A stretch of DNA of 64,000 nucleotides from a virus. Its lineage: Duplodnaviria > Caudoviricetes. A program made the position numbers and the translations under genes. Positions 1 to 64,000 of this stretch are shown in pieces. The notes under the pieces are model-generated. The model saw only the letters and a list, made by a program, of their open reading frames with translations. It was not told the DNA's origin and searched no databases. Positions within the stretch are counted from its first letter, which is position 1, and each line of letters begins with the position of its first letter. The DNA lies in IMG/VR virus record IMGVR_UViG_3300029305_004466. One strand, written 5' to 3'.

Positions 1-1621
1 CAAATATATTGGCTGGAGTTTTATCATCTGCGGCTTCGTATATATTAAACTTTTTATTTATATCATATATTTTATCAGTCATCCAACCATCTATATCAAG
101 GATGCCAAGATGCCTTTTATGTCCTTCAACCCTTTCTCCATCTGGATTGAATTCTACTTTGTGTACATAGTTATCAGGTTTGCCAGAGTCTAACCATTCC
201 ATTCCTCTGTCTAAATACTCAAGAAATTTTCCTTTTGTTCCGCCTTGTTTTATAGCTTCAGCTATATTTTCTTTTGTGTCATATGTATAGTAATTAAGAC
301 CTGCCATTTTTCTTGCAGTATCTATTTTTTTATTAAGACCATATTGGTCTGCTTTTGTAATATCGTTTAAAGCGATTCCATCAGTTACGAATTCCAATGA
401 ATCTCCATTTATTCTAAATGCTTTACCATTCATAACATATAAGTTTTCACCTAAGGTTTCTCTACCTGCTTTACCAGTTATAAATGGTTGTATGCTGTCT
501 TTTGATAATATTCCAAAACTAGTTTTATTATATCCATCGGTTGCCCAGTCTGGGAAAAGGCTTGTGAGAGGGTTAAAGTTTAATCCCGGGATTTTAAAAT
601 CTGTTGTGATACTTCTTTTCAACCAGCTTTTAATTTCACCTGTTGTTCTTAAATCTATAATTTCACCACTCTCATTTACCAGAATATTTTTATCTAAAAT
701 TAATCTTTTAGTGTTATGCCAGTCACCAATCATGTTAGTGATTTCGCCTTGAGCATTCTGATATCTAAAAGTAGAATTACCCATTACGGATAACAATTCT
801 TGTGCCGTATTATATACCTGTTCACCAGTATTATCTTCTAAGCTTATTTTTGCACCTTGGCGAGCTTTATAGATATACCCTTGCCCTTCTACAAAATCAG
901 GTTGGTCCATAATATCTTGAAGCATAATAGGTCTATAACCATTTAATTTTAATAACTCTGTTTCTCTTTCGTATGAGAGTGTATTCATGTGAACGAGCTC
1001 TTGTGCGGCTCTTGAATTTATCAGTATTTGAGAACCGAATTCACCAGTATTGGATTCTACTTCTCTACTGAATTTCTTCATGTCTTTCATAGCTACAATT
1101 AAATCAGAATTATGATATTTAAACTTCTTTATTTGTGCCGTCTTTTCTTTTTGTTCTAACATGAGCTTTAATTGATTAACATCTTCTAATGTATCGTTAA
1201 TTATTTTTCTGGCGTAGCCCATTCTAATATCGCCTTTTTGTATTTCAGACAAAGAAGAAAGTCCAAGCTCTTTTAATTTGCTCAAATTACTTCCACGAAA
1301 AATAGAGTTATCAGGAATCCTGTAACCCATTTCTCTAAGTCTGTCTGGAGCTAAATGTTCAAGCTTAGACCAATCTCTTATTGTATCGAGATTCATGTAT
1401 GCCCTGTCGATGTCACCATGAGCAGTTTTTTCAAATATCTCCATTCCTGCTTTAATGACATTCTTAAACATTCCCTTTTTATACATAGCAAATACCCCTG
1501 CACTAGCAGCTAATACAGGGATAATTGTGTTTAACGGATTTGATTCTTCATTGGCATTCATGTCATCTTTGACAGTATCATTAGCAATTCTTTTTCTTTT
1601 CAAGTTGCTTTCTAACGCCAT
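1..1621 (-). CDS. Large tail protein, probable tape measure protein (5' part; runs off window)
   Basis: Not in the ORF track. ATG at 1621 after a GAGGTGG RBS gives MALESNLKRKRIANDTVKDDMNANEESNPLNTIIPVLAASAGVFAMYKKG. The frame is open where checked at both ends. It follows two tail-chaperone genes. Confidence 0.6.
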   Translation of the reverse strand, partial: MALESNLKRKRIANDTVKDDMNANEESNPLNTIIPVLAASAGVFAMYKKGMFKNVIKAGMEIFEKTAHGDIDRAYMNLDTIRDWSKLEHLAPDRLREMGYRIPDNSIFRGSNLSKLKELGLSSLSEIQKGDIRMGYARKIINDTLEDVNQLKLMLEQKEKTAQIKKFKYHNSDLIVAMKDMKKFSREVESNTGEFGSQILINSRAAQELVHMNTLSYERETELLKLNGYRPIMLQDIMDQPDFVEGQGYIYKARQGAKISLEDNTGEQVYNTAQELLSVMGNSTFRYQNAQGEITNMIGDWHNTKRLILDKNILVNESGEIIDLRTTGEIKSWLKRSITTDFKIPGLNFNPLTSLFPDWATDGYNKTSFGILSKDSIQPFITGKAGRETLGENLYVMNGKAFRINGDSLEFVTDGIALNDITKADQYGLNKKIDTARKMAGLNYYTYDTKENIAEAIKQGGTKGKFLEYLDRGMEWLDSGKPDNYVHKVEFNPDGERVEGHKRHLGILDIDGWMTDKIYDINKKFNIYEAADDKTPANIF

Positions 1622-2285
1622 CTAATACCACCTCATTGTCATAAGAAGGACCTACTATAAATGGTAAATCTATAATGTCATTCTCTAATTTTAATTCTGA
1701 TTTAAAATGGAACATAGGGTCTATTCCGTGTTCATATAAGTTTTTGATAAACTCTGGATTATTTGAATTCATTTGATTGAATTCTTCTTCCATATCCTTT
1801 GTCTTATCATTTAAATGATAATCGAAACCTTTAAGCTTTGCAATACGTTCAGCTCTTGCTGTTGTTGCCATAAGCTTTTGCCATGTCCATTCTTCCATTT
1901 CTTCATAAGTGTGTTCTGGAATAAATGCTTTTATCATATCCATACATTGTTGTTCTAATGTAACGTTATTTTTTTCGTTATAATAACATTCCATTATTTT
2001 ATCTATATTCGTGAAGCCAGATTCTTCTTCAATTATATTGGAAACGTAATCTGGTAAACCTGCATAGTACGTATAATTAAAATCGTATTCCTCTGGATAT
2101 ACACAACTTATATTACATATGTTATCGTGCAGGTCTTCATTTGTTTCAGATATAGATTTTATATATTTATACTCTTTTCTGGATAAAGTTCTAAATACAA
2201 ATTCTTTATCTAAAAAACGGACATAAATAATCTTATGTCCGTTGTACTTTTCCTTGAGATACATTAACGTGTCTTCAGTCAGCAT
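1581..2285 (-). CDS. Tail assembly chaperone-like protein (paralogue of 2295-2828)
   Basis: Shares the FxFRTLxRxEYK...IC...P...G.P...II.E.SGF pattern with the upstream gene; sits between tube genes and tape measure. Confidence 0.6.
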   Translation of the reverse strand: MLTEDTLMYLKEKYNGHKIIYVRFLDKEFVFRTLSRKEYKYIKSISETNEDLHDNICNISCVYPEEYDFNYTYYAGLPDYVSNIIEEESGFTNIDKIMECYYNEKNNVTLEQQCMDMIKAFIPEHTYEEMEEWTWQKLMATTARAERIAKLKGFDYHLNDKTKDMEEEFNQMNSNNPEFIKNLYEHGIDPMFHFKSELKLENDIIDLPFIVGPSYDNEVVLDGVRKQLEKKKNC

Positions 2286-2294
2286 AAATACCTC

Positions 2295-2828
2295 CTATAA
2301 AACTTCTATTCCGTATTCAGATGTAAAGCCTGAGCTTTCCATAATAATTTTTGAAAGTGTGGAAGGGTATCCAGCTTCTGTTGATGCCATTGTTTTGAAA
2401 TTATAGTTTCTAGGATGCAGTACACATGTGGAGCAGATAATTTCTTCTCTCATCAAAGCATCTACATTATTCATTGCTACAATCTGTTTGTATTCGAATC
2501 TGTTAAGCGTTCTGAAAATAAAATGTTTATCAACTACTACAGTATGTAATACATGACCTTCTCCATATTGTTTCTTCCATATTTCAACTTGAGAAAGATA
2601 TGGACCATTTTCATATACCTGTATATCATTATCGTTAACAGGGATTTCTTCAAAATCTATTTCATTAGTTATTGGTGCAGGTTCAACAGTAGGATAAGTA
2701 TCTTGGTCTCTGAATTCTGCATATATATCTTCTTTAGGACCCTGTTGAGCCTGCTCTTTTTGTGCTTGTAATTTTAATTTAGCTGCATTAGCTAAATCAT
2801 CCAAATTTCTATTACTATTATCAGCCAT
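2295..2828 (-). CDS. Tail assembly chaperone-like protein
   Basis: Acidic N-terminus, WKKQYG..HFIFRTLNRFEYK motif, synteny. Confidence 0.6.
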   Translation of the reverse strand: MADNSNRNLDDLANAAKLKLQAQKEQAQQGPKEDIYAEFRDQDTYPTVEPAPITNEIDFEEIPVNDNDIQVYENGPYLSQVEIWKKQYGEGHVLHTVVVDKHFIFRTLNRFEYKQIVAMNNVDALMREEIICSTCVLHPRNYNFKTMASTEAGYPSTLSKIIMESSGFTSEYGIEVL

Positions 2829-2842
2829 TACTATATTCTCCT

Positions 2843-3250
2843 TTATTGATGTTTTACTTCTTCTTTAGAATGTAATTCTTGTAAATTGGTGTTAATACCA
2901 TCCAATATAGATTTTAATTCTTGTTCTTTTTCTCTTTCTTCTTCTGTCACTCCGTTTTTTCTTAATATAGCAAGTTCTTTTTGTACTTGACTTCTTTTAT
3001 CTTCCAAGTGTTCTGCTTTCGCCATGTTAATGTAGAATCCGATGTAAGTAGCCGCCAAACCAAGAGCTCCAAGTATCAAAAATTCAATTGCATCTAAATT
3101 TTGCAGTCTATGCATTTCGTACATTGAAAATGCTATAATTGATATTGAAACTATCGCCACAACATAGCCAATTATTTTTGACATTGATGTAAAGCGTTTA
3201 GGTTTTATTTTCTTTAGTTCCTCTTTTTTCTTTTTCTTCTTTCTTGACAT
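2843..3250 (-). CDS. Membrane protein with 2 TM helices (holin-like?)
   Basis: Basic N-terminus, two hydrophobic segments, coiled-coil tail. Confidence 0.5.
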   Translation of the reverse strand: MSRKKKKKKEELKKIKPKRFTSMSKIIGYVVAIVSISIIAFSMYEMHRLQNLDAIEFLILGALGLAATYIGFYINMAKAEHLEDKRSQVQKELAILRKNGVTEEEREKEQELKSILDGINTNLQELHSKEEVKHQ

Positions 3251-3261
3251 TTTTTCACCTC

Positions 3262-3834
3262 CTATTTGTATTTGTCTTTATCTTTTAATTCAGTGGACTC
3301 CGTTAAGTCCTGTCCAATGAATTCGTAGACTTCTGAAATAGGATTTCCTGAAGTATCGTATTCTGTACTTACTCCTCTCATATATACATTGTGTATTGTT
3401 TTTACTACTGAGTTATCGCCTAGTACAATAACAATATCTTGATTATTTTTCCTAACATCTCTGTCGTATTCTTTAGAGAAGAAAGAATCGAAATGTGGTT
3501 GCCCGCTTAATTCCGCTTGCTCTGTATTAGATTCTCCTGTATCATTTTCCGAATAAATTATATCAGGCATTTCGGTATTGGTTACTTCCAATAATTCATA
3601 TAATGTATTGCTATCTATATTTCCAGTTACTTTTATTCCATTTCTTTGTTGAAATGTTATAACTGCATTTCGTACACCTTCATCAAATATTTCTTTATCT
3701 CCAATTGGTTGTGCATGGCAACCAGCTTTAGATAACAAATCTCTAATGCTTACTATATATTTTGATTTTATCCCGTATGTAAGTTCTGAATATTCATTAT
3801 TTGTATAAGCTCTTACAGTTACTGTTGCCGCCAT
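3262..3834 (-). CDS. Peptidoglycan-binding domain plus C-terminal half of a tube-like domain
   Basis: IFDEGVRNAVITFQQRNGIKVTGNID (PG_binding_1-like); C-terminal TIHNVYMRGVSTEYDTSGNPISEVYEFIGQDL resembles the tube C-terminus. Confidence 0.65.
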   Translation of the reverse strand: MAATVTVRAYTNNEYSELTYGIKSKYIVSIRDLLSKAGCHAQPIGDKEIFDEGVRNAVITFQQRNGIKVTGNIDSNTLYELLEVTNTEMPDIIYSENDTGESNTEQAELSGQPHFDSFFSKEYDRDVRKNNQDIVIVLGDNSVVKTIHNVYMRGVSTEYDTSGNPISEVYEFIGQDLTESTELKDKDKYK

Positions 3835-3835
3835 A

Positions 3836-4681
3836 CTATTCCACCTCTGTTATTTTACTAGCTTCAAGCCAACCGTGCATTGGTATTCCTGTGCTACTAG
3901 TAATAGAAATATGATAATAATTATTTAATGGATTTTTATCTTCTATGGTAATTATCTCACCCGGCTCTAAAGTAAATAATACGGCTACAGGATTAGTTGG
4001 GCTACCTACAACCCCCACTTTTTCTGTTACAGTTTTTTGACCAGAGAATTCTTTCAATAAATTCTTATTAAGCCAACCATATTCTTTTTTACCTGTTACA
4101 GAATTGATAATAAATATACGATAGTTATTACCTATTTCTTCTTCTATATAATATTTATCTCCCGAATTTAAAGTAAATAGAACATAATCTCCCCCGGGAG
4201 CACCAACAATATTTAATGTTTTTGTAGCTGTTTCTTCTTTATATTCTTCTTGTATATTTGTTGATGAGTCATTATTACCAACCCATTCTGTATTATTTTT
4301 AATCTCTTCTTCTTTTTTGTTATTATCTTCGATTTCTTCTAAAGTAGTTTTTTCTGGTTCTTTGCCTTCAACTACAGTTTCATATGTATCTTGTAAATTA
4401 GGATTCTTGATTGGCATTTTAAATACACCAGTAACAATTCTACTGCCAACAGCCATGTCATCAAATGTTCTGGATGCATAACCATATATAGGTTTTAACT
4501 GTTCGTTTACCGAGAAATTAATATAAGAGATTTCAGCTGGCTCATTGCTTCCGTTTAAATACACTTTAGTATCAGTTCCAGAATAATATTCTTCAATGAA
4601 TAAGTTATCTTCCCGCTGTTGTATTCTTGGGATATATTTATGAGTCATCATCGTTTTTGTATTTGTTGACATGCTATTCAC
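3836..4681 (-). CDS. Tube-like N-terminal half plus two SH3b-like repeats
   Basis: YYSGTD...ISYINFSVNEQLKPIYGY...GSRIVTG matches the tube N-terminus; two VG.P...VLFTL..G...Y.I....GWL repeats. Confidence 0.55.
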   Translation of the reverse strand: MNSMSTNTKTMMTHKYIPRIQQREDNLFIEEYYSGTDTKVYLNGSNEPAEISYINFSVNEQLKPIYGYASRTFDDMAVGSRIVTGVFKMPIKNPNLQDTYETVVEGKEPEKTTLEEIEDNNKKEEEIKNNTEWVGNNDSSTNIQEEYKEETATKTLNIVGAPGGDYVLFTLNSGDKYYIEEEIGNNYRIFIINSVTGKKEYGWLNKNLLKEFSGQKTVTEKVGVVGSPTNPVAVLFTLEPGEIITIEDKNPLNNYYHISITSSTGIPMHGWLEASKITEVE

Positions 4682-6440
4682 CTCTATAATTAATTATCCA
4701 TTTGTTTGTATCACCGCTGCTAAGGTATGCTATATATTCGATTTTATTCGGATAGCCTCTTTCAGCATCATATACAAATAATTCTTGGAAATTACTAAAC
4801 TCTATTATTTGCTGTTGTTGTGGCTGTACATTATAATGTTTAACCATTATTTTTGGTGCATTGTTATCTGCAAAAAATGCCATAGCACAGCATTTAACTG
4901 TAGCTGGTCTTTCGGAATATACGTTTAAATCAAATCCTTTGAATAACTGAGTATTTAAGTCAAATGATGTTAAGTCGTATTTACCCTGAGCATTTTGTGA
5001 TTGGATAACAACATTATTGTTTGTTATATTAGTCATTAACTTGCCTGTCAATACTTGAATCACTCTCCAAGTTTCTTCATTTACAATACCTAATTCACAA
5101 GCAATATCGTTTTCTGTTTGTATCTTTGTTACAAATTCTCTTGTTTTATCATCATATATTCCCGGAGTAAAATCTGTTAACCCTAATTCTTTTAACAGGT
5201 TTTGAAGAGTTAATACATAAGAACCGTTTTCATCTCTACTGATAGTAGGAAAAGCGATATCTTTATTGGAGTATTCATAACTAAAGACATCGTTTGTATT
5301 TACATATCCTTCTAATATTTTATAGAATGTATTACCAGATTCATATAAAGTTACTCCTGTTGCTGCATCTGTAAATGTTATCTCTTCGACTTTATCATAT
5401 ATTTCTAATACATCATTATATGACTTAGTATCCACTATTGACGAGCAAATATTTGGCTGAGCATACACTCTACTACCAGATTCGTTAACAACTATACCTG
5501 TAATTTCAGTATTAGCATTACTATTATTATACAGTGCAAGATATGTTGAAGAATCTACAATACCTGTTATGCTTTTAAGTCCCATAGCAGATTGAAATTC
5601 TTTAACTGCGTTTTCGGTATTTTTGTCATACATATAATTTACAGAATCTATATATCCTAATTCATGTAAATTTTTTTGAACATAGCCGACATCATCTCCA
5701 ACCATTAAGCATACTGGATTGTATTGTAAATCTCTAATATGGTTTTTAATATTTGCTTTATCTTCTAAAGTTTCTTTTTGATTTACTAATTTATCTACAT
5801 ATTTTTGTTCTAGTGATTTAATATATTCTTCTCCTTCAGGTTTCTTAGAGAGCTCGTCAACATTTATAATTTGTACTCCATTGAATTCTATTTGACTAAT
5901 AATTTCGTTTTCTGAAGAATATCGTGTTTCAGTAGGGGTCCCATTAACATTAAATGCTTTAAAAACTTCTACATCTCGTGCAACAAAACTGAGAGTATTT
6001 TCTGTAAATAAATCTTCAACGGAAACTACCTGTCCTTCATCTGTTATATCTACACCGTATATAAACATAGATACCGCTGAACCATATTCGTTTGCAGATA
6101 CTATCATTAAATCGAATAAAGGTAATTCGTCTATTTTGACTTCTTTATATTGACTAAGCCATTTAAGACTTTCTGTTTCTAATAATTCATTAAGCCAATG
6201 CTGATTGATAAGAGTAAAAATCATTGTACCAGCATATATTCTTGTACCTCTAGTAACACCGTTTATATTTATACGCCCTAAATTAACTACAGGCTGTTTC
6301 GTTCTATAAGATGAATAAGATACTGTTGTTATACTTCCTAATACTACAGGAGTACTTCCCGGCATTAATATAAAAACAATGGTATCTGTACCCGAAAATG
6401 ATTTATAAAAATTTGATATAAGACTATATTCTGTACTCAT
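4674..6440 (-). CDS. Tube-like (tube initiator/baseplate) protein with PG-binding and SH3-like domains
   Basis: SFSGTD...RGTRIYAGTMIF...DELPLFD...YG matches the tube gene; two PG-binding repeats (GDDVGYVQKNL..AVKEFQSAMGL..TGIVD). Confidence 0.65.
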   Translation of the reverse strand: MSTEYSLISNFYKSFSGTDTIVFILMPGSTPVVLGSITTVSYSSYRTKQPVVNLGRININGVTRGTRIYAGTMIFTLINQHWLNELLETESLKWLSQYKEVKIDELPLFDLMIVSANEYGSAVSMFIYGVDITDEGQVVSVEDLFTENTLSFVARDVEVFKAFNVNGTPTETRYSSENEIISQIEFNGVQIINVDELSKKPEGEEYIKSLEQKYVDKLVNQKETLEDKANIKNHIRDLQYNPVCLMVGDDVGYVQKNLHELGYIDSVNYMYDKNTENAVKEFQSAMGLKSITGIVDSSTYLALYNNSNANTEITGIVVNESGSRVYAQPNICSSIVDTKSYNDVLEIYDKVEEITFTDAATGVTLYESGNTFYKILEGYVNTNDVFSYEYSNKDIAFPTISRDENGSYVLTLQNLLKELGLTDFTPGIYDDKTREFVTKIQTENDIACELGIVNEETWRVIQVLTGKLMTNITNNNVVIQSQNAQGKYDLTSFDLNTQLFKGFDLNVYSERPATVKCCAMAFFADNNAPKIMVKHYNVQPQQQQIIEFSNFQELFVYDAERGYPNKIEYIAYLSSGDTNKWIINYRGE

Positions 6441-6464
6441 GTTTTAGCCTCCTAACTTATTTTG

Positions 6465-6493
6465 ATTATAGCACACAAAAAACCATAAGCCAA
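6465..6493 (-). promoter_or_regulatory. Putative sigmaA-type promoter overlapping the terminator
   Basis: TTGGCT-17 nt-TATAAT with extended TG, upstream of the AGGAGG RBS of the 6440 gene. Confidence 0.45.
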
Positions 6494-6522
6494 GCAATAA
6501 TAATTATCACTTGGCTTATGGT
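6477..6522 (-). terminator. Rho-independent terminator after tail tube
   Basis: 13-bp inverted repeat ACCATAAGCCAAG/CTTGGCTTATGGT with a U-tract on the minus strand. Confidence 0.75.
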
Positions 6523-6552
6523 CCTATATATAGTAATGGCTAATAATATAGC

Positions 6553-7383
6553 TTAGTCAACATCTGTTACTTCCTTAGGATTCATAGTACCATCCTTTTC
6601 TCTGTGATATACACCACGGATTAATGGACTTAATCTACGAGCAATCCATGTTACCTGACGGGACATAACAACTGTATCTACAGAAGCACCAGAGCTTTCA
6701 TTCAGGATATCTACATCGTAAATCTTCTGGAATGCAGTGTTACCATATTCAGAAGCAAATGTAAGAGTAATATCGAATGGAGGCAGTGTATCTGCATAAA
6801 CAACATCCTGTCCACGGATAGGGGAGAAGCCTGCTGGAACGTTAATCATTGTGCTTGCATTTGTCCAGCTGTCAGGGTCAGGATTAACACGACCAGTAGT
6901 AGTATCTGGTGTATTGTTGGAAGCATAATCCTGCTGAGCACTGATTGTACCTGAAGTGCCTGTTGTTGCACCGTATGAAAAACCGTAACCATCTCTGTCA
7001 GCTCCTGTTAAAGCAGCTTTAGAAACAGTATTATTCCAGTTAATCATATCAAGGGCATTCTGGAAGTTTTCAGACATTCTTGTTGCACCTTTATTAGCTG
7101 CCGCTGTGAACATAGCTGCTGGTGCAATCTGGTCCCATACGGACTGTAAAGCTTCTACTAATGAATCGTGGTCAAATACTGCAAATACCATAGAACCTGC
7201 AATACCACGCTTACCTCTTGAGAAAGAACGAGCATCAGGAGAGCCACATGTAAATACAGGTGCTTTATCTCTCTGAACAGCCCATGAAATCTGTTGTAAT
7301 TCACCGATAACCTTGTTAGCAAATGTTGCTACTAAATCTGCACCGGAGAAACTTGTTAAAGTTTGAATTGTAGGACTTGCCAT
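6553..7383 (-). CDS. Tail tube protein
   Basis: Directly after sheath; SFSGAD...ELQQISW...RGKRGIAGSMVF...DTLPPFDI motif; high-expression codon bias. Confidence 0.8.
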   Translation of the reverse strand: MASPTIQTLTSFSGADLVATFANKVIGELQQISWAVQRDKAPVFTCGSPDARSFSRGKRGIAGSMVFAVFDHDSLVEALQSVWDQIAPAAMFTAAANKGATRMSENFQNALDMINWNNTVSKAALTGADRDGYGFSYGATTGTSGTISAQQDYASNNTPDTTTGRVNPDPDSWTNASTMINVPAGFSPIRGQDVVYADTLPPFDITLTFASEYGNTAFQKIYDVDILNESSGASVDTVVMSRQVTWIARRLSPLIRGVYHREKDGTMNPKEVTDVD

Positions 7384-7405
7384 ATTTATTTCCTCCTTTT
7401 ATATT

Positions 7406-7433
7406 TGCTCCCGACAGTTTCCTATCGGGAGCA
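7406..7433 (-). other. Intergenic stem-loop between sheath and tube (no U-tract)
   Basis: TGCTCCCGA...TCGGGAGCA inverted repeat. Confidence 0.55.
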
Positions 7434-7445
7434 TTGATTATTCAA

Positions 7446-10016
7446 TTAGGCTGTTGCTCTCAGAGCTACAACAGTTGTAATCTTTCTCAATTCCTGAGGA
7501 GCTACAAGTGTTAAAGCGATTGAGCATTCACCAATAAGTACTTGTTCAACAGTTGCACTGATTTCGAACTCGTAGTACTGGATAACGCCCTGTTCCTTGA
7601 GATATGTTAATCTCTTGGAAATAAGAGCTGCAAGAGCATTACGCTGTTCAACAGTGTTTGGTTCACCGATAAATGGGTCAGATACCTGACGAACTTCGTC
7701 TACACACTGAGTTACAACCTTAACGGTAGTAGCTCTGCCGTAATCAGAACCAACAGCACCGCAAGTGCAACCATCAACAACGTAAGGAATCTTGCTTGCA
7801 GTGGTTACGCCTTCGTTCTTCAGCTTAAATGTAACAAGTCTGTTGCTTGTTAAATCATTTAACTGCTTGTTGGAGAACTTATATCTCATACCAGTACAGC
7901 CCGGAACAGCCTTATTGGTTGGAGCAGACTGTGCCTTTAAGTTAGCGTTCAATGCCGCATAAGCAATAGCAGGAGAACCGTAGTAATTTCCTAATGTAGG
8001 AGAAGTACAAATTGGTTCTGGACCAACAACTGCTGATGTATACCAACCGATATCCATTGGGTTGTTGTTTTCATCGTAGATGATGTCGCCATTGTTATCC
8101 TTCATGTAATGTGTATTGTCATACGCCATTAACTTTTCAACATAGTTCTGAATACCAACTAAAGTTGTATTGGTGTTAGGCTTGAAGTCAATATAACCAT
8201 GAACCATCTTTGTTCTATAAGTTAATACTGCACATAACAGAGCTAACTCATAGTGGAAACTGTTCTTGGAAATACTTGGGCTTACCTTGGAATCTGCGTA
8301 TACGCCTGCAACATAGATGTTATCTACATTGTAGTTTTCAAGTACCTGATATGCACCACGTTCAATTAAGTAACCTTCTGCATTTCTCTTACCGGAAAGA
8401 GCTACAAACATCTCATCGTTTGTTGGGTTGATTCCATTAGAACCACCTGCAAACTTTTCTGTGATAGAACCTGTAGCACCAACAGGAATAGAAGCAGTTG
8501 GAGCGTTTTCGTAATCAGTTACAGCTTCGAATACATTGTTAAGAGGATGTTCAGCAATCGCATCTCTTAATGCACCGAATGTCGGATAATCGAAGGACTT
8601 GAATGCTAAGCCTGCTTCACCTTCTGTATATCTTTTAGATGCTGGTTTAGTTAAGGTGATAAGACGACCTTCTTCACCTTTATCATTTACAATCAGGTCT
8701 ACAGTTACGGAAGCCTCATTGTAAACTTCACCACCATAGATACTCTTGAAAACAATACCTTCAGATACTACTGTAACAATTTCAGTACTGTAAGCAAGTT
8801 TCAGGGAAGTACCAACTGTGATGTAACTCATAGGAATTACATTAGGGACTTTTGATAAGTTTACAGTAATTGTATTAGTAGTTGCATTATAAGTGATTAC
8901 ACCATTGTTATCGCTCATTCTAGCAATTACGTTATTACCAGTAGAGTCGTACAAATAGAGGTCTTCGCTTGCAGCAAGAGTCTTATCTAATACAATATCC
9001 TGAGGAACATATAATGCTGTCTGGCTAACTACCTTTGTATTTTCAATTGGAGTGTATGAAAGGTATTCCATATCATATACATCACCAACGGAGAAGTAAG
9101 GTGTGCCAGCAGAACCAGTTTCTGAGAACTTAACATTGAATGTACCATCAGCATTTCTTACAGCACTTGTAAGTGTTACATTAGAATCTACAACTCTACC
9201 ATAGCAGTAAACAGTTTCGCCAGCTGCGGTTGTAAATGGAATAACTCCTGCTGTAGTTGGAACGCCATAATTATCAGCTGTTGCAACACCCGGAGTAAGA
9301 CCATCTAAGTTGTAGTAATAAATATTTTCAAGAGCATCAATCTTGAACTCGATAATATTATCACCATTAGCGTCTAACTCTGATACGTTAACAACCTTTG
9401 CAGCGTTCTTTGCTATTGTTAATGTAGTAGGGTCAACAACCTGAGTCGTGTAGTCAATTGTAATATCTCCTCTGGCAGGGATTTGGTTAGCGTAAATTGT
9501 TACTTTGTTAGGAGTAAAATTGTAACCGATTGAATTTCCTACACTAGGATGTGTAACAACGATGTCCTCATTTTTGATTACACCGTATTTGCCACTTGGA
9601 ACACTAACTTCTAATTCTACTGAATGTTCTTCATTACCATTAGCAGTAACAATTACAGTTGTTTCTTCCAATTCTGTTACTGTATCAGACTTTGTTTCGA
9701 TAGAAGCAGAAGCACTGGAACCTGTAACTCTCATACATCTAATGTCATTGAAGCCAGCTTTGTAAGCCTGTCTTGCGTACTTTGTGATAGTGGCACCGTT
9801 TGGAATACCATTATCGTTAACATCGTTACCGAATAATTTTTGAATGTTTTCAGCATCAATAGCTACTGGTTCATTAACAGGACCATCGACAGCTGTACCG
9901 ATAATAAGTAAGCTCTTGGTGTTGCCTGTTACAGCAGTGTTACGAAGCTGCATTCCACCATCTTTGAATTCAACAAGATGTCCCGGCAAATTTGGGTATA
10001 AATTTGTAATAGCCAT
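7446..10016 (-). CDS. Tail sheath protein
   Basis: Start MAITNLYPNLPG after GAGGA; IIGTAVDGPVNEPV N-terminus; C-terminal PFIGEPN...LVAPQELRKIT sheath motifs. Confidence 0.9.
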   Translation of the reverse strand: MAITNLYPNLPGHLVEFKDGGMQLRNTAVTGNTKSLLIIGTAVDGPVNEPVAIDAENIQKLFGNDVNDNGIPNGATITKYARQAYKAGFNDIRCMRVTGSSASASIETKSDTVTELEETTVIVTANGNEEHSVELEVSVPSGKYGVIKNEDIVVTHPSVGNSIGYNFTPNKVTIYANQIPARGDITIDYTTQVVDPTTLTIAKNAAKVVNVSELDANGDNIIEFKIDALENIYYYNLDGLTPGVATADNYGVPTTAGVIPFTTAAGETVYCYGRVVDSNVTLTSAVRNADGTFNVKFSETGSAGTPYFSVGDVYDMEYLSYTPIENTKVVSQTALYVPQDIVLDKTLAASEDLYLYDSTGNNVIARMSDNNGVITYNATTNTITVNLSKVPNVIPMSYITVGTSLKLAYSTEIVTVVSEGIVFKSIYGGEVYNEASVTVDLIVNDKGEEGRLITLTKPASKRYTEGEAGLAFKSFDYPTFGALRDAIAEHPLNNVFEAVTDYENAPTASIPVGATGSITEKFAGGSNGINPTNDEMFVALSGKRNAEGYLIERGAYQVLENYNVDNIYVAGVYADSKVSPSISKNSFHYELALLCAVLTYRTKMVHGYIDFKPNTNTTLVGIQNYVEKLMAYDNTHYMKDNNGDIIYDENNNPMDIGWYTSAVVGPEPICTSPTLGNYYGSPAIAYAALNANLKAQSAPTNKAVPGCTGMRYKFSNKQLNDLTSNRLVTFKLKNEGVTTASKIPYVVDGCTCGAVGSDYGRATTVKVVTQCVDEVRQVSDPFIGEPNTVEQRNALAALISKRLTYLKEQGVIQYYEFEISATVEQVLIGECSIALTLVAPQELRKITTVVALRATA

Positions 10017-10063
10017 TTTAATTTCCTCCTTTAAATTCTCTATATTTAATGTGCTATTAAATA

Positions 10064-10924
10064 TCAATTTTCTTCATAGTCCACACCAGTATCTTGATTA
10101 AAGAAATCAAATTCGATTTCCTCTACGTATTGAGAAGATATTACTTCATTGTTTACGTTTGCATCAATTACCATTTGGATTTTTTCATTGCTAACAGCTT
10201 TTAATCCGACATCAGCATTAATCTGATTAATTATGCTCTGTCTTATTGGGGTGATTCTTTCAAATCTTACCCAATACATCAGACATTTCATTGGCGTTTG
10301 TTCTGTAAAGTTTAAAGAGTTCTTTGCAGATATTTCTCTTAAAAATATTAGCTCACTAACGCCTTTTCTTTTTAAATAGCCTGCATATATAGCCATTAAC
10401 GATTCGAACTTGTATTGCAAGTCTCTTGCTTCTTTTGAAGTTCTTCCATAGAAATTGAATTCCATAACACAATCAAACCATTGTCTATAGATTAATAATG
10501 AATCTCCTGTATATTGTCCATTTACTTTTTCTTTTACTGTATTTATTAACACAGGTTTTAACGGCATTCCTTCCGCTATATCTCTGTTATTAATCTCAAC
10601 AGTAATTTGTGGTATTTTGATTTTAGCACTATCTTCACCTTTTTTAAGGTCTGGCGATATTTCTCCCCAGTCACTACCCCAAGCGGCATTCAATAACTTT
10701 TTAAGAATATTACAGAATTGTTCTATTCCATCTACATTACCATCTGCCATTGAAGATAGTTCATTAATCGTAAAGTAATTATCTAATACGTTTTCTCTAA
10801 CGTTTTTATTGTCTTGTCTATAAGTATATGTGACATCACTTTTATCTGTTATTACATTAGTGATGTCTTCTTTAGTTGTTGTTTTATTAAAATAGTTTTG
10901 AAACGCTTTTTCCATATTATCCAT
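10064..10924 (-). CDS. Putative tail completion/terminator protein
   Basis: Position just upstream of sheath; YRQWFDCVMEFNFYGRTSKEA. Confidence 0.5.
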   Translation of the reverse strand: MDNMEKAFQNYFNKTTTKEDITNVITDKSDVTYTYRQDNKNVRENVLDNYFTINELSSMADGNVDGIEQFCNILKKLLNAAWGSDWGEISPDLKKGEDSAKIKIPQITVEINNRDIAEGMPLKPVLINTVKEKVNGQYTGDSLLIYRQWFDCVMEFNFYGRTSKEARDLQYKFESLMAIYAGYLKRKGVSELIFLREISAKNSLNFTEQTPMKCLMYWVRFERITPIRQSIINQINADVGLKAVSNEKIQMVIDANVNNEVISSQYVEEIEFDFFNQDTGVDYEEN

Positions 10925-10926
10925 TA

Positions 10927-12510
10927 CTATTCCTCCTCTCTGTATTTGACGTTAGCTGATGGACAAATAGTAATAGGTTTAATCATGTAGCGGTTTTCTA
11001 AGTTTAAATATACTCTTATTTCATTCCAACTGTAGTAAGGAACGATTTCAAAGCTATATTTCGTAACTATATTTCTATTAACTAATGCGTTCATTATTTT
11101 TGATACATCTTTATCTATTGTCCCAGTATCAATTAAATCATGCATGTTCATGCCGACATAGAACTGGAATAGCTTATTAAGATATGACATTGCCAGCTGT
11201 ACCATTTTAACATTAGAAAACATTTTAAGTTCTTCTAACGGATGCGTGTCTGTTGGAATAAAACTTGTTATGCCATCATACACAACTGGTGTATCATATA
11301 ATGGACTATGCCTAAACATTACTATTCCTGTATCAGCTAATTCTGATAAATGTTCCTCTTCTAGTTCATGATACAATGAAATAGAATCTGAAATAGGAAT
11401 ATTTGTTGTACTTTCTATCATTGAAATCCTAGAACACAAGGCTGCATAAGCTAAGTATCCATTATCAATATAAGTCTTATTGTATTTTATATCTCCACCA
11501 ACCACTGATACCAAAAAACTGTAAAATGGATTATTGCAATACTTTAGATTATATTTAAAACAAGCTTTATACATTTGTGCTAACTCATTAGATTCGTTAT
11601 AGTAATCGCTCCATTCGTTATATGATGGATTAAAACCTATAATACCGTGAGTAACGATTCCGAAGTTTAATTGAGTTAAGCAAAAATTGATTAGCTGATT
11701 CATATAGGATAATGGTATTCCTAATGTATCCTCTGAAAGGTAATCTTTTGTTGGTTGATAATATTTTTCACCATAATGAGTTTCAACTGAGTACATATCA
11801 TTAGGATAAATATCGTCCATGAAAGCTTCTATTGGAATGATAATATCTATATCTTCAGATTCTAACATATTATAAGTTCTATCTAAGCAGTTATATAACA
11901 TGTTTTTAGTATATTGTAAACCACAAAAACCTCCGTTTAAATATAACTCGGAAGGATTACAAGGATAAAATGCTATATCTGTTCTTGTCATAGGGTCAAC
12001 ATCATAATGTACAAATATTTTATTGTCATCTTTGTTAATTGTCTCAACAAGCTTTTCCATATATTGATGGTCTTTATAATAGTACTTATATGTTTTACCA
12101 CCTATCTCTTTAGGTAAAGTAAAGCATATATAGTCTGTACTTATGCCTATTTTAATTTCATTGTAAATTTCATTACTTTCTGAGGCTGTTACAATAAACC
12201 CTTTATGTACAATTTCACCATCAAAGGTATTTATATTAAGATAAGTTGTTGAATGTTCTCCAGTTGTTTTAACAAGATAAATGTTATTATCTTTTGAAAC
12301 ATATTTTATTTTATGGAATGCATCTATCAATGTACCATGTTTACCGAATTTGGTTTTTACGCCTACTGTTGACCTACATAGTATAGGTTGATTGGTTGGA
12401 CCGAATTCAGCAGACCCTAATATGTAAATACGTTTTCCATGTAAATCAGAACTAAGTATTTCTTCTATGAGCTCGTTTCTTCTGTCTTGGTAAGTAATTG
12501 CAGAGGCCAT
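10927..12510 (-). CDS. Second, sheath-like protein
   Basis: IYILGSAEFGPTNQPI, YNMLESEDID, YLAYAAL and VVYDGIT align with the main sheath. Confidence 0.7.
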   Translation of the reverse strand: MASAITYQDRRNELIEEILSSDLHGKRIYILGSAEFGPTNQPILCRSTVGVKTKFGKHGTLIDAFHKIKYVSKDNNIYLVKTTGEHSTTYLNINTFDGEIVHKGFIVTASESNEIYNEIKIGISTDYICFTLPKEIGGKTYKYYYKDHQYMEKLVETINKDDNKIFVHYDVDPMTRTDIAFYPCNPSELYLNGGFCGLQYTKNMLYNCLDRTYNMLESEDIDIIIPIEAFMDDIYPNDMYSVETHYGEKYYQPTKDYLSEDTLGIPLSYMNQLINFCLTQLNFGIVTHGIIGFNPSYNEWSDYYNESNELAQMYKACFKYNLKYCNNPFYSFLVSVVGGDIKYNKTYIDNGYLAYAALCSRISMIESTTNIPISDSISLYHELEEEHLSELADTGIVMFRHSPLYDTPVVYDGITSFIPTDTHPLEELKMFSNVKMVQLAMSYLNKLFQFYVGMNMHDLIDTGTIDKDVSKIMNALVNRNIVTKYSFEIVPYYSWNEIRVYLNLENRYMIKPITICPSANVKYREEE

Positions 12511-13076
12511 ATAAATTTATCTCCCTTCCCAAGGATTCTTTTAGCTTTTAATGGAAGTCTTTTTAACATGTCGTTAAACTTTATTACTTCGTCCGGCTTG
12601 TTATTAACCTGAGCACCGTACACTTCTATTCTACCACTATCTCCACGCATTTCATAGATATTTGTTATTTCTAATACCTTAATAACGTCAACAGGTATTC
12701 CATCTTTCCATGAAACCTTTAATATGAAATCTCTTTCTTTTGGGATTACATTATGCTCAAAATAATACACTTCATCCTTGCGGTCAATAAGACCTATAGG
12801 CTGTATTTGCATTTTGTTATTACCAGAATAAGCAGATACAGCACTTTCTATTGTTTTGAATTTTTGTATTGATGCAAAGTAACCAGAACCAAAACATTTT
12901 GGACATTTTGGGTCTCCCGATTTTTCTAAATCACTGAAACAATCGCATCTTACGAATTTAATATTTCTTATATATAAAACATCAATGCTGAACTCACCGT
13001 TAAGCAAGTTCAGCTCATGTCTTAAGTCAATGCCTACATTTTTAATTTCACCGATATTTTCACTAAAATTATACAT
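12465..13076 (-). CDS. Putative neck/head-closure protein with Zn-binding motif
   Basis: CxC..CPKCFGSG motif; position in the neck region. Confidence 0.5.
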   Translation of the reverse strand: MYNFSENIGEIKNVGIDLRHELNLLNGEFSIDVLYIRNIKFVRCDCFSDLEKSGDPKCPKCFGSGYFASIQKFKTIESAVSAYSGNNKMQIQPIGLIDRKDEVYYFEHNVIPKERDFILKVSWKDGIPVDVIKVLEITNIYEMRGDSGRIEVYGAQVNNKPDEVIKFNDMLKRLPLKAKRILGKGDKFIWPLQLLTKTEETSS

Positions 13077-13966
13077 TAGAAAGTCCCTCTTTCACTGTAC
13101 TGATAGTTTATGCTACCCTTGATAGCACTACCAATAAAATTAATTCCTCCGAATATTGCTTCTTCAGCTGCTGCTAAATCTTTATTGAGTCGTTTTAATA
13201 ATTCATCTATATATGGTAATTTAGTTGCTTTTTCTATTGAAATATCACCTATTGTTTTTCTAACGGAACCATAGTTATATGAGATACCATAATATCTTGC
13301 ATAAATTAAATCTATTTCAGTTTTGATTCTGACCCACTTGGATACAGAACGATTTGGACTTTCATATTCATTATTGTCTGGGTTTGGAGCGATAGCATCT
13401 TCAAGTCTCATATTTTCAGATGCGTCATCGTCTTCTAAAGCTTCGTTAATTCTTTTAACGATTTCCCAACTGTTTCGATGAATCATTGATAATATATATT
13501 CATCTGTAAAGCCTTGAATAAATTCACCTATATCTTCTCTAATCTTTTGGTTTGTACAAAATAAAGGAGTAAGTTTAGTTGTGAACTGCCAATTGATTTC
13601 TTGGTTTTTTAATTTTATACGTACTTTATATCTGTTGTTAAATTTTAATTTTTCTACTGATGCATATCTTTTATATAAAGCATTTGCATCATCTCTTCTG
13701 CCATAAGAGATTATTTTTGCATTGTTTAATTCTTGATTGGAAACGATAGCAACAATATCGCCTTCGATAAGCCCTACATTAAAGATTACTCTTCCATTAT
13801 CAGGTATTGTTACATAATCCGCATCCACGCCAAAAGTTTGCAGAGCTCCATTTACATAGACATTGATACTGTCTTGAATAAATGGCTTATTCATACTGAA
13901 AATCTGCTGTCCTTCTTTGGCTATGTAGTTTTCTTTTATTGAATAATTGCTCTGCATCCTTTTCAC
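13076..13966 (-). CDS. Putative head-tail adaptor/neck protein
   Basis: KTIGDISI motif, N-terminal Ig-like VYVNG segment, synteny. Confidence 0.5.
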   Translation of the reverse strand: MKRMQSNYSIKENYIAKEGQQIFSMNKPFIQDSINVYVNGALQTFGVDADYVTIPDNGRVIFNVGLIEGDIVAIVSNQELNNAKIISYGRRDDANALYKRYASVEKLKFNNRYKVRIKLKNQEINWQFTTKLTPLFCTNQKIREDIGEFIQGFTDEYILSMIHRNSWEIVKRINEALEDDDASENMRLEDAIAPNPDNNEYESPNRSVSKWVRIKTEIDLIYARYYGISYNYGSVRKTIGDISIEKATKLPYIDELLKRLNKDLAAAEEAIFGGINFIGSAIKGSINYQYSERGTF

Positions 13967-13973
13967 CTTCTAA

Positions 13974-14309
13974 TTATTGCTCTTTTAATTGTGAGTGTAA
14001 GCTTACTACAGCATGTAATCCTTGTAATTCTGGATTCATCTTTTCTGCCATGATTAATGTATGTTCAAAGTTATTCAAACGTGTTTCATGCTCAGCTATT
14101 TTAGCATCTTGTACTTCACTATGTTCCCAAATTCTTTTATGACTTTTATCATTTTCTTGCTCAAGCCGAGTAATGGAAGACTGAAGAGTATCAACTGCAT
14201 GACCAAGCTTAGTAATATTGGTATTAAGTTTCATTAATGGTCCTGTAACAACTACTAAAAAACTTAAAAGAGAACCGATTCCTAAGAATATTTCCCATGT
14301 CATACTCAT
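13974..14309 (-). CDS. Small membrane/coiled-coil protein (holin/XhlA-like)
   Basis: N-terminal TM helix followed by a coiled coil. Confidence 0.45.
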   Translation of the reverse strand: MSMTWEIFLGIGSLLSFLVVVTGPLMKLNTNITKLGHAVDTLQSSITRLEQENDKSHKRIWEHSEVQDAKIAEHETRLNNFEHTLIMAEKMNPELQGLHAVVSLHSQLKEQ

Positions 14310-14416
14310 TACCTCCTTCTTGAAATATTGGAATTATAATTATTATATAATATTATGGACAGTCATACAACTGCTTTTGCATAACTGCCCATAAAATATA
14401 TTTAAGGAGGGGTAGA

Positions 14417-15337
14417 CTAAGTAGTTGCAGTACCATTATCAATGGTATAAGTAACAACATCAGCAAGTGCTTCATTGATAGCTTCATTAACTGCTGTTAA
14501 TACAGAATTTTCAATATAGTCCACAAGGGCTGCTTCTGTAACAAGCTTATCGGTAGCGGGTGCTGTTTCATCAATTGATTCGGTTTTCTTAAGAGATACA
14601 CCATTTTCATCAACAACAATGGATGTTTCTGTTTCCGCTACATTAAGGTCAGCAGTAATCTCATTGTTTGCAGCCATTGTCATCTTAATGGAATTAGTAT
14701 CTTTTACGGTGTAAACAGATGTTAAATAGTTTACAAGTGAGATGAAGTAATAAGTTTCTTCACCGTCTTCGCCATCCGTATCCGCTGTGAACAAAAGACC
14801 TGTATCGCCTTCTTTAGCACCTTCTGGTAAAGAGATTGCAGTGTTAACAAGGTCATCTGCTGTCAATGTATGACTTTCAACTTTACGGAAAAATGCAGCG
14901 TTAACAATACTGGAATCGCTTAATACTGTATCAACCAAATCTTTGATTGCTTTGGTTGTAGCAACAGTCTTGTCATCACCAGTATACCCTTCAGCAGTCA
15001 TATCTGTTACAAGAATGTTATTGATGTAGGTAGCAATAAGTTCATCAGAATATGAACTCATTGTAGTTCCATCATAGAAGTATAAACCTGTAAGGGTTTC
15101 TTCTCCATACGCAACAGAGTGAAGCACGTAAAGTTTACCTGCCTCAGGGTCAGTTAATGTGCCAGAAGTCATTACTATTGTTTGCTGAGCCCCACCACCG
15201 AATAATGGAATATCTCCAAGATAGCCAACACCATTGCCTAAAAGGTAAAATGTTAAATCATTCTTGGTTTCAATGGCATTATATTGAGCCTGTGGGTCAG
15301 TACCAGTAAGTAACTTAAACTTAAATTTTTCTGCCAT
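14417..15337 (-). CDS. Acidic virion structural protein
   Basis: Long ORF with RBS and structural-gene codon bias. Confidence 0.5.
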   Translation of the reverse strand: MAEKFKFKLLTGTDPQAQYNAIETKNDLTFYLLGNGVGYLGDIPLFGGGAQQTIVMTSGTLTDPEAGKLYVLHSVAYGEETLTGLYFYDGTTMSSYSDELIATYINNILVTDMTAEGYTGDDKTVATTKAIKDLVDTVLSDSSIVNAAFFRKVESHTLTADDLVNTAISLPEGAKEGDTGLLFTADTDGEDGEETYYFISLVNYLTSVYTVKDTNSIKMTMAANNEITADLNVAETETSIVVDENGVSLKKTESIDETAPATDKLVTEAALVDYIENSVLTAVNEAINEALADVVTYTIDNGTATT

Positions 15338-15394
15338 AATATCTTCTTCCTTTCTTTATATTTGGTATAATTAAATATACCTTGTTTTTGTAAT

Positions 15395-16942
15395 TTAAGT
15401 AGTTAGATTAACCATATCTATTGAAAAGCTATTTTCTTCATCACTTGCTTTAGTATAACGAATAGTCATTTTTAAATCATGCCATGCAGTACTATTCTCA
15501 TGAGCTATACCTAATCCATTACTACTGCAAATAACTGTACAATAAGCACCAGTATTACTAAAAGGAAAAAGCACTAAGGTTTCTTTTGTTGAGTTTAAAA
15601 AACAACCATTTGTATCTATAATTGTATATTTATCTATTGTAAAATCAGCATCTATTATTTTGGTACTACTAGAACTTGCTTTTGATATAGTATCTACTAC
15701 ATATGTTTTTTGATATAATGGTCTGCCATCAATCCAGCAACCAATTATTTTTTCTTCCATAGAATACATAGTAGGCATTACATAATTGGTAATGTTATTT
15801 ACCATGTAGTGTGTTGGTTCATACTTGATACAATACAATACTGATGTATTGGTAGGACGAGATGAATACTTATATGACATATCTCCACCACTTGTATAAG
15901 TTGTTGAGCTTAACCTAGCTTTTGTAGTAGTACCGTAAGATTTATCAATATTGGTAACATAATTACTTGGACTTTCATCTGGATTATTTTCATCTTTATA
16001 AAAGCCAGAATAACTTCCACCACCGGGCATTGCAAATGTTGTAGCATCTTGGTGCATACCTACTTCAGCACCGCTACCACTATCTCTATTTGCAGTACCT
16101 GTACCACGAAGAAATTCGCCCCTTAAGTCTGGTACACAGAATGTTGTAACTCCATCACCACCAAAATAGTTTACTGCACCAAAATGATGTTCAATATGCT
16201 CTACTAAATATGGATAATCAGCTACATGGTATTCTGTTCCATCACAAATGAGATAATGCTTTGGAGCTAACATACCCATGTGTGCAATGATGTGACCTAC
16301 TGGAGTATCCTCTAATCCTTTAGATTCATTTATATATTCCACTGGGTCTACAACTATTTTAGTAATTTCTTGTACTGTTAATGTTGTCATATTATTCAAT
16401 ATATCATTTGTATTTATCTTTTCAACATATATACCTATTTCGCAAGGAGAATTAGTGTTGTTGGTATATTGACAAAAGTTAATGAAGTCAAATTCTGGAA
16501 TAGCGTGTATTACAACATCATTAGTATAATCCTTGAATGAAAAAGCTATATCTGGGAATACTTCATTAGTACTATCAGAATAACTTAAGCTCAGACTAAG
16601 ATGTACTCTTTGGTTTGGCTTCACTATAATTTTACCATTATTAACTTCTAATGAACCGGATACCTTTTGGAATGGAAGATACTCTCCCTCAACAGGAGAG
16701 TAATCTTCAATTAATTTTACAAAACAACTATCTGGTTCTGCGTTAACATATTTTGAATAACGTTTAATACCATCTATTTTAGTGGCAATAGTTTCTACTT
16801 GTTCAGAATTATCTTTTATTTCTGTACCGTTATAGACAAGATTACCATTTTCAGATTCGCTTAATTTGTCCAATGTATTTTTATTTCCAAACCATTGTTT
16901 AAGTACGCCTATTGTATATGTTTTTATTTGAGATAAAGTCAT
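15395..16942 (-). CDS. Fibre protein with phage tail collar domain
   Basis: PVGHIIAH..APKHYLICDG..YP.L...PDLRGEFLRG collar motif; YSMEEKIIGCWIDGRPLYQK domain. Confidence 0.75.
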   Translation of the reverse strand: MTLSQIKTYTIGVLKQWFGNKNTLDKLSESENGNLVYNGTEIKDNSEQVETIATKIDGIKRYSKYVNAEPDSCFVKLIEDYSPVEGEYLPFQKVSGSLEVNNGKIIVKPNQRVHLSLSLSYSDSTNEVFPDIAFSFKDYTNDVVIHAIPEFDFINFCQYTNNTNSPCEIGIYVEKINTNDILNNMTTLTVQEITKIVVDPVEYINESKGLEDTPVGHIIAHMGMLAPKHYLICDGTEYHVADYPYLVEHIEHHFGAVNYFGGDGVTTFCVPDLRGEFLRGTGTANRDSGSGAEVGMHQDATTFAMPGGGSYSGFYKDENNPDESPSNYVTNIDKSYGTTTKARLSSTTYTSGGDMSYKYSSRPTNTSVLYCIKYEPTHYMVNNITNYVMPTMYSMEEKIIGCWIDGRPLYQKTYVVDTISKASSSSTKIIDADFTIDKYTIIDTNGCFLNSTKETLVLFPFSNTGAYCTVICSSNGLGIAHENSTAWHDLKMTIRYTKASDEENSFSIDMVNLTT

Positions 16943-16959
16943 GCCATCACCTCTATAAA

Positions 16960-17163
16960 TTACTCAGTCTTTAATGCTGTTATTGTTTCTGTAATAGCAG
17001 TTTGTACCTGCTCATCTGTTACGGTTTCTCCACCGCCAATAGCTTTTGAATCGAATAATAATTCACCGTTTTCACCTTCAGTGATTTTATCTAATGTCTT
17101 TTTGTTGGTAAACCAGCCTTTTAATACGCCAATAATGAAAGTTTTTACCTGATTTAATGTCAT
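16960..17163 (-). CDS. Small protein paralogous to the N-terminus of 15395-16942
   Basis: MTLNQVKTFIIGVLKGWFTNKKTLDK vs MTLSQIKTYTIGVLKQWFGNKNTLDK. Confidence 0.75.
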   Translation of the reverse strand: MTLNQVKTFIIGVLKGWFTNKKTLDKITEGENGELLFDSKAIGGGETVTDEQVQTAITETITALKTE

Positions 17164-17229
17164 GGTTTATACCCCCTGTTTATGTTTAAGGTGTGGCATA
17201 ACTTTATCCACTATCATATTATAACATTA

Positions 17230-17376
17230 TTATTTGTAATCTTCACCAGTAATTTCTTTATATTCTTCTGCTGTAATTACATTTCTACTTACCATGTTAT
17301 AAACTCTTTCTTTACTCCAAAGTTTATCATTATAATAACCTTGAATATCATAAAACTTTTTGCTATGCTCTTCCAT
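17230..17376 (-). CDS. XkdX-family small protein
   Basis: Missing from the ORF track: MEEHSKKFYDIQGYYNDKLWSKERVYNMVSRNVITAEEYKEITGEDYK, with GGAGG RBS. Confidence 0.75.
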   Translation of the reverse strand: MEEHSKKFYDIQGYYNDKLWSKERVYNMVSRNVITAEEYKEITGEDYK

Positions 17377-17377
17377 A

Positions 17378-18001
17378 TTATACCTCCAAGTCTACGCCAG
17401 TCATTAAAGCGATATAATCAATGTCTGCTCTTTGTTGTTCTAACGAAAGTGCTTTTGTACGTCTTGCATTTTCTTCTTCTTGAGCTGTTTTAATGGCTAA
17501 CAGTTCATCATATTTGTCTTGTGAGAATTCCCAGTCTTTAACGATTTTAGTAACCTGAATGGTTTCATATACTAGCTCACCATTTTCATCTTCTTTGTAA
17601 GCAGCAATGTAACCATCTTTTTCTTCATCCACTAAAGCATTGTATTCTTCTTCGGATAAGATAACTGTAACCATTTTAGGAACCTGAGTAATGGATACAT
17701 TTGCATCTTCTTCTAAGGCTTCGTATTCTTCTTCAGTAATAGGTGTTTCGATTTCATTACCTTCTTCATCGGTAGACTTTAAGGCATAATAGGTATCGAA
17801 TTCTGTTTCACTTTCAACCATTTTAGAATACTGTAATACAGGGACCTGCTTTTCCTCGATTACTTCGGCATCAATTAACTTGTAACATAAAGCATTTTCA
17901 GATGGTGGTAATTTTGTTACATTAACTCCATCTTTTACGGTTCCTACTGTAGCGTAGGAACCCATGTAAAAACCTTTTTCATTTACTTGTACGTTATACA
18001 T
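17378..18001 (-). CDS. Fibre assembly/chaperone-like protein
   Basis: Acidic; ends QRADIDYIALMTGVDL, typical of genes preceding XkdX. Confidence 0.55.
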   Translation of the reverse strand: MYNVQVNEKGFYMGSYATVGTVKDGVNVTKLPPSENALCYKLIDAEVIEEKQVPVLQYSKMVESETEFDTYYALKSTDEEGNEIETPITEEEYEALEEDANVSITQVPKMVTVILSEEEYNALVDEEKDGYIAAYKEDENGELVYETIQVTKIVKDWEFSQDKYDELLAIKTAQEEENARRTKALSLEQQRADIDYIALMTGVDLEV

Positions 18002-18015
18002 ATTATTTACCTCCA

Positions 18016-20355
18016 TTATTCTGATTTAGTGTATTCGATAACAAAGTTTAATGGTGCATTAAGGTATGCACTATTCATAATTATTACGTTAATAGTATTT
18101 GCAGTAATAAATGCCATACCAGTATTTGTTGTTGCATAATAATAATTAACAGGTATATAAGCACCATCGTATTTGATTAATCCATCGAAACGTACTATGT
18201 TATCATGTTTTATTTCCCAAGGAAGCGTAAATCCTGTTGAACCTACTTTTAACACTGTTGTAGAAATTACTTTTCTATAAATCGGCTTACCATCAATCCA
18301 AGTATCACCAGTTAAAGTCTCATCAAGAGAGTAAGACTTTCTTGTAGTTGTTTCTACAGAGTCTGTTGTTTTGGTGTATTGGAGAGTGATACATTTAAGA
18401 ATCATACCACTAGGATAACCAGAACCAGCTCTAATACCTATTGTTGATGTAGTTCCTTTCGAAAATGTCATTGATATAGTTTCATTGAGATTACATCCAT
18501 TTGTAAAAGGAATCATCCAAGCGTCAACAACAGTATCTCTACCTATTATACTATGGTCGCCATCAATCATTATTGTTTCCCAATTCGAACTGTCTTCCGT
18601 AACAGTTGCGTTTATAGTATTCTTCGTAATGGCAATATTGGTTACTATAGTCTTCTGATACAATGGTTTTCCATCAACCCATCTACCAATAACTCTTTCC
18701 TCTGTAGAGTAGTCATTATCACAGTTAATAGCTACATCATATACCGGTTTAGCTGGTTTAAGACCGATTACCTTATAGATTTCAAGAGTAAAATCTGAAT
18801 TTGTAGCTTCGTTTGTTACTCCTACACTTTTAAGTGTGTATTCATCTGCAAAATTCAAGTGAATTTGATGTATTTTTTGTCTACTAAACCATATAATCAT
18901 TCTATCAGAATGGGTGTTAAAATCAATGTCTGAAGTGTCTATTTGTGTTGAATAAACTTCACCCACTAAACCAGTGCTTTTTATTCTTGAACGATATTTA
19001 ATTTCAACTTTATCATAGCTATTTATACTATCTGCCAATAAAAATAAGTTGTCAAATGTTGTTGCACCAGATGTTGCCAGTGAATATGAAGTAACGCCCT
19101 CCCATAATGTTGTTTCTTGGAACTTAGTTGCATAGTTCTGAATATAGTAGGTTGGTTCGTATTTGATACAGTAAAGAACTGATGTATTGGTTGGGCGAGT
19201 AGTGTATGAAGTTATAGCATTCCAAGTGTTAGGTGTTATGGTTTCTCCGATTTTAAAGTATCCCTTGTCAACAGTTACTTTTATAGAATCTGGCTGTAAA
19301 TTTGATGAACTAATTTGTTGAGTTGATTCAGGAACTGGAACATAAGCAAATGTATTAGATGAGCTTGTTGCTATAGGATTCTGAATATTTGTCGCATCTT
19401 GATGTTCACCAACTTCAGCTCCAGAACCAGTATTTCTTAATGCAGTGCCAGTACCACGTAAGAACTCCCCTCTTAAATCTGGTACACAGAACGTTGTAGT
19501 GCCATCACCGCCAAAGTAATTTACAGTACCGAATTGGTCGATGAAATGCTGTGCTAAATGTGGATAGTCGATAATATTGTATTCAGTTCCATCACAGATT
19601 AAATAATGCTTTGGTGCTAATGTACCCATATGAGAAATGATATGACCTACAGGTGTATCTTCGATACCATATTTCTCATTAGCATGTTCAATAGGGTCGA
19701 TTATGGTTTGACGATTGATTTCTTGTATACTTAAATCTACAGCAATATAATTATTATTTATAATTCCTTGTAAATTTGTCATTGCCAACATTACTTTTGT
19801 ATCCTTATCAACAGATACTATTGTTGACATTGCATTTTTAGTTGGTTGTGTATTCTGATTGTCAAGATTATTTACAACCATAAATGCTTCACTAATCCAC
19901 TCGTTTGTTTCTATATTTAACAAACGGAAAGTAGCATAAATAGAACTTACGCTTAAACGAACACTACTTGTAATTTGATATGTTTTTCCTGCCTTTAAAG
20001 TAATATAATTATTGTCAGTATCGTATTGCATATTACCTTCATATTTATTATAAGTTGGGTAATATGGAGCACTTAATTCTTCCGCACTATTTGCTGCACC
20101 TGTTACAGAAATTTTATGTTGAGTGTAAAATGTCATATATTCCAAATCTGTATTCACATATTTCTGGTACTTCTTAATCTCATCAACTTTATCAGTTAAT
20201 GTTTCTAATTCAGTAGCCTTATCCTCAACAAATAAGCCGCCTTCTTTGTTTGTGATAGCATTGCCCTCTTCTGTACTGATACGAGTTTGTTTGTTATCTA
20301 CATAGTTTTTTACTATTTTCATTGCATTAGAGAGTTGATTTAAAGAAATCCCCAT
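18016..20355 (-). CDS. Fibre protein with collar domain and two WxDGKPxY domains
   Basis: Collar motif; YSTEERVIGRWVDGKPLYQK and YSLDETLTGDTWIDGKPIYRK. Confidence 0.75.
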   Translation of the reverse strand: MGISLNQLSNAMKIVKNYVDNKQTRISTEEGNAITNKEGGLFVEDKATELETLTDKVDEIKKYQKYVNTDLEYMTFYTQHKISVTGAANSAEELSAPYYPTYNKYEGNMQYDTDNNYITLKAGKTYQITSSVRLSVSSIYATFRLLNIETNEWISEAFMVVNNLDNQNTQPTKNAMSTIVSVDKDTKVMLAMTNLQGIINNNYIAVDLSIQEINRQTIIDPIEHANEKYGIEDTPVGHIISHMGTLAPKHYLICDGTEYNIIDYPHLAQHFIDQFGTVNYFGGDGTTTFCVPDLRGEFLRGTGTALRNTGSGAEVGEHQDATNIQNPIATSSSNTFAYVPVPESTQQISSSNLQPDSIKVTVDKGYFKIGETITPNTWNAITSYTTRPTNTSVLYCIKYEPTYYIQNYATKFQETTLWEGVTSYSLATSGATTFDNLFLLADSINSYDKVEIKYRSRIKSTGLVGEVYSTQIDTSDIDFNTHSDRMIIWFSRQKIHQIHLNFADEYTLKSVGVTNEATNSDFTLEIYKVIGLKPAKPVYDVAINCDNDYSTEERVIGRWVDGKPLYQKTIVTNIAITKNTINATVTEDSSNWETIMIDGDHSIIGRDTVVDAWMIPFTNGCNLNETISMTFSKGTTSTIGIRAGSGYPSGMILKCITLQYTKTTDSVETTTRKSYSLDETLTGDTWIDGKPIYRKVISTTVLKVGSTGFTLPWEIKHDNIVRFDGLIKYDGAYIPVNYYYATTNTGMAFITANTINVIIMNSAYLNAPLNFVIEYTKSE

Positions 20356-22181
20356 TATGCTTCACCTCCAAAGATATTTTCCATTTCTGCGTTTACTTCT
20401 TCATCTGTATAAGTAATACTTGAACCATTTGAAGTACCGTTTTCAGTATAGTATTTAATGCCAACGATTTTTGTAATGCCCTGATTATACGAAGAAATAC
20501 CATTATAATCCATAGCAACCGTCATTGCGTCATCAAAATGACAAGCAACCTTTCCTTTTGTGTAATCCCCCGATGGATAATATTCTATGCCTATATTCCA
20601 TGCTTGTTGATATGTGATTTCTTTTGTGGACACTATATTTGAATAAGCATGACTGGCAACATAAAATTCTAATTGGTCATAGTTTTCTATACTCTCACTT
20701 AATGTACAAGTGCCAGATACATAATTACCTTCAAATAATACTGTTTCTGTTCTTAACCCATGTATATTCATAAAGTAAGTGGGTTCATATTTGATACAAT
20801 AAAGAACTGCGGTGTTGGTAGGGCGAGAGGTATGTGTAAATGTTAATGAAGATGTCCATGCATCTGTAAAGCTTTTAGAGTTTCGAATGCTAGTATATTG
20901 ATTAATAATTTTATCAACATTTTTTGAGCCTAATGTAGTATTAGCCCAACCGATTGCTCCATTACTAACTCTTGTAAAAGAATCGGTAATAGTACCATCC
21001 TGATGTTCACCAACGTCTCCACCACTACCAGTATTTCTTAAAGCAGTACCAGTGCCTCTTAAAAATTCACCTCTTAAATCTGGAACAGCAAATGTGGTTT
21101 CGCCATCACCACCAAAGTAATTTGCAGTACCAAATTCATCTATAAAGTGTTGAGCAAGGTAAGGGTATTCAGATATGTTATACTCTGAACCATCACAAAT
21201 TAAGTAATGCTTTGGAGCATTATTACCCATATGACTGATGATATGACCCACAGGAGTATCTTCAAGCCCTTGTGTGGTATTGATATGTTCTGTTGGGTCG
21301 ATTACTATTTGTCTACCTATTTCTTGAATAGCAATAGTACAGAATCCTAAATTTAACCCAACTGTTTTCTCTGGAACGATACCAATATAAGTATCTTCAG
21401 TTAATTCACCAGATATATAATTTAAACCGTTAGTTACAAAATCTGGACCAGCTCCATAACAGGTATCATTTAATATATTATTGTTTGAATCAATAATTTT
21501 AAATGTAAGCCCACTAGCGGCTGTGACTTTATAAAATGTACCATATATAAAATAATTATGCCCTTTTTCTAATTTCACATAACCGTTTTCTGTAATTTCT
21601 AAGTTGGATATCCTATCAGTCAAATATGCTAATATATTTGTAGATACGTTTGTTATAACACTTTCGCCATTATTTTGAAAATATCCATACCCTAAATCAG
21701 TATTAACGTATTTTTGATATTTTTTAATTTCATCTATTCTATTAGTCAAAGCCTTAAGCTCAGTAGATTTATCTTCTACAAAGATTCCGTCTTCTTTCTG
21801 AGAAATAGCATTATTTTCTTCAGTACTTATAGATATTGTAATATCAGATAATAATTTATCTATTTCTTCTTTACTATAAGTTTCTGTCTTATTGTAATAT
21901 TCGCTTAAATCTATAGCTCCTGTATTTAAACTTCCTATTATTTCCCAACCAGTTGTTTCGTTATATGCATACTCATCATAGATGTTATTTTCATCTGTAG
22001 ATTCTGTATTTTTTAACATATAAATAGTGGAAGTAGAAATATCTTCTGTAGGTAATTCTTCTACCCAAACAATATTAAATGTGCTCATATTAGCAAGTTG
22101 AGTGTTTATCCACTCTTTTAAAGTGGAATTATTTTGCTCCATTGCTTTTTTAAGATTAGCAAGGGTTAATGTTTGTGCCAT
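20355..22181 (-). CDS. Fibre protein with collar domain
   Basis: Collar motif; VEELPT..IYM..NIYDEY...WEIIG module. Confidence 0.75.
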   Translation of the reverse strand: MAQTLTLANLKKAMEQNNSTLKEWINTQLANMSTFNIVWVEELPTEDISTSTIYMLKNTESTDENNIYDEYAYNETTGWEIIGSLNTGAIDLSEYYNKTETYSKEEIDKLLSDITISISTEENNAISQKEDGIFVEDKSTELKALTNRIDEIKKYQKYVNTDLGYGYFQNNGESVITNVSTNILAYLTDRISNLEITENGYVKLEKGHNYFIYGTFYKVTAASGLTFKIIDSNNNILNDTCYGAGPDFVTNGLNYISGELTEDTYIGIVPEKTVGLNLGFCTIAIQEIGRQIVIDPTEHINTTQGLEDTPVGHIISHMGNNAPKHYLICDGSEYNISEYPYLAQHFIDEFGTANYFGGDGETTFAVPDLRGEFLRGTGTALRNTGSGGDVGEHQDGTITDSFTRVSNGAIGWANTTLGSKNVDKIINQYTSIRNSKSFTDAWTSSLTFTHTSRPTNTAVLYCIKYEPTYFMNIHGLRTETVLFEGNYVSGTCTLSESIENYDQLEFYVASHAYSNIVSTKEITYQQAWNIGIEYYPSGDYTKGKVACHFDDAMTVAMDYNGISSYNQGITKIVGIKYYTENGTSNGSSITYTDEEVNAEMENIFGGEA

Positions 22182-22199
22182 TATTGCTTCCCCCTTTAT

Positions 22200-23219
22200 T
22201 TAGTTTTGACTTTCCATCTTTAATAAGAATCTACAAGCATGGGTTGTCATTGTTGCTGCATTATACTGAATATCCATCTGAACAGTGTAATCGCCCGGAC
22301 AGTAATATAATTCATTATTGATAGTGTAATAAGAATCTACATTAACTGTATCAGGTACTACATACATATTATCAAAGAATACTCTATTACCACAACAAAT
22401 AGGCTCCATTAACTGAATTTTGTTGTCTGGAACAGTTATACCTGCAACTGTGTCTGGTCCAGATAATTTCAAAAATATATTTCCATTATAATTTGGGTAA
22501 CTAGAATATGTTTGGTATGCATCGCCATTAGGAATTCTATAATATCCGTTATATTTGTGTAAATACCAATCTTCTGTCCATACTAAATGATGATAAGTGT
22601 ACGCTGATGTCGCACTTGCTCCTCGATTGGCAAAACACGCATTCGGATTAGCAGACTCATATACAACTTCTTTATTGTTGATATCTTTTCCTTTGATAAG
22701 ACTAAAAATTGGATATTTTAGCCCTGCATGTGTACTGTATGATGCAATAATCCAGTTATCGTTATAAACAACATTAATAGTATATTCTAAGCTTAATCTA
22801 TCGTTATAACTTGTACAAAGAGAAGCTTGTCGATTCATGCCACACATATTGTAACTGTCATTATAGGCACCTATATATTTAAACTCGCTTGTAAGAACCG
22901 CTGAGCCCGTTCTTGTAACTTGCGGAGTAACACCATAATAACTTTGTCCTGTTTGTGTAACTACAACAAGTACAGGAAACTGTAATCCAAACATTTCAAA
23001 ATATGGGCAATCTGTTTTTGCGGCATACGTATATTCTTCAGAAAAAGTAATATCCATTCCTGTTTGCTCAAGAACATTTTTTAAATCTTCAAAGAAAAAC
23101 TGTGACGCTTCTTGGTAAGCAGTTAATGCGGTAGCGGTTTTTAAATAATTATATGCATATACTGTCGTATTTGTTTGAGCAGCACATGTATGTGTAAAAC
23201 TTTTACTAATAGTTGGCAT
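22200..23219 (-). CDS. Putative fibre/receptor-binding protein (paralogue of 25157-26740)
   Basis: YPIFSLIKGKDINNK and YYTINNELYYC have counterparts in 25157-26740. Confidence 0.5.
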   Translation of the reverse strand: MPTISKSFTHTCAAQTNTTVYAYNYLKTATALTAYQEASQFFFEDLKNVLEQTGMDITFSEEYTYAAKTDCPYFEMFGLQFPVLVVVTQTGQSYYGVTPQVTRTGSAVLTSEFKYIGAYNDSYNMCGMNRQASLCTSYNDRLSLEYTINVVYNDNWIIASYSTHAGLKYPIFSLIKGKDINNKEVVYESANPNACFANRGASATSAYTYHHLVWTEDWYLHKYNGYYRIPNGDAYQTYSSYPNYNGNIFLKLSGPDTVAGITVPDNKIQLMEPICCGNRVFFDNMYVVPDTVNVDSYYTINNELYYCPGDYTVQMDIQYNAATMTTHACRFLLKMESQN

Positions 23220-23233
23220 ATTCTAGTCCTCCT

Positions 23234-23653
23234 TTATTCTGTAACTTCTATCAATTCAACTAATTCATTGGTAGAATGGGTAATAATGGCATCCTTTGTA
23301 TTCTTATCAGTTTTTTCTGCAACAAATGTTTCATTGGCAACAATTTCATCTCTAAAATTAAATACATTATTTGCATCAGTAGTAAACCATTCTATAGATG
23401 AAGTAAATACTCCCTTATAGCTATCTTTATTATTTATCTCTGCTACAAAAGTTGGAACATTAGTAATCGTTTTTAAAATTAAAGTAGCGTAATCTGGATA
23501 TAAAGAGCCTGCTCCGCCACTAATTTGTCTTATTAATTCACCATATTCTATAAGACGATACCCCTTTGTGTTTATACCACGCTCTCTAATTGCTTTTTCA
23601 ATATCGTTTACAGCATTTACTGTAGTCTGGATTCTTCCTAAGCATTCTTGCAT
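23234..23653 (-). CDS. Small fibre-associated protein (paralogue of 26741-27136)
   Basis: VNDIEKAIRERGI...IRQI. Confidence 0.55.
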   Translation of the reverse strand: MQECLGRIQTTVNAVNDIEKAIRERGINTKGYRLIEYGELIRQISGGAGSLYPDYATLILKTITNVPTFVAEINNKDSYKGVFTSSIEWFTTDANNVFNFRDEIVANETFVAEKTDKNTKDAIITHSTNELVELIEVTE

Positions 23654-23657
23654 TTCA

Positions 23658-25145
23658 TCATACCTCTCTATTGATAGAAGCTAAAATCTCAGATAATTGT
23701 GTTATCTGTTCTTGCATCAATACATTTTGTGCTGTAAGTATTTCATTTTGTTTTTTAAGTGTGGCGATTTCTTCATTTACTTGTTCTACTGGTACATTTA
23801 CAAAATAGTATGTAGGTTCGTATTTAATACAACATAAAACAGAGATATTAGCAGGTTGATATATAGTTTCTGTATTACTATCTTCATCAGAACCCCTGTA
23901 CAAAACTGGAGTCCCCCAAGTTTCTGTTTCTATTTGAGCACTTTTTTCTTGTTTACCTATATCTGTTATAGCACCTTTAAGATAGTCGCCTGTTAAATCT
24001 GGAACTGCAAATGTTGTAATTCCGTCACCACCATAGTATTTTACAGTACCGAACTCATTTATAAAATGCTGAGCTAAGTATGGATAGTCTTCAATATTGT
24101 ATTCTGAGCCATCACATATAAGATAGTGTTTTGGAGCTTTAGTCCCTATGTGGGTAAGTATATGCCCTATAGGAGTATCTTCAATACCTGAGTTTTCATT
24201 TATATGTTCTAATGGGTCGATTGCTTGAGCTCGCCCTATTTCTTGTACGTTGAAATAACAGTCAATCATTGTACCAATGTTTGAATCTATTGGATTAATA
24301 TACGTTGAACTGCTACGTACATATATTATTTTAATAGCAACATACATATCTTCTACAGGACTAACTATTAATGTACTAGAAGTCATCCCAGTAGCATCAC
24401 TACCAAAATCATTAGTAAATGGACATAACCAAATATTATTACATAAATTTATATCATTTGTTATGTCCTGTAGCGTACAGTAAATATAACCGCCACCATT
24501 TCTATAAACAGAAAGTGCTGCACTTATTTGATATGACTTACCTGCTCTTAATCTAACTGAGTAATTTTCTAAGTTATAACTTATATTAGAGCTTTTTGAA
24601 ACAATAGTATCAAATTTTACAAACTCATTTAAAACTGCTGTTTGCGAATCGCTCATTTTTAACGATATGTACTCAAGTTCTGTATTTACATATTTCTGAT
24701 ATAAGTTAATGTTATTGACTTTGTTTTTTATAGTATCAATAGTTTTGGTTTTATCTTCTACATAAATACCATTCTCTGTTTGTTGAATAGCATTATTGTC
24801 AGCAGGATTTATTTTTACTTCAGATACTGAAGGAACATATAAACCGTCTTCTTTTTTAATAATAGCATTACCAGTCACGGTACTGATATTGGTATCACTA
24901 ACATCAGGTACATATATGCCATCGTCTTTTGCAACGATGGCATTACCTTCTTCTGCACTTATGTTAACACTTTTTGAATCAACATATTTCTTTGTTGCTG
25001 GGTGATAGTCTGCTGTAGGAGTATACTCTATGATATTAGTTTTTGATAAAAAATTCTCTGCTGCATAACTAACACCAGAAGTATAGTCAATATATTCTTT
25101 TAATTGACGAACAGTATTTAATAACTGTTGCTTCGATACTCCCAT
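23658..25145 (-). CDS. Fibre protein with collar domain and NAI..K.DG.YV repeats
   Basis: Three IS...NAI..KxDG(I/L)YV repeats, collar motif, C-terminal coiled coil. Confidence 0.75.
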   Translation of the reverse strand: MGVSKQQLLNTVRQLKEYIDYTSGVSYAAENFLSKTNIIEYTPTADYHPATKKYVDSKSVNISAEEGNAIVAKDDGIYVPDVSDTNISTVTGNAIIKKEDGLYVPSVSEVKINPADNNAIQQTENGIYVEDKTKTIDTIKNKVNNINLYQKYVNTELEYISLKMSDSQTAVLNEFVKFDTIVSKSSNISYNLENYSVRLRAGKSYQISAALSVYRNGGGYIYCTLQDITNDINLCNNIWLCPFTNDFGSDATGMTSSTLIVSPVEDMYVAIKIIYVRSSSTYINPIDSNIGTMIDCYFNVQEIGRAQAIDPLEHINENSGIEDTPIGHILTHIGTKAPKHYLICDGSEYNIEDYPYLAQHFINEFGTVKYYGGDGITTFAVPDLTGDYLKGAITDIGKQEKSAQIETETWGTPVLYRGSDEDSNTETIYQPANISVLCCIKYEPTYYFVNVPVEQVNEEIATLKKQNEILTAQNVLMQEQITQLSEILASINREV

Positions 25146-25156
25146 GTTATAGCCTC

Positions 25157-26740
25157 CTATTCTGTGATTGCATCATCTATTCTCATTAGTATTGCAGGAT
25201 TAAGAGCTACAGCCCATGCTTTTTTATCTGCATCTAATACAGTAGAATCTTCGTATATATTTTTTTTCATTTTACCAAATGAATTAGCGTACATATTTAA
25301 GAAATCAAACGTTGGTGTTAATCCAAGATTTGGGCTCCAAGCATATGCATCCCAATCACCAATAGAGTAATGTAACCCAAAATAAAATGCAGTAGCACCT
25401 TTATGTGTTGCTAATTTATTAAAATAATTAGTATCCATGTAAGATTTCCATGTATCAACTGTCATATTGTTATATAATCCAACATAATCGGTAATTAAAT
25501 GATTATACATACACCAATATTTTTCATCTTCAACATCATAGTAATAATTAGATTGTACAGGAATATCTATTACTATTTGATTAATGCCGTATACCACATA
25601 TTTGCCAGAATTTGCTATTGCATTACCTTTAAGTATCATGTCTGGATGAATATTAAAATTCCAATCTAAATATAGAGTATCCTCTAGTTGCGTATATGTA
25701 TCATCAGTATAATACATTAAATTATTCCCTGAACAAACGAGTGCAGAATCTAATGAAGCTGTAATATAGGGACTACCAATATTAGATGTATTAGTAGTTT
25801 TGTCATAAGACGGGCTATTATTGTAATAACCGTGATTTAAGGCTGCTTTAGCATATGAATTAACCATATTAAAGAATCCAGTATTATCATCATTTGCTAT
25901 ATATGCGTATTTGTAAGTATTTAATGTTGGACCATAAACTGCCCAAGCATTAGAGGTATTTACTGGTGTCATTCTATTATCTAAACTGGTTAAAGCCGTA
26001 TTTGTATTAACATAAGGGGTGCTAAAAATAAACGGAACTCTTTCTAATTTTTTGCCAAGTATTAAGATGTCTTTATTATTTAAGATGTCTTTTCCTTTAA
26101 AAATATTAAATAATGGATATTGATATCCTTTATTATCTTGTCTTTCGTTATATATTTGAGTAGAAAAACAAATACCATCATTAGAACATCTTAAAGTTAC
26201 ATAAAGCATGTATTCTATGTTACCATCATCATCGGTGTTTTTATAAAAACTATTTGCACATTCCCATCCACTGTAATCTATAGTTGAATCTGTCGCATAT
26301 TTACTTCCTTCTCTTTTATAAACATTTCCTGCATTAATAAGGCTATGTTGTAAAAAGTGATTGTAGCGTTCAACAGGTGTGCCTAAATTACTAGTTGGAT
26401 GTTCATTAGCAGTACTATGATATTGTTTATTACGTTTATATAAAAAGTTAATACCCGGTCCTGCAATATTAATTGTATTCTTAGCTCCTGCAATATTTAC
26501 AAAGAATAATTTTAATCCCCAGATAGTAAGGCTTTGTTCACCTTCATCTTTTGCGATATCTTTAAAGCCTGCTTGTACTAATAAATCATAGCAAGTTCTT
26601 AATAAAAAGATAGAACTCATATATTGAGGATAAGGGTAATCAAATCCTTCTGTCGGTGACATATTGTTAAAGGTTTTTGTTTCAGCTAATAATGAGTTAT
26701 CTACGTCTGCATAGGTGCATAAATTTGACATTACTGGCAT
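25157..26740 (-). CDS. Putative fibre/receptor-binding protein
   Basis: Tyr/Asn-rich beta protein within the fibre cluster. Confidence 0.5.
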   Translation of the reverse strand: MPVMSNLCTYADVDNSLLAETKTFNNMSPTEGFDYPYPQYMSSIFLLRTCYDLLVQAGFKDIAKDEGEQSLTIWGLKLFFVNIAGAKNTINIAGPGINFLYKRNKQYHSTANEHPTSNLGTPVERYNHFLQHSLINAGNVYKREGSKYATDSTIDYSGWECANSFYKNTDDDGNIEYMLYVTLRCSNDGICFSTQIYNERQDNKGYQYPLFNIFKGKDILNNKDILILGKKLERVPFIFSTPYVNTNTALTSLDNRMTPVNTSNAWAVYGPTLNTYKYAYIANDDNTGFFNMVNSYAKAALNHGYYNNSPSYDKTTNTSNIGSPYITASLDSALVCSGNNLMYYTDDTYTQLEDTLYLDWNFNIHPDMILKGNAIANSGKYVVYGINQIVIDIPVQSNYYYDVEDEKYWCMYNHLITDYVGLYNNMTVDTWKSYMDTNYFNKLATHKGATAFYFGLHYSIGDWDAYAWSPNLGLTPTFDFLNMYANSFGKMKKNIYEDSTVLDADKKAWAVALNPAILMRIDDAITE

Positions 26741-27136
26741 TTAGAATTCCTCTCTTTCATTAGTTATTGTTGCAGGGTTATAATCGTGTTGATATTTAAA
26801 TCCTGTTATTTTAGTTATTCTATGAGGGTCATGTATTTCATTATATACAGAATTATTTGGGTCACTGATTGTAATTGGTACAGTTAATTTGCAAGCAGTT
26901 TCACCTTCTAAATCTCCTTCAAAAACAATAGGAGTGATGGGTTGACTTCTCATTCCAGTTTGCATTCCGAAGAGAGCATTGTCATCGCCCCCTTCGCTAC
27001 GATGCAGTTTTCTAATTTCATTGCCGATTTTTTCTAATGGGAATTCATCACATTTAATACCTTTTTCTTTTAAGGCACGATAAATATCATTTACCCATAA
27101 CTGAGTGTAATTTAATTTATCTACAACTCTTCCCAT
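26741..27136 (-). CDS. Small fibre-associated protein
   Basis: VNDIYRALKEKGI...IRKL. Confidence 0.55.
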   Translation of the reverse strand: MGRVVDKLNYTQLWVNDIYRALKEKGIKCDEFPLEKIGNEIRKLHRSEGGDDNALFGMQTGMRSQPITPIVFEGDLEGETACKLTVPITISDPNNSVYNEIHDPHRITKITGFKYQHDYNPATITNEREEF

Positions 27137-28962
27137 TATACCACCACCCTATTGATTTCATCCAATGTTTTAGCTATATCAGGTATTTCTCCCAATATTT
27201 CTTCTACAGCTTCATATATTTCTTCATCGGTATAATTATTGCCATTTAATTTATCTCTAACTTCTTGAGATAAATCATTTTCTTCAATAGTAACTTCATA
27301 ATGTTCTTTAATAACTGTTGCACCATTAAATGTTGGAGCTCCGTTACTCTTTACGATAGCATAACACGGTTCTCCAAAATATGTTTCAAAGTCTGTTCCC
27401 TGTGGACAGGTAATACCAATATTATGATAGAAACCACCATCAGTGCCACCATACCATGTTTGTTCTTTTGTTAGACTACCAACTGTAATAGTGCCATCAG
27501 CAAAAATAGAATTAGTTTCATAGTATACTTTCCATGAACCGCTACCAGTTCGCTTAATAATTTTTGAATATCCTACACGTACACCACTTTGAGTATAAAT
27601 ATCACACAAGACATCAGTTTCTCCGCTGTATGTACCTGCTGTTTCATATGGAAGTTTATTACTAGTGCCTGATGTAGTCCATCCAGCTTTTGCGTAAAAT
27701 GTGTGTAATTTACTAACATCAAATTTATAGAAAAAAGTATTGATAACTTCAGAATGAGTATATTGCTCATAAGGTTGAACTTCTGCTGGAACAAATCTAT
27801 AATCAATGGATTCTTCCAAACTTTGTTTGGTTACATAATCGTCTAATGCTTTTATATTACTTGTATCGACATATAAGCCATCGTCTTTGATTACTAACCC
27901 ATTGCCTTGTTCCATTGACAATAAAGCTGTTGCTTTTAATGGGCCTTTACCACTAAAGTAAATATCTTTAAAATAACTGTTAGCTTGAGACTGATTACAG
28001 TAACCATATTGTACTTTACCTCTAAATAAATATCCCCAAGAATAATCGTCTAGGTCTATTTCTATAAGAGTGTTAGGGTTAATCTCAGTGGAGTTATAAT
28101 TAGAGGCAGCACAAGTTATGGTAGAGCCTGCTTTATTTACTTCTAATGTAATTGAACTTCCACTCCAACCGCCTGTACTATGATTGCCCGGAATTGTTCC
28201 ATTTTCTTTATTACCTTTAGTAAATAATATTTGTTGGTCAGGTAAACTTTTATCATATACCAAAGCATAGTAATAACCGCCTACATGACCTTCTCCACCT
28301 TTATTAATTACAACAGATAATGTATGCGGATAACCGTTTTCATCTGTTGCATATGCTATAATAAGACCATTGCCATCATTATCAGAATCGCCTGATTTCA
28401 ATGTTGCTCTATGGGTATAAGTTCTATATCTTACAGTAGATACAAAACCAGTGAATGTTGCTGTATTTTGAGGTTGTACGAATGAATCTAAGTTATTATC
28501 AAAATACCATGCATTTGCTTCAGATTCATTTGCTACATTGGTCCATGAACCATTGTGTGCAAATCTTGTTCCAGACTGATACATGGTTTTAAGGGTTTCG
28601 CCTTTACCTTCGGTAGTAAGATGAATACTAGCAGTATCTTCTGTGTCTATATCAAGATACTTATCAACATATAAACCTGTTGTTTTAATTTCTAATGCGT
28701 TATCTTCTGAATTAAATATATTAACATTACCAGTTAATGTTTTTGTATCTTTATCGTAATTTAGAGTTAATGATGGGGTATTTATGATATTATCAATGCT
28801 TGCTGCATTTTCAATATCTATATCTATTTGTTTTAACCTATCTTCAAGTCCAGTAATAGCTGAGATAGGATGTTGGTCAGGTAATTCCCGATTTATTAAA
28901 TCATTATGGTTGTATGTACCTGCACCATTGTTTACGCCATATTTCACAAGCCTAACGCCCAC
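27136..28962 (-). CDS. Fibre protein with lectin/ConA-like domain
   Basis: HNDL.NR..PDQHPISAITGL fibre motif; DSDNDGNGLIIAY...GKVQYG beta-sandwich. Confidence 0.6.
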   Translation of the reverse strand: MGVRLVKYGVNNGAGTYNHNDLINRELPDQHPISAITGLEDRLKQIDIDIENAASIDNIINTPSLTLNYDKDTKTLTGNVNIFNSEDNALEIKTTGLYVDKYLDIDTEDTASIHLTTEGKGETLKTMYQSGTRFAHNGSWTNVANESEANAWYFDNNLDSFVQPQNTATFTGFVSTVRYRTYTHRATLKSGDSDNDGNGLIIAYATDENGYPHTLSVVINKGGEGHVGGYYYALVYDKSLPDQQILFTKGNKENGTIPGNHSTGGWSGSSITLEVNKAGSTITCAASNYNSTEINPNTLIEIDLDDYSWGYLFRGKVQYGYCNQSQANSYFKDIYFSGKGPLKATALLSMEQGNGLVIKDDGLYVDTSNIKALDDYVTKQSLEESIDYRFVPAEVQPYEQYTHSEVINTFFYKFDVSKLHTFYAKAGWTTSGTSNKLPYETAGTYSGETDVLCDIYTQSGVRVGYSKIIKRTGSGSWKVYYETNSIFADGTITVGSLTKEQTWYGGTDGGFYHNIGITCPQGTDFETYFGEPCYAIVKSNGAPTFNGATVIKEHYEVTIEENDLSQEVRDKLNGNNYTDEEIYEAVEEILGEIPDIAKTLDEINRVVV

Positions 28963-28978
28963 AATGATATCCTCCTAT

Positions 28979-30268
28979 CTACTCTATATTTATTTTAAAT
29001 CTATAAGCCCCCGGCTTTTTGTAGAAGTTCTGTATCATCTTATCTGTTAATTTAACTAATACACTTTTACCTTCACTAGGTTTAATACTAGGTATTGTAA
29101 CAGAATCAGAGAAAGAGTATTTTTCTTCGTTTTCATCATATAATGATATTCCTATTGTTTCACTACCATCAAAATATGGAGAATAAGAAGTAATATTTAC
29201 ATTAAGATTCTGTAATTCGTACTCTTCTTGGTTGTAAATATCAATTCTTACAGTTTGGTCATGATGATAAAAAGTACCCAAATCAAATAAGTCTTCTTGA
29301 TTAAGTTCCTGATTATCTATGCATACTTTTATATCATACCAATATGTGTATTTATCTCCACCAAGTAATTGAGGTATTGTGTATTCATATATGATGTTTT
29401 TATTTTGAAGAACTACTAATCGTACATTATCGAAAGGCATTCTTAACAATGTTGTATCAATATAAATTCTGTTACCTTTTCTTGCGATAGTCTTCGAATT
29501 CATATCGTATATTAATGCCCCATCTTCCGTTCTTAATTCGATATCTTGATTCTCTTTTATGTTTTCTATTATAACATAATTATTACCATATATAACAGCA
29601 TATTCTACATAAAAATTACTGTTGGTTATTTCTTTCTCGAACGAGTATAAGAAAAAGCCTATTCTATTGGAATCTGGTAATTCTGTATTGCCTACCTCAA
29701 TCCAGTTTACGCAATCTGCACTAGCCAAGAAAGTATAACGTGAGCCTGTTTTAGTAACCTTAATATATGGATACATCATATCTATATAAGTATCTGAAGG
29801 CTTATCTACAGGTATATCCCCACCTTCAGAAGGTTCTTCATCAATTTCAGGAATATCAGGTGATGTTTCACTTCCATCATCTATCGAATATTCAACGTAT
29901 TTATTCAATAAATCATCAACAAAATCAATGATTATTTGTTCTGTTCGACTTGAATTTGTTATATAGCTTGGAGTTTCCATTATACAACTTTGACATTCAA
30001 CATAAAAGGTGTCATTACTCATAATAATGACACCTCCTATATCATCAGCATCAATCGGCTTATGATTTATTTTACACATGAAAGAGAAGTTACCTTCTGG
30101 AGATTCCAGTGTAATTGTTTTATATAAATCTGAGTGGATGATTCTGAGACCGCCTTCTCCAAATTCTATGTTTTGATAGTTATCTGGAGAAGGAGTCCAT
30201 ATCAAAGAACTTTGTTTAAAGTCTTCGTATAATAGTAGTCCAGATTCTGCCTTATTTATTTTAGGCAT
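28979..30268 (-). CDS. Structural protein with ConA-like beta-sandwich
   Basis: YIKVTKTGSRYTFLASADCVNWIEVG pattern. Confidence 0.5.
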   Translation of the reverse strand: MPKINKAESGLLLYEDFKQSSLIWTPSPDNYQNIEFGEGGLRIIHSDLYKTITLESPEGNFSFMCKINHKPIDADDIGGVIIMSNDTFYVECQSCIMETPSYITNSSRTEQIIIDFVDDLLNKYVEYSIDDGSETSPDIPEIDEEPSEGGDIPVDKPSDTYIDMMYPYIKVTKTGSRYTFLASADCVNWIEVGNTELPDSNRIGFFLYSFEKEITNSNFYVEYAVIYGNNYVIIENIKENQDIELRTEDGALIYDMNSKTIARKGNRIYIDTTLLRMPFDNVRLVVLQNKNIIYEYTIPQLLGGDKYTYWYDIKVCIDNQELNQEDLFDLGTFYHHDQTVRIDIYNQEEYELQNLNVNITSYSPYFDGSETIGISLYDENEEKYSFSDSVTIPSIKPSEGKSVLVKLTDKMIQNFYKKPGAYRFKINIE

Positions 30269-30280
30269 ATAAACACCACC

Positions 30281-30760
30281 TTATACGATTTCAATATACT
30301 GGTCTATTGGAATAACCTTACCAATCTTAATATTTTCATGTCCGATATGATTAGCAAGGGTTTTAACTTTTGCTAATGCAGACTGTAAAGAGCCATGGAC
30401 AGAATGTACGAACCATGGTGATAATGGCATTCTTTCCATACGGTCTTTCAATACATACGGATAATTACTTGAACCACCATTTGAGTATTTAAATTCTCTT
30501 GAACGGTATACGAAGAACATATTGAATTTAGGGTTATCGTAATTGTTACCATAAATCAATAAATCTTGTACTTCTTTTTCTTGAGTTGCACTCTGATTTA
30601 AACAATACTTAAAAGTTTCTACTGCATAATTATCTTTATTTGCATTAGCGGGAGCTGTATCAAATGCGGATACCCAAGTTTGATTAACTACATTAGTAAT
30701 AGGCATTTTCATGTCTAAATTATAGTATCTGCATAATACTTCATATTTTGTTACTGCCAT
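30281..30760 (-). CDS. Hypothetical protein (short paralogue of 30771-31748)
   Basis: Shared N- and C-termini. Confidence 0.65.
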   Translation of the reverse strand: MAVTKYEVLCRYYNLDMKMPITNVVNQTWVSAFDTAPANANKDNYAVETFKYCLNQSATQEKEVQDLLIYGNNYDNPKFNMFFVYRSREFKYSNGGSSNYPYVLKDRMERMPLSPWFVHSVHGSLQSALAKVKTLANHIGHENIKIGKVIPIDQYIEIV

Positions 30761-30770
30761 GATATACCTC

Positions 30771-31748
30771 CTAATTTGTTTTTATGAATTGGTCTGTTGG
30801 TACTATTTTCATTAATTTTACATTATCTATACCAACTGTCTTAACAATAGCTTTAACTTTTTCAAGTGCTGACTGTAAAGAAGCGTGTGTTGATAATATA
30901 AACCATGGGCTTTGTTCAATTCTTTCGTATGTATCGCATATGAGGTATGGGTACTCAGCTACTGATTCATAGTGAGCAGGTATTTCATATGTTTGAATAT
31001 CCACTGGATTTATTACTACTCTTTCACATGAATTTTCTTCAGAAGATACACAGGTGATATTTGTTTTGTAATTACCACTTCTTACTGTAGGATTTTCGTC
31101 AATAAATACAGGGCCTGAAAATACTTGGTTACTATATTCATATCCCCAATAAGCACTTCCCGTTCTGTTCAAATAAATTGCACCTGTTCCCTTTTTATAT
31201 ACTGACAATTCTGTTGACGCTAAAGCGTATATTGTAGAATTAATAATAATATCTTTTAGTTCATCTGATGTAAAATATGCACCATTTGCTGCTGCGGCAC
31301 TATCTTCGCATACAGTAATAGGGGCTTTAATATTTTTCTTTGCTACGATAAGACCATTTTCAATAGAGTCGCCCTCGATTAATAAATAATCTCCAGAATA
31401 GTCTCCATCAACTGCTCTTGAAATTAAATTTCTATCTATTGCATTTTTATCTCTAATAACATACCCTATAGATTTTGGCATCCAAGTTTTTTTATTGATA
31501 CGTTTTGTACCAGTAAATTTAAATAACATATTGTAGTTATCGTTAGCTGTATTGTTACCTTCTATGATGTAATCTGATTGTTCTGTATTAGCTTCTAATT
31601 TTTCTTCAGTTGTACCACAAGCTATTTTATGCTCATTATGATAAAATTCGAAACATTCTTTGTAAGGTACATCAACATCATTAAGTACAAATTGATTTGA
31701 ATTAGGGTTTGTATATCTATACAATACCTGATATTTTGTAGCCGCCAT
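30771..31748 (-). CDS. Hypothetical protein (long paralogue of 30281-30760)
   Basis: MAATKYQVLYRY...SPWF..H.SLQSAL.KVK. Confidence 0.65.
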   Translation of the reverse strand: MAATKYQVLYRYTNPNSNQFVLNDVDVPYKECFEFYHNEHKIACGTTEEKLEANTEQSDYIIEGNNTANDNYNMLFKFTGTKRINKKTWMPKSIGYVIRDKNAIDRNLISRAVDGDYSGDYLLIEGDSIENGLIVAKKNIKAPITVCEDSAAAANGAYFTSDELKDIIINSTIYALASTELSVYKKGTGAIYLNRTGSAYWGYEYSNQVFSGPVFIDENPTVRSGNYKTNITCVSSEENSCERVVINPVDIQTYEIPAHYESVAEYPYLICDTYERIEQSPWFILSTHASLQSALEKVKAIVKTVGIDNVKLMKIVPTDQFIKTN

Positions 31749-31760
31749 ATTATACCCTCC

Positions 31761-34700
31761 TTAAGTTTCTTTAATAGTAAGGCGTTTTCCTTTTTCTTTA
31801 TTGGCGTGATGCATTTCCCAATAACTCTCAAGTTTTTTATACAGTTCCGAAACGGCAAGATTACCTTTTCTGAACTGGTCAAACACTTCTGCTTGATTAT
31901 CATACATATTTGCTAAGATTACCATTTTATTTACTACATCGTTTAAAGGCATATTACCAGATTTTAATTCTGGGTCATACTCAATGCTAAGATTTTTATA
32001 TTTGCCTTTTTCTATAACAATATTGCCAACATAACAGAAACCTACATTATTAGAAACTTGACGCTTCAAAACTATAGTATTTTCTGTATTTGTTGCAGGT
32101 AATTCATAGCTTATGTAAGAACAGTTTGAGTATATTGTATCCACGTAATCATCATTTATATACACTTCAACATTCCCGCCAGAGAAACTAACAGAAAAAG
32201 ATACTTTGCTATCTTCTCTATTATAAGCATATAATTTAATATACGCTTCATTTCCTGTTACTGTTGAAGTGGTTGCCAGTACTTTCAATGTCTTATTTAC
32301 ATAAAAATTACACAATTCATTTTCAATTTGACACTCTCCAGATTGTAAATTAGATTTTAAATCTTCGTATTCACATGTTATTTTATACTGAGCATTATGC
32401 ATTACACTAGTTTCACCAAACCAACGGATTTGCCTAAATACTCTCAATGCTGGCTCAAGATATTCTGTACCTGAGTAACTTAATATAATATACGAATATA
32501 TATAGTCCAGCATTAATTTTAATGAATCTACCATTGACATATTGCCAAACTTAAATATGTTTGCATACCATATTTGATAAAATTTCATAAATATATCATA
32601 CATTAAATCTGCTGGAACGTCTATATAAATTATTCCAGTTTCTTCGTAATCTGGAGTAGGATGCTTTATAGGGTATTTTGCTATAAAGGTATTATCATCT
32701 AATATCTTTATAGGTTTTCTAGGTCTCATTTTCTCTTTATCGAAAATAATATCTTCAAAAGTACTGTAATCAAAGTCTTTTTCTGGAAGTAATAATTCAT
32801 CTAACCCATAGTATTCATAGTTCGGGTCAATTGGGTCTTCGTATTGATATACATAAGCCCAGTTATATGTTTTTACAACTGGTCTTTCCATATCTTTTAT
32901 TGTCTTTTGCATTTGTTTTAGCTCTGAAACATATTTATTTGTTTCATATTGCTGCTTTGTGATAAAGATATAATCTCCCGTGTCTACATTTATTTCTTTT
33001 CGCTTAGAGGCGGGTAATACTGAATTTGTAAACACTTCTGTTTCAACAGCTTTATCAACAAATACTTCATCATTAGCAATAAATGCTTCATATATTTTAT
33101 CTACATCAATTTGCGTATTAGAAGCATTACCAATGTATATTTTTCTGTTAATCCATTCCTCTTTTTGAGTGAATCCATTTTTAAAGATGTTTACATAAAA
33201 TTCACTATTATTTAACGTAGTTTCTATACCGTCTTTATGTACATATACTTCTGTATATTCCATAAAACCTTTTTTAATAATTGTAATGTCAATATTCCCA
33301 TTTTCTATAGATGTACTTTTTGCACCCATTGTAAAGGTTACGTTATTTCTTTCTGTACCTACATATTTACTTATTTTTAAAATACTAATATCACTTTGAA
33401 TAAAAGCATTCTTATTTATAGTTACAAGTGTGTTACCAGCATAATATTTAGTATTTTTTAATATTTTATCGAATGTCAATTCTGAAAAGTTTAGCATTGT
33501 CTTTTTAGCGTTATTTGTCATCATAATTCCATGGTAATAATCTATGAAAGCTTTCTTTTGTTCGGTGATAATAAATATATTACCTAATGAATTCGCTTTT
33601 TCTTTATCTTTCTCAAGGAAAATTTTAGTTTCTGCGGAAAAACTATTCATAGAATTTGTGCTTATTGTCTGGCTATTATTATCTACAAAAGTATTTTTAC
33701 CCGCTAAGATAAATCCTATAGTATTATCATGACTTTCAATACCTAATGGTAAATATTTATCTGCTAAATTAATATCAGCATAAGTGATAGCAGTATTAAA
33801 TTTACCTTTATAAGCAAACCAATGTTTATCTTTTGCTGTGTCTTTTTTAAAAGCACTAAGCCATTTTTGTGTATTATCTATGTTTATTCCATTATCTCTA
33901 AGAGAGAGTTCGTAAAGATTATCAAGTATACTAAACCCAACTTTATCTCTGGCATTTATTATAATATTTTCGTTATTATTCATTTGTAATATTTTTGTTC
34001 TCTTAGAAAATGAGTCTGAAAAACTTTTCCAGAATACGCCTTTGTTTTCTTTACTTAAGAATTTCTCTTCATACATTAAAGAAATCTCGGCTATTTCTCT
34101 ATGCAAATAATATAAGATATTTTGCTTAAAAGTTTTTATTTGCACTTCTTGCATGAGTGCGTCTACATTATTCAGTACAGACTTTTTAATATCTTTTTCT
34201 AAACTTTTACTTTGAGATGTATAAGTATCTTTTACATCTTTAGCTAAAGCTTTATTCTTAAACTTATTTACATATTTTATATCTTTAAATATTGAATAGA
34301 TTCTTCTGAGAATTAGACTTTCTTTTTCAGAGTGGAAACCAAATAAGTCTTTATTCTTTATGCCCTTTTTGCTATCTTTGATAGAAGAGTATACTCTATA
34401 ATCAAGGTAAGCTATTTTATTTTGTTTTTGCCCTAACATTTCTTTAAAAATATGAGTATCATGTATATCTTTAAAAGATACTTTCATTTTATTTATATTA
34501 GTATATCTATTAGTATTTTTACGAACAGTAATCTGAGCGTAACAATTAGTATAATATTTTTTATCGTCAATCTTTGAACTTAATATATTATATACATATA
34601 AATGATTGTCGGTTCCAATTGCATATATTTCTTTATTCAGAAAAATCTTATCAGTTTCTCTTTGTCGTAATATTTTAATATCAAAAGTACACAGATGATT

Positions 34701-35648
34701 TATTTCACCTTGCCCCCACTTAATGCTAAAAGTTTGTAAATGATTAATATCGCCAGTTAACATGAAGTCCTTATATACATACAACGTTCCCAGAGGCTCA
34801 TACAGCGATTTTATTTCATTTACATATAAATTGTTAATGGGACCCTCTAAAAACCTATTCTGAGCAATTCTGAGATGTTCTTGAGGGTATAAATCTTTGA
34901 CTGTTATTTGTGTAGAGAGAATTGTATCTTTAGCTTTCTTTTTTAATTCTGGAGTTTTATATATATTTAAAATAATCGGGAAATCATTTAAAAACAATTC
35001 ATCGAAAGTGTCTAATAATAAAGTTCCTCTTTTTGCTTGTTGTATTTTAGTTATAGTTATCTTTTTTGGGGCATCCTTTTTATTAATGGCATTAACGTTA
35101 TATACATTTAATATGCCGATTCTTTCTTTTAGTAAAAATTCTCTTATTATATCTATATTGTTATCTTTTTCATGAAGCATATTGTATTCATAACAATTAG
35201 TATTATTATCTCTGCTATTTATTGACACTCCTTCTGTGAATACATGAGTTTTGTTATCACTCTTTAAAAGAGGGTTATTCATAAAAACATTTGTATTTAA
35301 TGCCCTTTGTTCTAAGGATATATATCGGTTTTGTGTTATTTGCTTATCTAAAAGTTCTAAAGATACTTTTGTATTGCTTATTTCAAGATTTATAGGTTTA
35401 GAGAACCACGCTTGGTCTTCTCTTAAAGTTATATCTCTATCTCTTTTACTTAAAAGCAGCTCTCTGCATTTATAATAAAAAATGCCCCTTTCTCTTTTAC
35501 CGACAAAGATAGGGGCATTGAATTTACGCAAATCAGAGAAGATGTCTCTGTCATAGGTAAAAGCATATTCATTTGTCGCAACGTATGAATATTCAAATGG
35601 CTGAATTCTACCTATGACAGGCGAATTAAATTCAAAATTATAATTCAT
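31761..35648 (-). CDS. Large structural protein with long degenerate K/N/I-rich repeat region
   Basis: 1295-aa ORF, very AT-rich middle, globular-looking C-terminus. Confidence 0.6.
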   Translation of the reverse strand: MNYNFEFNSPVIGRIQPFEYSYVATNEYAFTYDRDIFSDLRKFNAPIFVGKRERGIFYYKCRELLLSKRDRDITLREDQAWFSKPINLEISNTKVSLELLDKQITQNRYISLEQRALNTNVFMNNPLLKSDNKTHVFTEGVSINSRDNNTNCYEYNMLHEKDNNIDIIREFLLKERIGILNVYNVNAINKKDAPKKITITKIQQAKRGTLLLDTFDELFLNDFPIILNIYKTPELKKKAKDTILSTQITVKDLYPQEHLRIAQNRFLEGPINNLYVNEIKSLYEPLGTLYVYKDFMLTGDINHLQTFSIKWGQGEINHLCTFDIKILRQRETDKIFLNKEIYAIGTDNHLYVYNILSSKIDDKKYYTNCYAQITVRKNTNRYTNINKMKVSFKDIHDTHIFKEMLGQKQNKIAYLDYRVYSSIKDSKKGIKNKDLFGFHSEKESLILRRIYSIFKDIKYVNKFKNKALAKDVKDTYTSQSKSLEKDIKKSVLNNVDALMQEVQIKTFKQNILYYLHREIAEISLMYEEKFLSKENKGVFWKSFSDSFSKRTKILQMNNNENIIINARDKVGFSILDNLYELSLRDNGINIDNTQKWLSAFKKDTAKDKHWFAYKGKFNTAITYADINLADKYLPLGIESHDNTIGFILAGKNTFVDNNSQTISTNSMNSFSAETKIFLEKDKEKANSLGNIFIITEQKKAFIDYYHGIMMTNNAKKTMLNFSELTFDKILKNTKYYAGNTLVTINKNAFIQSDISILKISKYVGTERNNVTFTMGAKSTSIENGNIDITIIKKGFMEYTEVYVHKDGIETTLNNSEFYVNIFKNGFTQKEEWINRKIYIGNASNTQIDVDKIYEAFIANDEVFVDKAVETEVFTNSVLPASKRKEINVDTGDYIFITKQQYETNKYVSELKQMQKTIKDMERPVVKTYNWAYVYQYEDPIDPNYEYYGLDELLLPEKDFDYSTFEDIIFDKEKMRPRKPIKILDDNTFIAKYPIKHPTPDYEETGIIYIDVPADLMYDIFMKFYQIWYANIFKFGNMSMVDSLKLMLDYIYSYIILSYSGTEYLEPALRVFRQIRWFGETSVMHNAQYKITCEYEDLKSNLQSGECQIENELCNFYVNKTLKVLATTSTVTGNEAYIKLYAYNREDSKVSFSVSFSGGNVEVYINDDYVDTIYSNCSYISYELPATNTENTIVLKRQVSNNVGFCYVGNIVIEKGKYKNLSIEYDPELKSGNMPLNDVVNKMVILANMYDNQAEVFDQFRKGNLAVSELYKKLESYWEMHHANKEKGKRLTIKET

Positions 35649-35676
35649 CTAAACATCTCCATTATTTTATATTTTA

Positions 35677-37110
35677 TTAGTTAGTTCCCGTACCGCCTGT
35701 ATCTGGGGCTGGAGCTGGGGTTTCTGGTGTTAAGTTATCCAGTGAGAATCTATAGAACAATGTCATATAGCTTATTGCTCCGTCATATCCGTTAACGGAC
35801 ATTACACATCTAAGAACAAGTTTAGTCTTAGTTGGGATTGAACCCGGGTCTAATGTAAGCGTCATGCTGTTATTGTTCTGCTGTAAACCAGCTGAAGAGT
35901 ATTCTGTTGGAGGAATTGCAACTGGAGTTGTATCAACTGTATCAGGGTCAATAGTGTGCCAATTAATACTTGTAACTTTGATACCAGACTTAGTTAAAGC
36001 ATTGGATGCCGTAATTGTTGCAATACCGTTTGCAGTATACATATCAAGAACAGAAGAATTTTCGCCTGTAGTATCGAAGAATATTGTTCTTTCAGATGTA
36101 TCATTAATTGTTGCCAATGAGAAAATAGTATTATACTTAATATCCTTAAGATTGAACATGGATACATTTTCAGTCATGTAATCTACTATTTCTTTATTGG
36201 TTAATGCAAGTGAAAGTGTCTTTAACTTAAATGTTACAGAATCAATAACATTTTCTACACCTTCAATATTAATGGAAGCCTTTAATGTAAGACCGCCAAT
36301 ACGATAATAAGTTTTACCATAAGCACTCTCTACTTTGGAATTTACAATATCTAATACGGAATCCTTAACTAAAATATCTTTTTGTTCATACATTTCGGTA
36401 TAAGTAGGTCTTGTAATTGTACCAGAAGTAGGAGAATCAGAAGTATCAATACGATACTTGTTTTCTATAAAAGGACTTAACGCATCTTCAGTAACAGTCC
36501 ATGTTACCTTAATAGGGTTTTCCACTAAGTCATTCGTAATTGTCTTAACGAGATTCAATGGATAAACTACATTATACATACCATTTGTATTAGGGTCTGA
36601 AGATTCAGTTGCGTTTTTACCTTTAATAGTATCCCATGTAAGAGTATTAAGTGCAACCTGCACAAGTTCTTCTGCTGTGTAAGGTTCAATACTAACTGTG
36701 ATACTTCTTTCAGCTGCTGCGTTATTTTTGGTAACTCTAATTGTTAAAGTACCAACTACCGCATTTGCACCATAAGGTGGGCGTTTAACAACAATACCAT
36801 CGCTATTGAAGTAATCACTAATATTATCGCCGTCAACATCATATTTAATAGCAGTTCCATTGTCACCTTTATCTGGCATATAAGCAGTAAGGTTGGAAGT
36901 AATACCAGTAACACCATTTTCAAGTAATCTATCTGAAACGGTATTAAGGTCTATTGTTACAGCCTGTTCGTCTGTAAGACCCGGCTTCTTGACCATACAT
37001 TTAAAAAACTGATAAGCTGTATAGTGAGCTTTAGGACTTGTTACTCTGGCTCTTAATGTAACACCAGTTTGTTCATCCTGTTGTGTAACAACACCAACAA
37101 AATTAGCCAT
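35677..37110 (-). CDS. Virion structural protein (Ig-like repeats)
   Basis: G.NGT.I.....DG.V.RP...LT and GTITRP repeats. Confidence 0.5.
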   Translation of the reverse strand: MANFVGVVTQQDEQTGVTLRARVTSPKAHYTAYQFFKCMVKKPGLTDEQAVTIDLNTVSDRLLENGVTGITSNLTAYMPDKGDNGTAIKYDVDGDNISDYFNSDGIVVKRPPYGANAVVGTLTIRVTKNNAAAERSITVSIEPYTAEELVQVALNTLTWDTIKGKNATESSDPNTNGMYNVVYPLNLVKTITNDLVENPIKVTWTVTEDALSPFIENKYRIDTSDSPTSGTITRPTYTEMYEQKDILVKDSVLDIVNSKVESAYGKTYYRIGGLTLKASINIEGVENVIDSVTFKLKTLSLALTNKEIVDYMTENVSMFNLKDIKYNTIFSLATINDTSERTIFFDTTGENSSVLDMYTANGIATITASNALTKSGIKVTSINWHTIDPDTVDTTPVAIPPTEYSSAGLQQNNNSMTLTLDPGSIPTKTKLVLRCVMSVNGYDGAISYMTLFYRFSLDNLTPETPAPAPDTGGTGTN

Positions 37111-37133
37111 AGAAATTCCTCCGTTCTATTTTT

Positions 37134-37167
37134 TAAAATATAGGGCTTCGAGAAATCGAAGCCCTAT
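37134..37167 (-). terminator. Stem-loop/terminator after the 1118-aa gene
   Basis: ATAGGGCTTCGA-gaaa-TCGAAGCCCTAT with a short U-rich tail on the minus strand. Confidence 0.6.
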
Positions 37168-37173
37168 TTATTA

Positions 37174-40100
37174 TTACAGTGCTTCAGAAGTAAAGCTTAC
37201 GCTTATGTTTGCGTCTTGAGTTACTTTGTTTAAAGTAATAATATAATTATCACCGTCTTGTGTCAAACCTTCTTTTGTTATTTTGTTTATGCTTCCATCG
37301 GCAAAAACGATTTCAACAGAATCAATTTCCCAACCATTATCAGGTTTAACTGATGCTACATAATCTTCGCCATGGTTAACAATAGTGATAGGCACTGTGT
37401 TAAGTATACCAGAACCAGTTGTAATACCAATTCTTACTTCACATGGGTATTTGATTAAATCCCGTGTTATATCACAAGTAGCAAATCTCTTAATTAACGC
37501 TTGGTCTTCATTTTCTTGTACTTCATATACGATGAATTTATAACCCGGACGAGCATTTTCAAGTCTGAGTTCCTGTGTACCACTTTCAGCAGTGATTTCT
37601 CCACAATAAGGAACACCTTCAACGCCATAGAAGTAATCGTCTGTTGCATAAACTCCTTCGTTATTAGGAGGTGTCATTCTTACACGAATAACAGCGTCAT
37701 TATTAATAGTAGGAATTTCAGGAACAACACCATAGTAAATCTTATTGGATGTAGTGTTTGCGGTAAATGCGGTTACATCAAAGTTAACCTTACTTGCTAA
37801 CTTACTACCAATGAAACTAGCAACTGGTGTTAATGCAGATGCATCAATTTCTTCACCAACAAGAGGAGTATTTTCGTCACCAGTAAGTCCAGTAGATACT
37901 ACACATAAACTGATTGGGCTATAATCTGTCTTATTGGTTTCGGTAACTGACCACTTACTATTATCTACGATATCCCATAATACCGTAGAACCATTTGAAG
38001 TTTTAGCTAACGGATAAATGTTATTGGAAATTCCCCACCATGATTCATCAGCCAACAGTTTAAGTTCATCAATTGCAATTGCAACAATTTTCTGTTCATC
38101 ACTGTAGTCTGGCTCAATTTCATTCTTCTTAATGGCAACACCATATCTTGCATTTGGTGAATCACTTAATGGAGAGTAAGGAGCTGAAATTGGGAAGTAT
38201 ACATATGTTTCTTCGTATTCTTCTGGTTCTTTTTCGAAGTCCTTGTTAATAACAAGTTCATCAAATGGGAACAAGCTTGCACTGTCAATAACAAGCATAT
38301 CATTCAGCATACCTCTTGGACCATCATTACCATGAGTAATCTTAATTCTATCGGCATAATATTCATTGGTGTACATTGATTTACCGTACATAACCTTGGA
38401 CATATATTCTTCAGTTGTTGTAAACATCATATGATGCTTCTGATAATATGCCTTTGATTGTGTATGATACATCATAACAGAAGTTGTACCGTCAGATGTA
38501 TTTAAACCATAAGTATCGGTCTTTTTAACATCAATAACGTTACCAAACATGTCACGTTCTACACCACTGGTTAATACTATTTTTTCTTCATAGTATGGAT
38601 AACCAATGTATAATGTGTAGTTTGAATCATAAGCCTGATGAATAGTAATTACAGCTTGATTTTCTTCTACATAGTTAATCTTGTACACTGTCTTTAATTC
38701 AGTGATAGGAAGATTATTACCATCTAAGATAATGTATTTAGGCCACAGTTCTTTATTGTAGAAACGTCCTTCCGGAAGTTTTACATAGTATTCTGTAGTA
38801 TTATCAAGACAGCGAATAGAATAAGCACTCTGTAAGAACGTATTAAACTCAGGAGAGGCATAATTAGTTCCAACGAAATCAATTGTGCTGTAATTCTTTT
38901 CTCTTGTTAATTCACTCTTACAAGGTTCTGTGCTTGAAGAAACGAACAGAGCAAAGTTGCCTGCCGTATCATTAATTGAAAAATCGAAAGAATCAATTTT
39001 ACCACAATAACAAGCGGATACGAGATGTCTTTCTCTTGAATAATCAAGAGAAGGATTACCCATTACGATTAAGTTGAATCTGTCGTTATTGGTATTAATC
39101 CAGTAACGTACTTTAGTTTCGCCATTTAAGCCTGCTGTCTGTAAAGGAACAAGTAAAGTGCCATCAGATACAGCATTTATTGAAACGTCAGCATCAATTT
39201 CGTCCTGATAGATTTCTTCAAAGTCCTGATACCAAGAAAGTTTACACCAGTCAGACACATGAGCTCTTTGAACAACTACTTCACCTTTATCGTTGTATGT
39301 TGTTACAGAAGGACCATTTCCTTCTTCATTTAAGTCATCATACAAACGCATTAACAGATAGTGGTTATTCAGCATATATGTTCTTTCGGAAACATCGCTA
39401 GTTGCGGATTTTTCTACGTCATATCTGATTACGATGTGACCATTCTTAACAATATCGCCTGTAATTGTTGAGAATAAAATACCACGGTTATTTAAAACAT
39501 TAGGGTCATATGACCACAAACTCTTATCCAATGGAATATAAACACCTTCGATATAATATTCAGGGACAATCTTTGTAATGATATTATCATTTGCATCAGC
39601 CTCTTTGACTACATATGTGCCAGAAACTGTATATACATCTTTACTGGTTATAGCTTCAACAGAAAAGATAAAACTTGTATCATCTTCATATACAGCTTGG
39701 AATTTCAATGTTGTGAAGTTCTGGAACTGATTATCATCAACATTTAATGCTTCTCTAATTGCTGAATATAATTCGTTATCTTTTGCTTTAATTTCAAGGA
39801 TTTGAGTCTTATCAAAAACCAAATCAGCAGTAGCTGCACCCGGAATTGTTGGAGCATAGAATCCTTCTTTTTCAGCGTTCTCACCGTAAATAGCGATAAC
39901 TTTAGAAATCATGAGTCTAAACTGAGCCATTGAGGTATACTTAATGGTCTGTTTGTTAATTTCGTCAGAAGTAGAAATAGTACAACAACCATTACCCGGA
40001 AGTGTGATTATTTCTTCAACACGTTTTGTAACGCTTAATGCATCCTGATACATATCTTTTGTAATTACCTTAGGAATAACGCCTTCTTTTTCACAATCAA

Positions 40101-40530
40101 GAGGATATTCTTCAGGGTTTGCAACATAAGTAGGCTTATAGATTTCAAGATACATGGTTAATGATTCTTTTAACTCATCGCTATCCTGTAATAAGTCACC
40201 GGAAGTCTTTTTAATCTCTGTCGGAGTTGTTGTTGTTTTCAGAATAACCGTATCAGAGATTTGACTAATCTGGTTCAGAATCTTAGCCTGATACTCTTCT
40301 GGGGACATATTATCAGCATCTACATTAATTGTAGTGTCTGGCTTTGGATAAGCAATATCCCAGTTCTTTTTCTGTAAAACGAATGATGGAAGCAGAGTAT
40401 TACCGTTTACATCTTTGACTTCGTTTGAGCACACACCAATGGATAAAACCTTAGCGAGCTCTTTTACTATGTCCTTAGTAGAACAAAGACCTTCGTGATA
40501 TCTATACGCCTTGTATTTCTGTTCAGACAT
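37174..40530 (-). CDS. Large virion structural protein with C-terminal Ig-like repeat
   Basis: 1118 aa; C-terminal VNHGEDY...KPDNGWEIDSV...YIITLNKVTQDANISVSF. Confidence 0.6.
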   Translation of the reverse strand: MSEQKYKAYRYHEGLCSTKDIVKELAKVLSIGVCSNEVKDVNGNTLLPSFVLQKKNWDIAYPKPDTTINVDADNMSPEEYQAKILNQISQISDTVILKTTTTPTEIKKTSGDLLQDSDELKESLTMYLEIYKPTYVANPEEYPLDCEKEGVIPKVITKDMYQDALSVTKRVEEIITLPGNGCCTISTSDEINKQTIKYTSMAQFRLMISKVIAIYGENAEKEGFYAPTIPGAATADLVFDKTQILEIKAKDNELYSAIREALNVDDNQFQNFTTLKFQAVYEDDTSFIFSVEAITSKDVYTVSGTYVVKEADANDNIITKIVPEYYIEGVYIPLDKSLWSYDPNVLNNRGILFSTITGDIVKNGHIVIRYDVEKSATSDVSERTYMLNNHYLLMRLYDDLNEEGNGPSVTTYNDKGEVVVQRAHVSDWCKLSWYQDFEEIYQDEIDADVSINAVSDGTLLVPLQTAGLNGETKVRYWINTNNDRFNLIVMGNPSLDYSRERHLVSACYCGKIDSFDFSINDTAGNFALFVSSSTEPCKSELTREKNYSTIDFVGTNYASPEFNTFLQSAYSIRCLDNTTEYYVKLPEGRFYNKELWPKYIILDGNNLPITELKTVYKINYVEENQAVITIHQAYDSNYTLYIGYPYYEEKIVLTSGVERDMFGNVIDVKKTDTYGLNTSDGTTSVMMYHTQSKAYYQKHHMMFTTTEEYMSKVMYGKSMYTNEYYADRIKITHGNDGPRGMLNDMLVIDSASLFPFDELVINKDFEKEPEEYEETYVYFPISAPYSPLSDSPNARYGVAIKKNEIEPDYSDEQKIVAIAIDELKLLADESWWGISNNIYPLAKTSNGSTVLWDIVDNSKWSVTETNKTDYSPISLCVVSTGLTGDENTPLVGEEIDASALTPVASFIGSKLASKVNFDVTAFTANTTSNKIYYGVVPEIPTINNDAVIRVRMTPPNNEGVYATDDYFYGVEGVPYCGEITAESGTQELRLENARPGYKFIVYEVQENEDQALIKRFATCDITRDLIKYPCEVRIGITTGSGILNTVPITIVNHGEDYVASVKPDNGWEIDSVEIVFADGSINKITKEGLTQDGDNYIITLNKVTQDANISVSFTSEAL

Positions 40531-40555
40531 TTTATTTTCCTCCTATCTTTATTTA

Positions 40556-41056
40556 TTAAACACCGCTATCGTCATCTGGTACTACGGGTAAAGCGGGTGT
40601 AATAACATCTTCGTCTTCAGGTTCTTGTTTTACATATTCTCCATCAACTAACATACGGATGCCCATCCATACTTTTTTTGATGTGCCTGAAACATTATTA
40701 AACTCCAAACGGAATTTTGTTTTAGGTTCAAGTACATATACATAAGTTGAAGTTCCTATGAAAAGACCCTCTTTTACTTCTGTAGGATACCAAGTTTCAA
40801 ACCATAATTCATCGTTTACATATAAATTATAATAGTCTTCTTCTCCATATCCACTGCACGTAATTACTAATGCGAGTAGTTCTGCATTTTCGTCTGGTGA
40901 TTCGTACTCTAAATAATATACGCCTTGAAGTGCAGGAAGTGTCATTGCTACCATTTTATTGTAAGGTCTAGATAATTGTGCAAAATTCTTTATTTGCTCT
41001 ATATATTTGACCTTATCAACTTCACCGCCTACTTGATAATTAGTTACGAATGCCAT
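40556..41056 (-). CDS. Structural protein
   Basis: ORF with RBS inside the structural operon. Confidence 0.5.
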   Translation of the reverse strand: MAFVTNYQVGGEVDKVKYIEQIKNFAQLSRPYNKMVAMTLPALQGVYYLEYESPDENAELLALVITCSGYGEEDYYNLYVNDELWFETWYPTEVKEGLFIGTSTYVYVLEPKTKFRLEFNNVSGTSKKVWMGIRMLVDGEYVKQEPEDEDVITPALPVVPDDDSGV

Positions 41057-41069
41057 TTACACTTACCCC

Positions 41070-42149
41070 CTAATTATCTATAAAGTATCTAACCTCAACA
41101 CCGTAGTCTTCTTCCTCATTCTCAGTATCTTCTGGGAAAGTCGGGAGCTCTTCACCTTCAAGATTAGGTGTAAATATTATATATGTACAATCATTATCTG
41201 AGTCATATATAACGGTCCAAGTTCCTTCTGGTTCTCCATGTTCATAGGTGCTGTCATCTTCTTCATCGAATGCTTCACCAATAAAATAGGATTCATTTAT
41301 ATCAAATTGGTCTTCTTTCAATTCTCCTCTTATTTTAACATAAGCAATATTTGTTTTCAAACTATTACTTAAGCTATTATCAGCAGGGAAAATTTCTAAT
41401 ATTTCTAGCTCGTCTTCTATGTCTGCTAAGAAATCTGCCAAGTATATTTCTTCAGATTGGTCGTCTTGTGCGATAACAGCGTCAGTCACTTCTTTAATAA
41501 AGAACTGGCAAGGGTCACTCCATTCTCCACCTTCTGATTTAACTCTTACATAGTATATACCTTCTTTATAAGATATAGATGGCGTGAATGTTATAATATC
41601 ATCCTCTTCGTTAACCACAAAAGTTTCATATAACAATACTTCGAATTTATTTGACTTTGAAATCTGCATAATATATGAAGGAGCTTGTTGGGATTTCCAC
41701 TGTATCTCTGGAATTGAATTTGAAATCATACCGAATGTTGGTGATACGATTTCACATTTCGAATAACTCTTAGTTATTTCTGTATTAAAAGCAAATACAT
41801 ATTTCTTTAAAAGTCTATTTCCAGTGATATCTGTTATCGTATTATTTAATACAACGATATAACGTGTATCCACGTTCAGTGGCTCTTTTGGTACGAATGT
41901 TATAACTCTATCAGCATATGTCATTGTACCTTTTACGATATTGAATTTTTCACTTGCTTTAAGGCTTGTTACACCGTTATAAACTCCATCATAATCTTCA
42001 AATACGACTATAGAGTTATTCAGCGTTGACCGATTAATGTCCCCGCTGAATTTAATCTCTATAGGTTTATTCACATTTACACTTGTTTGATGTGCTTCTG
42101 GAGTTGTTGATATAACGGATAACCCTAAAGTTTCATTGCCGTTATTCAT
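41070..42149 (-). CDS. Ig-like (Big_5-type) domain protein
   Basis: VISTTP...V.VNKPI.IKFS..I....ITFVP.EPL..DTRY.V.L...ITD.TGN.L...Y.F.F.T. Confidence 0.7.
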   Translation of the reverse strand: MNNGNETLGLSVISTTPEAHQTSVNVNKPIEIKFSGDINRSTLNNSIVVFEDYDGVYNGVTSLKASEKFNIVKGTMTYADRVITFVPKEPLNVDTRYIVVLNNTITDITGNRLLKKYVFAFNTEITKSYSKCEIVSPTFGMISNSIPEIQWKSQQAPSYIMQISKSNKFEVLLYETFVVNEEDDIITFTPSISYKEGIYYVRVKSEGGEWSDPCQFFIKEVTDAVIAQDDQSEEIYLADFLADIEDELEILEIFPADNSLSNSLKTNIAYVKIRGELKEDQFDINESYFIGEAFDEEDDSTYEHGEPEGTWTVIYDSDNDCTYIIFTPNLEGEELPTFPEDTENEEEDYGVEVRYFIDN

Positions 42150-42164
42150 GTTATTAACTCCTTA

Positions 42165-42641
42165 TTAGTTTTGAGCTCTTCTGCCTCTCTTTTTCTTTTC
42201 TGTTGCCTCTTCAGCTTCAGATTCTTCAGATTCAGCATCTTCAACTTTTTCAGTTTCAGATTCTGTTTCTTCTGTCTTTGCATCAGGTTCTGCATCAGGT
42301 TGAGATTCTGCTTCAGGCTCTACATTAGCAGCCGCTTCTGGAGCCTGAGATGATTCTTCTGGCTCTTGGGTAGCTGGTTCCTGAGCTGGTGTTAACTCCG
42401 GGAGTTTAACTTCTTCTTTCTTTTCTTCCTTTTTAACGCCTACAACGTTTCCTGTTTCTAAGTCAACAACACCGTTTACATCAATAAGAGTCTTACCTTT
42501 AATTCCTCTTAAAATATAATTGCTAACCCTGTCAGCGAAACCAACAGGGTTAGCAATTGTTAAGTGCAGCTTAGTTACAGGACAGAAGAATGCATAGTTA
42601 CCCGGTTTCTTTGAATTTAATCTAAGTTCGATAGTAGCCAT
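42165..42641 (-). CDS. Small protein after MCP with acidic low-complexity tail
   Basis: YAFFCPVTKLHLT N-domain; E/P/A-rich tail ending KKKRGRR. Confidence 0.6.
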   Translation of the reverse strand: MATIELRLNSKKPGNYAFFCPVTKLHLTIANPVGFADRVSNYILRGIKGKTLIDVNGVVDLETGNVVGVKKEEKKEEVKLPELTPAQEPATQEPEESSQAPEAAANVEPEAESQPDAEPDAKTEETESETEKVEDAESEESEAEEATEKKKRGRRAQN

Positions 42642-42666
42642 TACTTTTCCTCCGTTCTACAGCTAA

Positions 42667-43842
42667 TTAATTATTCAGAATGATAGTTCTTTCTGGTGTT
42701 GCGAAGGACTTAGCCATGCTAATGTTCTTAGCAGAGCAGATTGCACGACCTTCGTTGTAAGTACCGAAACCATAACGTTCGATAACCTTAACGTTATTGA
42801 GGTCTCTTGCTGGGTCACGGAATTCTTCAGTCTTGAGGTCTTCCTTAACAATCTGAACACCTACGTTGTTAGCATCTACACAGAACATATCGAAGGTCTT
42901 GTTAACCTTGTCGATAGGAGCGAATGGAGATAAGCTAACGTTAAATGCAAATGGGATACGACCCTGAATGGATTCAGGACCAAGCTTGAACTGAGCGTTT
43001 GGCATTTCTCTCTTAACTTCACGGTCAAATGGAGCAGTAAGAGAACCAGTTAAGCCGTTACGAGCAAATACAGTCCATACTAACGGATGCATGATTAAGT
43101 CTGTTGGAGTATACTCGTTGTTGTATACACAGATGATTAAGTCAAGTAAATCGTCAATGGACATAGTATCGTTTGGATTGCCTTCAAAGTCAAGACCAGT
43201 AGTACCTGCTTCTGGGAACTGACCTCTTAAGCTGTTATCAAATACTGTCCAACCATGACGCTTCCATTCGTCAAATGCCTTCTGCTCTTTAAGACGAGCC
43301 ATTGCTCTACCTGCCTCAGATAAGAGAACAGAGATAAGGTCGAATTCCAAATCCTTCTGAAGTTCGTCAGTATACTGAATTCTGACACCACTCTTACCAA
43401 CATGGATAAGAGAATTCTTTGCCAGATTCCAGTCTACGCTTTCTTCTGGGATTTCCTGACCTTCGGCAACGTCATGAGCTCTCATAACACCGATGGACGG
43501 GAACATAACAGCCTGACCATTCTTAAGTCTAATCTTCTTATAGAACTTAGAAGCAAGATATACAGGGTCAGCAGCCTTTCTCATAGTACCGATGATAATT
43601 CTTGGAATTAACACCTTAGCCTGTGGAGAAGCTACGAAATCCTTGAATGTAAAGCCCGGTACGTTCTTACCGTCAAGAACTTTAGTGAATGCATCAAATA
43701 CCTTGGCATCGTTTTCTGTCATCTGATAATCTTCGATATCGGAATCTGTAAGTGGTAAGCCTCTTTCCAGCTTATCCTGAATGGACTTCTGAAGCTCTGC
43801 ATTACGAGATTCCATTTGGTCTAAAACATTTAAAATACTCAT
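42667..43842 (-). CDS. Major capsid protein
   Basis: Follows protease/accessory genes; VAEGQEIPE..VGKSG..E...D..FDLI...GRAMAR; ERYGFG; strong codon bias. Confidence 0.9.
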   Translation of the reverse strand: MSILNVLDQMESRNAELQKSIQDKLERGLPLTDSDIEDYQMTENDAKVFDAFTKVLDGKNVPGFTFKDFVASPQAKVLIPRIIIGTMRKAADPVYLASKFYKKIRLKNGQAVMFPSIGVMRAHDVAEGQEIPEESVDWNLAKNSLIHVGKSGVRIQYTDELQKDLEFDLISVLLSEAGRAMARLKEQKAFDEWKRHGWTVFDNSLRGQFPEAGTTGLDFEGNPNDTMSIDDLLDLIICVYNNEYTPTDLIMHPLVWTVFARNGLTGSLTAPFDREVKREMPNAQFKLGPESIQGRIPFAFNVSLSPFAPIDKVNKTFDMFCVDANNVGVQIVKEDLKTEEFRDPARDLNNVKVIERYGFGTYNEGRAICSAKNISMAKSFATPERTIILNN

Positions 43843-43872
43843 GTTAGATTTCCTCCTTGATTATGGTTAGGT

Positions 43873-43891
43873 GCGGGGGCTTTGCCCCCGC
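43873..43891 (-). other. GC-rich hairpin upstream of MCP
   Basis: GCGGGGGC-ttt-GCCCCCGC, no U-tract. Confidence 0.6.
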
Positions 43892-43897
43892 CCTGTA

Positions 43898-45097
43898 TTA
43901 TTTTTTAAGTAATACGAACACTTCGCCCTGTACGCCCTTGAAATCGGAGTAGGAAGGTGTGCCGTAATGCATTGCCTTATATGTTGCAGTAACTGTCTGT
44001 TCGCCAGTAGCCTGAGCAGGAAGCTTAACAGAAATCTTACCAGTTGTGTAGTTGATTGTTACGTTAGCTGCATCTACTACAGTACCTTCAATCTTAACTA
44101 CAACACCCTGCTGTAAGTTCTTTAACTTACCGCCTGCAAAGTCAACAGCTTGGAACTGAACTACAGTATCTTTTGCTGTGCCAGCATCAATAGTACCGAT
44201 AGTCATATCAGTGTACTCTGTATCGTTCTTACCGAAGCCATCGTAGTTACCAGAGCCATCGTGGAGACCCGGAATACCAGTTGGGTTAGTAAGTAACTGA
44301 GACTGATAATTCTGGAAGATTGTGTTGCCTTCAGCGTAGGTAGGGTCGAATGGATAACCTTCGTCAGTTGGCAGATTGGATACGCCAGAACGGTTCATGA
44401 ACTGGTCGTCGTCCTTTCTGTACTGTTCTTCCCATAACATCCACTGTAACCAACCAGTAGGTTCAGCGTTAAGGTCGGAAGCAAGAACCTGACCAACAAC
44501 TTCGTGATAAGAATCCTTAGTTGGGTCCCATTTAGTAAGACGACCAGAAGCAGTAGCCTTTAAGTAGTCACCAGCTTCACACTTACCGATTACAGCACCC
44601 CAAGGCATTCTGTTTTCAACGGAGATAGCAAGTTCTTCCTCAAGTAAGCCTTCCTTAGAAACAGCAGCCGCAGGAGTGAATCCCGGCATGTAAGGAAGTC
44701 TAACATATTCCATAGTGATAATGGATGGCTGATTACCACCGAATCTATCCATCTGGAACCAGTCCTTAGTGAAGTTGTATGGAGCCATACCTACTGTGTT
44801 GCCGTTAAGAGCAAGACCCGGAAGTGTAATAGTTGTAAGGTACTTGTTAGAAACGAAATCCTTAACAGACTTAGAAACACCTACTACACGACCCTTAGGA
44901 ATAACTACTTCTTCCATACCCGGACCGCCATACTGATAATTGAATAATACACCATCTTTGAATACTCCACTCATAGTCTTATCCATGAATGTTGGGTCGA
45001 GAATCCACTTTTCGGCTGGAGACATATGACCAGAACGAACTAATGCGGTATTACTTCTTGAACCCTGTTGGTTTTCATAACCTCTAAATAAAGCCAT
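43898..45097 (-). CDS. Head accessory/decoration protein
   Basis: Between protease and MCP; start MALFRGY after AGGAGG; VVIPKGRVV motif; high-expression codons. Confidence 0.65.
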   Translation of the reverse strand: MALFRGYENQQGSRSNTALVRSGHMSPAEKWILDPTFMDKTMSGVFKDGVLFNYQYGGPGMEEVVIPKGRVVGVSKSVKDFVSNKYLTTITLPGLALNGNTVGMAPYNFTKDWFQMDRFGGNQPSIITMEYVRLPYMPGFTPAAAVSKEGLLEEELAISVENRMPWGAVIGKCEAGDYLKATASGRLTKWDPTKDSYHEVVGQVLASDLNAEPTGWLQWMLWEEQYRKDDDQFMNRSGVSNLPTDEGYPFDPTYAEGNTIFQNYQSQLLTNPTGIPGLHDGSGNYDGFGKNDTEYTDMTIGTIDAGTAKDTVVQFQAVDFAGGKLKNLQQGVVVKIEGTVVDAANVTINYTTGKISVKLPAQATGEQTVTATYKAMHYGTPSYSDFKGVQGEVFVLLKK

Positions 45098-45116
45098 TTT
45101 AGTTTCCTCCTTTTGA

Positions 45117-46637
45117 TTATCGTGAAATCTTATTAACCATGTCATTTACATAGTCATCAATAGATTTCTTTTTATTTGAATCTTCAACTTTTTTCTGTTC
45201 CTTAGAATCTTCTGCCTTAGGCTCTACAGTGTTACCATCAGCGTCTGTAACAGTCGAGTTTGGCTCTCCTGCATTTGCCAAGGTAGGATTCTGTGCCTGA
45301 CCTATAGTTCTCTGAGAATCAGTTGTTGAAGTTTCGTTCTTTTTAGCTGCATCGAAAGCATCCTGTAAATCTTTCATTGAAAGACCAATTAATTCTTTCT
45401 GTCTTTCAGAAGAATTTGAATCTTCTAATTTCTTTTGAGAAATTTCTAATTCAATAATCTGGTCTGCAATTAACTTCTTGTTAGCAAGTGCTAATTCGAT
45501 ACACTGGTCTTTCATAGCAATGGAATCCTGAACAGCTTCTTCCTTTGCTTTTTCAGCGTCTGCTAATTTGGTTTCAGCTTCTTCTTTTGCTTTGTTAGCA
45601 TCAGCAAGCTGTTTCTCTAAATCAGCAATCTTGTTGTTTGCATCTTCTAATTGCTTTGCAACATCTTCAGTATTGTCTTTGGTTTCAGGGGTTTCAGCAT
45701 CAGACTTAGCATCTTCTGCTTTAGCCTCAGGTGTTGATGTATTTGCATCAGTTGCCTGAGCAGCGGTGTTAGTACCTAATAATTCATCAATCATCGCAAC
45801 CAGTTTATTTCTCTGGTCGGTTGATTGAGATGAAGTATTTGGGTTGTTCTTTCCTCCCATGTCTCCGACTCCTTCCTTATTTTTTTCATCTTTATTTTCT
45901 TTATCTTCATCTGTGATAACTGTAACCTTAACAACCTGAGCAAAGTCATCTGCTGGGTTGTTAACTGTAGAAACTTCATGATAAGTAATATCTTTAGCTC
46001 CCCAGTAACATACTTGGTCTTTGTAGGTTTCACCTCTCCAGTGACCACAGAAATTGAATTTACCGTCTTTGAGAATTGTTTTACCACATACATTACATGT
46101 AACAGTTCCCATTGAACCACCAATACTTACTGTACTATAACGCCCATCTAAGAATTTTTCAATAGCATCTTTATCAGTTACTCTTGTTACAAGATGGATT
46201 GCACTTCTTTCATCAGTTAATGCAGAAGGTCCAAACCATGATTGTTTTGTTCTTCCTAAAGGCTCTGAATAAGAATCGTGGTTTTTTAACATTGGCTTTG
46301 GAAATGGATTCATGAAAGTTTCTGCATCCTTTTCCATGCTGTCTTCGTAATAAACACAGTAGTTATGGTTTTTACCAGAGTGAGTTGCTTCTGTTTCAAC
46401 ATCAAGTGCTATGATATTTTTCTTACCGGAAGCAGAATCTTTTAACAACTGTGTTACGTCAACAGCTTCACCTTTTGCGTCAACAAATTTGACTTTGTTC
46501 TCTACACGAATTCTTTCTCTTGAATCGCTAATGTTGCGAACATCTTTTTCACCGACATCGCCATTAAAATCAAAAATTTTCATATCATCTACTGAAAACT
46601 CTTTATTATTGGCATCGGTAATTTTGATTATTGCCAT
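45117..46637 (-). CDS. Prohead protease with C-terminal scaffold region
   Basis: MLKNHD..PLGR, YSTVSIG, CxxC, EVSTVNNPAD; coiled-coil acidic C-half. Confidence 0.85.
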   Translation of the reverse strand: MAIIKITDANNKEFSVDDMKIFDFNGDVGEKDVRNISDSRERIRVENKVKFVDAKGEAVDVTQLLKDSASGKKNIIALDVETEATHSGKNHNYCVYYEDSMEKDAETFMNPFPKPMLKNHDSYSEPLGRTKQSWFGPSALTDERSAIHLVTRVTDKDAIEKFLDGRYSTVSIGGSMGTVTCNVCGKTILKDGKFNFCGHWRGETYKDQVCYWGAKDITYHEVSTVNNPADDFAQVVKVTVITDEDKENKDEKNKEGVGDMGGKNNPNTSSQSTDQRNKLVAMIDELLGTNTAAQATDANTSTPEAKAEDAKSDAETPETKDNTEDVAKQLEDANNKIADLEKQLADANKAKEEAETKLADAEKAKEEAVQDSIAMKDQCIELALANKKLIADQIIELEISQKKLEDSNSSERQKELIGLSMKDLQDAFDAAKKNETSTTDSQRTIGQAQNPTLANAGEPNSTVTDADGNTVEPKAEDSKEQKKVEDSNKKKSIDDYVNDMVNKISR

Positions 46638-46651
46638 ATTGAACTCCTTTC

Positions 46652-48505
46652 TTATGAACCATCAATGTATATGGTAGCGTTCATTTTACATTTCAGATAA
46701 TTCGTAATGGAATCTCCGAATAAGTTAACTCTAATTGTAACCATGTCACTAACACTACCTTTTGATGTTGAATATATATTGACACCAGTTAAGTCATCAT
46801 GTATATTCTGACAAAGTTTTACGGAGTTCTTGATAAGCATTTCATCAACGACTTTGATTAAGGATTCGTCTTCGATTTTTGCTTTTACTGTATACGAAAT
46901 GTCTTTAATATGTTTTGCTACTATACTTTCAACATTGGATTGTAATATTTGTTGTCTATTAGTATAACAATTTATTACATATTTGTCCATTTCATCATTG
47001 ATTTTATTTACATTATCTTTTATGAGACCGATAATAGCATTGTAATTATCTTTTCCTGAGGATGAAGACTTCTTAGTAGGAGTACGTCCTCCAGAATTTT
47101 TCTCTTTGTTGTTTGTTTCTTTACTTCCTGTACCGCCATTAGCTGAAGCAGTAGCTTTAGCCGTCTGCACATCAAGTTCAGCTTGAAGTTTAAGTGTTTC
47201 TCTCGTAATGAGTTCAACAAATAATTTCTCTCTGTCACCATCAGCAATAGGGTCCATACCAAGTAAGTCACGCATTTCATCTTCAGTAATCGCATTGTGT
47301 TCATATTTATAAATGGCGTGAACTTCTTTCTTGATTTTAACATCTACGTCATTATCGTGGAATTTAAGTTCAGCGATTTGGTCTGGATTAAGTACTGGGT
47401 CATATCCGCCTTCCATTAAGATTTCTTTTACTATGAATGAGTTAAAGAACATCTCAATGATTTTGGTAATAGCACGGATTCTGTCAGCCATTTCTGATGT
47501 CATATTGTCACCAGTAGAACGATTGGCTGTATCACCACGACCCCACATAATAGCAGGAATGCCCATACCAGAGAATACTCTATCTTCCATATACCTTAAA
47601 TATGGTTCTGCGTCAATAACTTTATCAGAAGCAATAGGAGTTATTGTAACTCTTTCTGTAGTAACAATACCACCTTCAACATCCATATTGTTGATTTCTT
47701 CGATAATCTTATCCACTTCCGCTTCCGTACCCGGCTGGTCCTCTGTACCAACTTTTACATGATGGAATGGATAAATATTACGATACATCATTTTAAGAAC
47801 GTTTTCTTCTGCTTGTCTTAATGCTCGTATATCATCAAGGACTGGCACTAAGAAACTTGTTCCGTATGCATTACCTTTTGGTCTTTTGTAATAGAAATGG
47901 ATTACATCTTCAGGATTAAATTCCTGTTCACCTGCATCTGTTTCCTGTTTCCACTTACTAATAACGCCATGCTCATCTCTCATTACAGTCATTGTAGAAG
48001 GATTAGCACAGAAATAACCTACAACAGGTTCTTTTCCTGCAAGCCCTTGAACATTAACACCTTGAGGTAATAAGTTAACGTCATTACTTCTTGACTTAAC
48101 AATCATACAGTTTCCGTATTTAACTAAGTCTTCCGCAATATCCATTAAGAATTGATTTGTCGGAGTACTTGTCGCTTCTGCTATGTATTCAAGCCTAAGC
48201 TTTAAATAGTCAACTGTATTAGTGTCTTTCCCGTAAAAACTATACCCTTCTTTAAAAATCTGGTCAACATATTTATCAACACCTTGACGTACATAAGAAT
48301 CTGTATCGTAGGCATTTTGTATGTCTTCCATATTAAAATCTGGTTCTTCAAAGTCTGTATCATCAGTAGTCTTATAAACAAGCTGTTTAATAAACTCTGA
48401 TGCTAATTCTCTTTGTCCCCCAGAAGAAGCGTCCTTAGAAACAGGTGCTGCGGGAAGGAGTTCTTTGAAAAATGTATTGGCTATGAACCGTTTGATTTTA
48501 TTCAT
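46652..48505 (-). CDS. Portal protein
   Basis: LVKYGNC, FNPEDVIHF...AYGTS, GIP..WG; between terminase and protease. Confidence 0.85.
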   Translation of the reverse strand: MNKIKRFIANTFFKELLPAAPVSKDASSGGQRELASEFIKQLVYKTTDDTDFEEPDFNMEDIQNAYDTDSYVRQGVDKYVDQIFKEGYSFYGKDTNTVDYLKLRLEYIAEATSTPTNQFLMDIAEDLVKYGNCMIVKSRSNDVNLLPQGVNVQGLAGKEPVVGYFCANPSTMTVMRDEHGVISKWKQETDAGEQEFNPEDVIHFYYKRPKGNAYGTSFLVPVLDDIRALRQAEENVLKMMYRNIYPFHHVKVGTEDQPGTEAEVDKIIEEINNMDVEGGIVTTERVTITPIASDKVIDAEPYLRYMEDRVFSGMGIPAIMWGRGDTANRSTGDNMTSEMADRIRAITKIIEMFFNSFIVKEILMEGGYDPVLNPDQIAELKFHDNDVDVKIKKEVHAIYKYEHNAITEDEMRDLLGMDPIADGDREKLFVELITRETLKLQAELDVQTAKATASANGGTGSKETNNKEKNSGGRTPTKKSSSSGKDNYNAIIGLIKDNVNKINDEMDKYVINCYTNRQQILQSNVESIVAKHIKDISYTVKAKIEDESLIKVVDEMLIKNSVKLCQNIHDDLTGVNIYSTSKGSVSDMVTIRVNLFGDSITNYLKCKMNATIYIDGS

Positions 48506-48556
48506 GTTTATTTCACCATCCCGTTTTTCAAAATTTTAATATACGTTATTTAGGCA

Positions 48557-49585
48557 TTAAGTGTAGCTAATTGTAGCATAAACCTTTCTTAACTGTTGTT
48601 TTTCTGCCATTAATTTTTCCATAGAATTCACAAAAAAGGAATTCCCCATCAATGTTTTATTTATATTTTCAATTGAGTTGTCTGTTTCTTTTTCAAAAAA
48701 AGATATTTTAGATAATAAGTAACTTCCTTCTCTAGAGGTTTCTGATACTGTATTATAGAATTCATTTAAGTCTTTTCGTTTAATATAGTAATTATATAAC
48801 GCTTTTCTCGTAGTATCAATACTTTGTTGCATATCATATGAATTACTTCTTGCGTTTATTTCGTCATCTACCTCCAAAAAGAGACGTTGTATCATAGGAG
48901 TTAATATTGGATTATTCACACCATTTTCATCTCTTAAATATGCAACTTGCTCTAATTTAGTACATGCTTCATCTATTTTTACGCTATATGTATTTATGGA
49001 TTTATTCAATACTGAATCAACGGATAATGCTAAATAGTTAATGCCTTTTCCCTGCTTTTCTTTTTCTACAAGCACGGCAGTCATTTCAGCATCTTTTTGC
49101 TTGCATTCTTCGTTTGTAATATTTGAAGTACCATAGTATAAAATTTTTAAAGTATCGCTAATAATATTTATTCTCTCTTTTTCGTTTTCCAGTAATTCGA
49201 TAATTTCTGGGATTTGGCTTTTGCCAATATTTGCTTTATGTGCGTTAAGAAATTCTTTAGCATATTCATTATTTTTTGCTCTTAACGCATTTACAAAAGA
49301 GTTAATATTTGAATATGTATCATGTGTTTCATTATCGAACTCTTTGCATAATCTGTCAATCATTTCGTTTATGATGTCGATATTTTCATTTAAGTTTTCC
49401 AGTACAGCATTAGGTAAATTATTTAAAAAACTTTTTAGTGTAGTTGAATAACTAGCCTTATTAATGTATTGATTGATATTAATAGGCTCTGTTTGTTCAA
49501 CTGGCTTATTGAATTTTTCGTATTTAAGATTGGGACGGTATCCTATGACCGCCCCAGAATCTATTAATTGTTCTTTGATTTCCAT
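48557..49585 (-). CDS. Hypothetical helical protein between terminase and portal
   Basis: 342-aa ORF overlapping the terminase stop. Confidence 0.55.
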   Translation of the reverse strand: MEIKEQLIDSGAVIGYRPNLKYEKFNKPVEQTEPININQYINKASYSTTLKSFLNNLPNAVLENLNENIDIINEMIDRLCKEFDNETHDTYSNINSFVNALRAKNNEYAKEFLNAHKANIGKSQIPEIIELLENEKERINIISDTLKILYYGTSNITNEECKQKDAEMTAVLVEKEKQGKGINYLALSVDSVLNKSINTYSVKIDEACTKLEQVAYLRDENGVNNPILTPMIQRLFLEVDDEINARSNSYDMQQSIDTTRKALYNYYIKRKDLNEFYNTVSETSREGSYLLSKISFFEKETDNSIENINKTLMGNSFFVNSMEKLMAEKQQLRKVYATISYT

Positions 49586-51489
49586 TAAAAAGACCTCCTC
49601 TGGAATGATGGAACTCTTTTATTTTGCCTTCGAACTGGAGTAATACTGATAATACCTTCTTTTTCGGAAGTTTTAATTATCTTTACAAAAGGCTCTTCTT
49701 GGTTTTCACCAATTTCACGGCTCTTAACATGCTCATCTCTTGAATCCAGAGTTCCAATAAATACTGTTTTGATAGAATAAACTTGCTTTAATAAGCTACC
49801 ATACTTTTGCTCAAATAGCAATAGGGCAAGATTCATGGCATCAATTGCGTGTTCATTCTCATCTGTATAGACAGGCATACCAGTACTACTTATGGATTTT
49901 ACTCTATATTCTTCTAATTGAGAAATCATTGATTTATCTGAAGGGTCAAGAATAACTTTACCTTTTTCAAATAAATTAACTGAGTTGTTAACCATGAATG
50001 GCTTAAGGTGTTTCTGGTCTTTTTTCTTAGTATATGGGTCACGAACTTCAATCTTTTGAGAGAATTGATAACCAATAACCTTATCTGCTAAGCCAGTTTC
50101 AGGATGTTCCATACCATATTTATGAAGCATTTCTAATTGTACTTCACCGTAACCACGGTCAATACCTATCCAATCAAACTGGTATTCATCATTCAGTTCT
50201 ATGATTTTGTTCATTGCATTGACGTAAGTAAAATCAGAACGTGGAACTTCTATTCTGAATAACATCTTAAACATAGGAACAATGCGTCCTTCATGGTCTT
50301 GATGGAATCTATCAAGTTCCATGCATACCATATTTGTTGCTGCTGAATATTTATCCCAGTCAACTCCAAGTATTCTAATATTTTGCCCATGCGTTCTTGT
50401 AAGATAAGATTTCCTATCTTCTTTGGACCATTTAGTAATGTATCTATATTTAAGGCGTTCACCTTCCATAATAGCTGCATTGATGAATTTCTTCTGGTAT
50501 ACACCCATTTCTTCTTCACCGAATTCAGCCATAACTTCTTGAGTATATCTCATGTCAGATAATTCATCTCTAATATCTTCAAGATAAGTTTGTTGAGTAT
50601 CTGGATTTATCTTTAATAATTCTTTATTAACGTTGGATGGAGCATATACTTCTGTCCAACCATTACCTTCGCCAATCGCTTTTTCTTCTACTTGATAACC
50701 ACTGAAGCGATTATTTTTAATATCTTCTGCTGTTGGGAAATATCTCTTAGAGGCATTAATACACCAACGGTAATATTCTTCGTGCTTACCAGATGGCGTG
50801 GAAGCACAGATAAGTCTAATACGTTCTGGAGCTTCATTTCTAATATTTAAGATATTCGTAATCTGATTAGAACCTATGTAGTCGCACTCGTCAAGGATAA
50901 GTAAATCTGCTCTTTGACCACGAGTAGAGTTAGCACCGCCAGATGAGTTGTTAGCACCTGCGGTTAAACCTAAAATATTAGAAACAATACCATTAATAGT
51001 AAGGTTTAAATTATGATGTACGTCTCTTGTTATTAATGACTTTAACACCGGAGACATCTCAATCAACTGGTGTAAACGCTTGAAGATTAAGTCAATCTGC
51101 GTTTCATATGGAGTTGCTATAATAATATCGTATTGGTTATTCGGACCTCTATTATATTGTGTGTACGCAAACCATAAAATAAGTACACACATAGAGTCTG
51201 ATTTACCAAGTCTTCGTCCAAGTCTTAATACAAGCTTTTTAGAACGCTTACCTTCTTGGATAATTACATCTTGATAATCTCTAGCTTCCCAGTCAAGATA
51301 AACTTTAGCCCATAATACAGGGTTGTTTGTAATTGTATATTCCAACGCTTCTTTGAAATTTAACCCGTATTGCTTTTGAACAAAATCTACCTTTTTGACT
51401 ATATTCTTATCTAAAGGAATCAAAAGATTCATTATCTGATTGCATTCTATATCATTTAATTGTCCTATTGTTTGTGCTACAGCTGCCAT
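49585..51489 (-). CDS. terL: Terminase large subunit
   Basis: Walker A GRRLGKS, Walker B LLILDECD, coupling motif ASTP, nuclease GVDW...EHAIDA. Confidence 0.93.
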   Translation of the reverse strand: MAAVAQTIGQLNDIECNQIMNLLIPLDKNIVKKVDFVQKQYGLNFKEALEYTITNNPVLWAKVYLDWEARDYQDVIIQEGKRSKKLVLRLGRRLGKSDSMCVLILWFAYTQYNRGPNNQYDIIIATPYETQIDLIFKRLHQLIEMSPVLKSLITRDVHHNLNLTINGIVSNILGLTAGANNSSGGANSTRGQRADLLILDECDYIGSNQITNILNIRNEAPERIRLICASTPSGKHEEYYRWCINASKRYFPTAEDIKNNRFSGYQVEEKAIGEGNGWTEVYAPSNVNKELLKINPDTQQTYLEDIRDELSDMRYTQEVMAEFGEEEMGVYQKKFINAAIMEGERLKYRYITKWSKEDRKSYLTRTHGQNIRILGVDWDKYSAATNMVCMELDRFHQDHEGRIVPMFKMLFRIEVPRSDFTYVNAMNKIIELNDEYQFDWIGIDRGYGEVQLEMLHKYGMEHPETGLADKVIGYQFSQKIEVRDPYTKKKDQKHLKPFMVNNSVNLFEKGKVILDPSDKSMISQLEEYRVKSISSTGMPVYTDENEHAIDAMNLALLLFEQKYGSLLKQVYSIKTVFIGTLDSRDEHVKSREIGENQEEPFVKIIKTSEKEGIISITPVRRQNKRVPSFQRRSF

Positions 51490-51504
51490 TTAAATCCACC
51501 CTAA

Positions 51505-51978
51505 TTAAGTATAATCTCTTGAAGATTTTAAATAATTTCTTGCTTCGTTTCCGAGTACAGAGTTAACATTCTGTCCATTAGTTCTTAACTGATTTATCGC
51601 CCTTTGTCGCATAGTATATCCTGCTCCAGACATATTGAAATACCCAGAACCCATTCGCCCTGAGCCAGTGTATTTCATTTGTTTTTGAAGCTCTGCATTT
51701 TGCTTTGAAGTTCCGATTATCATATCATAACCTGCGGTAGCGGCAAAGTATGCAATTTGTGCCTTACCACCCAATAAAGCACCAACGCCAAAATCCATAG
51801 CTGTTTTTCCTATAGTGGTGGTTATACTATCGCCTTGTTTTCTTGATTCACTAAATGTACTGGCTGTTCCATACAAATCCATTCCAGTACCTACCACTGT
51901 ACCAAGCGTAGGAAGACTAGTTAACCCTATTTTAGATGCACTCTGTAGCACCTTATTTTTAATCATGCTTATAGCCAT
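51505..51978 (-). CDS. Gly-rich hypothetical protein
   Basis: ORF; TMRQRA...LGNEA tail. Confidence 0.55.
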   Translation of the reverse strand: MAISMIKNKVLQSASKIGLTSLPTLGTVVGTGMDLYGTASTFSESRKQGDSITTTIGKTAMDFGVGALLGGKAQIAYFAATAGYDMIIGTSKQNAELQKQMKYTGSGRMGSGYFNMSGAGYTMRQRAINQLRTNGQNVNSVLGNEARNYLKSSRDYT

Positions 51979-51980
51979 AA

Positions 51981-52475
51981 TTATCCCTCTCTCATATTAT
52001 GCAAAGCAAATACTATATCACCACTAACACCAAATTGATTAGGATTGTCAAATGTGTTTTGCACTATATCTTGCATTACTTCTGGATTTCCTCTGGAAAC
52101 TCTATTTATATTTTGGGCAAATCCAGTGCCATCATAGGAAACAAGTCTATCGAGATTATCACCTATTGATACTTTGCCAACTCTTTGTGCTTTTCCAAGT
52201 CCTTCATTTGAAATAGCATCAATAGTGCTCATTGCCATTGTACCACCCGTTAATAAGCCTATTCCAACCCCTGTTAACTTTTTTCCAGCTAATCTTTCAT
52301 ATAATGAAGCATCTTTAAGCTCTTCTTCGGTAATGTCTCTTATTAATGACTTACCTAATTTAGCACCACCTTTTACTGTGCCACCAGCAAGTCCAATTGC
52401 ACCTTTACCTAAAGCTCCAAAGGTTTTTTCTCCAATTGTTCCAGTAACATCAATAGCTTTTCGTATTAAACCCAT
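51981..52475 (-). CDS. Gly-rich hypothetical protein
   Basis: ORF with amphipathic Gly/Ala stretches. Confidence 0.55.
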   Translation of the reverse strand: MGLIRKAIDVTGTIGEKTFGALGKGAIGLAGGTVKGGAKLGKSLIRDITEEELKDASLYERLAGKKLTGVGIGLLTGGTMAMSTIDAISNEGLGKAQRVGKVSIGDNLDRLVSYDGTGFAQNINRVSRGNPEVMQDIVQNTFDNPNQFGVSGDIVFALHNMREG

Positions 52476-52479
52476 AATA

Positions 52480-53247
52480 TCACTCCTTAGGTTCGATTAA
52501 TGAATTTAACTCTGTGTTATCTTCATATGCATCGGCTTCATTTGACATATCATCAAAGTCAATAGTATCTATATCTATAATAGTCTGTTCTCGAATAGCC
52601 TTTTGCACTTCTTGGAAAATCTTAATAGCATTTTCAGTAGGGCTTGCAGACTGGCTTCTATCACTAGCCTTATCTTTTCTAGTAGCATTTAACTGATTAA
52701 GGATTTTTACCTTCTTATCCTGTAATACAAGTAAATGTTCTGACTCTGGAGAAATAATATCTCCATAATAAGGTTTACATTTCTTATCTATATCTAATAA
52801 TGTTTTGCCCATGAAATCGCCAGACATAGCTATTTTATTTTCGCATCTCATTTGTTGCACTTCTATGGTAACTAAATCTTTAATTAAAGTAGCATCTACT
52901 AATTCTTCATCTGCAATCATATCTCCACTGGTATTTAAACCAAAATGAAGACAATACTGATTAAATCTGGCTATAATAGCACCGATTTCCATAGGACATC
53001 TTTGCCCTTTAATTCTATTTGCTACATCAACAGTACAGACATCTTTATAAGGACAGTCTTGCTCTTGACATATAATAGGAACAGAAGCAAACATACCATG
53101 CTTAGAAGAACGTATCATAGCAGATTTGCTTATTTCCTGTATAAGAGCAGGATTCAGTCCCCACATTTGGGTCATCGCTGCATTATCATCTACCTTACCT
53201 ATATTTATAATAGGCTGTTTTTGCTTTGTAATAACTTCATCTGCCAT
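52480..53247 (-). CDS. Putative terminase small subunit / Zn-binding packaging protein
   Basis: CxxxxCPYxxxC..RCPxE motif, helical body ending LNATRKDK, near terL. Confidence 0.45.
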   Translation of the reverse strand: MADEVITKQKQPIINIGKVDDNAAMTQMWGLNPALIQEISKSAMIRSSKHGMFASVPIICQEQDCPYKDVCTVDVANRIKGQRCPMEIGAIIARFNQYCLHFGLNTSGDMIADEELVDATLIKDLVTIEVQQMRCENKIAMSGDFMGKTLLDIDKKCKPYYGDIISPESEHLLVLQDKKVKILNQLNATRKDKASDRSQSASPTENAIKIFQEVQKAIREQTIIDIDTIDFDDMSNEADAYEDNTELNSLIEPKE

Positions 53248-53255
53248 TTTATCAC

Positions 53256-53585
53256 CTATTCACACTTTATATATTTTATATTAGAAAATGCACTGTATTG
53301 GTCGTTTTCATATACAGCTCTTACTTTGTATTCATACTCGTTGAATTTCTTAACTGTTTCATCTACATACATTTTACATTTCAATAATTTATTCCTAAGG
53401 TGTGTATTTCTAGGGAATCTAAGAAATGTAAATGGAGTATCTAAATCTTTTATATCAACGGTATCTAATAAATTACCATTTCTATATATCTCGTATGAGA
53501 GTGCAGTTTCATCGTGCTCCCATACGAGATATCCTTTATTTTCTGAGCATATATATGCAATTGTAAAAAGTACTGGTGTTATCAT
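53256..53585 (-). CDS. Fibronectin type III-like protein
   Basis: LVW...SYEIYRNG...YVD..V....YEYKVRAV....S.FSN. Confidence 0.6.
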   Translation of the reverse strand: MITPVLFTIAYICSENKGYLVWEHDETALSYEIYRNGNLLDTVDIKDLDTPFTFLRFPRNTHLRNKLLKCKMYVDETVKKFNEYEYKVRAVYENDQYSAFSNIKYIKCE

Positions 53586-53596
53586 AATCTATCTCC

Positions 53597-54337
53597 CTAA
53601 ATAAAAGGTATACCTGCAATATCACGCTCTCCATATTCATTGGTAATAGGATTTCCGCCTTGGAGCCCTCTGACTACCATACTACCACCTAAATATGCTC
53701 CACCAACAACCCCTGCTCTAATTCTATTTGTCTTTTTGTCATTGGTTGCAAAGTAATATCGTGGGTCTTTACCTTGTAAACTATATGCCTTTTTAGCTAA
53801 CCATTCCTTAGAAGAATCATCTAAAAAGTTGTCTACTATTTTATTTCCGCCTATTTTATTCTTCATGTCTTTTATGTATTTATCATGAATTGCACCTGCC
53901 GGAGCACCTTTTATCTGTCCTGCTATGGAAATCTGTTTAGCTTCAGCCTCTTGCAGATATGCCAAATAGTCTTTATCACCAAATCTATCTGAAATATCAG
54001 ATGCTATTTCTCTTGCTTCTTCGATATTTCCTGATGCTATTTTTTGTTTTAAAGTGCTATAAGAACTGGCATATTCTGCATTCGTTCTGGCTTCAGAGTT
54101 ATTGAACGTTCTCTGAAAATCGTCCATATTCAAATTACTCATTACAGTATTCTTTCTTGCCATACTTCTTCTGGCAACATTAGCAAGCTCGTCTGAAGAT
54201 TGTGCTATATAGGTATTGTAACCGTCTTGCAAACTTTCCACGGTAACGTTTTTGGAGATATTTCTTGCATAAGTCATTGCAGAATCCCCATATTTACCTA
54301 TCTTACCTTTTAAAAATTCCATTATATTAGTTGCCAT
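53597..54337 (-). CDS. Hypothetical protein with C-terminal hydrophobic Gly-rich segment
   Basis: Start MATNI after GGTGG; ends GERDIAGIPFI. Confidence 0.55.
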   Translation of the reverse strand: MATNIMEFLKGKIGKYGDSAMTYARNISKNVTVESLQDGYNTYIAQSSDELANVARRSMARKNTVMSNLNMDDFQRTFNNSEARTNAEYASSYSTLKQKIASGNIEEAREIASDISDRFGDKDYLAYLQEAEAKQISIAGQIKGAPAGAIHDKYIKDMKNKIGGNKIVDNFLDDSSKEWLAKKAYSLQGKDPRYYFATNDKKTNRIRAGVVGGAYLGGSMVVRGLQGGNPITNEYGERDIAGIPFI

Positions 54338-54338
54338 A

Positions 54339-54713
54339 TCAACCACCCTTTGCAAAAGAATACTGTCCTCTATTCTCGTGCGGCTTAGAGGAAGAGCGTC
54401 CATAGTTTATTTTGTTCTTCATATTTTTATATACATTATCATTTGTCATTGGCTTATTTGATGGAATTAAAGTTCTACCATAGACATCGTATCCACTGGC
54501 AGCCATCTTTGCCTGCATATCAACAGTACCCCTAGTTAACATATCATATGATAAAGTTCCGCCATGATTTTCTTTAGAATATTTAGATTTACTTGCCTCT
54601 ATTTCCATTCTAATGTAGGAGCTTATCTGATTTTTAAACGTTGGGTCCTGTATGATTTGATATATCAATTCCTGCAATTGGTCTCTTTGTGTTTGAAATG
54701 GAGTATAAAACAT
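54339..54713 (-). CDS. Hypothetical protein
   Basis: ORF with GGAGG RBS. Confidence 0.6.
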   Translation of the reverse strand: MFYTPFQTQRDQLQELIYQIIQDPTFKNQISSYIRMEIEASKSKYSKENHGGTLSYDMLTRGTVDMQAKMAASGYDVYGRTLIPSNKPMTNDNVYKNMKNKINYGRSSSKPHENRGQYSFAKGG

Positions 54714-54724
54714 GGCTCTACCTC

Positions 54725-55717
54725 CTAGAAATCATCGTCTTCAAGAAGCTCAGAAGCACCCCAAACAGTACCAACAACCGCAGCCGTTGAAATAACTGGA
54801 TGCTTTTTCATATGACCCCACAAGCCAATGCCATCTTTACCTGTACCATTATTAACAACACTTTGTGCCACTTCTAAATCATTATCGCCATCTATAATTT
54901 CTCCAGATGAACCTCTTTGTACTTTTGGAGTATAACCGAGTCTTTTATTTACTTGGTCATATCTTTGTTGCCGTTCTTGCATATAAGCTTCATAAGCTGT
55001 TCTTTCTTTGCGATTTCCATTCCTATCTCTTTTTGGGTATTTTTTTTCTAATTCTGCATCTATTTGTTCATAATCTTTAATTCTTTTTTGTGTAAGTCTG
55101 TCATTAATTGAACCAGTTAATCCTTGTGTTGGACCGCTAACCACTTCACCATTTTCGTATTTATATCTTTGAGGACCAGATGTTTCACCGACTCTTCTGT
55201 ATTGCGGAATTCCATCTATAGGAGTATCTCCATTAAAAGCATTGGCAACATCTGCATCTACATCATATACTTCACCTTCAAGACTTAAAAGATTTTCTTT
55301 TTTCTTTTTTAGCATTTCATCTTTTCGTCTTTTTTTACTAGCTAAATTTTTACGAGTAGTTAAATTAGCTTTTTTTGCAATTCGCTCATAGCCAATTGCA
55401 TAAGTATTGCCTTCTAAAGCAATATTATCTAGGCTTTTTACATTATTAAAATTTATTTCATAACCAAAATCTTCGCCTATTTTTCCTATTACTTTATTCC
55501 AATCGTAATCTGTAGATTTTATTTTCTTTTTTACGCCAGCAACTGAACTGTCTATTGCTCTCGCACTATCGCCAGCCAAGAATAACGACTTATTGCTCTC
55601 TAAAAAATTATCAAAATAGGTATTTAAAATTTTATCGTCTACCTTTGTTACTCCACCAGCGAGTATACCCTTTTTAAAAAAGGCTAAAGCATCGCTTTTT
55701 AGAAAATTTTTAGCCAT
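54725..55717 (-). CDS. Hypothetical protein with C-terminal hydrophobic segment
   Basis: ORF with GGAGG RBS. Confidence 0.6.
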   Translation of the reverse strand: MAKNFLKSDALAFFKKGILAGGVTKVDDKILNTYFDNFLESNKSLFLAGDSARAIDSSVAGVKKKIKSTDYDWNKVIGKIGEDFGYEINFNNVKSLDNIALEGNTYAIGYERIAKKANLTTRKNLASKKRRKDEMLKKKKENLLSLEGEVYDVDADVANAFNGDTPIDGIPQYRRVGETSGPQRYKYENGEVVSGPTQGLTGSINDRLTQKRIKDYEQIDAELEKKYPKRDRNGNRKERTAYEAYMQERQQRYDQVNKRLGYTPKVQRGSSGEIIDGDNDLEVAQSVVNNGTGKDGIGLWGHMKKHPVISTAAVVGTVWGASELLEDDDF

Positions 55718-55728
55718 GGTTATCCCTC

Positions 55729-55980
55729 CTAATTAACTGAAGGTCGTAACAAATTATACTTCCTCTCAGCAAAATCCATTTCTTTCTTAACTTTCTTCAT
55801 CTGTCTTGAAATCTTAATCTTTTTAATTACATTATAGAACTTCAAGCTACAGTACTCTCTAAATAATCTCTGATATTCAAAGGTATTTTCTCTAAATGAC
55901 AGTCTGTACTTTTCTGATAAATCCTCAATCTTTTTATCTACTCTTTCGTATGGGTTCGTTTGCTTTGCTAAAATTGCCAT
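55729..55980 (-). CDS. Basic hypothetical protein
   Basis: ORF with GGAGG RBS. Confidence 0.6.
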   Translation of the reverse strand: MAILAKQTNPYERVDKKIEDLSEKYRLSFRENTFEYQRLFREYCSLKFYNVIKKIKISRQMKKVKKEMDFAERKYNLLRPSVN

Positions 55981-56006
55981 AATTAAATCCTCCTATTAAA
56001 TATACG

Positions 56007-56309
56007 TTAACATGTAATACCTTTGTCAGCTAACATCTTGTTATATTTTGCACTTTCAGTAATTTCACATTCTGGACAGAATATTTTATCTGATTCATTG
56101 CGTTTTATAAAGAATTCCTTGTCGCATTTCATACATTTACATGGTTTATCTTTACGGTTTTCTCTATTTGCTATAGGTATATTGTTGGTTTTACGGATTC
56201 TTTGGACAGAAACTCTAGCATAACCCAGTTGTTCCCCTATCTCTGAATCGGACAAACCTTCTTCTTGTGACATTCTTCTGATTTGTTCTACTATTAAACT
56301 CTTTGCCAT
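56007..56309 (-). CDS. HTH plus Zn-ribbon DNA-binding protein
   Basis: GLSDSEIGEQLGYARVSVQRIR HTH; CxxC...CxxC. Confidence 0.7.
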   Translation of the reverse strand: MAKSLIVEQIRRMSQEEGLSDSEIGEQLGYARVSVQRIRKTNNIPIANRENRKDKPCKCMKCDKEFFIKRNESDKIFCPECEITESAKYNKMLADKGITC

Positions 56310-56383
56310 TTGTTTTCAACTCCTTATGTTTTTGATACTTAATGTTACAATAAGTGTATCATATATTGTTAAAAAATAAAAGC

Positions 56384-56410
56384 AAAAATAATAGCAGGGA
56401 AACCCTGCTA
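56384..56410 (-). terminator. Rho-independent terminator
   Basis: TAGCAGGG-aaa-CCCTGCTA with a U-rich tail on the minus strand. Confidence 0.6.
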
Positions 56411-56417
56411 CGTTTTA

Positions 56418-56654
56418 TCATATAATATGTAAATGTTGTAATATTTCCATCTTAAGCTCTTTATCCGTTACGACCATCAGTTTATTTTTAGTTTCTTTTG
56501 TGGATTTTACCTCAACGAATACCTTTTCAGGGCCTATTTTTACTCCGGCATACTCAAGTGCTTGTTTCATAACTTCAATCGCCTTTTTTGTCCCTACCAT
56601 TACTTGGTAGCATTCTGCTACCATTTCATCAAACTGCTCTGTGTCCTTGTTCAT
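56418..56654 (-). CDS. Hypothetical protein
   Basis: ORF with GGGAGAG RBS. Confidence 0.55.
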   Translation of the reverse strand: MNKDTEQFDEMVAECYQVMVGTKKAIEVMKQALEYAGVKIGPEKVFVEVKSTKETKNKLMVVTDKELKMEILQHLHII

Positions 56655-56733
56655 TTAATCGCTCTCCCTTAATATGAAAAATTTTATATATATTTTTTTA
56701 GGATGGGGCGAAGCCCCACGCTATATACGGTTT

Positions 56734-57003
56734 TTATATTAACCCCACCCTCTTTAATATTTCAAACTTTACGCCTTCATCCTTTAATAACGCCATCTTG
56801 TCTTTTCTGATGTATTTATTTGGAACGAATACGTTAAACCTGCGTTCCGCTGGCGTTAATGATTGCGTAGCAATCTTAATTGCTTCAGGATGAGCAAGAT
56901 ATACGTTTATTGCTCTTAAATTTTGCAATTTTTTGTATTCGCCATGGGCGAATGCTTTTAATTCCTCAAGATTTTCATTGAAATATATGCCATTGCTGCT
57001 CAT
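56734..57003 (-). CDS. Hypothetical protein
   Basis: Start MSSNGIY after GAGGTGG. Confidence 0.6.
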   Translation of the reverse strand: MSSNGIYFNENLEELKAFAHGEYKKLQNLRAINVYLAHPEAIKIATQSLTPAERRFNVFVPNKYIRKDKMALLKDEGVKFEILKRVGLI

Positions 57004-57022
57004 ATTTACCACCTCTAACACC

Positions 57023-57051
57023 ATTGTAGCACATATTGGGGAAAATTGCAA
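57023..57051 (-). promoter_or_regulatory. sigmaA-type promoter
   Basis: TTGCAA-17 nt-TACAAT with extended TG, at the strand switch. Confidence 0.6.
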
Positions 57052-57207
57052 CATTTTGTTACAGCCGTATAGGGTATTTTTATATATATATTTTTGGGGG
57101 GACTTGGTTTAATATTATGAACTTTGATTCGAAGTTCGGAACCCCACCCTATTTTGAATGGGCAGGGTGAAACAACAAAATCTTATATTATGAAAGGAGT
57201 CATTATT

Positions 57208-57750
57208 ATGGCAAACAACATCACAGGTAGTATTATTATTACCAACAAGACAGCAGAACTCACAGAAGAGGAAAGAATGGAATGTCTTAAAAAGGCAATG
57301 GATAGAATTACATTCCTCGAAGGCGTTGACAAAACATGGAAGGACTATGAACATGATATGCGTATGCTCAAGGCTATTGAAGATGGTGAGTTAGAGCCAG
57401 AATTTATTGCTCTTCTCACATTATCTAATAGTGAAAGAGAGCACGTAGAGAAGAACATGGAATACTACAGAATAGGTAGTGGCTTACATGACGCTCTATA
57501 TGTTAATCCTATCCCAACTGTAGAGTCTAGTCTTAGCAACGAAGAAACAGAAAGATTCGTAGCTATGCTTGAGGCTGAAGAAGAGTCATATCCATGGGAT
57601 GATGATTGGTATGAACAGTGGAGGGATGAACAAGCGGCATTACCAGACTATGGCTGTATTGACATTGATTGGGATGCCATGGATAAAGTAGTTGAAGAAC
57701 TTGACCTCATATATGCTGATTATATTGACAAGGAATTACCGTTCAATTAA
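57208..57750 (+). CDS. Highly acidic hypothetical protein
   Basis: AAAGGAG RBS before ATG 57208; D/E/W-rich C-terminus. Confidence 0.65.
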   Translation: MANNITGSIIITNKTAELTEEERMECLKKAMDRITFLEGVDKTWKDYEHDMRMLKAIEDGELEPEFIALLTLSNSEREHVEKNMEYYRIGSGLHDALYVNPIPTVESSLSNEETERFVAMLEAEEESYPWDDDWYEQWRDEQAALPDYGCIDIDWDAMDKVVEELDLIYADYIDKELPFN

Positions 57751-57812
57751 TTAGCCTACAGCTCCCTAGTATACGGAGCTATATAAATAGTATACTACTA
57801 CCCCTATATACC

Positions 57813-57865
57813 CCCGTCTACATGGTATGAGTCCATGTACTGATGATGGCATGAGCCGAAACGGG
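57813..57865 (+). ncRNA. Hammerhead ribozyme, type III (copy 1)
   Basis: CCCGUC^ / stem I UACAUGG-CCAUGUA / CUGAUGA(U) / stem II GGC-GCC / GAAA / CGGG; predicted cleavage after 57818. Confidence 0.92.
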
Positions 57866-57924
57866 ATTATCAGTAAACTACTACATATATGTACCCGTTG
57901 CATAACAAAGGAAAGGAGTTCACT

Positions 57925-58248
57925 ATGATGAACACAAATTTAATTAATTTCGCAACTAATAAGGCTATCAATGACCATGATGGTAGAAAAGATGAATTAG
58001 CTGGTGTATGTTTACTTGCTAATGGCTTACTCGGAGCTATCCCTGCTACAAATAAGGCGTTCAGTATCAATGAATTGTATGTGGGTAAAGATGGCATGGC
58101 ACACATTAGTACCAATTCTATCAGTGGTACAGTAATGCCTTGGAATGACCTTACTACAAAAGAGGGTATCAAGGAATTTAATGATACCCTTACATTTGAT
58201 TCTAATAAGATAGTAAAGGTTATCTTCATTAAGGTTGTAGAAGCTTAA
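57925..58248 (+). CDS. Hypothetical protein enclosed between the two hammerheads
   Basis: AAAGGAG RBS before ATG 57925; 107 aa. Confidence 0.7.
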   Translation: MMNTNLINFATNKAINDHDGRKDELAGVCLLANGLLGAIPATNKAFSINELYVGKDGMAHISTNSISGTVMPWNDLTTKEGIKEFNDTLTFDSNKIVKVIFIKVVEA

Positions 58249-58280
58249 AGCTTATGGTCCTGAGCATGACCTTAAAAGGC

Positions 58281-58339
58281 TCCCGTCTATATAGGGTAGT
58301 GCCTATATACTGATGATGGCAGCTATAGCCGAAACGGGA
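58281..58339 (+). ncRNA. Hammerhead ribozyme, type III (copy 2)
   Basis: UCCCGUC^ / stem I UAUAUAGG-CCUAUAUA / CUGAUGA(U) / GGC-GCC / GAAA / CGGGA; predicted cleavage after 58287; stem I covaries with copy 1. Confidence 0.92.
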
Positions 58340-58407
58340 TTATCAGCTAACCTAACAAAAATACATATAACGTATACCCGTTATACGAAAAGAAAGGAGA
58401 TAGTATT

Positions 58408-58686
58408 ATGAGCTATCAGACAAACAATCAGGAAATCAAGGAAATGAGACACATCAGCTACAAGATTCAGAGTGCTGAAAGAAGAAAACAGAGAATTTAC
58501 AATGCCATCTGTACCGTATTAGGGTACATTGGTATGGCTATATTCTCTATAGTAACGGCTCTTTTCTTCATGTATGCATGGATTGAGGAAGACAGAAGAT
58601 GGAATCCACCTGTTCTCGATACGATTGATTATGTTAATCCATATGAGACACCTGATGAGGAACCTTGGTATGTACCAGAAGCATAA
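58408..58686 (+). CDS. Single-TM membrane protein
   Basis: AAAGGAG RBS; hydrophobic ICTVLGYIGMAIFSIVTALFFMYAW. Confidence 0.7.
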   Translation: MSYQTNNQEIKEMRHISYKIQSAERRKQRIYNAICTVLGYIGMAIFSIVTALFFMYAWIEEDRRWNPPVLDTIDYVNPYETPDEEPWYVPEA

Positions 58687-58702
58687 GAAAGGAGGAAATA
58701 TT

Positions 58703-59131
58703 ATGAGAAAATACGATAACTATATCAATGAAATGGAATATACCTATATAAGCGGTTACAGAGTATTTTTATCCGAACATTCTATTCAGCGTATTAATGA
58801 AAGAATGTACTCAAGACAGGATGCTATTGAGGACACAATTTGCGACATTGTTAAGGTTATTAGTAATGAATTCATGTATAAGTATTTGTCTTATAACATG
58901 GGAAATCGTAATAACTATGAGAATGTTGATGTACTGGTATTTGATGTTCCGAATAATAAGGTATATGCTCTTAGGCTTAAGCCATTTAAGAAGCACATCA
59001 TCCTTAAAACAGTTGGTAATAGCAAAACAAGCGAGTGGCTATATGCTAATAAAAGACAGAGAATGTGTTGGATTTATCCAGATGCATTTAAGTTTAGTAC
59101 TGCAAATGGCAACATTACATGGTGTAAATAA
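58703..59131 (+). CDS. Hypothetical protein with H..xR..ER motif (DUF4258/RelE-like?)
   Basis: GGAGG RBS; LSEHSIQRINER...ILKTV. Confidence 0.5.
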   Translation: MRKYDNYINEMEYTYISGYRVFLSEHSIQRINERMYSRQDAIEDTICDIVKVISNEFMYKYLSYNMGNRNNYENVDVLVFDVPNNKVYALRLKPFKKHIILKTVGNSKTSEWLYANKRQRMCWIYPDAFKFSTANGNITWCK

Positions 59132-59138
59132 AGGAGGA

Positions 59139-59726
59139 ATGATTATGAAGATTAAGAATTTATTCTATGGTTTAGTAGGTATGATTGCATATTATAAATA
59201 TGCTATGGAAAACAAGGTTGATGTTAAGGCAACAAAAGAAAACAAAGTAGATACAATAAATGTTAACGGTAAAGAAGTAAACATTCACTGTATTCCTGAC
59301 ATAAATAAATATGGTATCTATTATTGTGCAGTTGTTATTGTTCCATTTAATACTTTTATTGCAGTAGATGAGTACTTCTATGCATTCCCTGAAAAAGTAC
59401 AGCAGGCAATGATTTATCATGAAGCTGGGCATTACGCACATGGTCACTACAACAAAGGAATAAAGTATATGTGGAATGTGTATGTAGAATTAGGCAAGAT
59501 TAAACTCACTAAAAAGAACACTAATCTATTACAGGAGCTTACTTTATTAACCAGAGATATTAGAGATGAGTTTGAAGCAGACAAATATTCTATGGACAAT
59601 GTAGGTTCTGAAGCGGCAATTCAAATGTTATACATGCTCAATGAGTTAATATGCGTGAAAATGGGATATGAAACTACAGAGTATGTTGACAGATATAACA
59701 ACTTAATGAAAGGAGGTGAATTCTAA
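59139..59726 (+). CDS. Zincin-like metallopeptidase
   Basis: AMIYHEAGH (HExxH) and DEFEADKY; AGGAGG RBS. Confidence 0.7.
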   Translation: MIMKIKNLFYGLVGMIAYYKYAMENKVDVKATKENKVDTINVNGKEVNIHCIPDINKYGIYYCAVVIVPFNTFIAVDEYFYAFPEKVQQAMIYHEAGHYAHGHYNKGIKYMWNVYVELGKIKLTKKNTNLLQELTLLTRDIRDEFEADKYSMDNVGSEAAIQMLYMLNELICVKMGYETTEYVDRYNNLMKGGEF

Positions 59727-59872
59727 TGATTAAGACAACAGATAAGAACTTTGAGTACAGTAATGCAAGATACTTCGGTAGCTACCGAAGAACAGGGCAG
59801 CCTTACAATCCATATAAGGCTCGTGAAGAAGCTAAGAAGAAGGAGGGTAAATATGGTTTCAGAAAATACTAA
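59726..59872 (+). CDS. Small basic protein (48 aa)
   Basis: Missing from the ORF track; AGGAGGTGA RBS, TAATG coupling, MIKTTDKNFEYSNARYFGSYRR... Confidence 0.55.
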   Translation: MIKTTDKNFEYSNARYFGSYRRTGQPYNPYKAREEAKKKEGKYGFRKY

Positions 59873-60005
59873 AGACCGAATCATTGAGTGTGATGCCAGA
59901 ATCAAAGCGTTGGAAGACTTAAAGACCAGATGCAACAATCCAGATGGTATTCAGATGCTTATTGATGACATGAAGGCACGAAAAGAAAAGCTGATTAAAG
60001 AATAA
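59853..60005 (+). CDS. Small helical protein
   Basis: GGAGG RBS before MVSENTK. Confidence 0.55.
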   Translation: MVSENTKDRIIECDARIKALEDLKTRCNNPDGIQMLIDDMKARKEKLIKE

Positions 60006-60121
60006 TACATACTTGATATTCTATCCGTTATTTATTATCGGCTTTAAAAAAAATTTTCTCTTTGAAAGGAGGTGATGCTAGTGTGGCTCTGTATGACACA
60101 CCCAGAAGGGAGGTGAATACA

Positions 60122-60421
60122 ATGAAAGATTTATTATTGTCACAGACCACAAAAGAATGCAAAAGATTAAACTCTTGTGGAGATGTACTCATTGATATGC
60201 TACATAATAATAAACTGGATAACTTTGATAAGGCATCTATTGCTTATCTTAATATTCAGTTTAACAATCTACAAGAGATTGCCGGAGCTCTAGATATGGC
60301 TATATTAAATAGCTATGAGGACAGAGAGCTATTATTAACCATAATCCCATATATAAATGACTTCTCATTTATGGTAGCTTCATTTACGGGAAAGATAATG
60401 GAGTTAAAGGAGATGATTTAA
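60122..60421 (+). CDS. Hypothetical protein
   Basis: GGAGGTGA RBS before MKDLL. Confidence 0.6.
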   Translation: MKDLLLSQTTKECKRLNSCGDVLIDMLHNNKLDNFDKASIAYLNIQFNNLQEIAGALDMAILNSYEDRELLLTIIPYINDFSFMVASFTGKIMELKEMI

Positions 60422-60422
60422 T

Positions 60423-60614
60423 ATGGAGATAGTTGTTGCACTAGGAGCCGTTATAGGCTTCTTTATTTTTGCAGTTTTTGTCATTCAGGTGTTATTTGAT
60501 GCGGAAATAGACGAACTGCGAAGAAAGGATAAACGATACTATTACAAGAAGTATCTTTATCATAGAAAAGAGGCTAAGAAAGCCTACAAAAAATACAAGA
60601 AAGGTAAAAGGTGA
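60423..60614 (+). CDS. Small membrane protein
   Basis: N-terminal TM helix, basic tail. Confidence 0.6.
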   Translation: MEIVVALGAVIGFFIFAVFVIQVLFDAEIDELRRKDKRYYYKKYLYHRKEAKKAYKKYKKGKR

Positions 60615-61843
60615 TTATCATGACAAGAATTACAGAACTGTTAAGCAAGGCATTTGAGGAACTTACAAACGAGGAATTAGTAGAGTTAAAGACTCTCTTA
60701 GCAGAAAATGACATTGATGTTGATGTTATTGATGCAGAAACTTTAGAAACCATTAAGAACATTTTTAAGGAGGAAGATACTATGACAAACGCAACTTTAT
60801 TCCAGATTAAGAGAGACGGTAACTTTGAGGCAAACTTTTCCAAGAACATGACTGCATCCATTAGAGGCGTTGGTTTTGTTCAGGTGAGTGAGATGGAAGC
60901 GGTACACACCTATGCATTCGATGAAGTGATTCATGAAAAGATTCTTGAGAGAGTATTCTGCGAAGCTCAGGATGGTGGTGCTTTCAACTATTCCATGTCC
61001 GTTGGTGATGTTGTTAATATTGGTGATGACTGGTACAGATGCACATCCGATGGTTGGGATAACATTAATGATGAAGTTTCTATTACTGAAGCTTTTGATT
61101 ACACATTAAATAATAAGGAGGAAGAAGAAATGAACACAGCAGGGGCAGTAAGAGAGGAAGTAGAAGTAACTATGGGCGATAAGGCAAAAGAATTTGCTGA
61201 GGCTAGAAAGGAGGACCTTGAAAAGCTTTCCGGTTTCGTGATTGAAAACGTTCCAGTGGTTAAAGCAGAGGTAGAAAAGATGCTTCAGATGCCTAGTGAC
61301 AAGCTTGGTGATTATATTGTAGCCAATGGTAGTAAGGTCATCGGCAACATCATTAAGGGTGTTAAGGATTTCGCTTCTAGTAAGAAGAAGGAAGCTAAAG
61401 ACTTCCCATTCTTTGCAGATGCAGTAACCGAGAGTGCAGAGAAGGCAGAGGCGTTCGTTAAAACCGTTGAAGAGATTACCGATGAAGAAGGCAAGAAAGG
61501 CTGGGGTAAGATTAAGAAGATTGTAAAAGCACTCATTGGTTGGATTCTTAAGATTGTCATTAAGATTGGTGCTGTCATCTTCAAAGTTGCGTTAACAATT
61601 GCTGTTGGTATAATCGCAATTGGTAGTGCAGCCGTATTAACAGCAGGTAGCGTAGCTGGTATTGCTTACAAGGAGGTTGCTAAGCCTGTATTCAATGGTG
61701 GAAAGAAGGTGGTAACTAAGGTAAAGGATAAGATTGTAGACATTAAGGACTCTTTCACAGACGATTTCGATGAGTTATTCGAAGAAGAATCCGATGAGCC
61801 ATCCGAAGAAGAGTCCGATGACTTTGAGGGTGATGAAGAGTAA
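60611..61843 (+). CDS. Multidomain protein: YodL-like domain, helical region, TM segment, acidic tail
   Basis: ILERVF...YSMSVGDVV....WYRC...GW resembles YodL-like; hydrophobic C-terminal block. Confidence 0.55.
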   Translation: MIIMTRITELLSKAFEELTNEELVELKTLLAENDIDVDVIDAETLETIKNIFKEEDTMTNATLFQIKRDGNFEANFSKNMTASIRGVGFVQVSEMEAVHTYAFDEVIHEKILERVFCEAQDGGAFNYSMSVGDVVNIGDDWYRCTSDGWDNINDEVSITEAFDYTLNNKEEEEMNTAGAVREEVEVTMGDKAKEFAEARKEDLEKLSGFVIENVPVVKAEVEKMLQMPSDKLGDYIVANGSKVIGNIIKGVKDFASSKKKEAKDFPFFADAVTESAEKAEAFVKTVEEITDEEGKKGWGKIKKIVKALIGWILKIVIKIGAVIFKVALTIAVGIIAIGSAAVLTAGSVAGIAYKEVAKPVFNGGKKVVTKVKDKIVDIKDSFTDDFDELFEEESDEPSEEESDDFEGDEE

Positions 61844-62119
61844 TCAGTAACTATTAACTAGGGCTTTTGGGTGGTTGGATGGGCGAAAGGATGGGTATCC
61901 GGTACAAATGATAACCATTACTAATGACAAAAGGATAAGTATTGACTTCTAAGTTGACACCAATGGAATTGCTTGAAATTCCGGGGGATGGTTGTCGTTT
62001 AACTATCTCAGGAAATGATAATTCCCTGAGCAAGGGCTATTATCTTTTCTGAGTGTGAGGTGTTCTCTCAGGCGAAGGAGAGACTGGCTTTTTAATTTAT
62101 GAAAGGAAGGAAAACTATT

Positions 62120-62932
62120 ATGGCACAGAAAGAAGTAAGAAACAATGTAACTATCAACACAGCAAACAACAATATGAGAGGAGAAAATGTTATGACAAAG
62201 GATATGTTAAGAGAGGAATTAAAGAAACATGGTATCGAGATAAGCAACGTTCAGTTCAAGAAGACAAAGCACGAGAGACTTGTGGAAATGTTAGGTGAAG
62301 CTATTCAGGCACAGGTCCCAGAACATGAGATTGATAAGGCTAAGGTCGGAGCTTTTGAGGACAAGACTCCTGTTATTCCGCCTGTTGATGCTCCGATTGG
62401 ATTTGATTTTAATATTAAGACTGTTGACACCGAGCATCTTCAAAAGATTTGTCACAATATTTGGCTTCGTTCTTATGAATGCACTAAATCACTCAGCGAG
62501 GAGAATATCGGCAAGAGAATGATTAAGAAGAGTACATTATACAGAGCAATCTATGACGCTTATAAGAAAGAAATAGGTAAGACCGAAGTGCCAGATATGT
62601 TTTATCAGCGTGTTAACTGGTTCCTTAAACATAATGGATTTATTTCCATCACGAAGTATGACAACAATGCATATGTAATCTTCGTAGAAGATAAGTGTAA
62701 AGGGTCCGTAAAAGTAACCACTAATACAGTAGCAAAGATTGATATTACATTCCATAATGCTGATGTTCAGACTGATGGTGTTGTTAGTATCAATAAGGAC
62801 TACACTACCGTTCACCATGGCACATATTGTATTGCAATGCTCAAGAATAATACCCATGACATCCGTGTGACAGTAACCAAGGAAGCAGATACAGCTAAGG
62901 TTAACGCTTTAGTTGATGCTTTATTAGCTTAA
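62120..62932 (+). CDS. Hypothetical protein
   Basis: AGGAAGG RBS before MAQKE. Confidence 0.65.
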   Translation: MAQKEVRNNVTINTANNNMRGENVMTKDMLREELKKHGIEISNVQFKKTKHERLVEMLGEAIQAQVPEHEIDKAKVGAFEDKTPVIPPVDAPIGFDFNIKTVDTEHLQKICHNIWLRSYECTKSLSEENIGKRMIKKSTLYRAIYDAYKKEIGKTEVPDMFYQRVNWFLKHNGFISITKYDNNAYVIFVEDKCKGSVKVTTNTVAKIDITFHNADVQTDGVVSINKDYTTVHHGTYCIAMLKNNTHDIRVTVTKEADTAKVNALVDALLA

Positions 62933-62943
62933 TTAGTAGTTAT

Positions 62944-62966
62944 GGGGCGGTATTCATTATCGCCCC
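62944..62966 (+). terminator. Stem-loop/terminator
   Basis: GGGGCGGTA-ttcat-TATCGCCCC followed by an AT-rich tract. Confidence 0.5.
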
Positions 62967-63007
62967 TTAAATTAATATTATTATTTTATTTTAAGGAGGA
63001 TTTTATT

Positions 63008-63337
63008 ATGACAAAGAAGCAGATTAGAAACGTAAAGAAGGTAATGGCAATGGTTGAGAACAAGAAGTTTTATGGTGGTGATTTTGACAGAGAATACACA
63101 TCTGTTGTTGAAGGTCCGTTATTCCGTAGCCCATTTATCCCTAGAGAATCTCAGTTTATTTCAAGTGCCACTGTAAATCCAGATGGACTTTGCTGTTTTA
63201 AGTCTGATACACTTAGAGCTCTTGGCGTTACAGAAAGTAAGCCAGAAAAAGAAGTGTGTGTTAATGTTAACTATTGTGATATACGTGGTACTCTTGTTGT
63301 ACCAGAGCATGTTGCAAAGTATTTAAAGAGTATTTAA
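63008..63337 (+). CDS. Hypothetical protein
   Basis: AAGGAGGATTTTATTATG leader. Confidence 0.65.
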   Translation: MTKKQIRNVKKVMAMVENKKFYGGDFDREYTSVVEGPLFRSPFIPRESQFISSATVNPDGLCCFKSDTLRALGVTESKPEKEVCVNVNYCDIRGTLVVPEHVAKYLKSI

Positions 63338-63351
63338 AGGAGGATTTTATT

Positions 63352-63537
63352 ATGAAGATGACAAAGAAGATGACAAAGAAGCAGTTAAACAAGGTAAAAA
63401 AGATAATGAAAAAAGTTTATAATAAGATGATAAAAACCACTAGATTTTGTAATGGTTATGGTTATGATAACTACGGAGAAGAGATTCCATTTTGCGGAGA
63501 AAAGTGCCCACTTCTTTGTAATTGTTTTAATAAATAA
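63352..63537 (+). CDS. Small basic Cys-containing protein
   Basis: Same leader; C..CxxxCP..CxC. Confidence 0.6.
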   Translation: MKMTKKMTKKQLNKVKKIMKKVYNKMIKTTRFCNGYGYDNYGEEIPFCGEKCPLLCNCFNK

Positions 63538-63557
63538 CAATTAAGGAGGATTTTATT

Positions 63558-64000
63558 ATGAAGTTATATGATTTTGAAGAAAGTTTTGTAGTTGCATTAA
63601 GAGAATACACTAGTGAAGAGACTAAGGGCTCTTATGATACCGATGGTTTAAATATTTTTGATTTCAGCACTGAGACATTCAATATGAATTCTTATATTGC
63701 TGGTAACAAAATATCTGAGCATCATTACATTTTTGGATATACCAATCGCATGAGTGGTCTTTTGTATCTGGAAGAAGGTAAGCGTGTTTATAATTGCCGT
63801 AATTATGATGGCAAATTGTTTATTGCTTTTGTAACAACAAAGCATCACAAAATCAGTGATGAAATTTATGGCTTTAAGGCAACAGTTAATAAGGTTATAT
63901 TCTATGGTTCTGACAATTCCTATAGACTTGGTGAGCATAATTATCCTGTATTTGCCGGAGACCATATTGAATTCTATAGAGCTCATCAGAGTTATACAGA
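63558..64000 (+). CDS. Hypothetical protein (runs off window)
   Basis: Same leader; open frame MKLYDFEESFVVALREY... to the window end. Confidence 0.65.
   Translation, partial: MKLYDFEESFVVALREYTSEETKGSYDTDGLNIFDFSTETFNMNSYIAGNKISEHHYIFGYTNRMSGLLYLEEGKRVYNCRNYDGKLFIAFVTTKHHKISDEIYGFKATVNKVIFYGSDNSYRLGEHNYPVFAGDHIEFYRAHQSYT

Follow-up and report, generated by a model that had tools for sequence, protein, structure and literature searches.

Two type III hammerhead ribozymes flank a small gene in an operon of a jumbo phage and probably cut its transcript into single-gene messages

We analysed a stretch of 64,000 nucleotides, here called the window, which is the minus strand of bases 86759-150758 in a 210,290-bp IMG/VR virus record. 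The record is the genome of an uncultured jumbo phage, rated 100% complete by CheckV and with a GC content of 33.6%; a blastn search against GenBank phages gave no match. The minus strand of the window carries the structural module of the phage. Divergent from this module, an operon of small genes without known family starts near 57208 on the plus strand and heads toward a PF05183 RNA polymerase gene approximately 4 kb past the window end. Each of the first two intergenic gaps of the operon is occupied by a hammerhead motif on the coding strand, and these two motifs are referred to as HH1 and HH2. The features of the locus, in window positions, are listed here.

1-57054, minus strand: structural module
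42667-43842, minus strand: major head protein gene of the structural module
46652-48505, minus strand: portal gene of the structural module
49585-51489, minus strand: large terminase gene of the structural module
57208-57750, plus strand: first ORF of the operon, 180 aa, the upstream neighbour of HH1
57760-57780, plus strand: hairpin AGCUCC-N9-GGAGCU, 32 nt upstream of HH1 stem III
57813-57865, plus strand: HH1, type III hammerhead, predicted to cut between 57818 and 57819
57866-57873, plus strand: anti-core segment AUUAUCAG, complementary to CUGAUGAU at 57840-57847 in HH1
57888-57904, plus strand: small hairpin with CCCGU in its loop, the letters of the stem III 5' strand
57925-58248, plus strand: the bracketed ORF107, 107 aa, with an AGGAG ribosome-binding site at 57914-57918
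58256-58282, plus strand: small H-type pseudoknot of about 27 nt, 8 nt past the ORF107 stop codon and abutting HH2
58281-58339, plus strand: HH2, type III hammerhead, predicted to cut between 58287 and 58288
58339-58346, plus strand: anti-core segment AUUAUCAG, complementary to CUGAUGAU at 58310-58317 in HH2
58371-58387, plus strand: hairpin CGUAUA-CCCGU-UAUACG in the ORF92 leader
58408-58686, plus strand: next ORF (ORF92), 92 aa with a hydrophobic segment, which would receive the leader processed by HH2

Relatives of the phage were collected through the portal protein (approximately 63% identity), which yielded two complete genomes of about 210 kb among others, and further contigs were added through homologues of ORF107. 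Gene orthology was assigned by tblastn, while ribozymes were identified by Rfam at gathering score together with pattern and model searches. Homologues of ORF107 were 74-85% identical, and Pfam, PHROGs, a search of 5.8 billion proteins and the ESM Atlas gave no lead to the function or fold of this protein. ORF92 has a weak match to PHROG 21405 and homologues in all of the relatives. The 180-aa ORF matched nothing in Pfam or PHROGs and had no homologue in the relatives, and a protein-based search of IMG/VR for loci that combine it with ORF107 found none. On the plus strand between the operon genes we found no terminator and no convincing promoter, as the sigma-70 and terminator scans stayed at background level. 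A promoter-like ACTACTA/ATATA motif that recurs near the hammerheads was rejected, having no genome-wide enrichment.

The polymerase domain beyond the window end, downstream along the operon (PF05183 'RdRP', of the YonO/crAss-like single-subunit RNA polymerase type) was located in L132 (G000:82535-83113), in the sense of the window's plus strand. In the relative L067, a 1275-aa gene of the PF05183 YonO/crAss-like type closes the operon. Rfam at gathering score found only ROOL RNA and tRNAs in the genome outside the window. The ROOL RNA is full-length (305 bits; L074:13070-13714, minus strand) and adjoins a cluster of 11 tRNA genes (L074:3130-12904); this region of the phage, at approximately 62.8-73.4 kb of G000, lies outside the window, and the relative G002 (L065) carries ROOL, tmRNA and tRNAs at the matching position.

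The original prediction described two complete type III hammerheads with an identical core and compensatory changes in stem I, and our analysis bore out both their motifs and their coordinates. In HH1, stem III is formed by 57813-57817 paired with 57861-57865, the cleavage triplet GUC lies at 57816-57818, and stem I (UACAUGG/CCAUGUA, 57819-57839) is followed by the core CUGAUGA (57840-57846), an extra U (57847), stem II (GGC-AUGA-GCC, 57848-57857) and GAAA (57858-57861). HH2 has the same core. Its stem III pairs UCCCGU (58281-58286) with ACGGGA (58334-58339), its GUC triplet lies at 58285-58287, its stem I (UAUAUAGG/CCUAUAUA) shows the compensatory changes relative to HH1, and its stem II reads GGC-AGCUAUA-GCC. 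Both copies thus have a capped stem I of 7-8 bp, a capped stem II of 3 bp and an open stem III of 5-6 bp, and in ViennaRNA the hammerhead fold is the minimum-energy structure for each. The flanked 107-aa ORF with its own ribosome-binding site was likewise confirmed, as was the length of 469 nt for the piece between the predicted cuts (57819-58287). An alternative reading of the repeats as type I or type II hammerheads was rejected, as the downstream CCCGUU has no stem I partner after it and the GAAA strand is missing from the RF02276 alignment of HH2.

The nucleotides of a type III core (C3 U4 G5 A6 N7 G8 A9 and G12 A13 A14) are present in both copies, and the U of the GUC triplet, which conforms to N-U-H, pairs with the last A of GAAA as the A15.1-U16.1 pair. 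The direct junction from A9 to the G10.1-C11.1 pair is interrupted by one inserted U in HH1 and HH2 and by UU in the relative G001; with it the motif deviates from the consensus but keeps the fold. Loop 2 (AUGA in HH1, AGCUAUA in HH2) fits the RNnA tertiary-contact motif (PMC2632901). When loop 1 was compared with the partner motif UNmYN (PMC2632901), the HH1 loop UAUGAGU was found to have the 5' U and to carry its pyrimidine last instead of penultimate. The HH2 loop GUAGUG does not fit the motif and departs from the consensus of its family, and it could pair with loop 2 (GUAG/CUAU). Topology, core, GUC site, capped stems I and II and the RNnA-type loop 2 are shared with Hammerhead_3 (RF00008), a viroid/satellite-type family, whereas the U between A9 and G10.1 (UU in G001), the 3-bp stem II and the location in a DNA phage instead of an RNA replicon are not. 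A precedent for the insertion is the CChMVd(+) hammerhead, which has an extra unpaired nucleotide, A10, at the same place between A9 and G10.1 and is active with a moderately lowered rate (PMC1636495; De la Pena & Flores 2001, cited there). In contrast to CChMVd(+), the extra base is here a U and is fixed in the whole phage family.

Rfam hammerhead models, the first check suggested by the original prediction, returned matches for both copies below threshold and no match in the window at the gathering score of Rfam 15. HH1 scored 22.8 bits with RF00008 against a cut-off of 48.5, and HH2 gave a partial match to RF02276 (24 bits against 37) whose alignment lacked the GAAA strand; the shortfall is due to the U insertion together with the short stem II. 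We examined by several other means whether the motifs were real. A three-helix descriptor found exactly HH1 and HH2 in the whole 210-kb genome, compared with 0.05 hits per simulated genome. These two hammerheads are the only ribozymes in this genome, and the further copies that the prediction had suggested looking for did not appear in its 210 kb. A covariance model built without HH2 recovered HH2 at 40 bits (E 9e-9). The exact string of core plus stem II occurred in 28 metagenome contigs and 24 IMG/VR contigs, all of which proved to be hammerheads of type III; their loop 1 (UAAAAGU) hardly varies, and their stems I and III vary freely. In each of 52 further contigs the family is present as a single copy, and its members, like HH1 and HH2, fall under the Rfam threshold; the 17 contigs scanned for other ribozymes at Rfam threshold (138 kb) contained none.

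Covariation was assessed on 15 distinct family members, in which 96.1% of the cells were paired and 10 of the 17 pairs were changed on both sides, five of them in stem I and five in stem III. The resulting score was reached by none of 500 shuffles, and slid registers gave 26-43% pairing. The test covered stems I and III, as stem II was made invariant by the search pattern.

It could be argued that HH1 and HH2 are inactive look-alikes whose catalysis is destroyed by the inserted U and the 3-bp stem II, as they depart from the core consensus and score below the Rfam thresholds. However, all members of the family share the insertion and their stems I and III covary, a natural hammerhead with an extra base at this place is known to be active (PMC1636495), and the AUGA of loop 2 fits the RNnA motif (PMC2632901). 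We regard inactivity on these grounds as extremely improbable. Both copies were taken as real ribozymes because of the descriptor, the covariation, the covariance model, the CChMVd(+) precedent and the loop 2 motif, and by all of these sequence and structure measures HH1 and HH2 are genuine type III hammerheads.

Other matches and relatives of the motif were recorded along the way. A CTGATGA...GAAAC match at 23866-23890 on the minus strand of the window was dismissed as chance, since it lies inside a coding region and has no surrounding helices, and the pattern CUGAUGAU ... GAAAC ... AUUAUCAG gave only chance matches inside genes in IMG/VR. The closest outside copy of HH1 (L091:6-72) agrees with it in stem I, the core and the AUUAUCAG tail. 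Its stem III 5' strand reads CUCCAUC, which breaks the conserved C-G pair beside the cleavage site; decay of this copy or an assembly variant may account for the break. The commonest family member (L082:3403-3520, minus strand) recurs in more than 20 near-identical IMG/VR contigs of sample 3300045988, in gut phage contigs of 100-170 kb; the loop of its upstream hairpin repeats the letters of its own loop 1 (GGGUAAAAGUC), and a start codon follows at most 27 nt downstream. A second, unrelated set of hammerheads (L001-L021) includes a type III set with the sequence ACCCGUC-GGGCAG... and several type I copies located just 5' of ribosome-binding sites. This set also has a U inserted after A9, and such an insertion is therefore widespread among phage hammerheads.

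Directly 3' of stem III, each copy is followed by the anti-core segment, which complements the CUGAUGA core; an unrelated copy of the G001 type carries CAUCAG at the same position. At least five contiguous Watson-Crick pairs with the core were found in 14 of 24 distinct 3' flanks, as compared with 13% of random or shuffled windows (P ~3e-7). Counted by lineage, the segment was present in 8 of 17, which leaves about half of the family lineages without it; five control segments gave 1-2 of 17. For uncut HH1 the hammerhead fold is the predicted minimum at -18.3 kcal/mol, and the same holds for uncut L066 hammerhead RNA. Once HH1 is cut, its 3' product is predicted to refold at -17.7 kcal/mol, with stem I and an anti-core hairpin, and comparison of the two values indicates that the loss of stem III would be almost fully repaid. 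We infer that the anti-core could serve as a product-release lock, which in this model would render the cut irreversible and leave the new 5'-OH end base-paired.

The same complementarity could in principle regulate the cut, if the anti-core and active folds competed during transcription and polymerase speed or a factor set the cleaved fraction, giving time-dependent expression. In the G001-type copy before cleavage, the active and anti-core folds are predicted to be equal in energy (-20.4 vs -20.5 kcal/mol), and the phage encodes its own RNA polymerase, the PF05183 gene. Moreover, natural hammerheads are adapted to act during transcription, and some of them are attenuated by alternative folds (PMC1636495). 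For HH1 and the L066 hammerhead, however, the uncut RNA has its predicted minimum in the active fold, no element that would bind a ligand or a protein was identified, and the anti-core is missing from half of the lineages, so that regulated cutting appears distinctly unlikely.

Folded elements also lie on the 5' side of both hammerheads and further into the leaders. Cleavage of HH1 would bring the hairpin at 57760-57780 close to the 3' terminus of the fragment upstream. The corresponding position before HH2 is taken by the pseudoknot, in which P1 is formed by GGUC/GACC and the loop GAGC pairs with a downstream GCUC. This element also occurs 5' of the pistol ribozymes in G001 and L066 and of hammerheads in seven other contigs (copies include L066:5851-5877 and, on the minus strand, L044:390-416, L085:308-334 and L083:680-706), and its general form is a 4-bp hairpin with the loop CYGAGCAW, whose GAGC(A) pairs with (U)GCUC after an A-rich linker. 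Across ten sequences, 94.4% of the cells were paired and 5 of the 9 pairs were changed on both sides, a score that none of 500 shuffles reached, and the covariation supports both helices. The phage contigs that carry it are diverse, and no Rfam family matches the pseudoknot. Other members of the hammerhead family have strong GC hairpins at its position. Located at what would be the 3' end of a cut upstream message, these folds may shield it against 3' exonucleases.

On the 3' side, HH1 and HH2 are repeated together with approximately 60 nt of leader, so that the repeat unit reaches into the leader of the next gene and therefore behaves as a 5'-UTR module. Family members elsewhere lie 14-160 nt before a ribosome-binding site and start codon. 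The 'decoy' hairpin with CCCGU is confined to the three closely related copies HH1, HH2 and the L066 hammerhead, being absent from L091 and from the G001-type hammerhead.

The relatives were then compared for gene and ribozyme order, which is given here for this phage and four of them.

This phage: 180-aa ORF, HH1, ORF107, HH2, ORF92
L066 (195-kb contig): pistol, ORF107, hammerhead, ORF92, one gene, twister-P5
L069: pistol, ORF92, ORF107, twister-P5, p59145 homologue, with a hammerhead further on
G001 (208 kb): pistol, ORF92, twister-P5, p59145 homologue; no ORF107; a hammerhead before the p62099 homologue
L067: ORF107, ORF92, separated by an 18-nt gap with no ribozyme

Pistol and twister-P5 ribozymes, both at Rfam threshold, and hammerheads thus share one operon in the relatives and stand around orthologous genes. 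Judged from these arrangements, cutting appears to be kept while the kind of ribozyme is not. The pair of like hammerheads around ORF107 is found in this phage only and is absent from all of the relatives examined, and L067, which has the same genes and no ribozyme, shows that cutting would be dispensable in some genomes. A separate observation concerns the 214-aa gene behind twister-P5 in L066 (L066:7275-7919), a stretch of which is 32% identical to ORF107; from this identity the gene is taken to be an ORF107 paralogue that is likewise preceded by a ribozyme.

Such variability raises the question of whether the ribozymes are selfish or neutral passengers of shuffling gene cassettes, kept as harmless cargo or as homology for recombination. 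Their position and class vary between close relatives, ORF107 comes and goes and shifts its place relative to ORF92, and L067 lacks ribozymes entirely. The flank modules also swap sites: HH1 and the L066 hammerhead share their 5' flank (the hairpin of 57760-57780 and an AUAYAAAUA spacer), HH2 has the 5' flank of the pistols in L066 and G001, and its 3' leader corresponds to that of the L066 hammerhead. On the other hand, core, loops and covarying stems are intact across more than 50 contigs and the anti-core and upstream pseudoknot are maintained too, which argues for selection on RNA function. We therefore consider a passenger role rather unlikely.

Hammerhead cleavage leaves ends whose chemistry is right for ligation, and any such pair of ribozymes leaves RtcB-compatible ends. 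The original prediction accordingly proposed that the 469-nt piece (57819-58287) might have its ends joined, which would rebuild a hammerhead at the junction and give a circular mRNA. In such a circle ORF107 would be translatable and the junction hammerhead chimeric. Joining could proceed by reversal of the hammerhead reaction over the UCCCGU/ACGGGA helix or through a host RtcB-type ligase, and in a variant of this scheme the anti-core hairpin would prevent re-cutting, making the system a phage counterpart of engineered circular RNA expression by ribozymes plus RtcB. The proposed junction geometry stood up, in that UCCCGU of HH2 pairs perfectly with ACGGGA of HH1 over 6 bp, one more than in native HH1. 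Moreover, ORF107 lies between two self-cleaving ribozymes in L066, as does a two-gene block including ORF107 in L069. The circle itself fared less well. Neither RtcB nor Rnl2-type (PF09414) nor T4 Rnl1-type (PF09511) ligases were found in the phage, the PF09511 search having been run without a positive control. The class of the flanking ribozymes differs among relatives, so the rebuilt junction hammerhead is not conserved, and L067 has no ribozymes around ORF107 at all. Furthermore, the repeat unit consists of a hammerhead with the leader of the next gene, the anti-core hairpin is predicted to compete with re-formation of the active fold, and the predicted fold of the 469-nt piece leaves its ends out of hammerhead geometry. 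Clustered phage hammerheads also gave no circular or spliced product in the work of Perreault et al. 2011, who had raised the circle idea (PMC3088659). One contig encoding an identical ORF107 protein (n=1) was checked for cut-site ends and permuted junctions and was DNA identical to the window. No result here supports the 469-nt piece becoming a circle, and we consider that outcome very unlikely.

The explanation that we favour, with a probability of roughly 0.7, is that HH1 and HH2 cut the polycistronic transcript co-transcriptionally into single-gene mRNAs with ends protected by local folds. Division of the polycistron into separate units had also been part of the original prediction, and it fits all of the evidence. 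In this scheme, both hammerheads would be active in cis and would most likely cut as soon as they are transcribed, each cut parting an upstream from a downstream message. Toward its 3' end the upstream message would carry the hairpin (in the case of HH1) or the pseudoknot (in that of HH2), with a few more nucleotides leading to a terminal 2',3'-cyclic phosphate, and the downstream message would begin with a 5'-OH flush in the stem I hairpin. After departure of the 5' product, the anti-core is predicted to fold back on the CUGAUGA core; the resulting hairpin would lock the ribozyme in an inactive form, make the cut irreversible and provide the new 5' end with two stacked hairpins. ORF107 (107 aa) and ORF92 (92 aa) would thereby each receive an mRNA of their own with defined ends. 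The phage would gain message stability and translation that are independent of the upstream sequence, akin to a natural insulator. A role in single-gene processing has been proposed earlier in the literature (PMC3088659, PMC6765202).

The layout of genes flanked by ribozymes has been known in phages since 2011, when clustered hammerheads were found to bracket one gene or a short block of genes in prophages and were proposed to process the transcripts into single-gene mRNAs (Perreault et al. 2011; PMC3088659). As in those prophages, the hammerheads described here lie a few hundred nucleotides apart on the coding strand of a phage operon with changing genes. In contrast to them, they reside in an uncultured 210-kb jumbo phage, are both of type III and belong to an extra-U subfamily, to which our analysis adds the 3' anti-core segment and the 5' shielding folds. 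The operon of the relatives, with its pistol, twister-P5 and hammerhead ribozymes, resembles the mixed clusters of twister, pistol, hatchet and twister-sister near phage-type genes (PMC6765202), whereas this genome has two hammerheads only, and the comparison yields orthologous sites that differ in class. With at least two ribozymes on the coding strand within a few kb and with classes that interchange in relatives, the locus has the properties of a ribozyme-punctuated operon. Two co-oriented hammerheads, a unit of a few hundred nucleotides and ligatable ends are also typical of retrozymes and viroid-like RNAs (PMC7229834, PMC7761336). Unlike in those elements, the unit here is a conserved coding gene with its ribosome-binding site inside a DNA phage operon, and, unlike in retrozymes, relatives do not keep the pair of like hammerheads. 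Set against this known layout, the anti-core enrichment, the ribozyme-associated pseudoknot and the family below Rfam thresholds are modest additions.

The role of clustered self-cleaving ribozymes in phages has been described as "largely elusive" (PMC6765202). The relatives assembled here constitute a natural experiment, in which one set of small genes stands behind a hammerhead, a pistol, a twister or no ribozyme at all, and the accessory folds, namely the upstream hairpin or pseudoknot and the downstream anti-core, are separable by mutation, one at a time. A practical warning is that more than 50 phage hammerheads fall under Rfam's curated thresholds. If the anti-core does act as a lock, it would provide a design rule for synthetic insulators and would explain how hammerheads with a short stem III cut irreversibly in cells.

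Follow-up and report, generated by a model that had tools for sequence, protein, structure and literature searches.

A candidate alternative-pairing module appended to predicted type III hammerhead ribozymes in a phage operon

Type III hammerhead ribozymes are known to flank genes in phage and prophage genomes (Perreault et al. 2011, PMC3088659). The DNA analyzed here, a 64,000-nucleotide stretch of a Caudoviricetes genome that is referred to as the window, is minus-strand sequence from a virus record of 210,290 bp that is rated complete (IMG/VR IMGVR_UViG_3300029305_004466; GC 33.6%). It contains a + strand operon that begins just past a divergent region near position 57100 (window coordinates), and a type III hammerhead is located in each of the operon's first two, consecutive, intergenic regions. 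Between each ribozyme and the ribosome binding site (RBS) of the next gene lies a hairpin whose CCCGU loop repeats one strand of the ribozyme's stem III, which raises the question of whether, and how, such a leader acts on the ribozyme itself. The original prediction had placed these hairpins, their loops, the sequence that continues from each ribozyme and the AAAGGAG sites on the window, and all of its coordinates match the sequence (Table 1). A core-pattern scan across the whole 210,290-bp genome returned only the two hammerheads and no third copy, no further Rfam family was detected between 57000 and 59200 at E-values up to 10, and neither leader contains a convincing sigma-70-like promoter. 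A small hairpin lies between the upstream gene's stop codon and each cleavage site, so the cut strand at the end of each 5' product would be preceded by a hairpin. The window differs at a single base (61097, G in place of T) from L341, a JGI contig of the same phage, and one position likewise distinguishes the phage's genome record from the window.

Table 1. Coordinates of the ribozymes, their appendages and the neighboring signals in the window.
Feature	Position	Strand	Description
Small hairpin, upstream of cleavage site 1	57761-57781
25-nt imperfect direct repeat	left 57789..57813; right 57872-57896	+	80% identity; right copy runs into decoy hairpin 1
Hammerhead 1, type III	57813..57865	+	full core, GUC site, three stems
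Hammerhead 1, stem III	5' strand 57813-57817; 3' strand 57861-57865	+	3' strand ACGGG
Hammerhead 1, cleavage site	GUC 57816-57818	+	C17 = 57818; cleavage between 57818 and 57819
Hammerhead 1, stems I and II	stem I hairpin 57819-57839; stem II 57848-57857	+
Hammerhead 1, core	57840-57847; GAAA 57858-57861	+	CUGAUGA plus extra U; GAAA
Continuation 1	57862-57873		CGGGATTATCAG
Tail 1	57866..57873	+	AUUAUCAG; 8/8 complementary (one G.U) to core 57840-57847
Decoy hairpin 1	57888..57904	+	6-bp stem with one U.G; loop CCCGU 57894-57898
Shine-Dalgarno and start codon, ORF B (57925-58248)	57912..57927	+	AAAGGAG 57912-57918; start codon 57925
Small hairpin, upstream of cleavage site 2	58256-58271
Hammerhead 2, type III	58281..58339	+	full core, GUC site, three stems
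Hammerhead 2, stem III	5' strand 58281-58286; 3' strand 58334-58339	+
Hammerhead 2, cleavage site	GUC 58285-58287	+	C17 = 58287; cleavage between 58287 and 58288
Hammerhead 2, stems I and II	stem I 58288-58309; stem II 58318-58330	+
Hammerhead 2, core	58310-58317; GAAA 58331-58334	+
Continuation 2	58335-58346		CGGGATTATCAG
Tail 2	58339..58346	+	AUUAUCAG; complementary to core 58310-58317
Decoy hairpin 2	58371..58387	+	6-bp stem; loop CCCGU 58377-58381
Shine-Dalgarno and start codon, ORF C (58408-58686)	58393..58410	+	AAAGGAG 58393-58399; start codon 58408

Both ribozymes contain the CUGANGA and GAAA core boxes, with one extra U after A9 (before stem II), and in both the NUH triplet at the junction of stems III and I is GUC; of the three stems only stem III (5-6 bp) is open, the other two being capped. 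Their Rfam scores are 22.8 bits (RF00008, gathering threshold 48.5) and 24 bits (RF02276, threshold 37), each below its threshold, which we attribute to the short stems, the inserted U and the unusual loops. Alignment of five related sequences reveals pairs that have changed on both sides in all three stems (6 of 7 in stem I, 1 of 3 in stem II and 1 of 5 in stem III), and 95% of the alignment cells in these stems are paired, as compared to ~25-40% when the partner columns are slid. Despite the Rfam shortfall, the sequence identifies both elements as type III hammerheads, which are predicted to be self-cleaving. The two window copies of the ribozyme and its appendage are paralogues and do not count as independent draws. 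In hammerhead 2, GAGCAUGA occupies the place directly 5' of stem III where several gut-phage hammerheads carry a GCAUGAGUAUAAACUGC-like motif; this motif immediately precedes the 5' strand of stem III in L310 (1640-1660), L326, L330, L328 and L329, all members of the same structural subfamily, whose hammerheads have stem II and the motif in loop I in common.

Downstream of the ribozyme, the blocks common to both leaders in an alignment are ACGGG-AUUAUCAG, UACAUAUA and the 6-bp hairpin. The 12-nt continuation CGGGATTATCAG has no other exact copies in the window, and the tail within it, AUUAUCAG, can pair with the catalytic core CUGAUGAU at 8/8 positions, one of them a G.U pair. This complementarity is 8/8 in all five aligned sequences, as the single tail variant still pairs: an A to G change in contig L349, the only one in its leader, retains core pairing as G.U. 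The leaders thus carry a conserved cis segment complementary to the core, one of the features expected of a cis-attenuated ribozyme. This complementarity formed no part of the original prediction, and in nearest-neighbor folding the tail is a stronger competitor than the decoy loop. Judging from the geometry, stem III and the core:tail helix should sterically exclude each other, since the tail abuts ACGGG.

The hairpin loop is identical to the stem III 5' strand and complementary to the stem III 3' strand ACGGG in both copies, as had been claimed, while the hairpin stems differ between them. Among shuffled leaders, 0.7-0.9% contain CCCGT at any position and ~1e-5 have it in the loop of a hairpin with at least 5 bp; on the + strand of the window the motif occurs 14 times, and only these two occurrences lie in such a loop. 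When the hairpins of the window and its relatives are compared, four of the six stem pairs have changed on both sides in a compensatory manner, and this co-variation indicates that the hairpin forms. Two of the four stems contain a U.G pair, which fits an RNA transcribed from the + strand. A 5-nt loop cannot pair fully unless its stem opens, so the closed hairpin and the pairing of its loop with ACGGG (the decoy pairing) would be alternatives to one another and not parts of one structure. Other roles for the hairpin were considered and rejected. It does not create a second cleavage site (CCCGU-U), because the bases that follow form no stem I with the pre-core strand in any of four sequences. 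The 5' arm of the hairpin mimics the 3' strand of stem I in the window copies but not in L310 or L294, and this idea was dropped. A terminator is not supported, as there is no U-run on the + strand; hairpin 2 gives a terminator-like match on the - strand, where no gene converges. A separate idea, that the 5' product might mask the Shine-Dalgarno sequence, was discarded as inconsistent, since a CUCC is present in hammerhead 2 only.

Relatives were collected by scanning viral, metagenomic and genome collections for exact patterns and by protein-guided contig look-ups. Contig L310 (4.9 kb) is a syntenic relative whose neighboring genes share ~35-45% amino-acid identity with those of the window; its single hammerhead resembles hammerhead 2 and has the same tail, and it is followed by a hairpin with unrelated stems and a CCCGU loop. 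Its substrate strand forms a U.G wobble in the true stem III, and the loop is still the perfect complement of ACGGG. The L294/L347 contig is unrelated (GC 46-48%) and carries the same tail; here stem III reads CCUGU/ACAGG and the loop reads CCUGU, in a hairpin that is near-identical to hairpin 1 and whose only substitution keeps the loop able to pair with the altered stem III. The spacing between hairpin and Shine-Dalgarno sequence is 5-7 nt in the window copies and 13-25 nt in L310 and L294. In L296, which is syntenic and resembles hammerhead 1, the tail is intact, stem III has an A.C mismatch next to the core and the hairpin is missing; this sequence also lacks ~19 nt of the left copy of the direct repeat. 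The ACGGG:loop pairing contains one co-varying pair and is unpaired in L296 only. The loop recurs in homologues, and three observations indicate that it must stay complementary to ACGGG: its co-variation with stem III in L294, the asymmetric wobble in L310 and its loss along with stem III integrity in L296. A link between the appendage and stem III is supported by this comparison, which covers ~3 independent lineages that have the element and one loop co-variation event.

Perfect anti-core tails without a hairpin occur in L311 (two copies) and L320, and neither tail nor hairpin is present in other members of the structural subfamily (the L130 family, L132, L215, L326/L330, L328, L329, L331 and L332); the hairpin is therefore not needed for ribozyme function. 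No hammerhead was found in the syntenic relatives L333-L340, L342, L343, L348 and L350-L354, which argues that the whole module is gained and lost as a unit. Positions 1-830 of L349 and 4400-5300 of L347 share a leader (hammerhead, tail, hairpin and RBS) that is 99% identical, and over the gene that follows the match declines gradually to 65%, so L349 is counted as a mosaic copy of L294 and not as an independent case; the ribozyme leader looks like a recombination boundary between the two. L347 (6.6 kb) has one decoy-bearing hammerhead and, 3.4 kb upstream of it, a hammerhead-like site around 1059 (+), which precedes an RBS and has a GUC, a stem I hairpin and CUGAUGAG; stems II and III of this site cannot be drawn convincingly. 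Relatives L335 and L338 encode, a few kb downstream of the syntenic region, a giant protein that matches PF05183 (RdRP family). A scan of viral contigs for the exact tail yielded chance matches only, a repeat scan with the tail pattern gave three matches, none of them a hammerhead, a protein-based search for the locus using ORF A and ORF B found nothing, and blastn and tblastn against phage records returned no match.

Among 53-59 other non-redundant phage type III hammerheads, none has a downstream complement of its stem III 3' strand in a hairpin loop, and the decoy was accordingly rejected as a general feature of this class. Anti-core sequences appear to be more widespread. In a set of 47 hammerheads gathered without reference to the tail, six have an anti-core stretch of at least 7 nt within 30 nt downstream of stem III, as compared to 1.8 expected from shuffles (p ~0.01 by our own Poisson estimate), and in four of the six the stretch starts no more than 3 nt from stem III. 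The six carriers (L010, L164, L189, L195, L218 and L327) are unrelated hammerheads with 7-8 nt complementary to the CUGAUGA core, and anti-core tails may thus be a wider feature of phage hammerheads. Contig L325 (Ga0209755_10241827) contains five tandem 91-nt hammerhead-like units, each with a AUCAUCAG stretch; this array looks like a satellite or retrozyme-type repeat and not a phage leader.

The leaders of hammerhead 1, hammerhead 2, L310 and L294 were folded with a nearest-neighbor model that has no tertiary terms. The active fold plus hairpin is predicted at -21.1, -23.6, -20.2 and -20.8 kcal/mol, respectively, and the core:tail fold plus hairpin at -20.3, -21.6, -21.3 and -21.6 kcal/mol; before cleavage the two folds are thus ~2 kcal/mol apart at most in this model. 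Once cleavage has removed the 5' strand, the core:tail fold gains ~5.5 kcal/mol, and its predicted pairing probability in the 3' products is 0.92, 0.2, 0.99 and 0.84, respectively. In none of the four 3' products does nested pairing of ACGGG with the decoy exceed a probability of 0.07; it is predicted only in full-length hammerhead 1, where it reaches 0.65 as compared to 0.13 for stem III; in the L294 3' product the hairpin is predicted to persist (0.98). The model therefore favors core:tail pairing and not loop pairing. Of the proposal that the decoy competes for or replaces the substrate strand, the tie between loop and ACGGG is borne out by the relatives; two of the effects suggested for it, a switched-off ribozyme and a block of re-ligation, may apply. 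Formed together, the two pairings would make an H-type pseudoknot of 13-14 stacked pairs, with loops of ~13, 0 and 19-30 nt, which is sterically acceptable and, by a rough estimate, has an energy within error of the hairpin-retaining fold. The Shine-Dalgarno sequence is unsequestered in either state, so the direct coupling to downstream translation that had also been suggested finds no support.

Judged by its conservation in sequence, the appendage is a real, lineage-restricted addition to a known ribozyme class. We tentatively favor the reading, in which our confidence falls a little short of even, that it is a cis-acting alternative-pairing module that would capture the 3' half of the ribozyme after cleavage and leave a structured leader before the RBS; because full pairing of the 5-nt loop requires its stem to open, two alternative states are the simplest way to picture it. 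The hammerhead would cut an early polycistronic mRNA between genes, and the leader retained on the downstream mRNA would hold two cis elements that target the 3' half of this same ribozyme. As transcription proceeds, the authentic upstream strand would be the first to make stem III, with the downstream copy caged in its hairpin, and cutting would be possible. The 5' product, bound by only 5-6 bp, would then depart, the tail would zip onto the core, and the freed ACGGG would either be taken up by the decoy as a replacement stem III or be stacked on the core:tail helix as the H-type pseudoknot of 13-14 bp. As a result, the ribozyme would be switched off, the 5' product could neither rebind nor be religated, rejoined ends would not be cut again, and the mRNA would begin with a compact 5' leader with a free Shine-Dalgarno sequence just downstream, a natural counterpart of the synthetic RiboJ insulator. 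We count in favor of the capture module the loop and tail complementarities, the loop change in L294, the loop of L310, the compensatory changes in the hairpin stem, the G.U-retaining tail of L349, the loss in L296, the lack of a decoy in the other phage hammerheads, the enrichment of anti-core tails and the predicted gain of core:tail pairing after cleavage, and against it the restriction to ~3 lineages with one loop co-variation event, the low decoy probabilities in the 3' products, the need to open the hairpin stem, the relatives that lack a decoy and the direct repeat at hammerhead 1. It is possible, if somewhat doubtful, that some phage hammerheads are self-inactivating single-use devices, in which an anti-core tail and a hairpin-caged substrate copy produce a pseudoknot lock after cleavage.

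The same tail and loop complementarities would also apply if the elements acted before cleavage, as an attenuator that competes with the active fold and sets the fraction of transcripts cleaved, thereby fixing the ratio of polycistronic to processed mRNA, possibly under the influence of temperature, Mg2+, ribosomes or a trans factor. The near-equal energies of the active and core:tail folds and the decoy pairing predicted in full-length hammerhead 1 are consistent with such a role, and typical hammerhead rates imply that tail and decoy would be transcribed well within the likely cleavage half-time. However, the decoy is caged in a co-varying hairpin, which makes it a weaker competitor, the predicted competition is inconsistent across the four sequences, and there is no evident sensor or ligand element, so we regard a pre-cleavage attenuator as unlikely. 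We assign a similarly low probability to an independent leader hairpin, serving as a 5' stabilizer, RBS insulator or protein-binding site, that arose by duplication of the substrate strand together with its flank and does not interact with the ribozyme at present. Such an origin would account for the direct repeat shared by the decoy region and the sequence 5' of hammerhead 1 (only 5 of 2000 shuffles score as high), the order of hammerhead, hairpin and RBS is that of synthetic RiboJ insulation (PMC6206723), and the persistence of the L294 hairpin also fits. Yet in hammerhead 2, L310 and L294, all of which have kept the loop, the similarity of the flanks does not reach significance, and flank duplication was therefore rejected as the general origin of the decoy; moreover, the L294 loop has changed with stem III, the L310 loop departs from the substrate strand in a way that preserves ACGGG pairing, and in L296 the element is lost along with the integrity of stem III. 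The shortened left copy in L296 suggests lineage-specific copying of the right flank into the left. The position of decoy 1 within a repeat of the ribozyme's 5' flank is compatible with origin by duplication, which does not exclude a present function.

In viroids, alternative folds keep circles from being cut again, and the two phage hammerheads might similarly control a circular RNA: both cuts would free a 469-nt RNA (57819-58287) containing ORF B, whose 3' terminus, UCCCGUC bearing a cyclic phosphate, would fit ACGGGA in hammerhead 1, and after self-ligation or joining by RtcB the tail and decoy would block re-cutting of the circle. Stem III and tail are identical in both hammerheads, and a chimeric stem III would have 6 bp; splicing or circularization has been raised for phage hammerhead pairs, although it was not detected (Perreault et al., PMC3088659). 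We nevertheless consider this route quite improbable, as hammerhead 2 has the same tail and decoy although the genome contains no third hammerhead, L310 has a single decoy-bearing hammerhead within its 4.9 kb, and L347 has one, apart from the hammerhead-like site upstream. Chance resemblance, with the loop under no selection, is hardly credible: the genome is AT-rich and palindrome-rich and the window copies are paralogous, but the arrangement is rare in shuffled leaders and recurs with co-variation in other contigs.

Alternative folds are known to silence hammerheads in viroid-like RNAs. The capture module would resemble these, as well as engineered cis-blocking strands (PMC3553993), in that a cis sequence pairs with parts of the ribozyme and an inactive conformer competes with the active one; those cases are circular replicons or laboratory designs, whereas the elements described here lie in a linear phage mRNA leader and comprise two blocking elements, one of them held in a hairpin. 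The window ribozymes share with the phage hammerheads of PMC3088659 a full core, a GUC site, an open stem III, an intergenic location just upstream of an RBS and an arrangement of two copies that bracket one gene. They differ from them in their extra U between A9 and stem II, their sub-threshold Rfam scores, the core-complementary 3' tail and the downstream copy of the substrate strand. Neither tail nor decoy is described in PMC3088659, and no description was found in the other literature searched, in line with the original prediction, in which no described hammerhead carried such an appendage. RiboJ is a synthetic insulator in which the sTRSV hammerhead and a 23-nt hairpin precede the RBS (PMC6206723). 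As in RiboJ, a hammerhead, here predicted to be self-cleaving, a hairpin and an RBS follow in order, and the mRNA is predicted to have a structured 5' end after cleavage; the phage leaders thus place a ribozyme and then a hairpin directly upstream of an exposed RBS, a likeness that is a functional analogy only. In the engineered RiboJ, the hairpin was not designed to be complementary to the ribozyme, whereas the phage loop is complementary to, and co-varies with, stem III and is accompanied by an anti-core tail.

A conserved, co-varying module aimed both at the core and at the strand that binds the substrate would show that phage hammerheads are regulated once they have cut, or beforehand, and it would offer an easily mutated handle on the effects of cleavage, such as the stability and translation of neighboring genes. 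It may also be a natural template for the ribozyme insulators and switches of synthetic biology. If the single-use lock is true, processing would be irreversible and the spent ribozyme would become a protective, RBS-exposing leader, and the enrichment of anti-core tails in unrelated phage type III hammerheads would then point to a general design principle and not a one-off.
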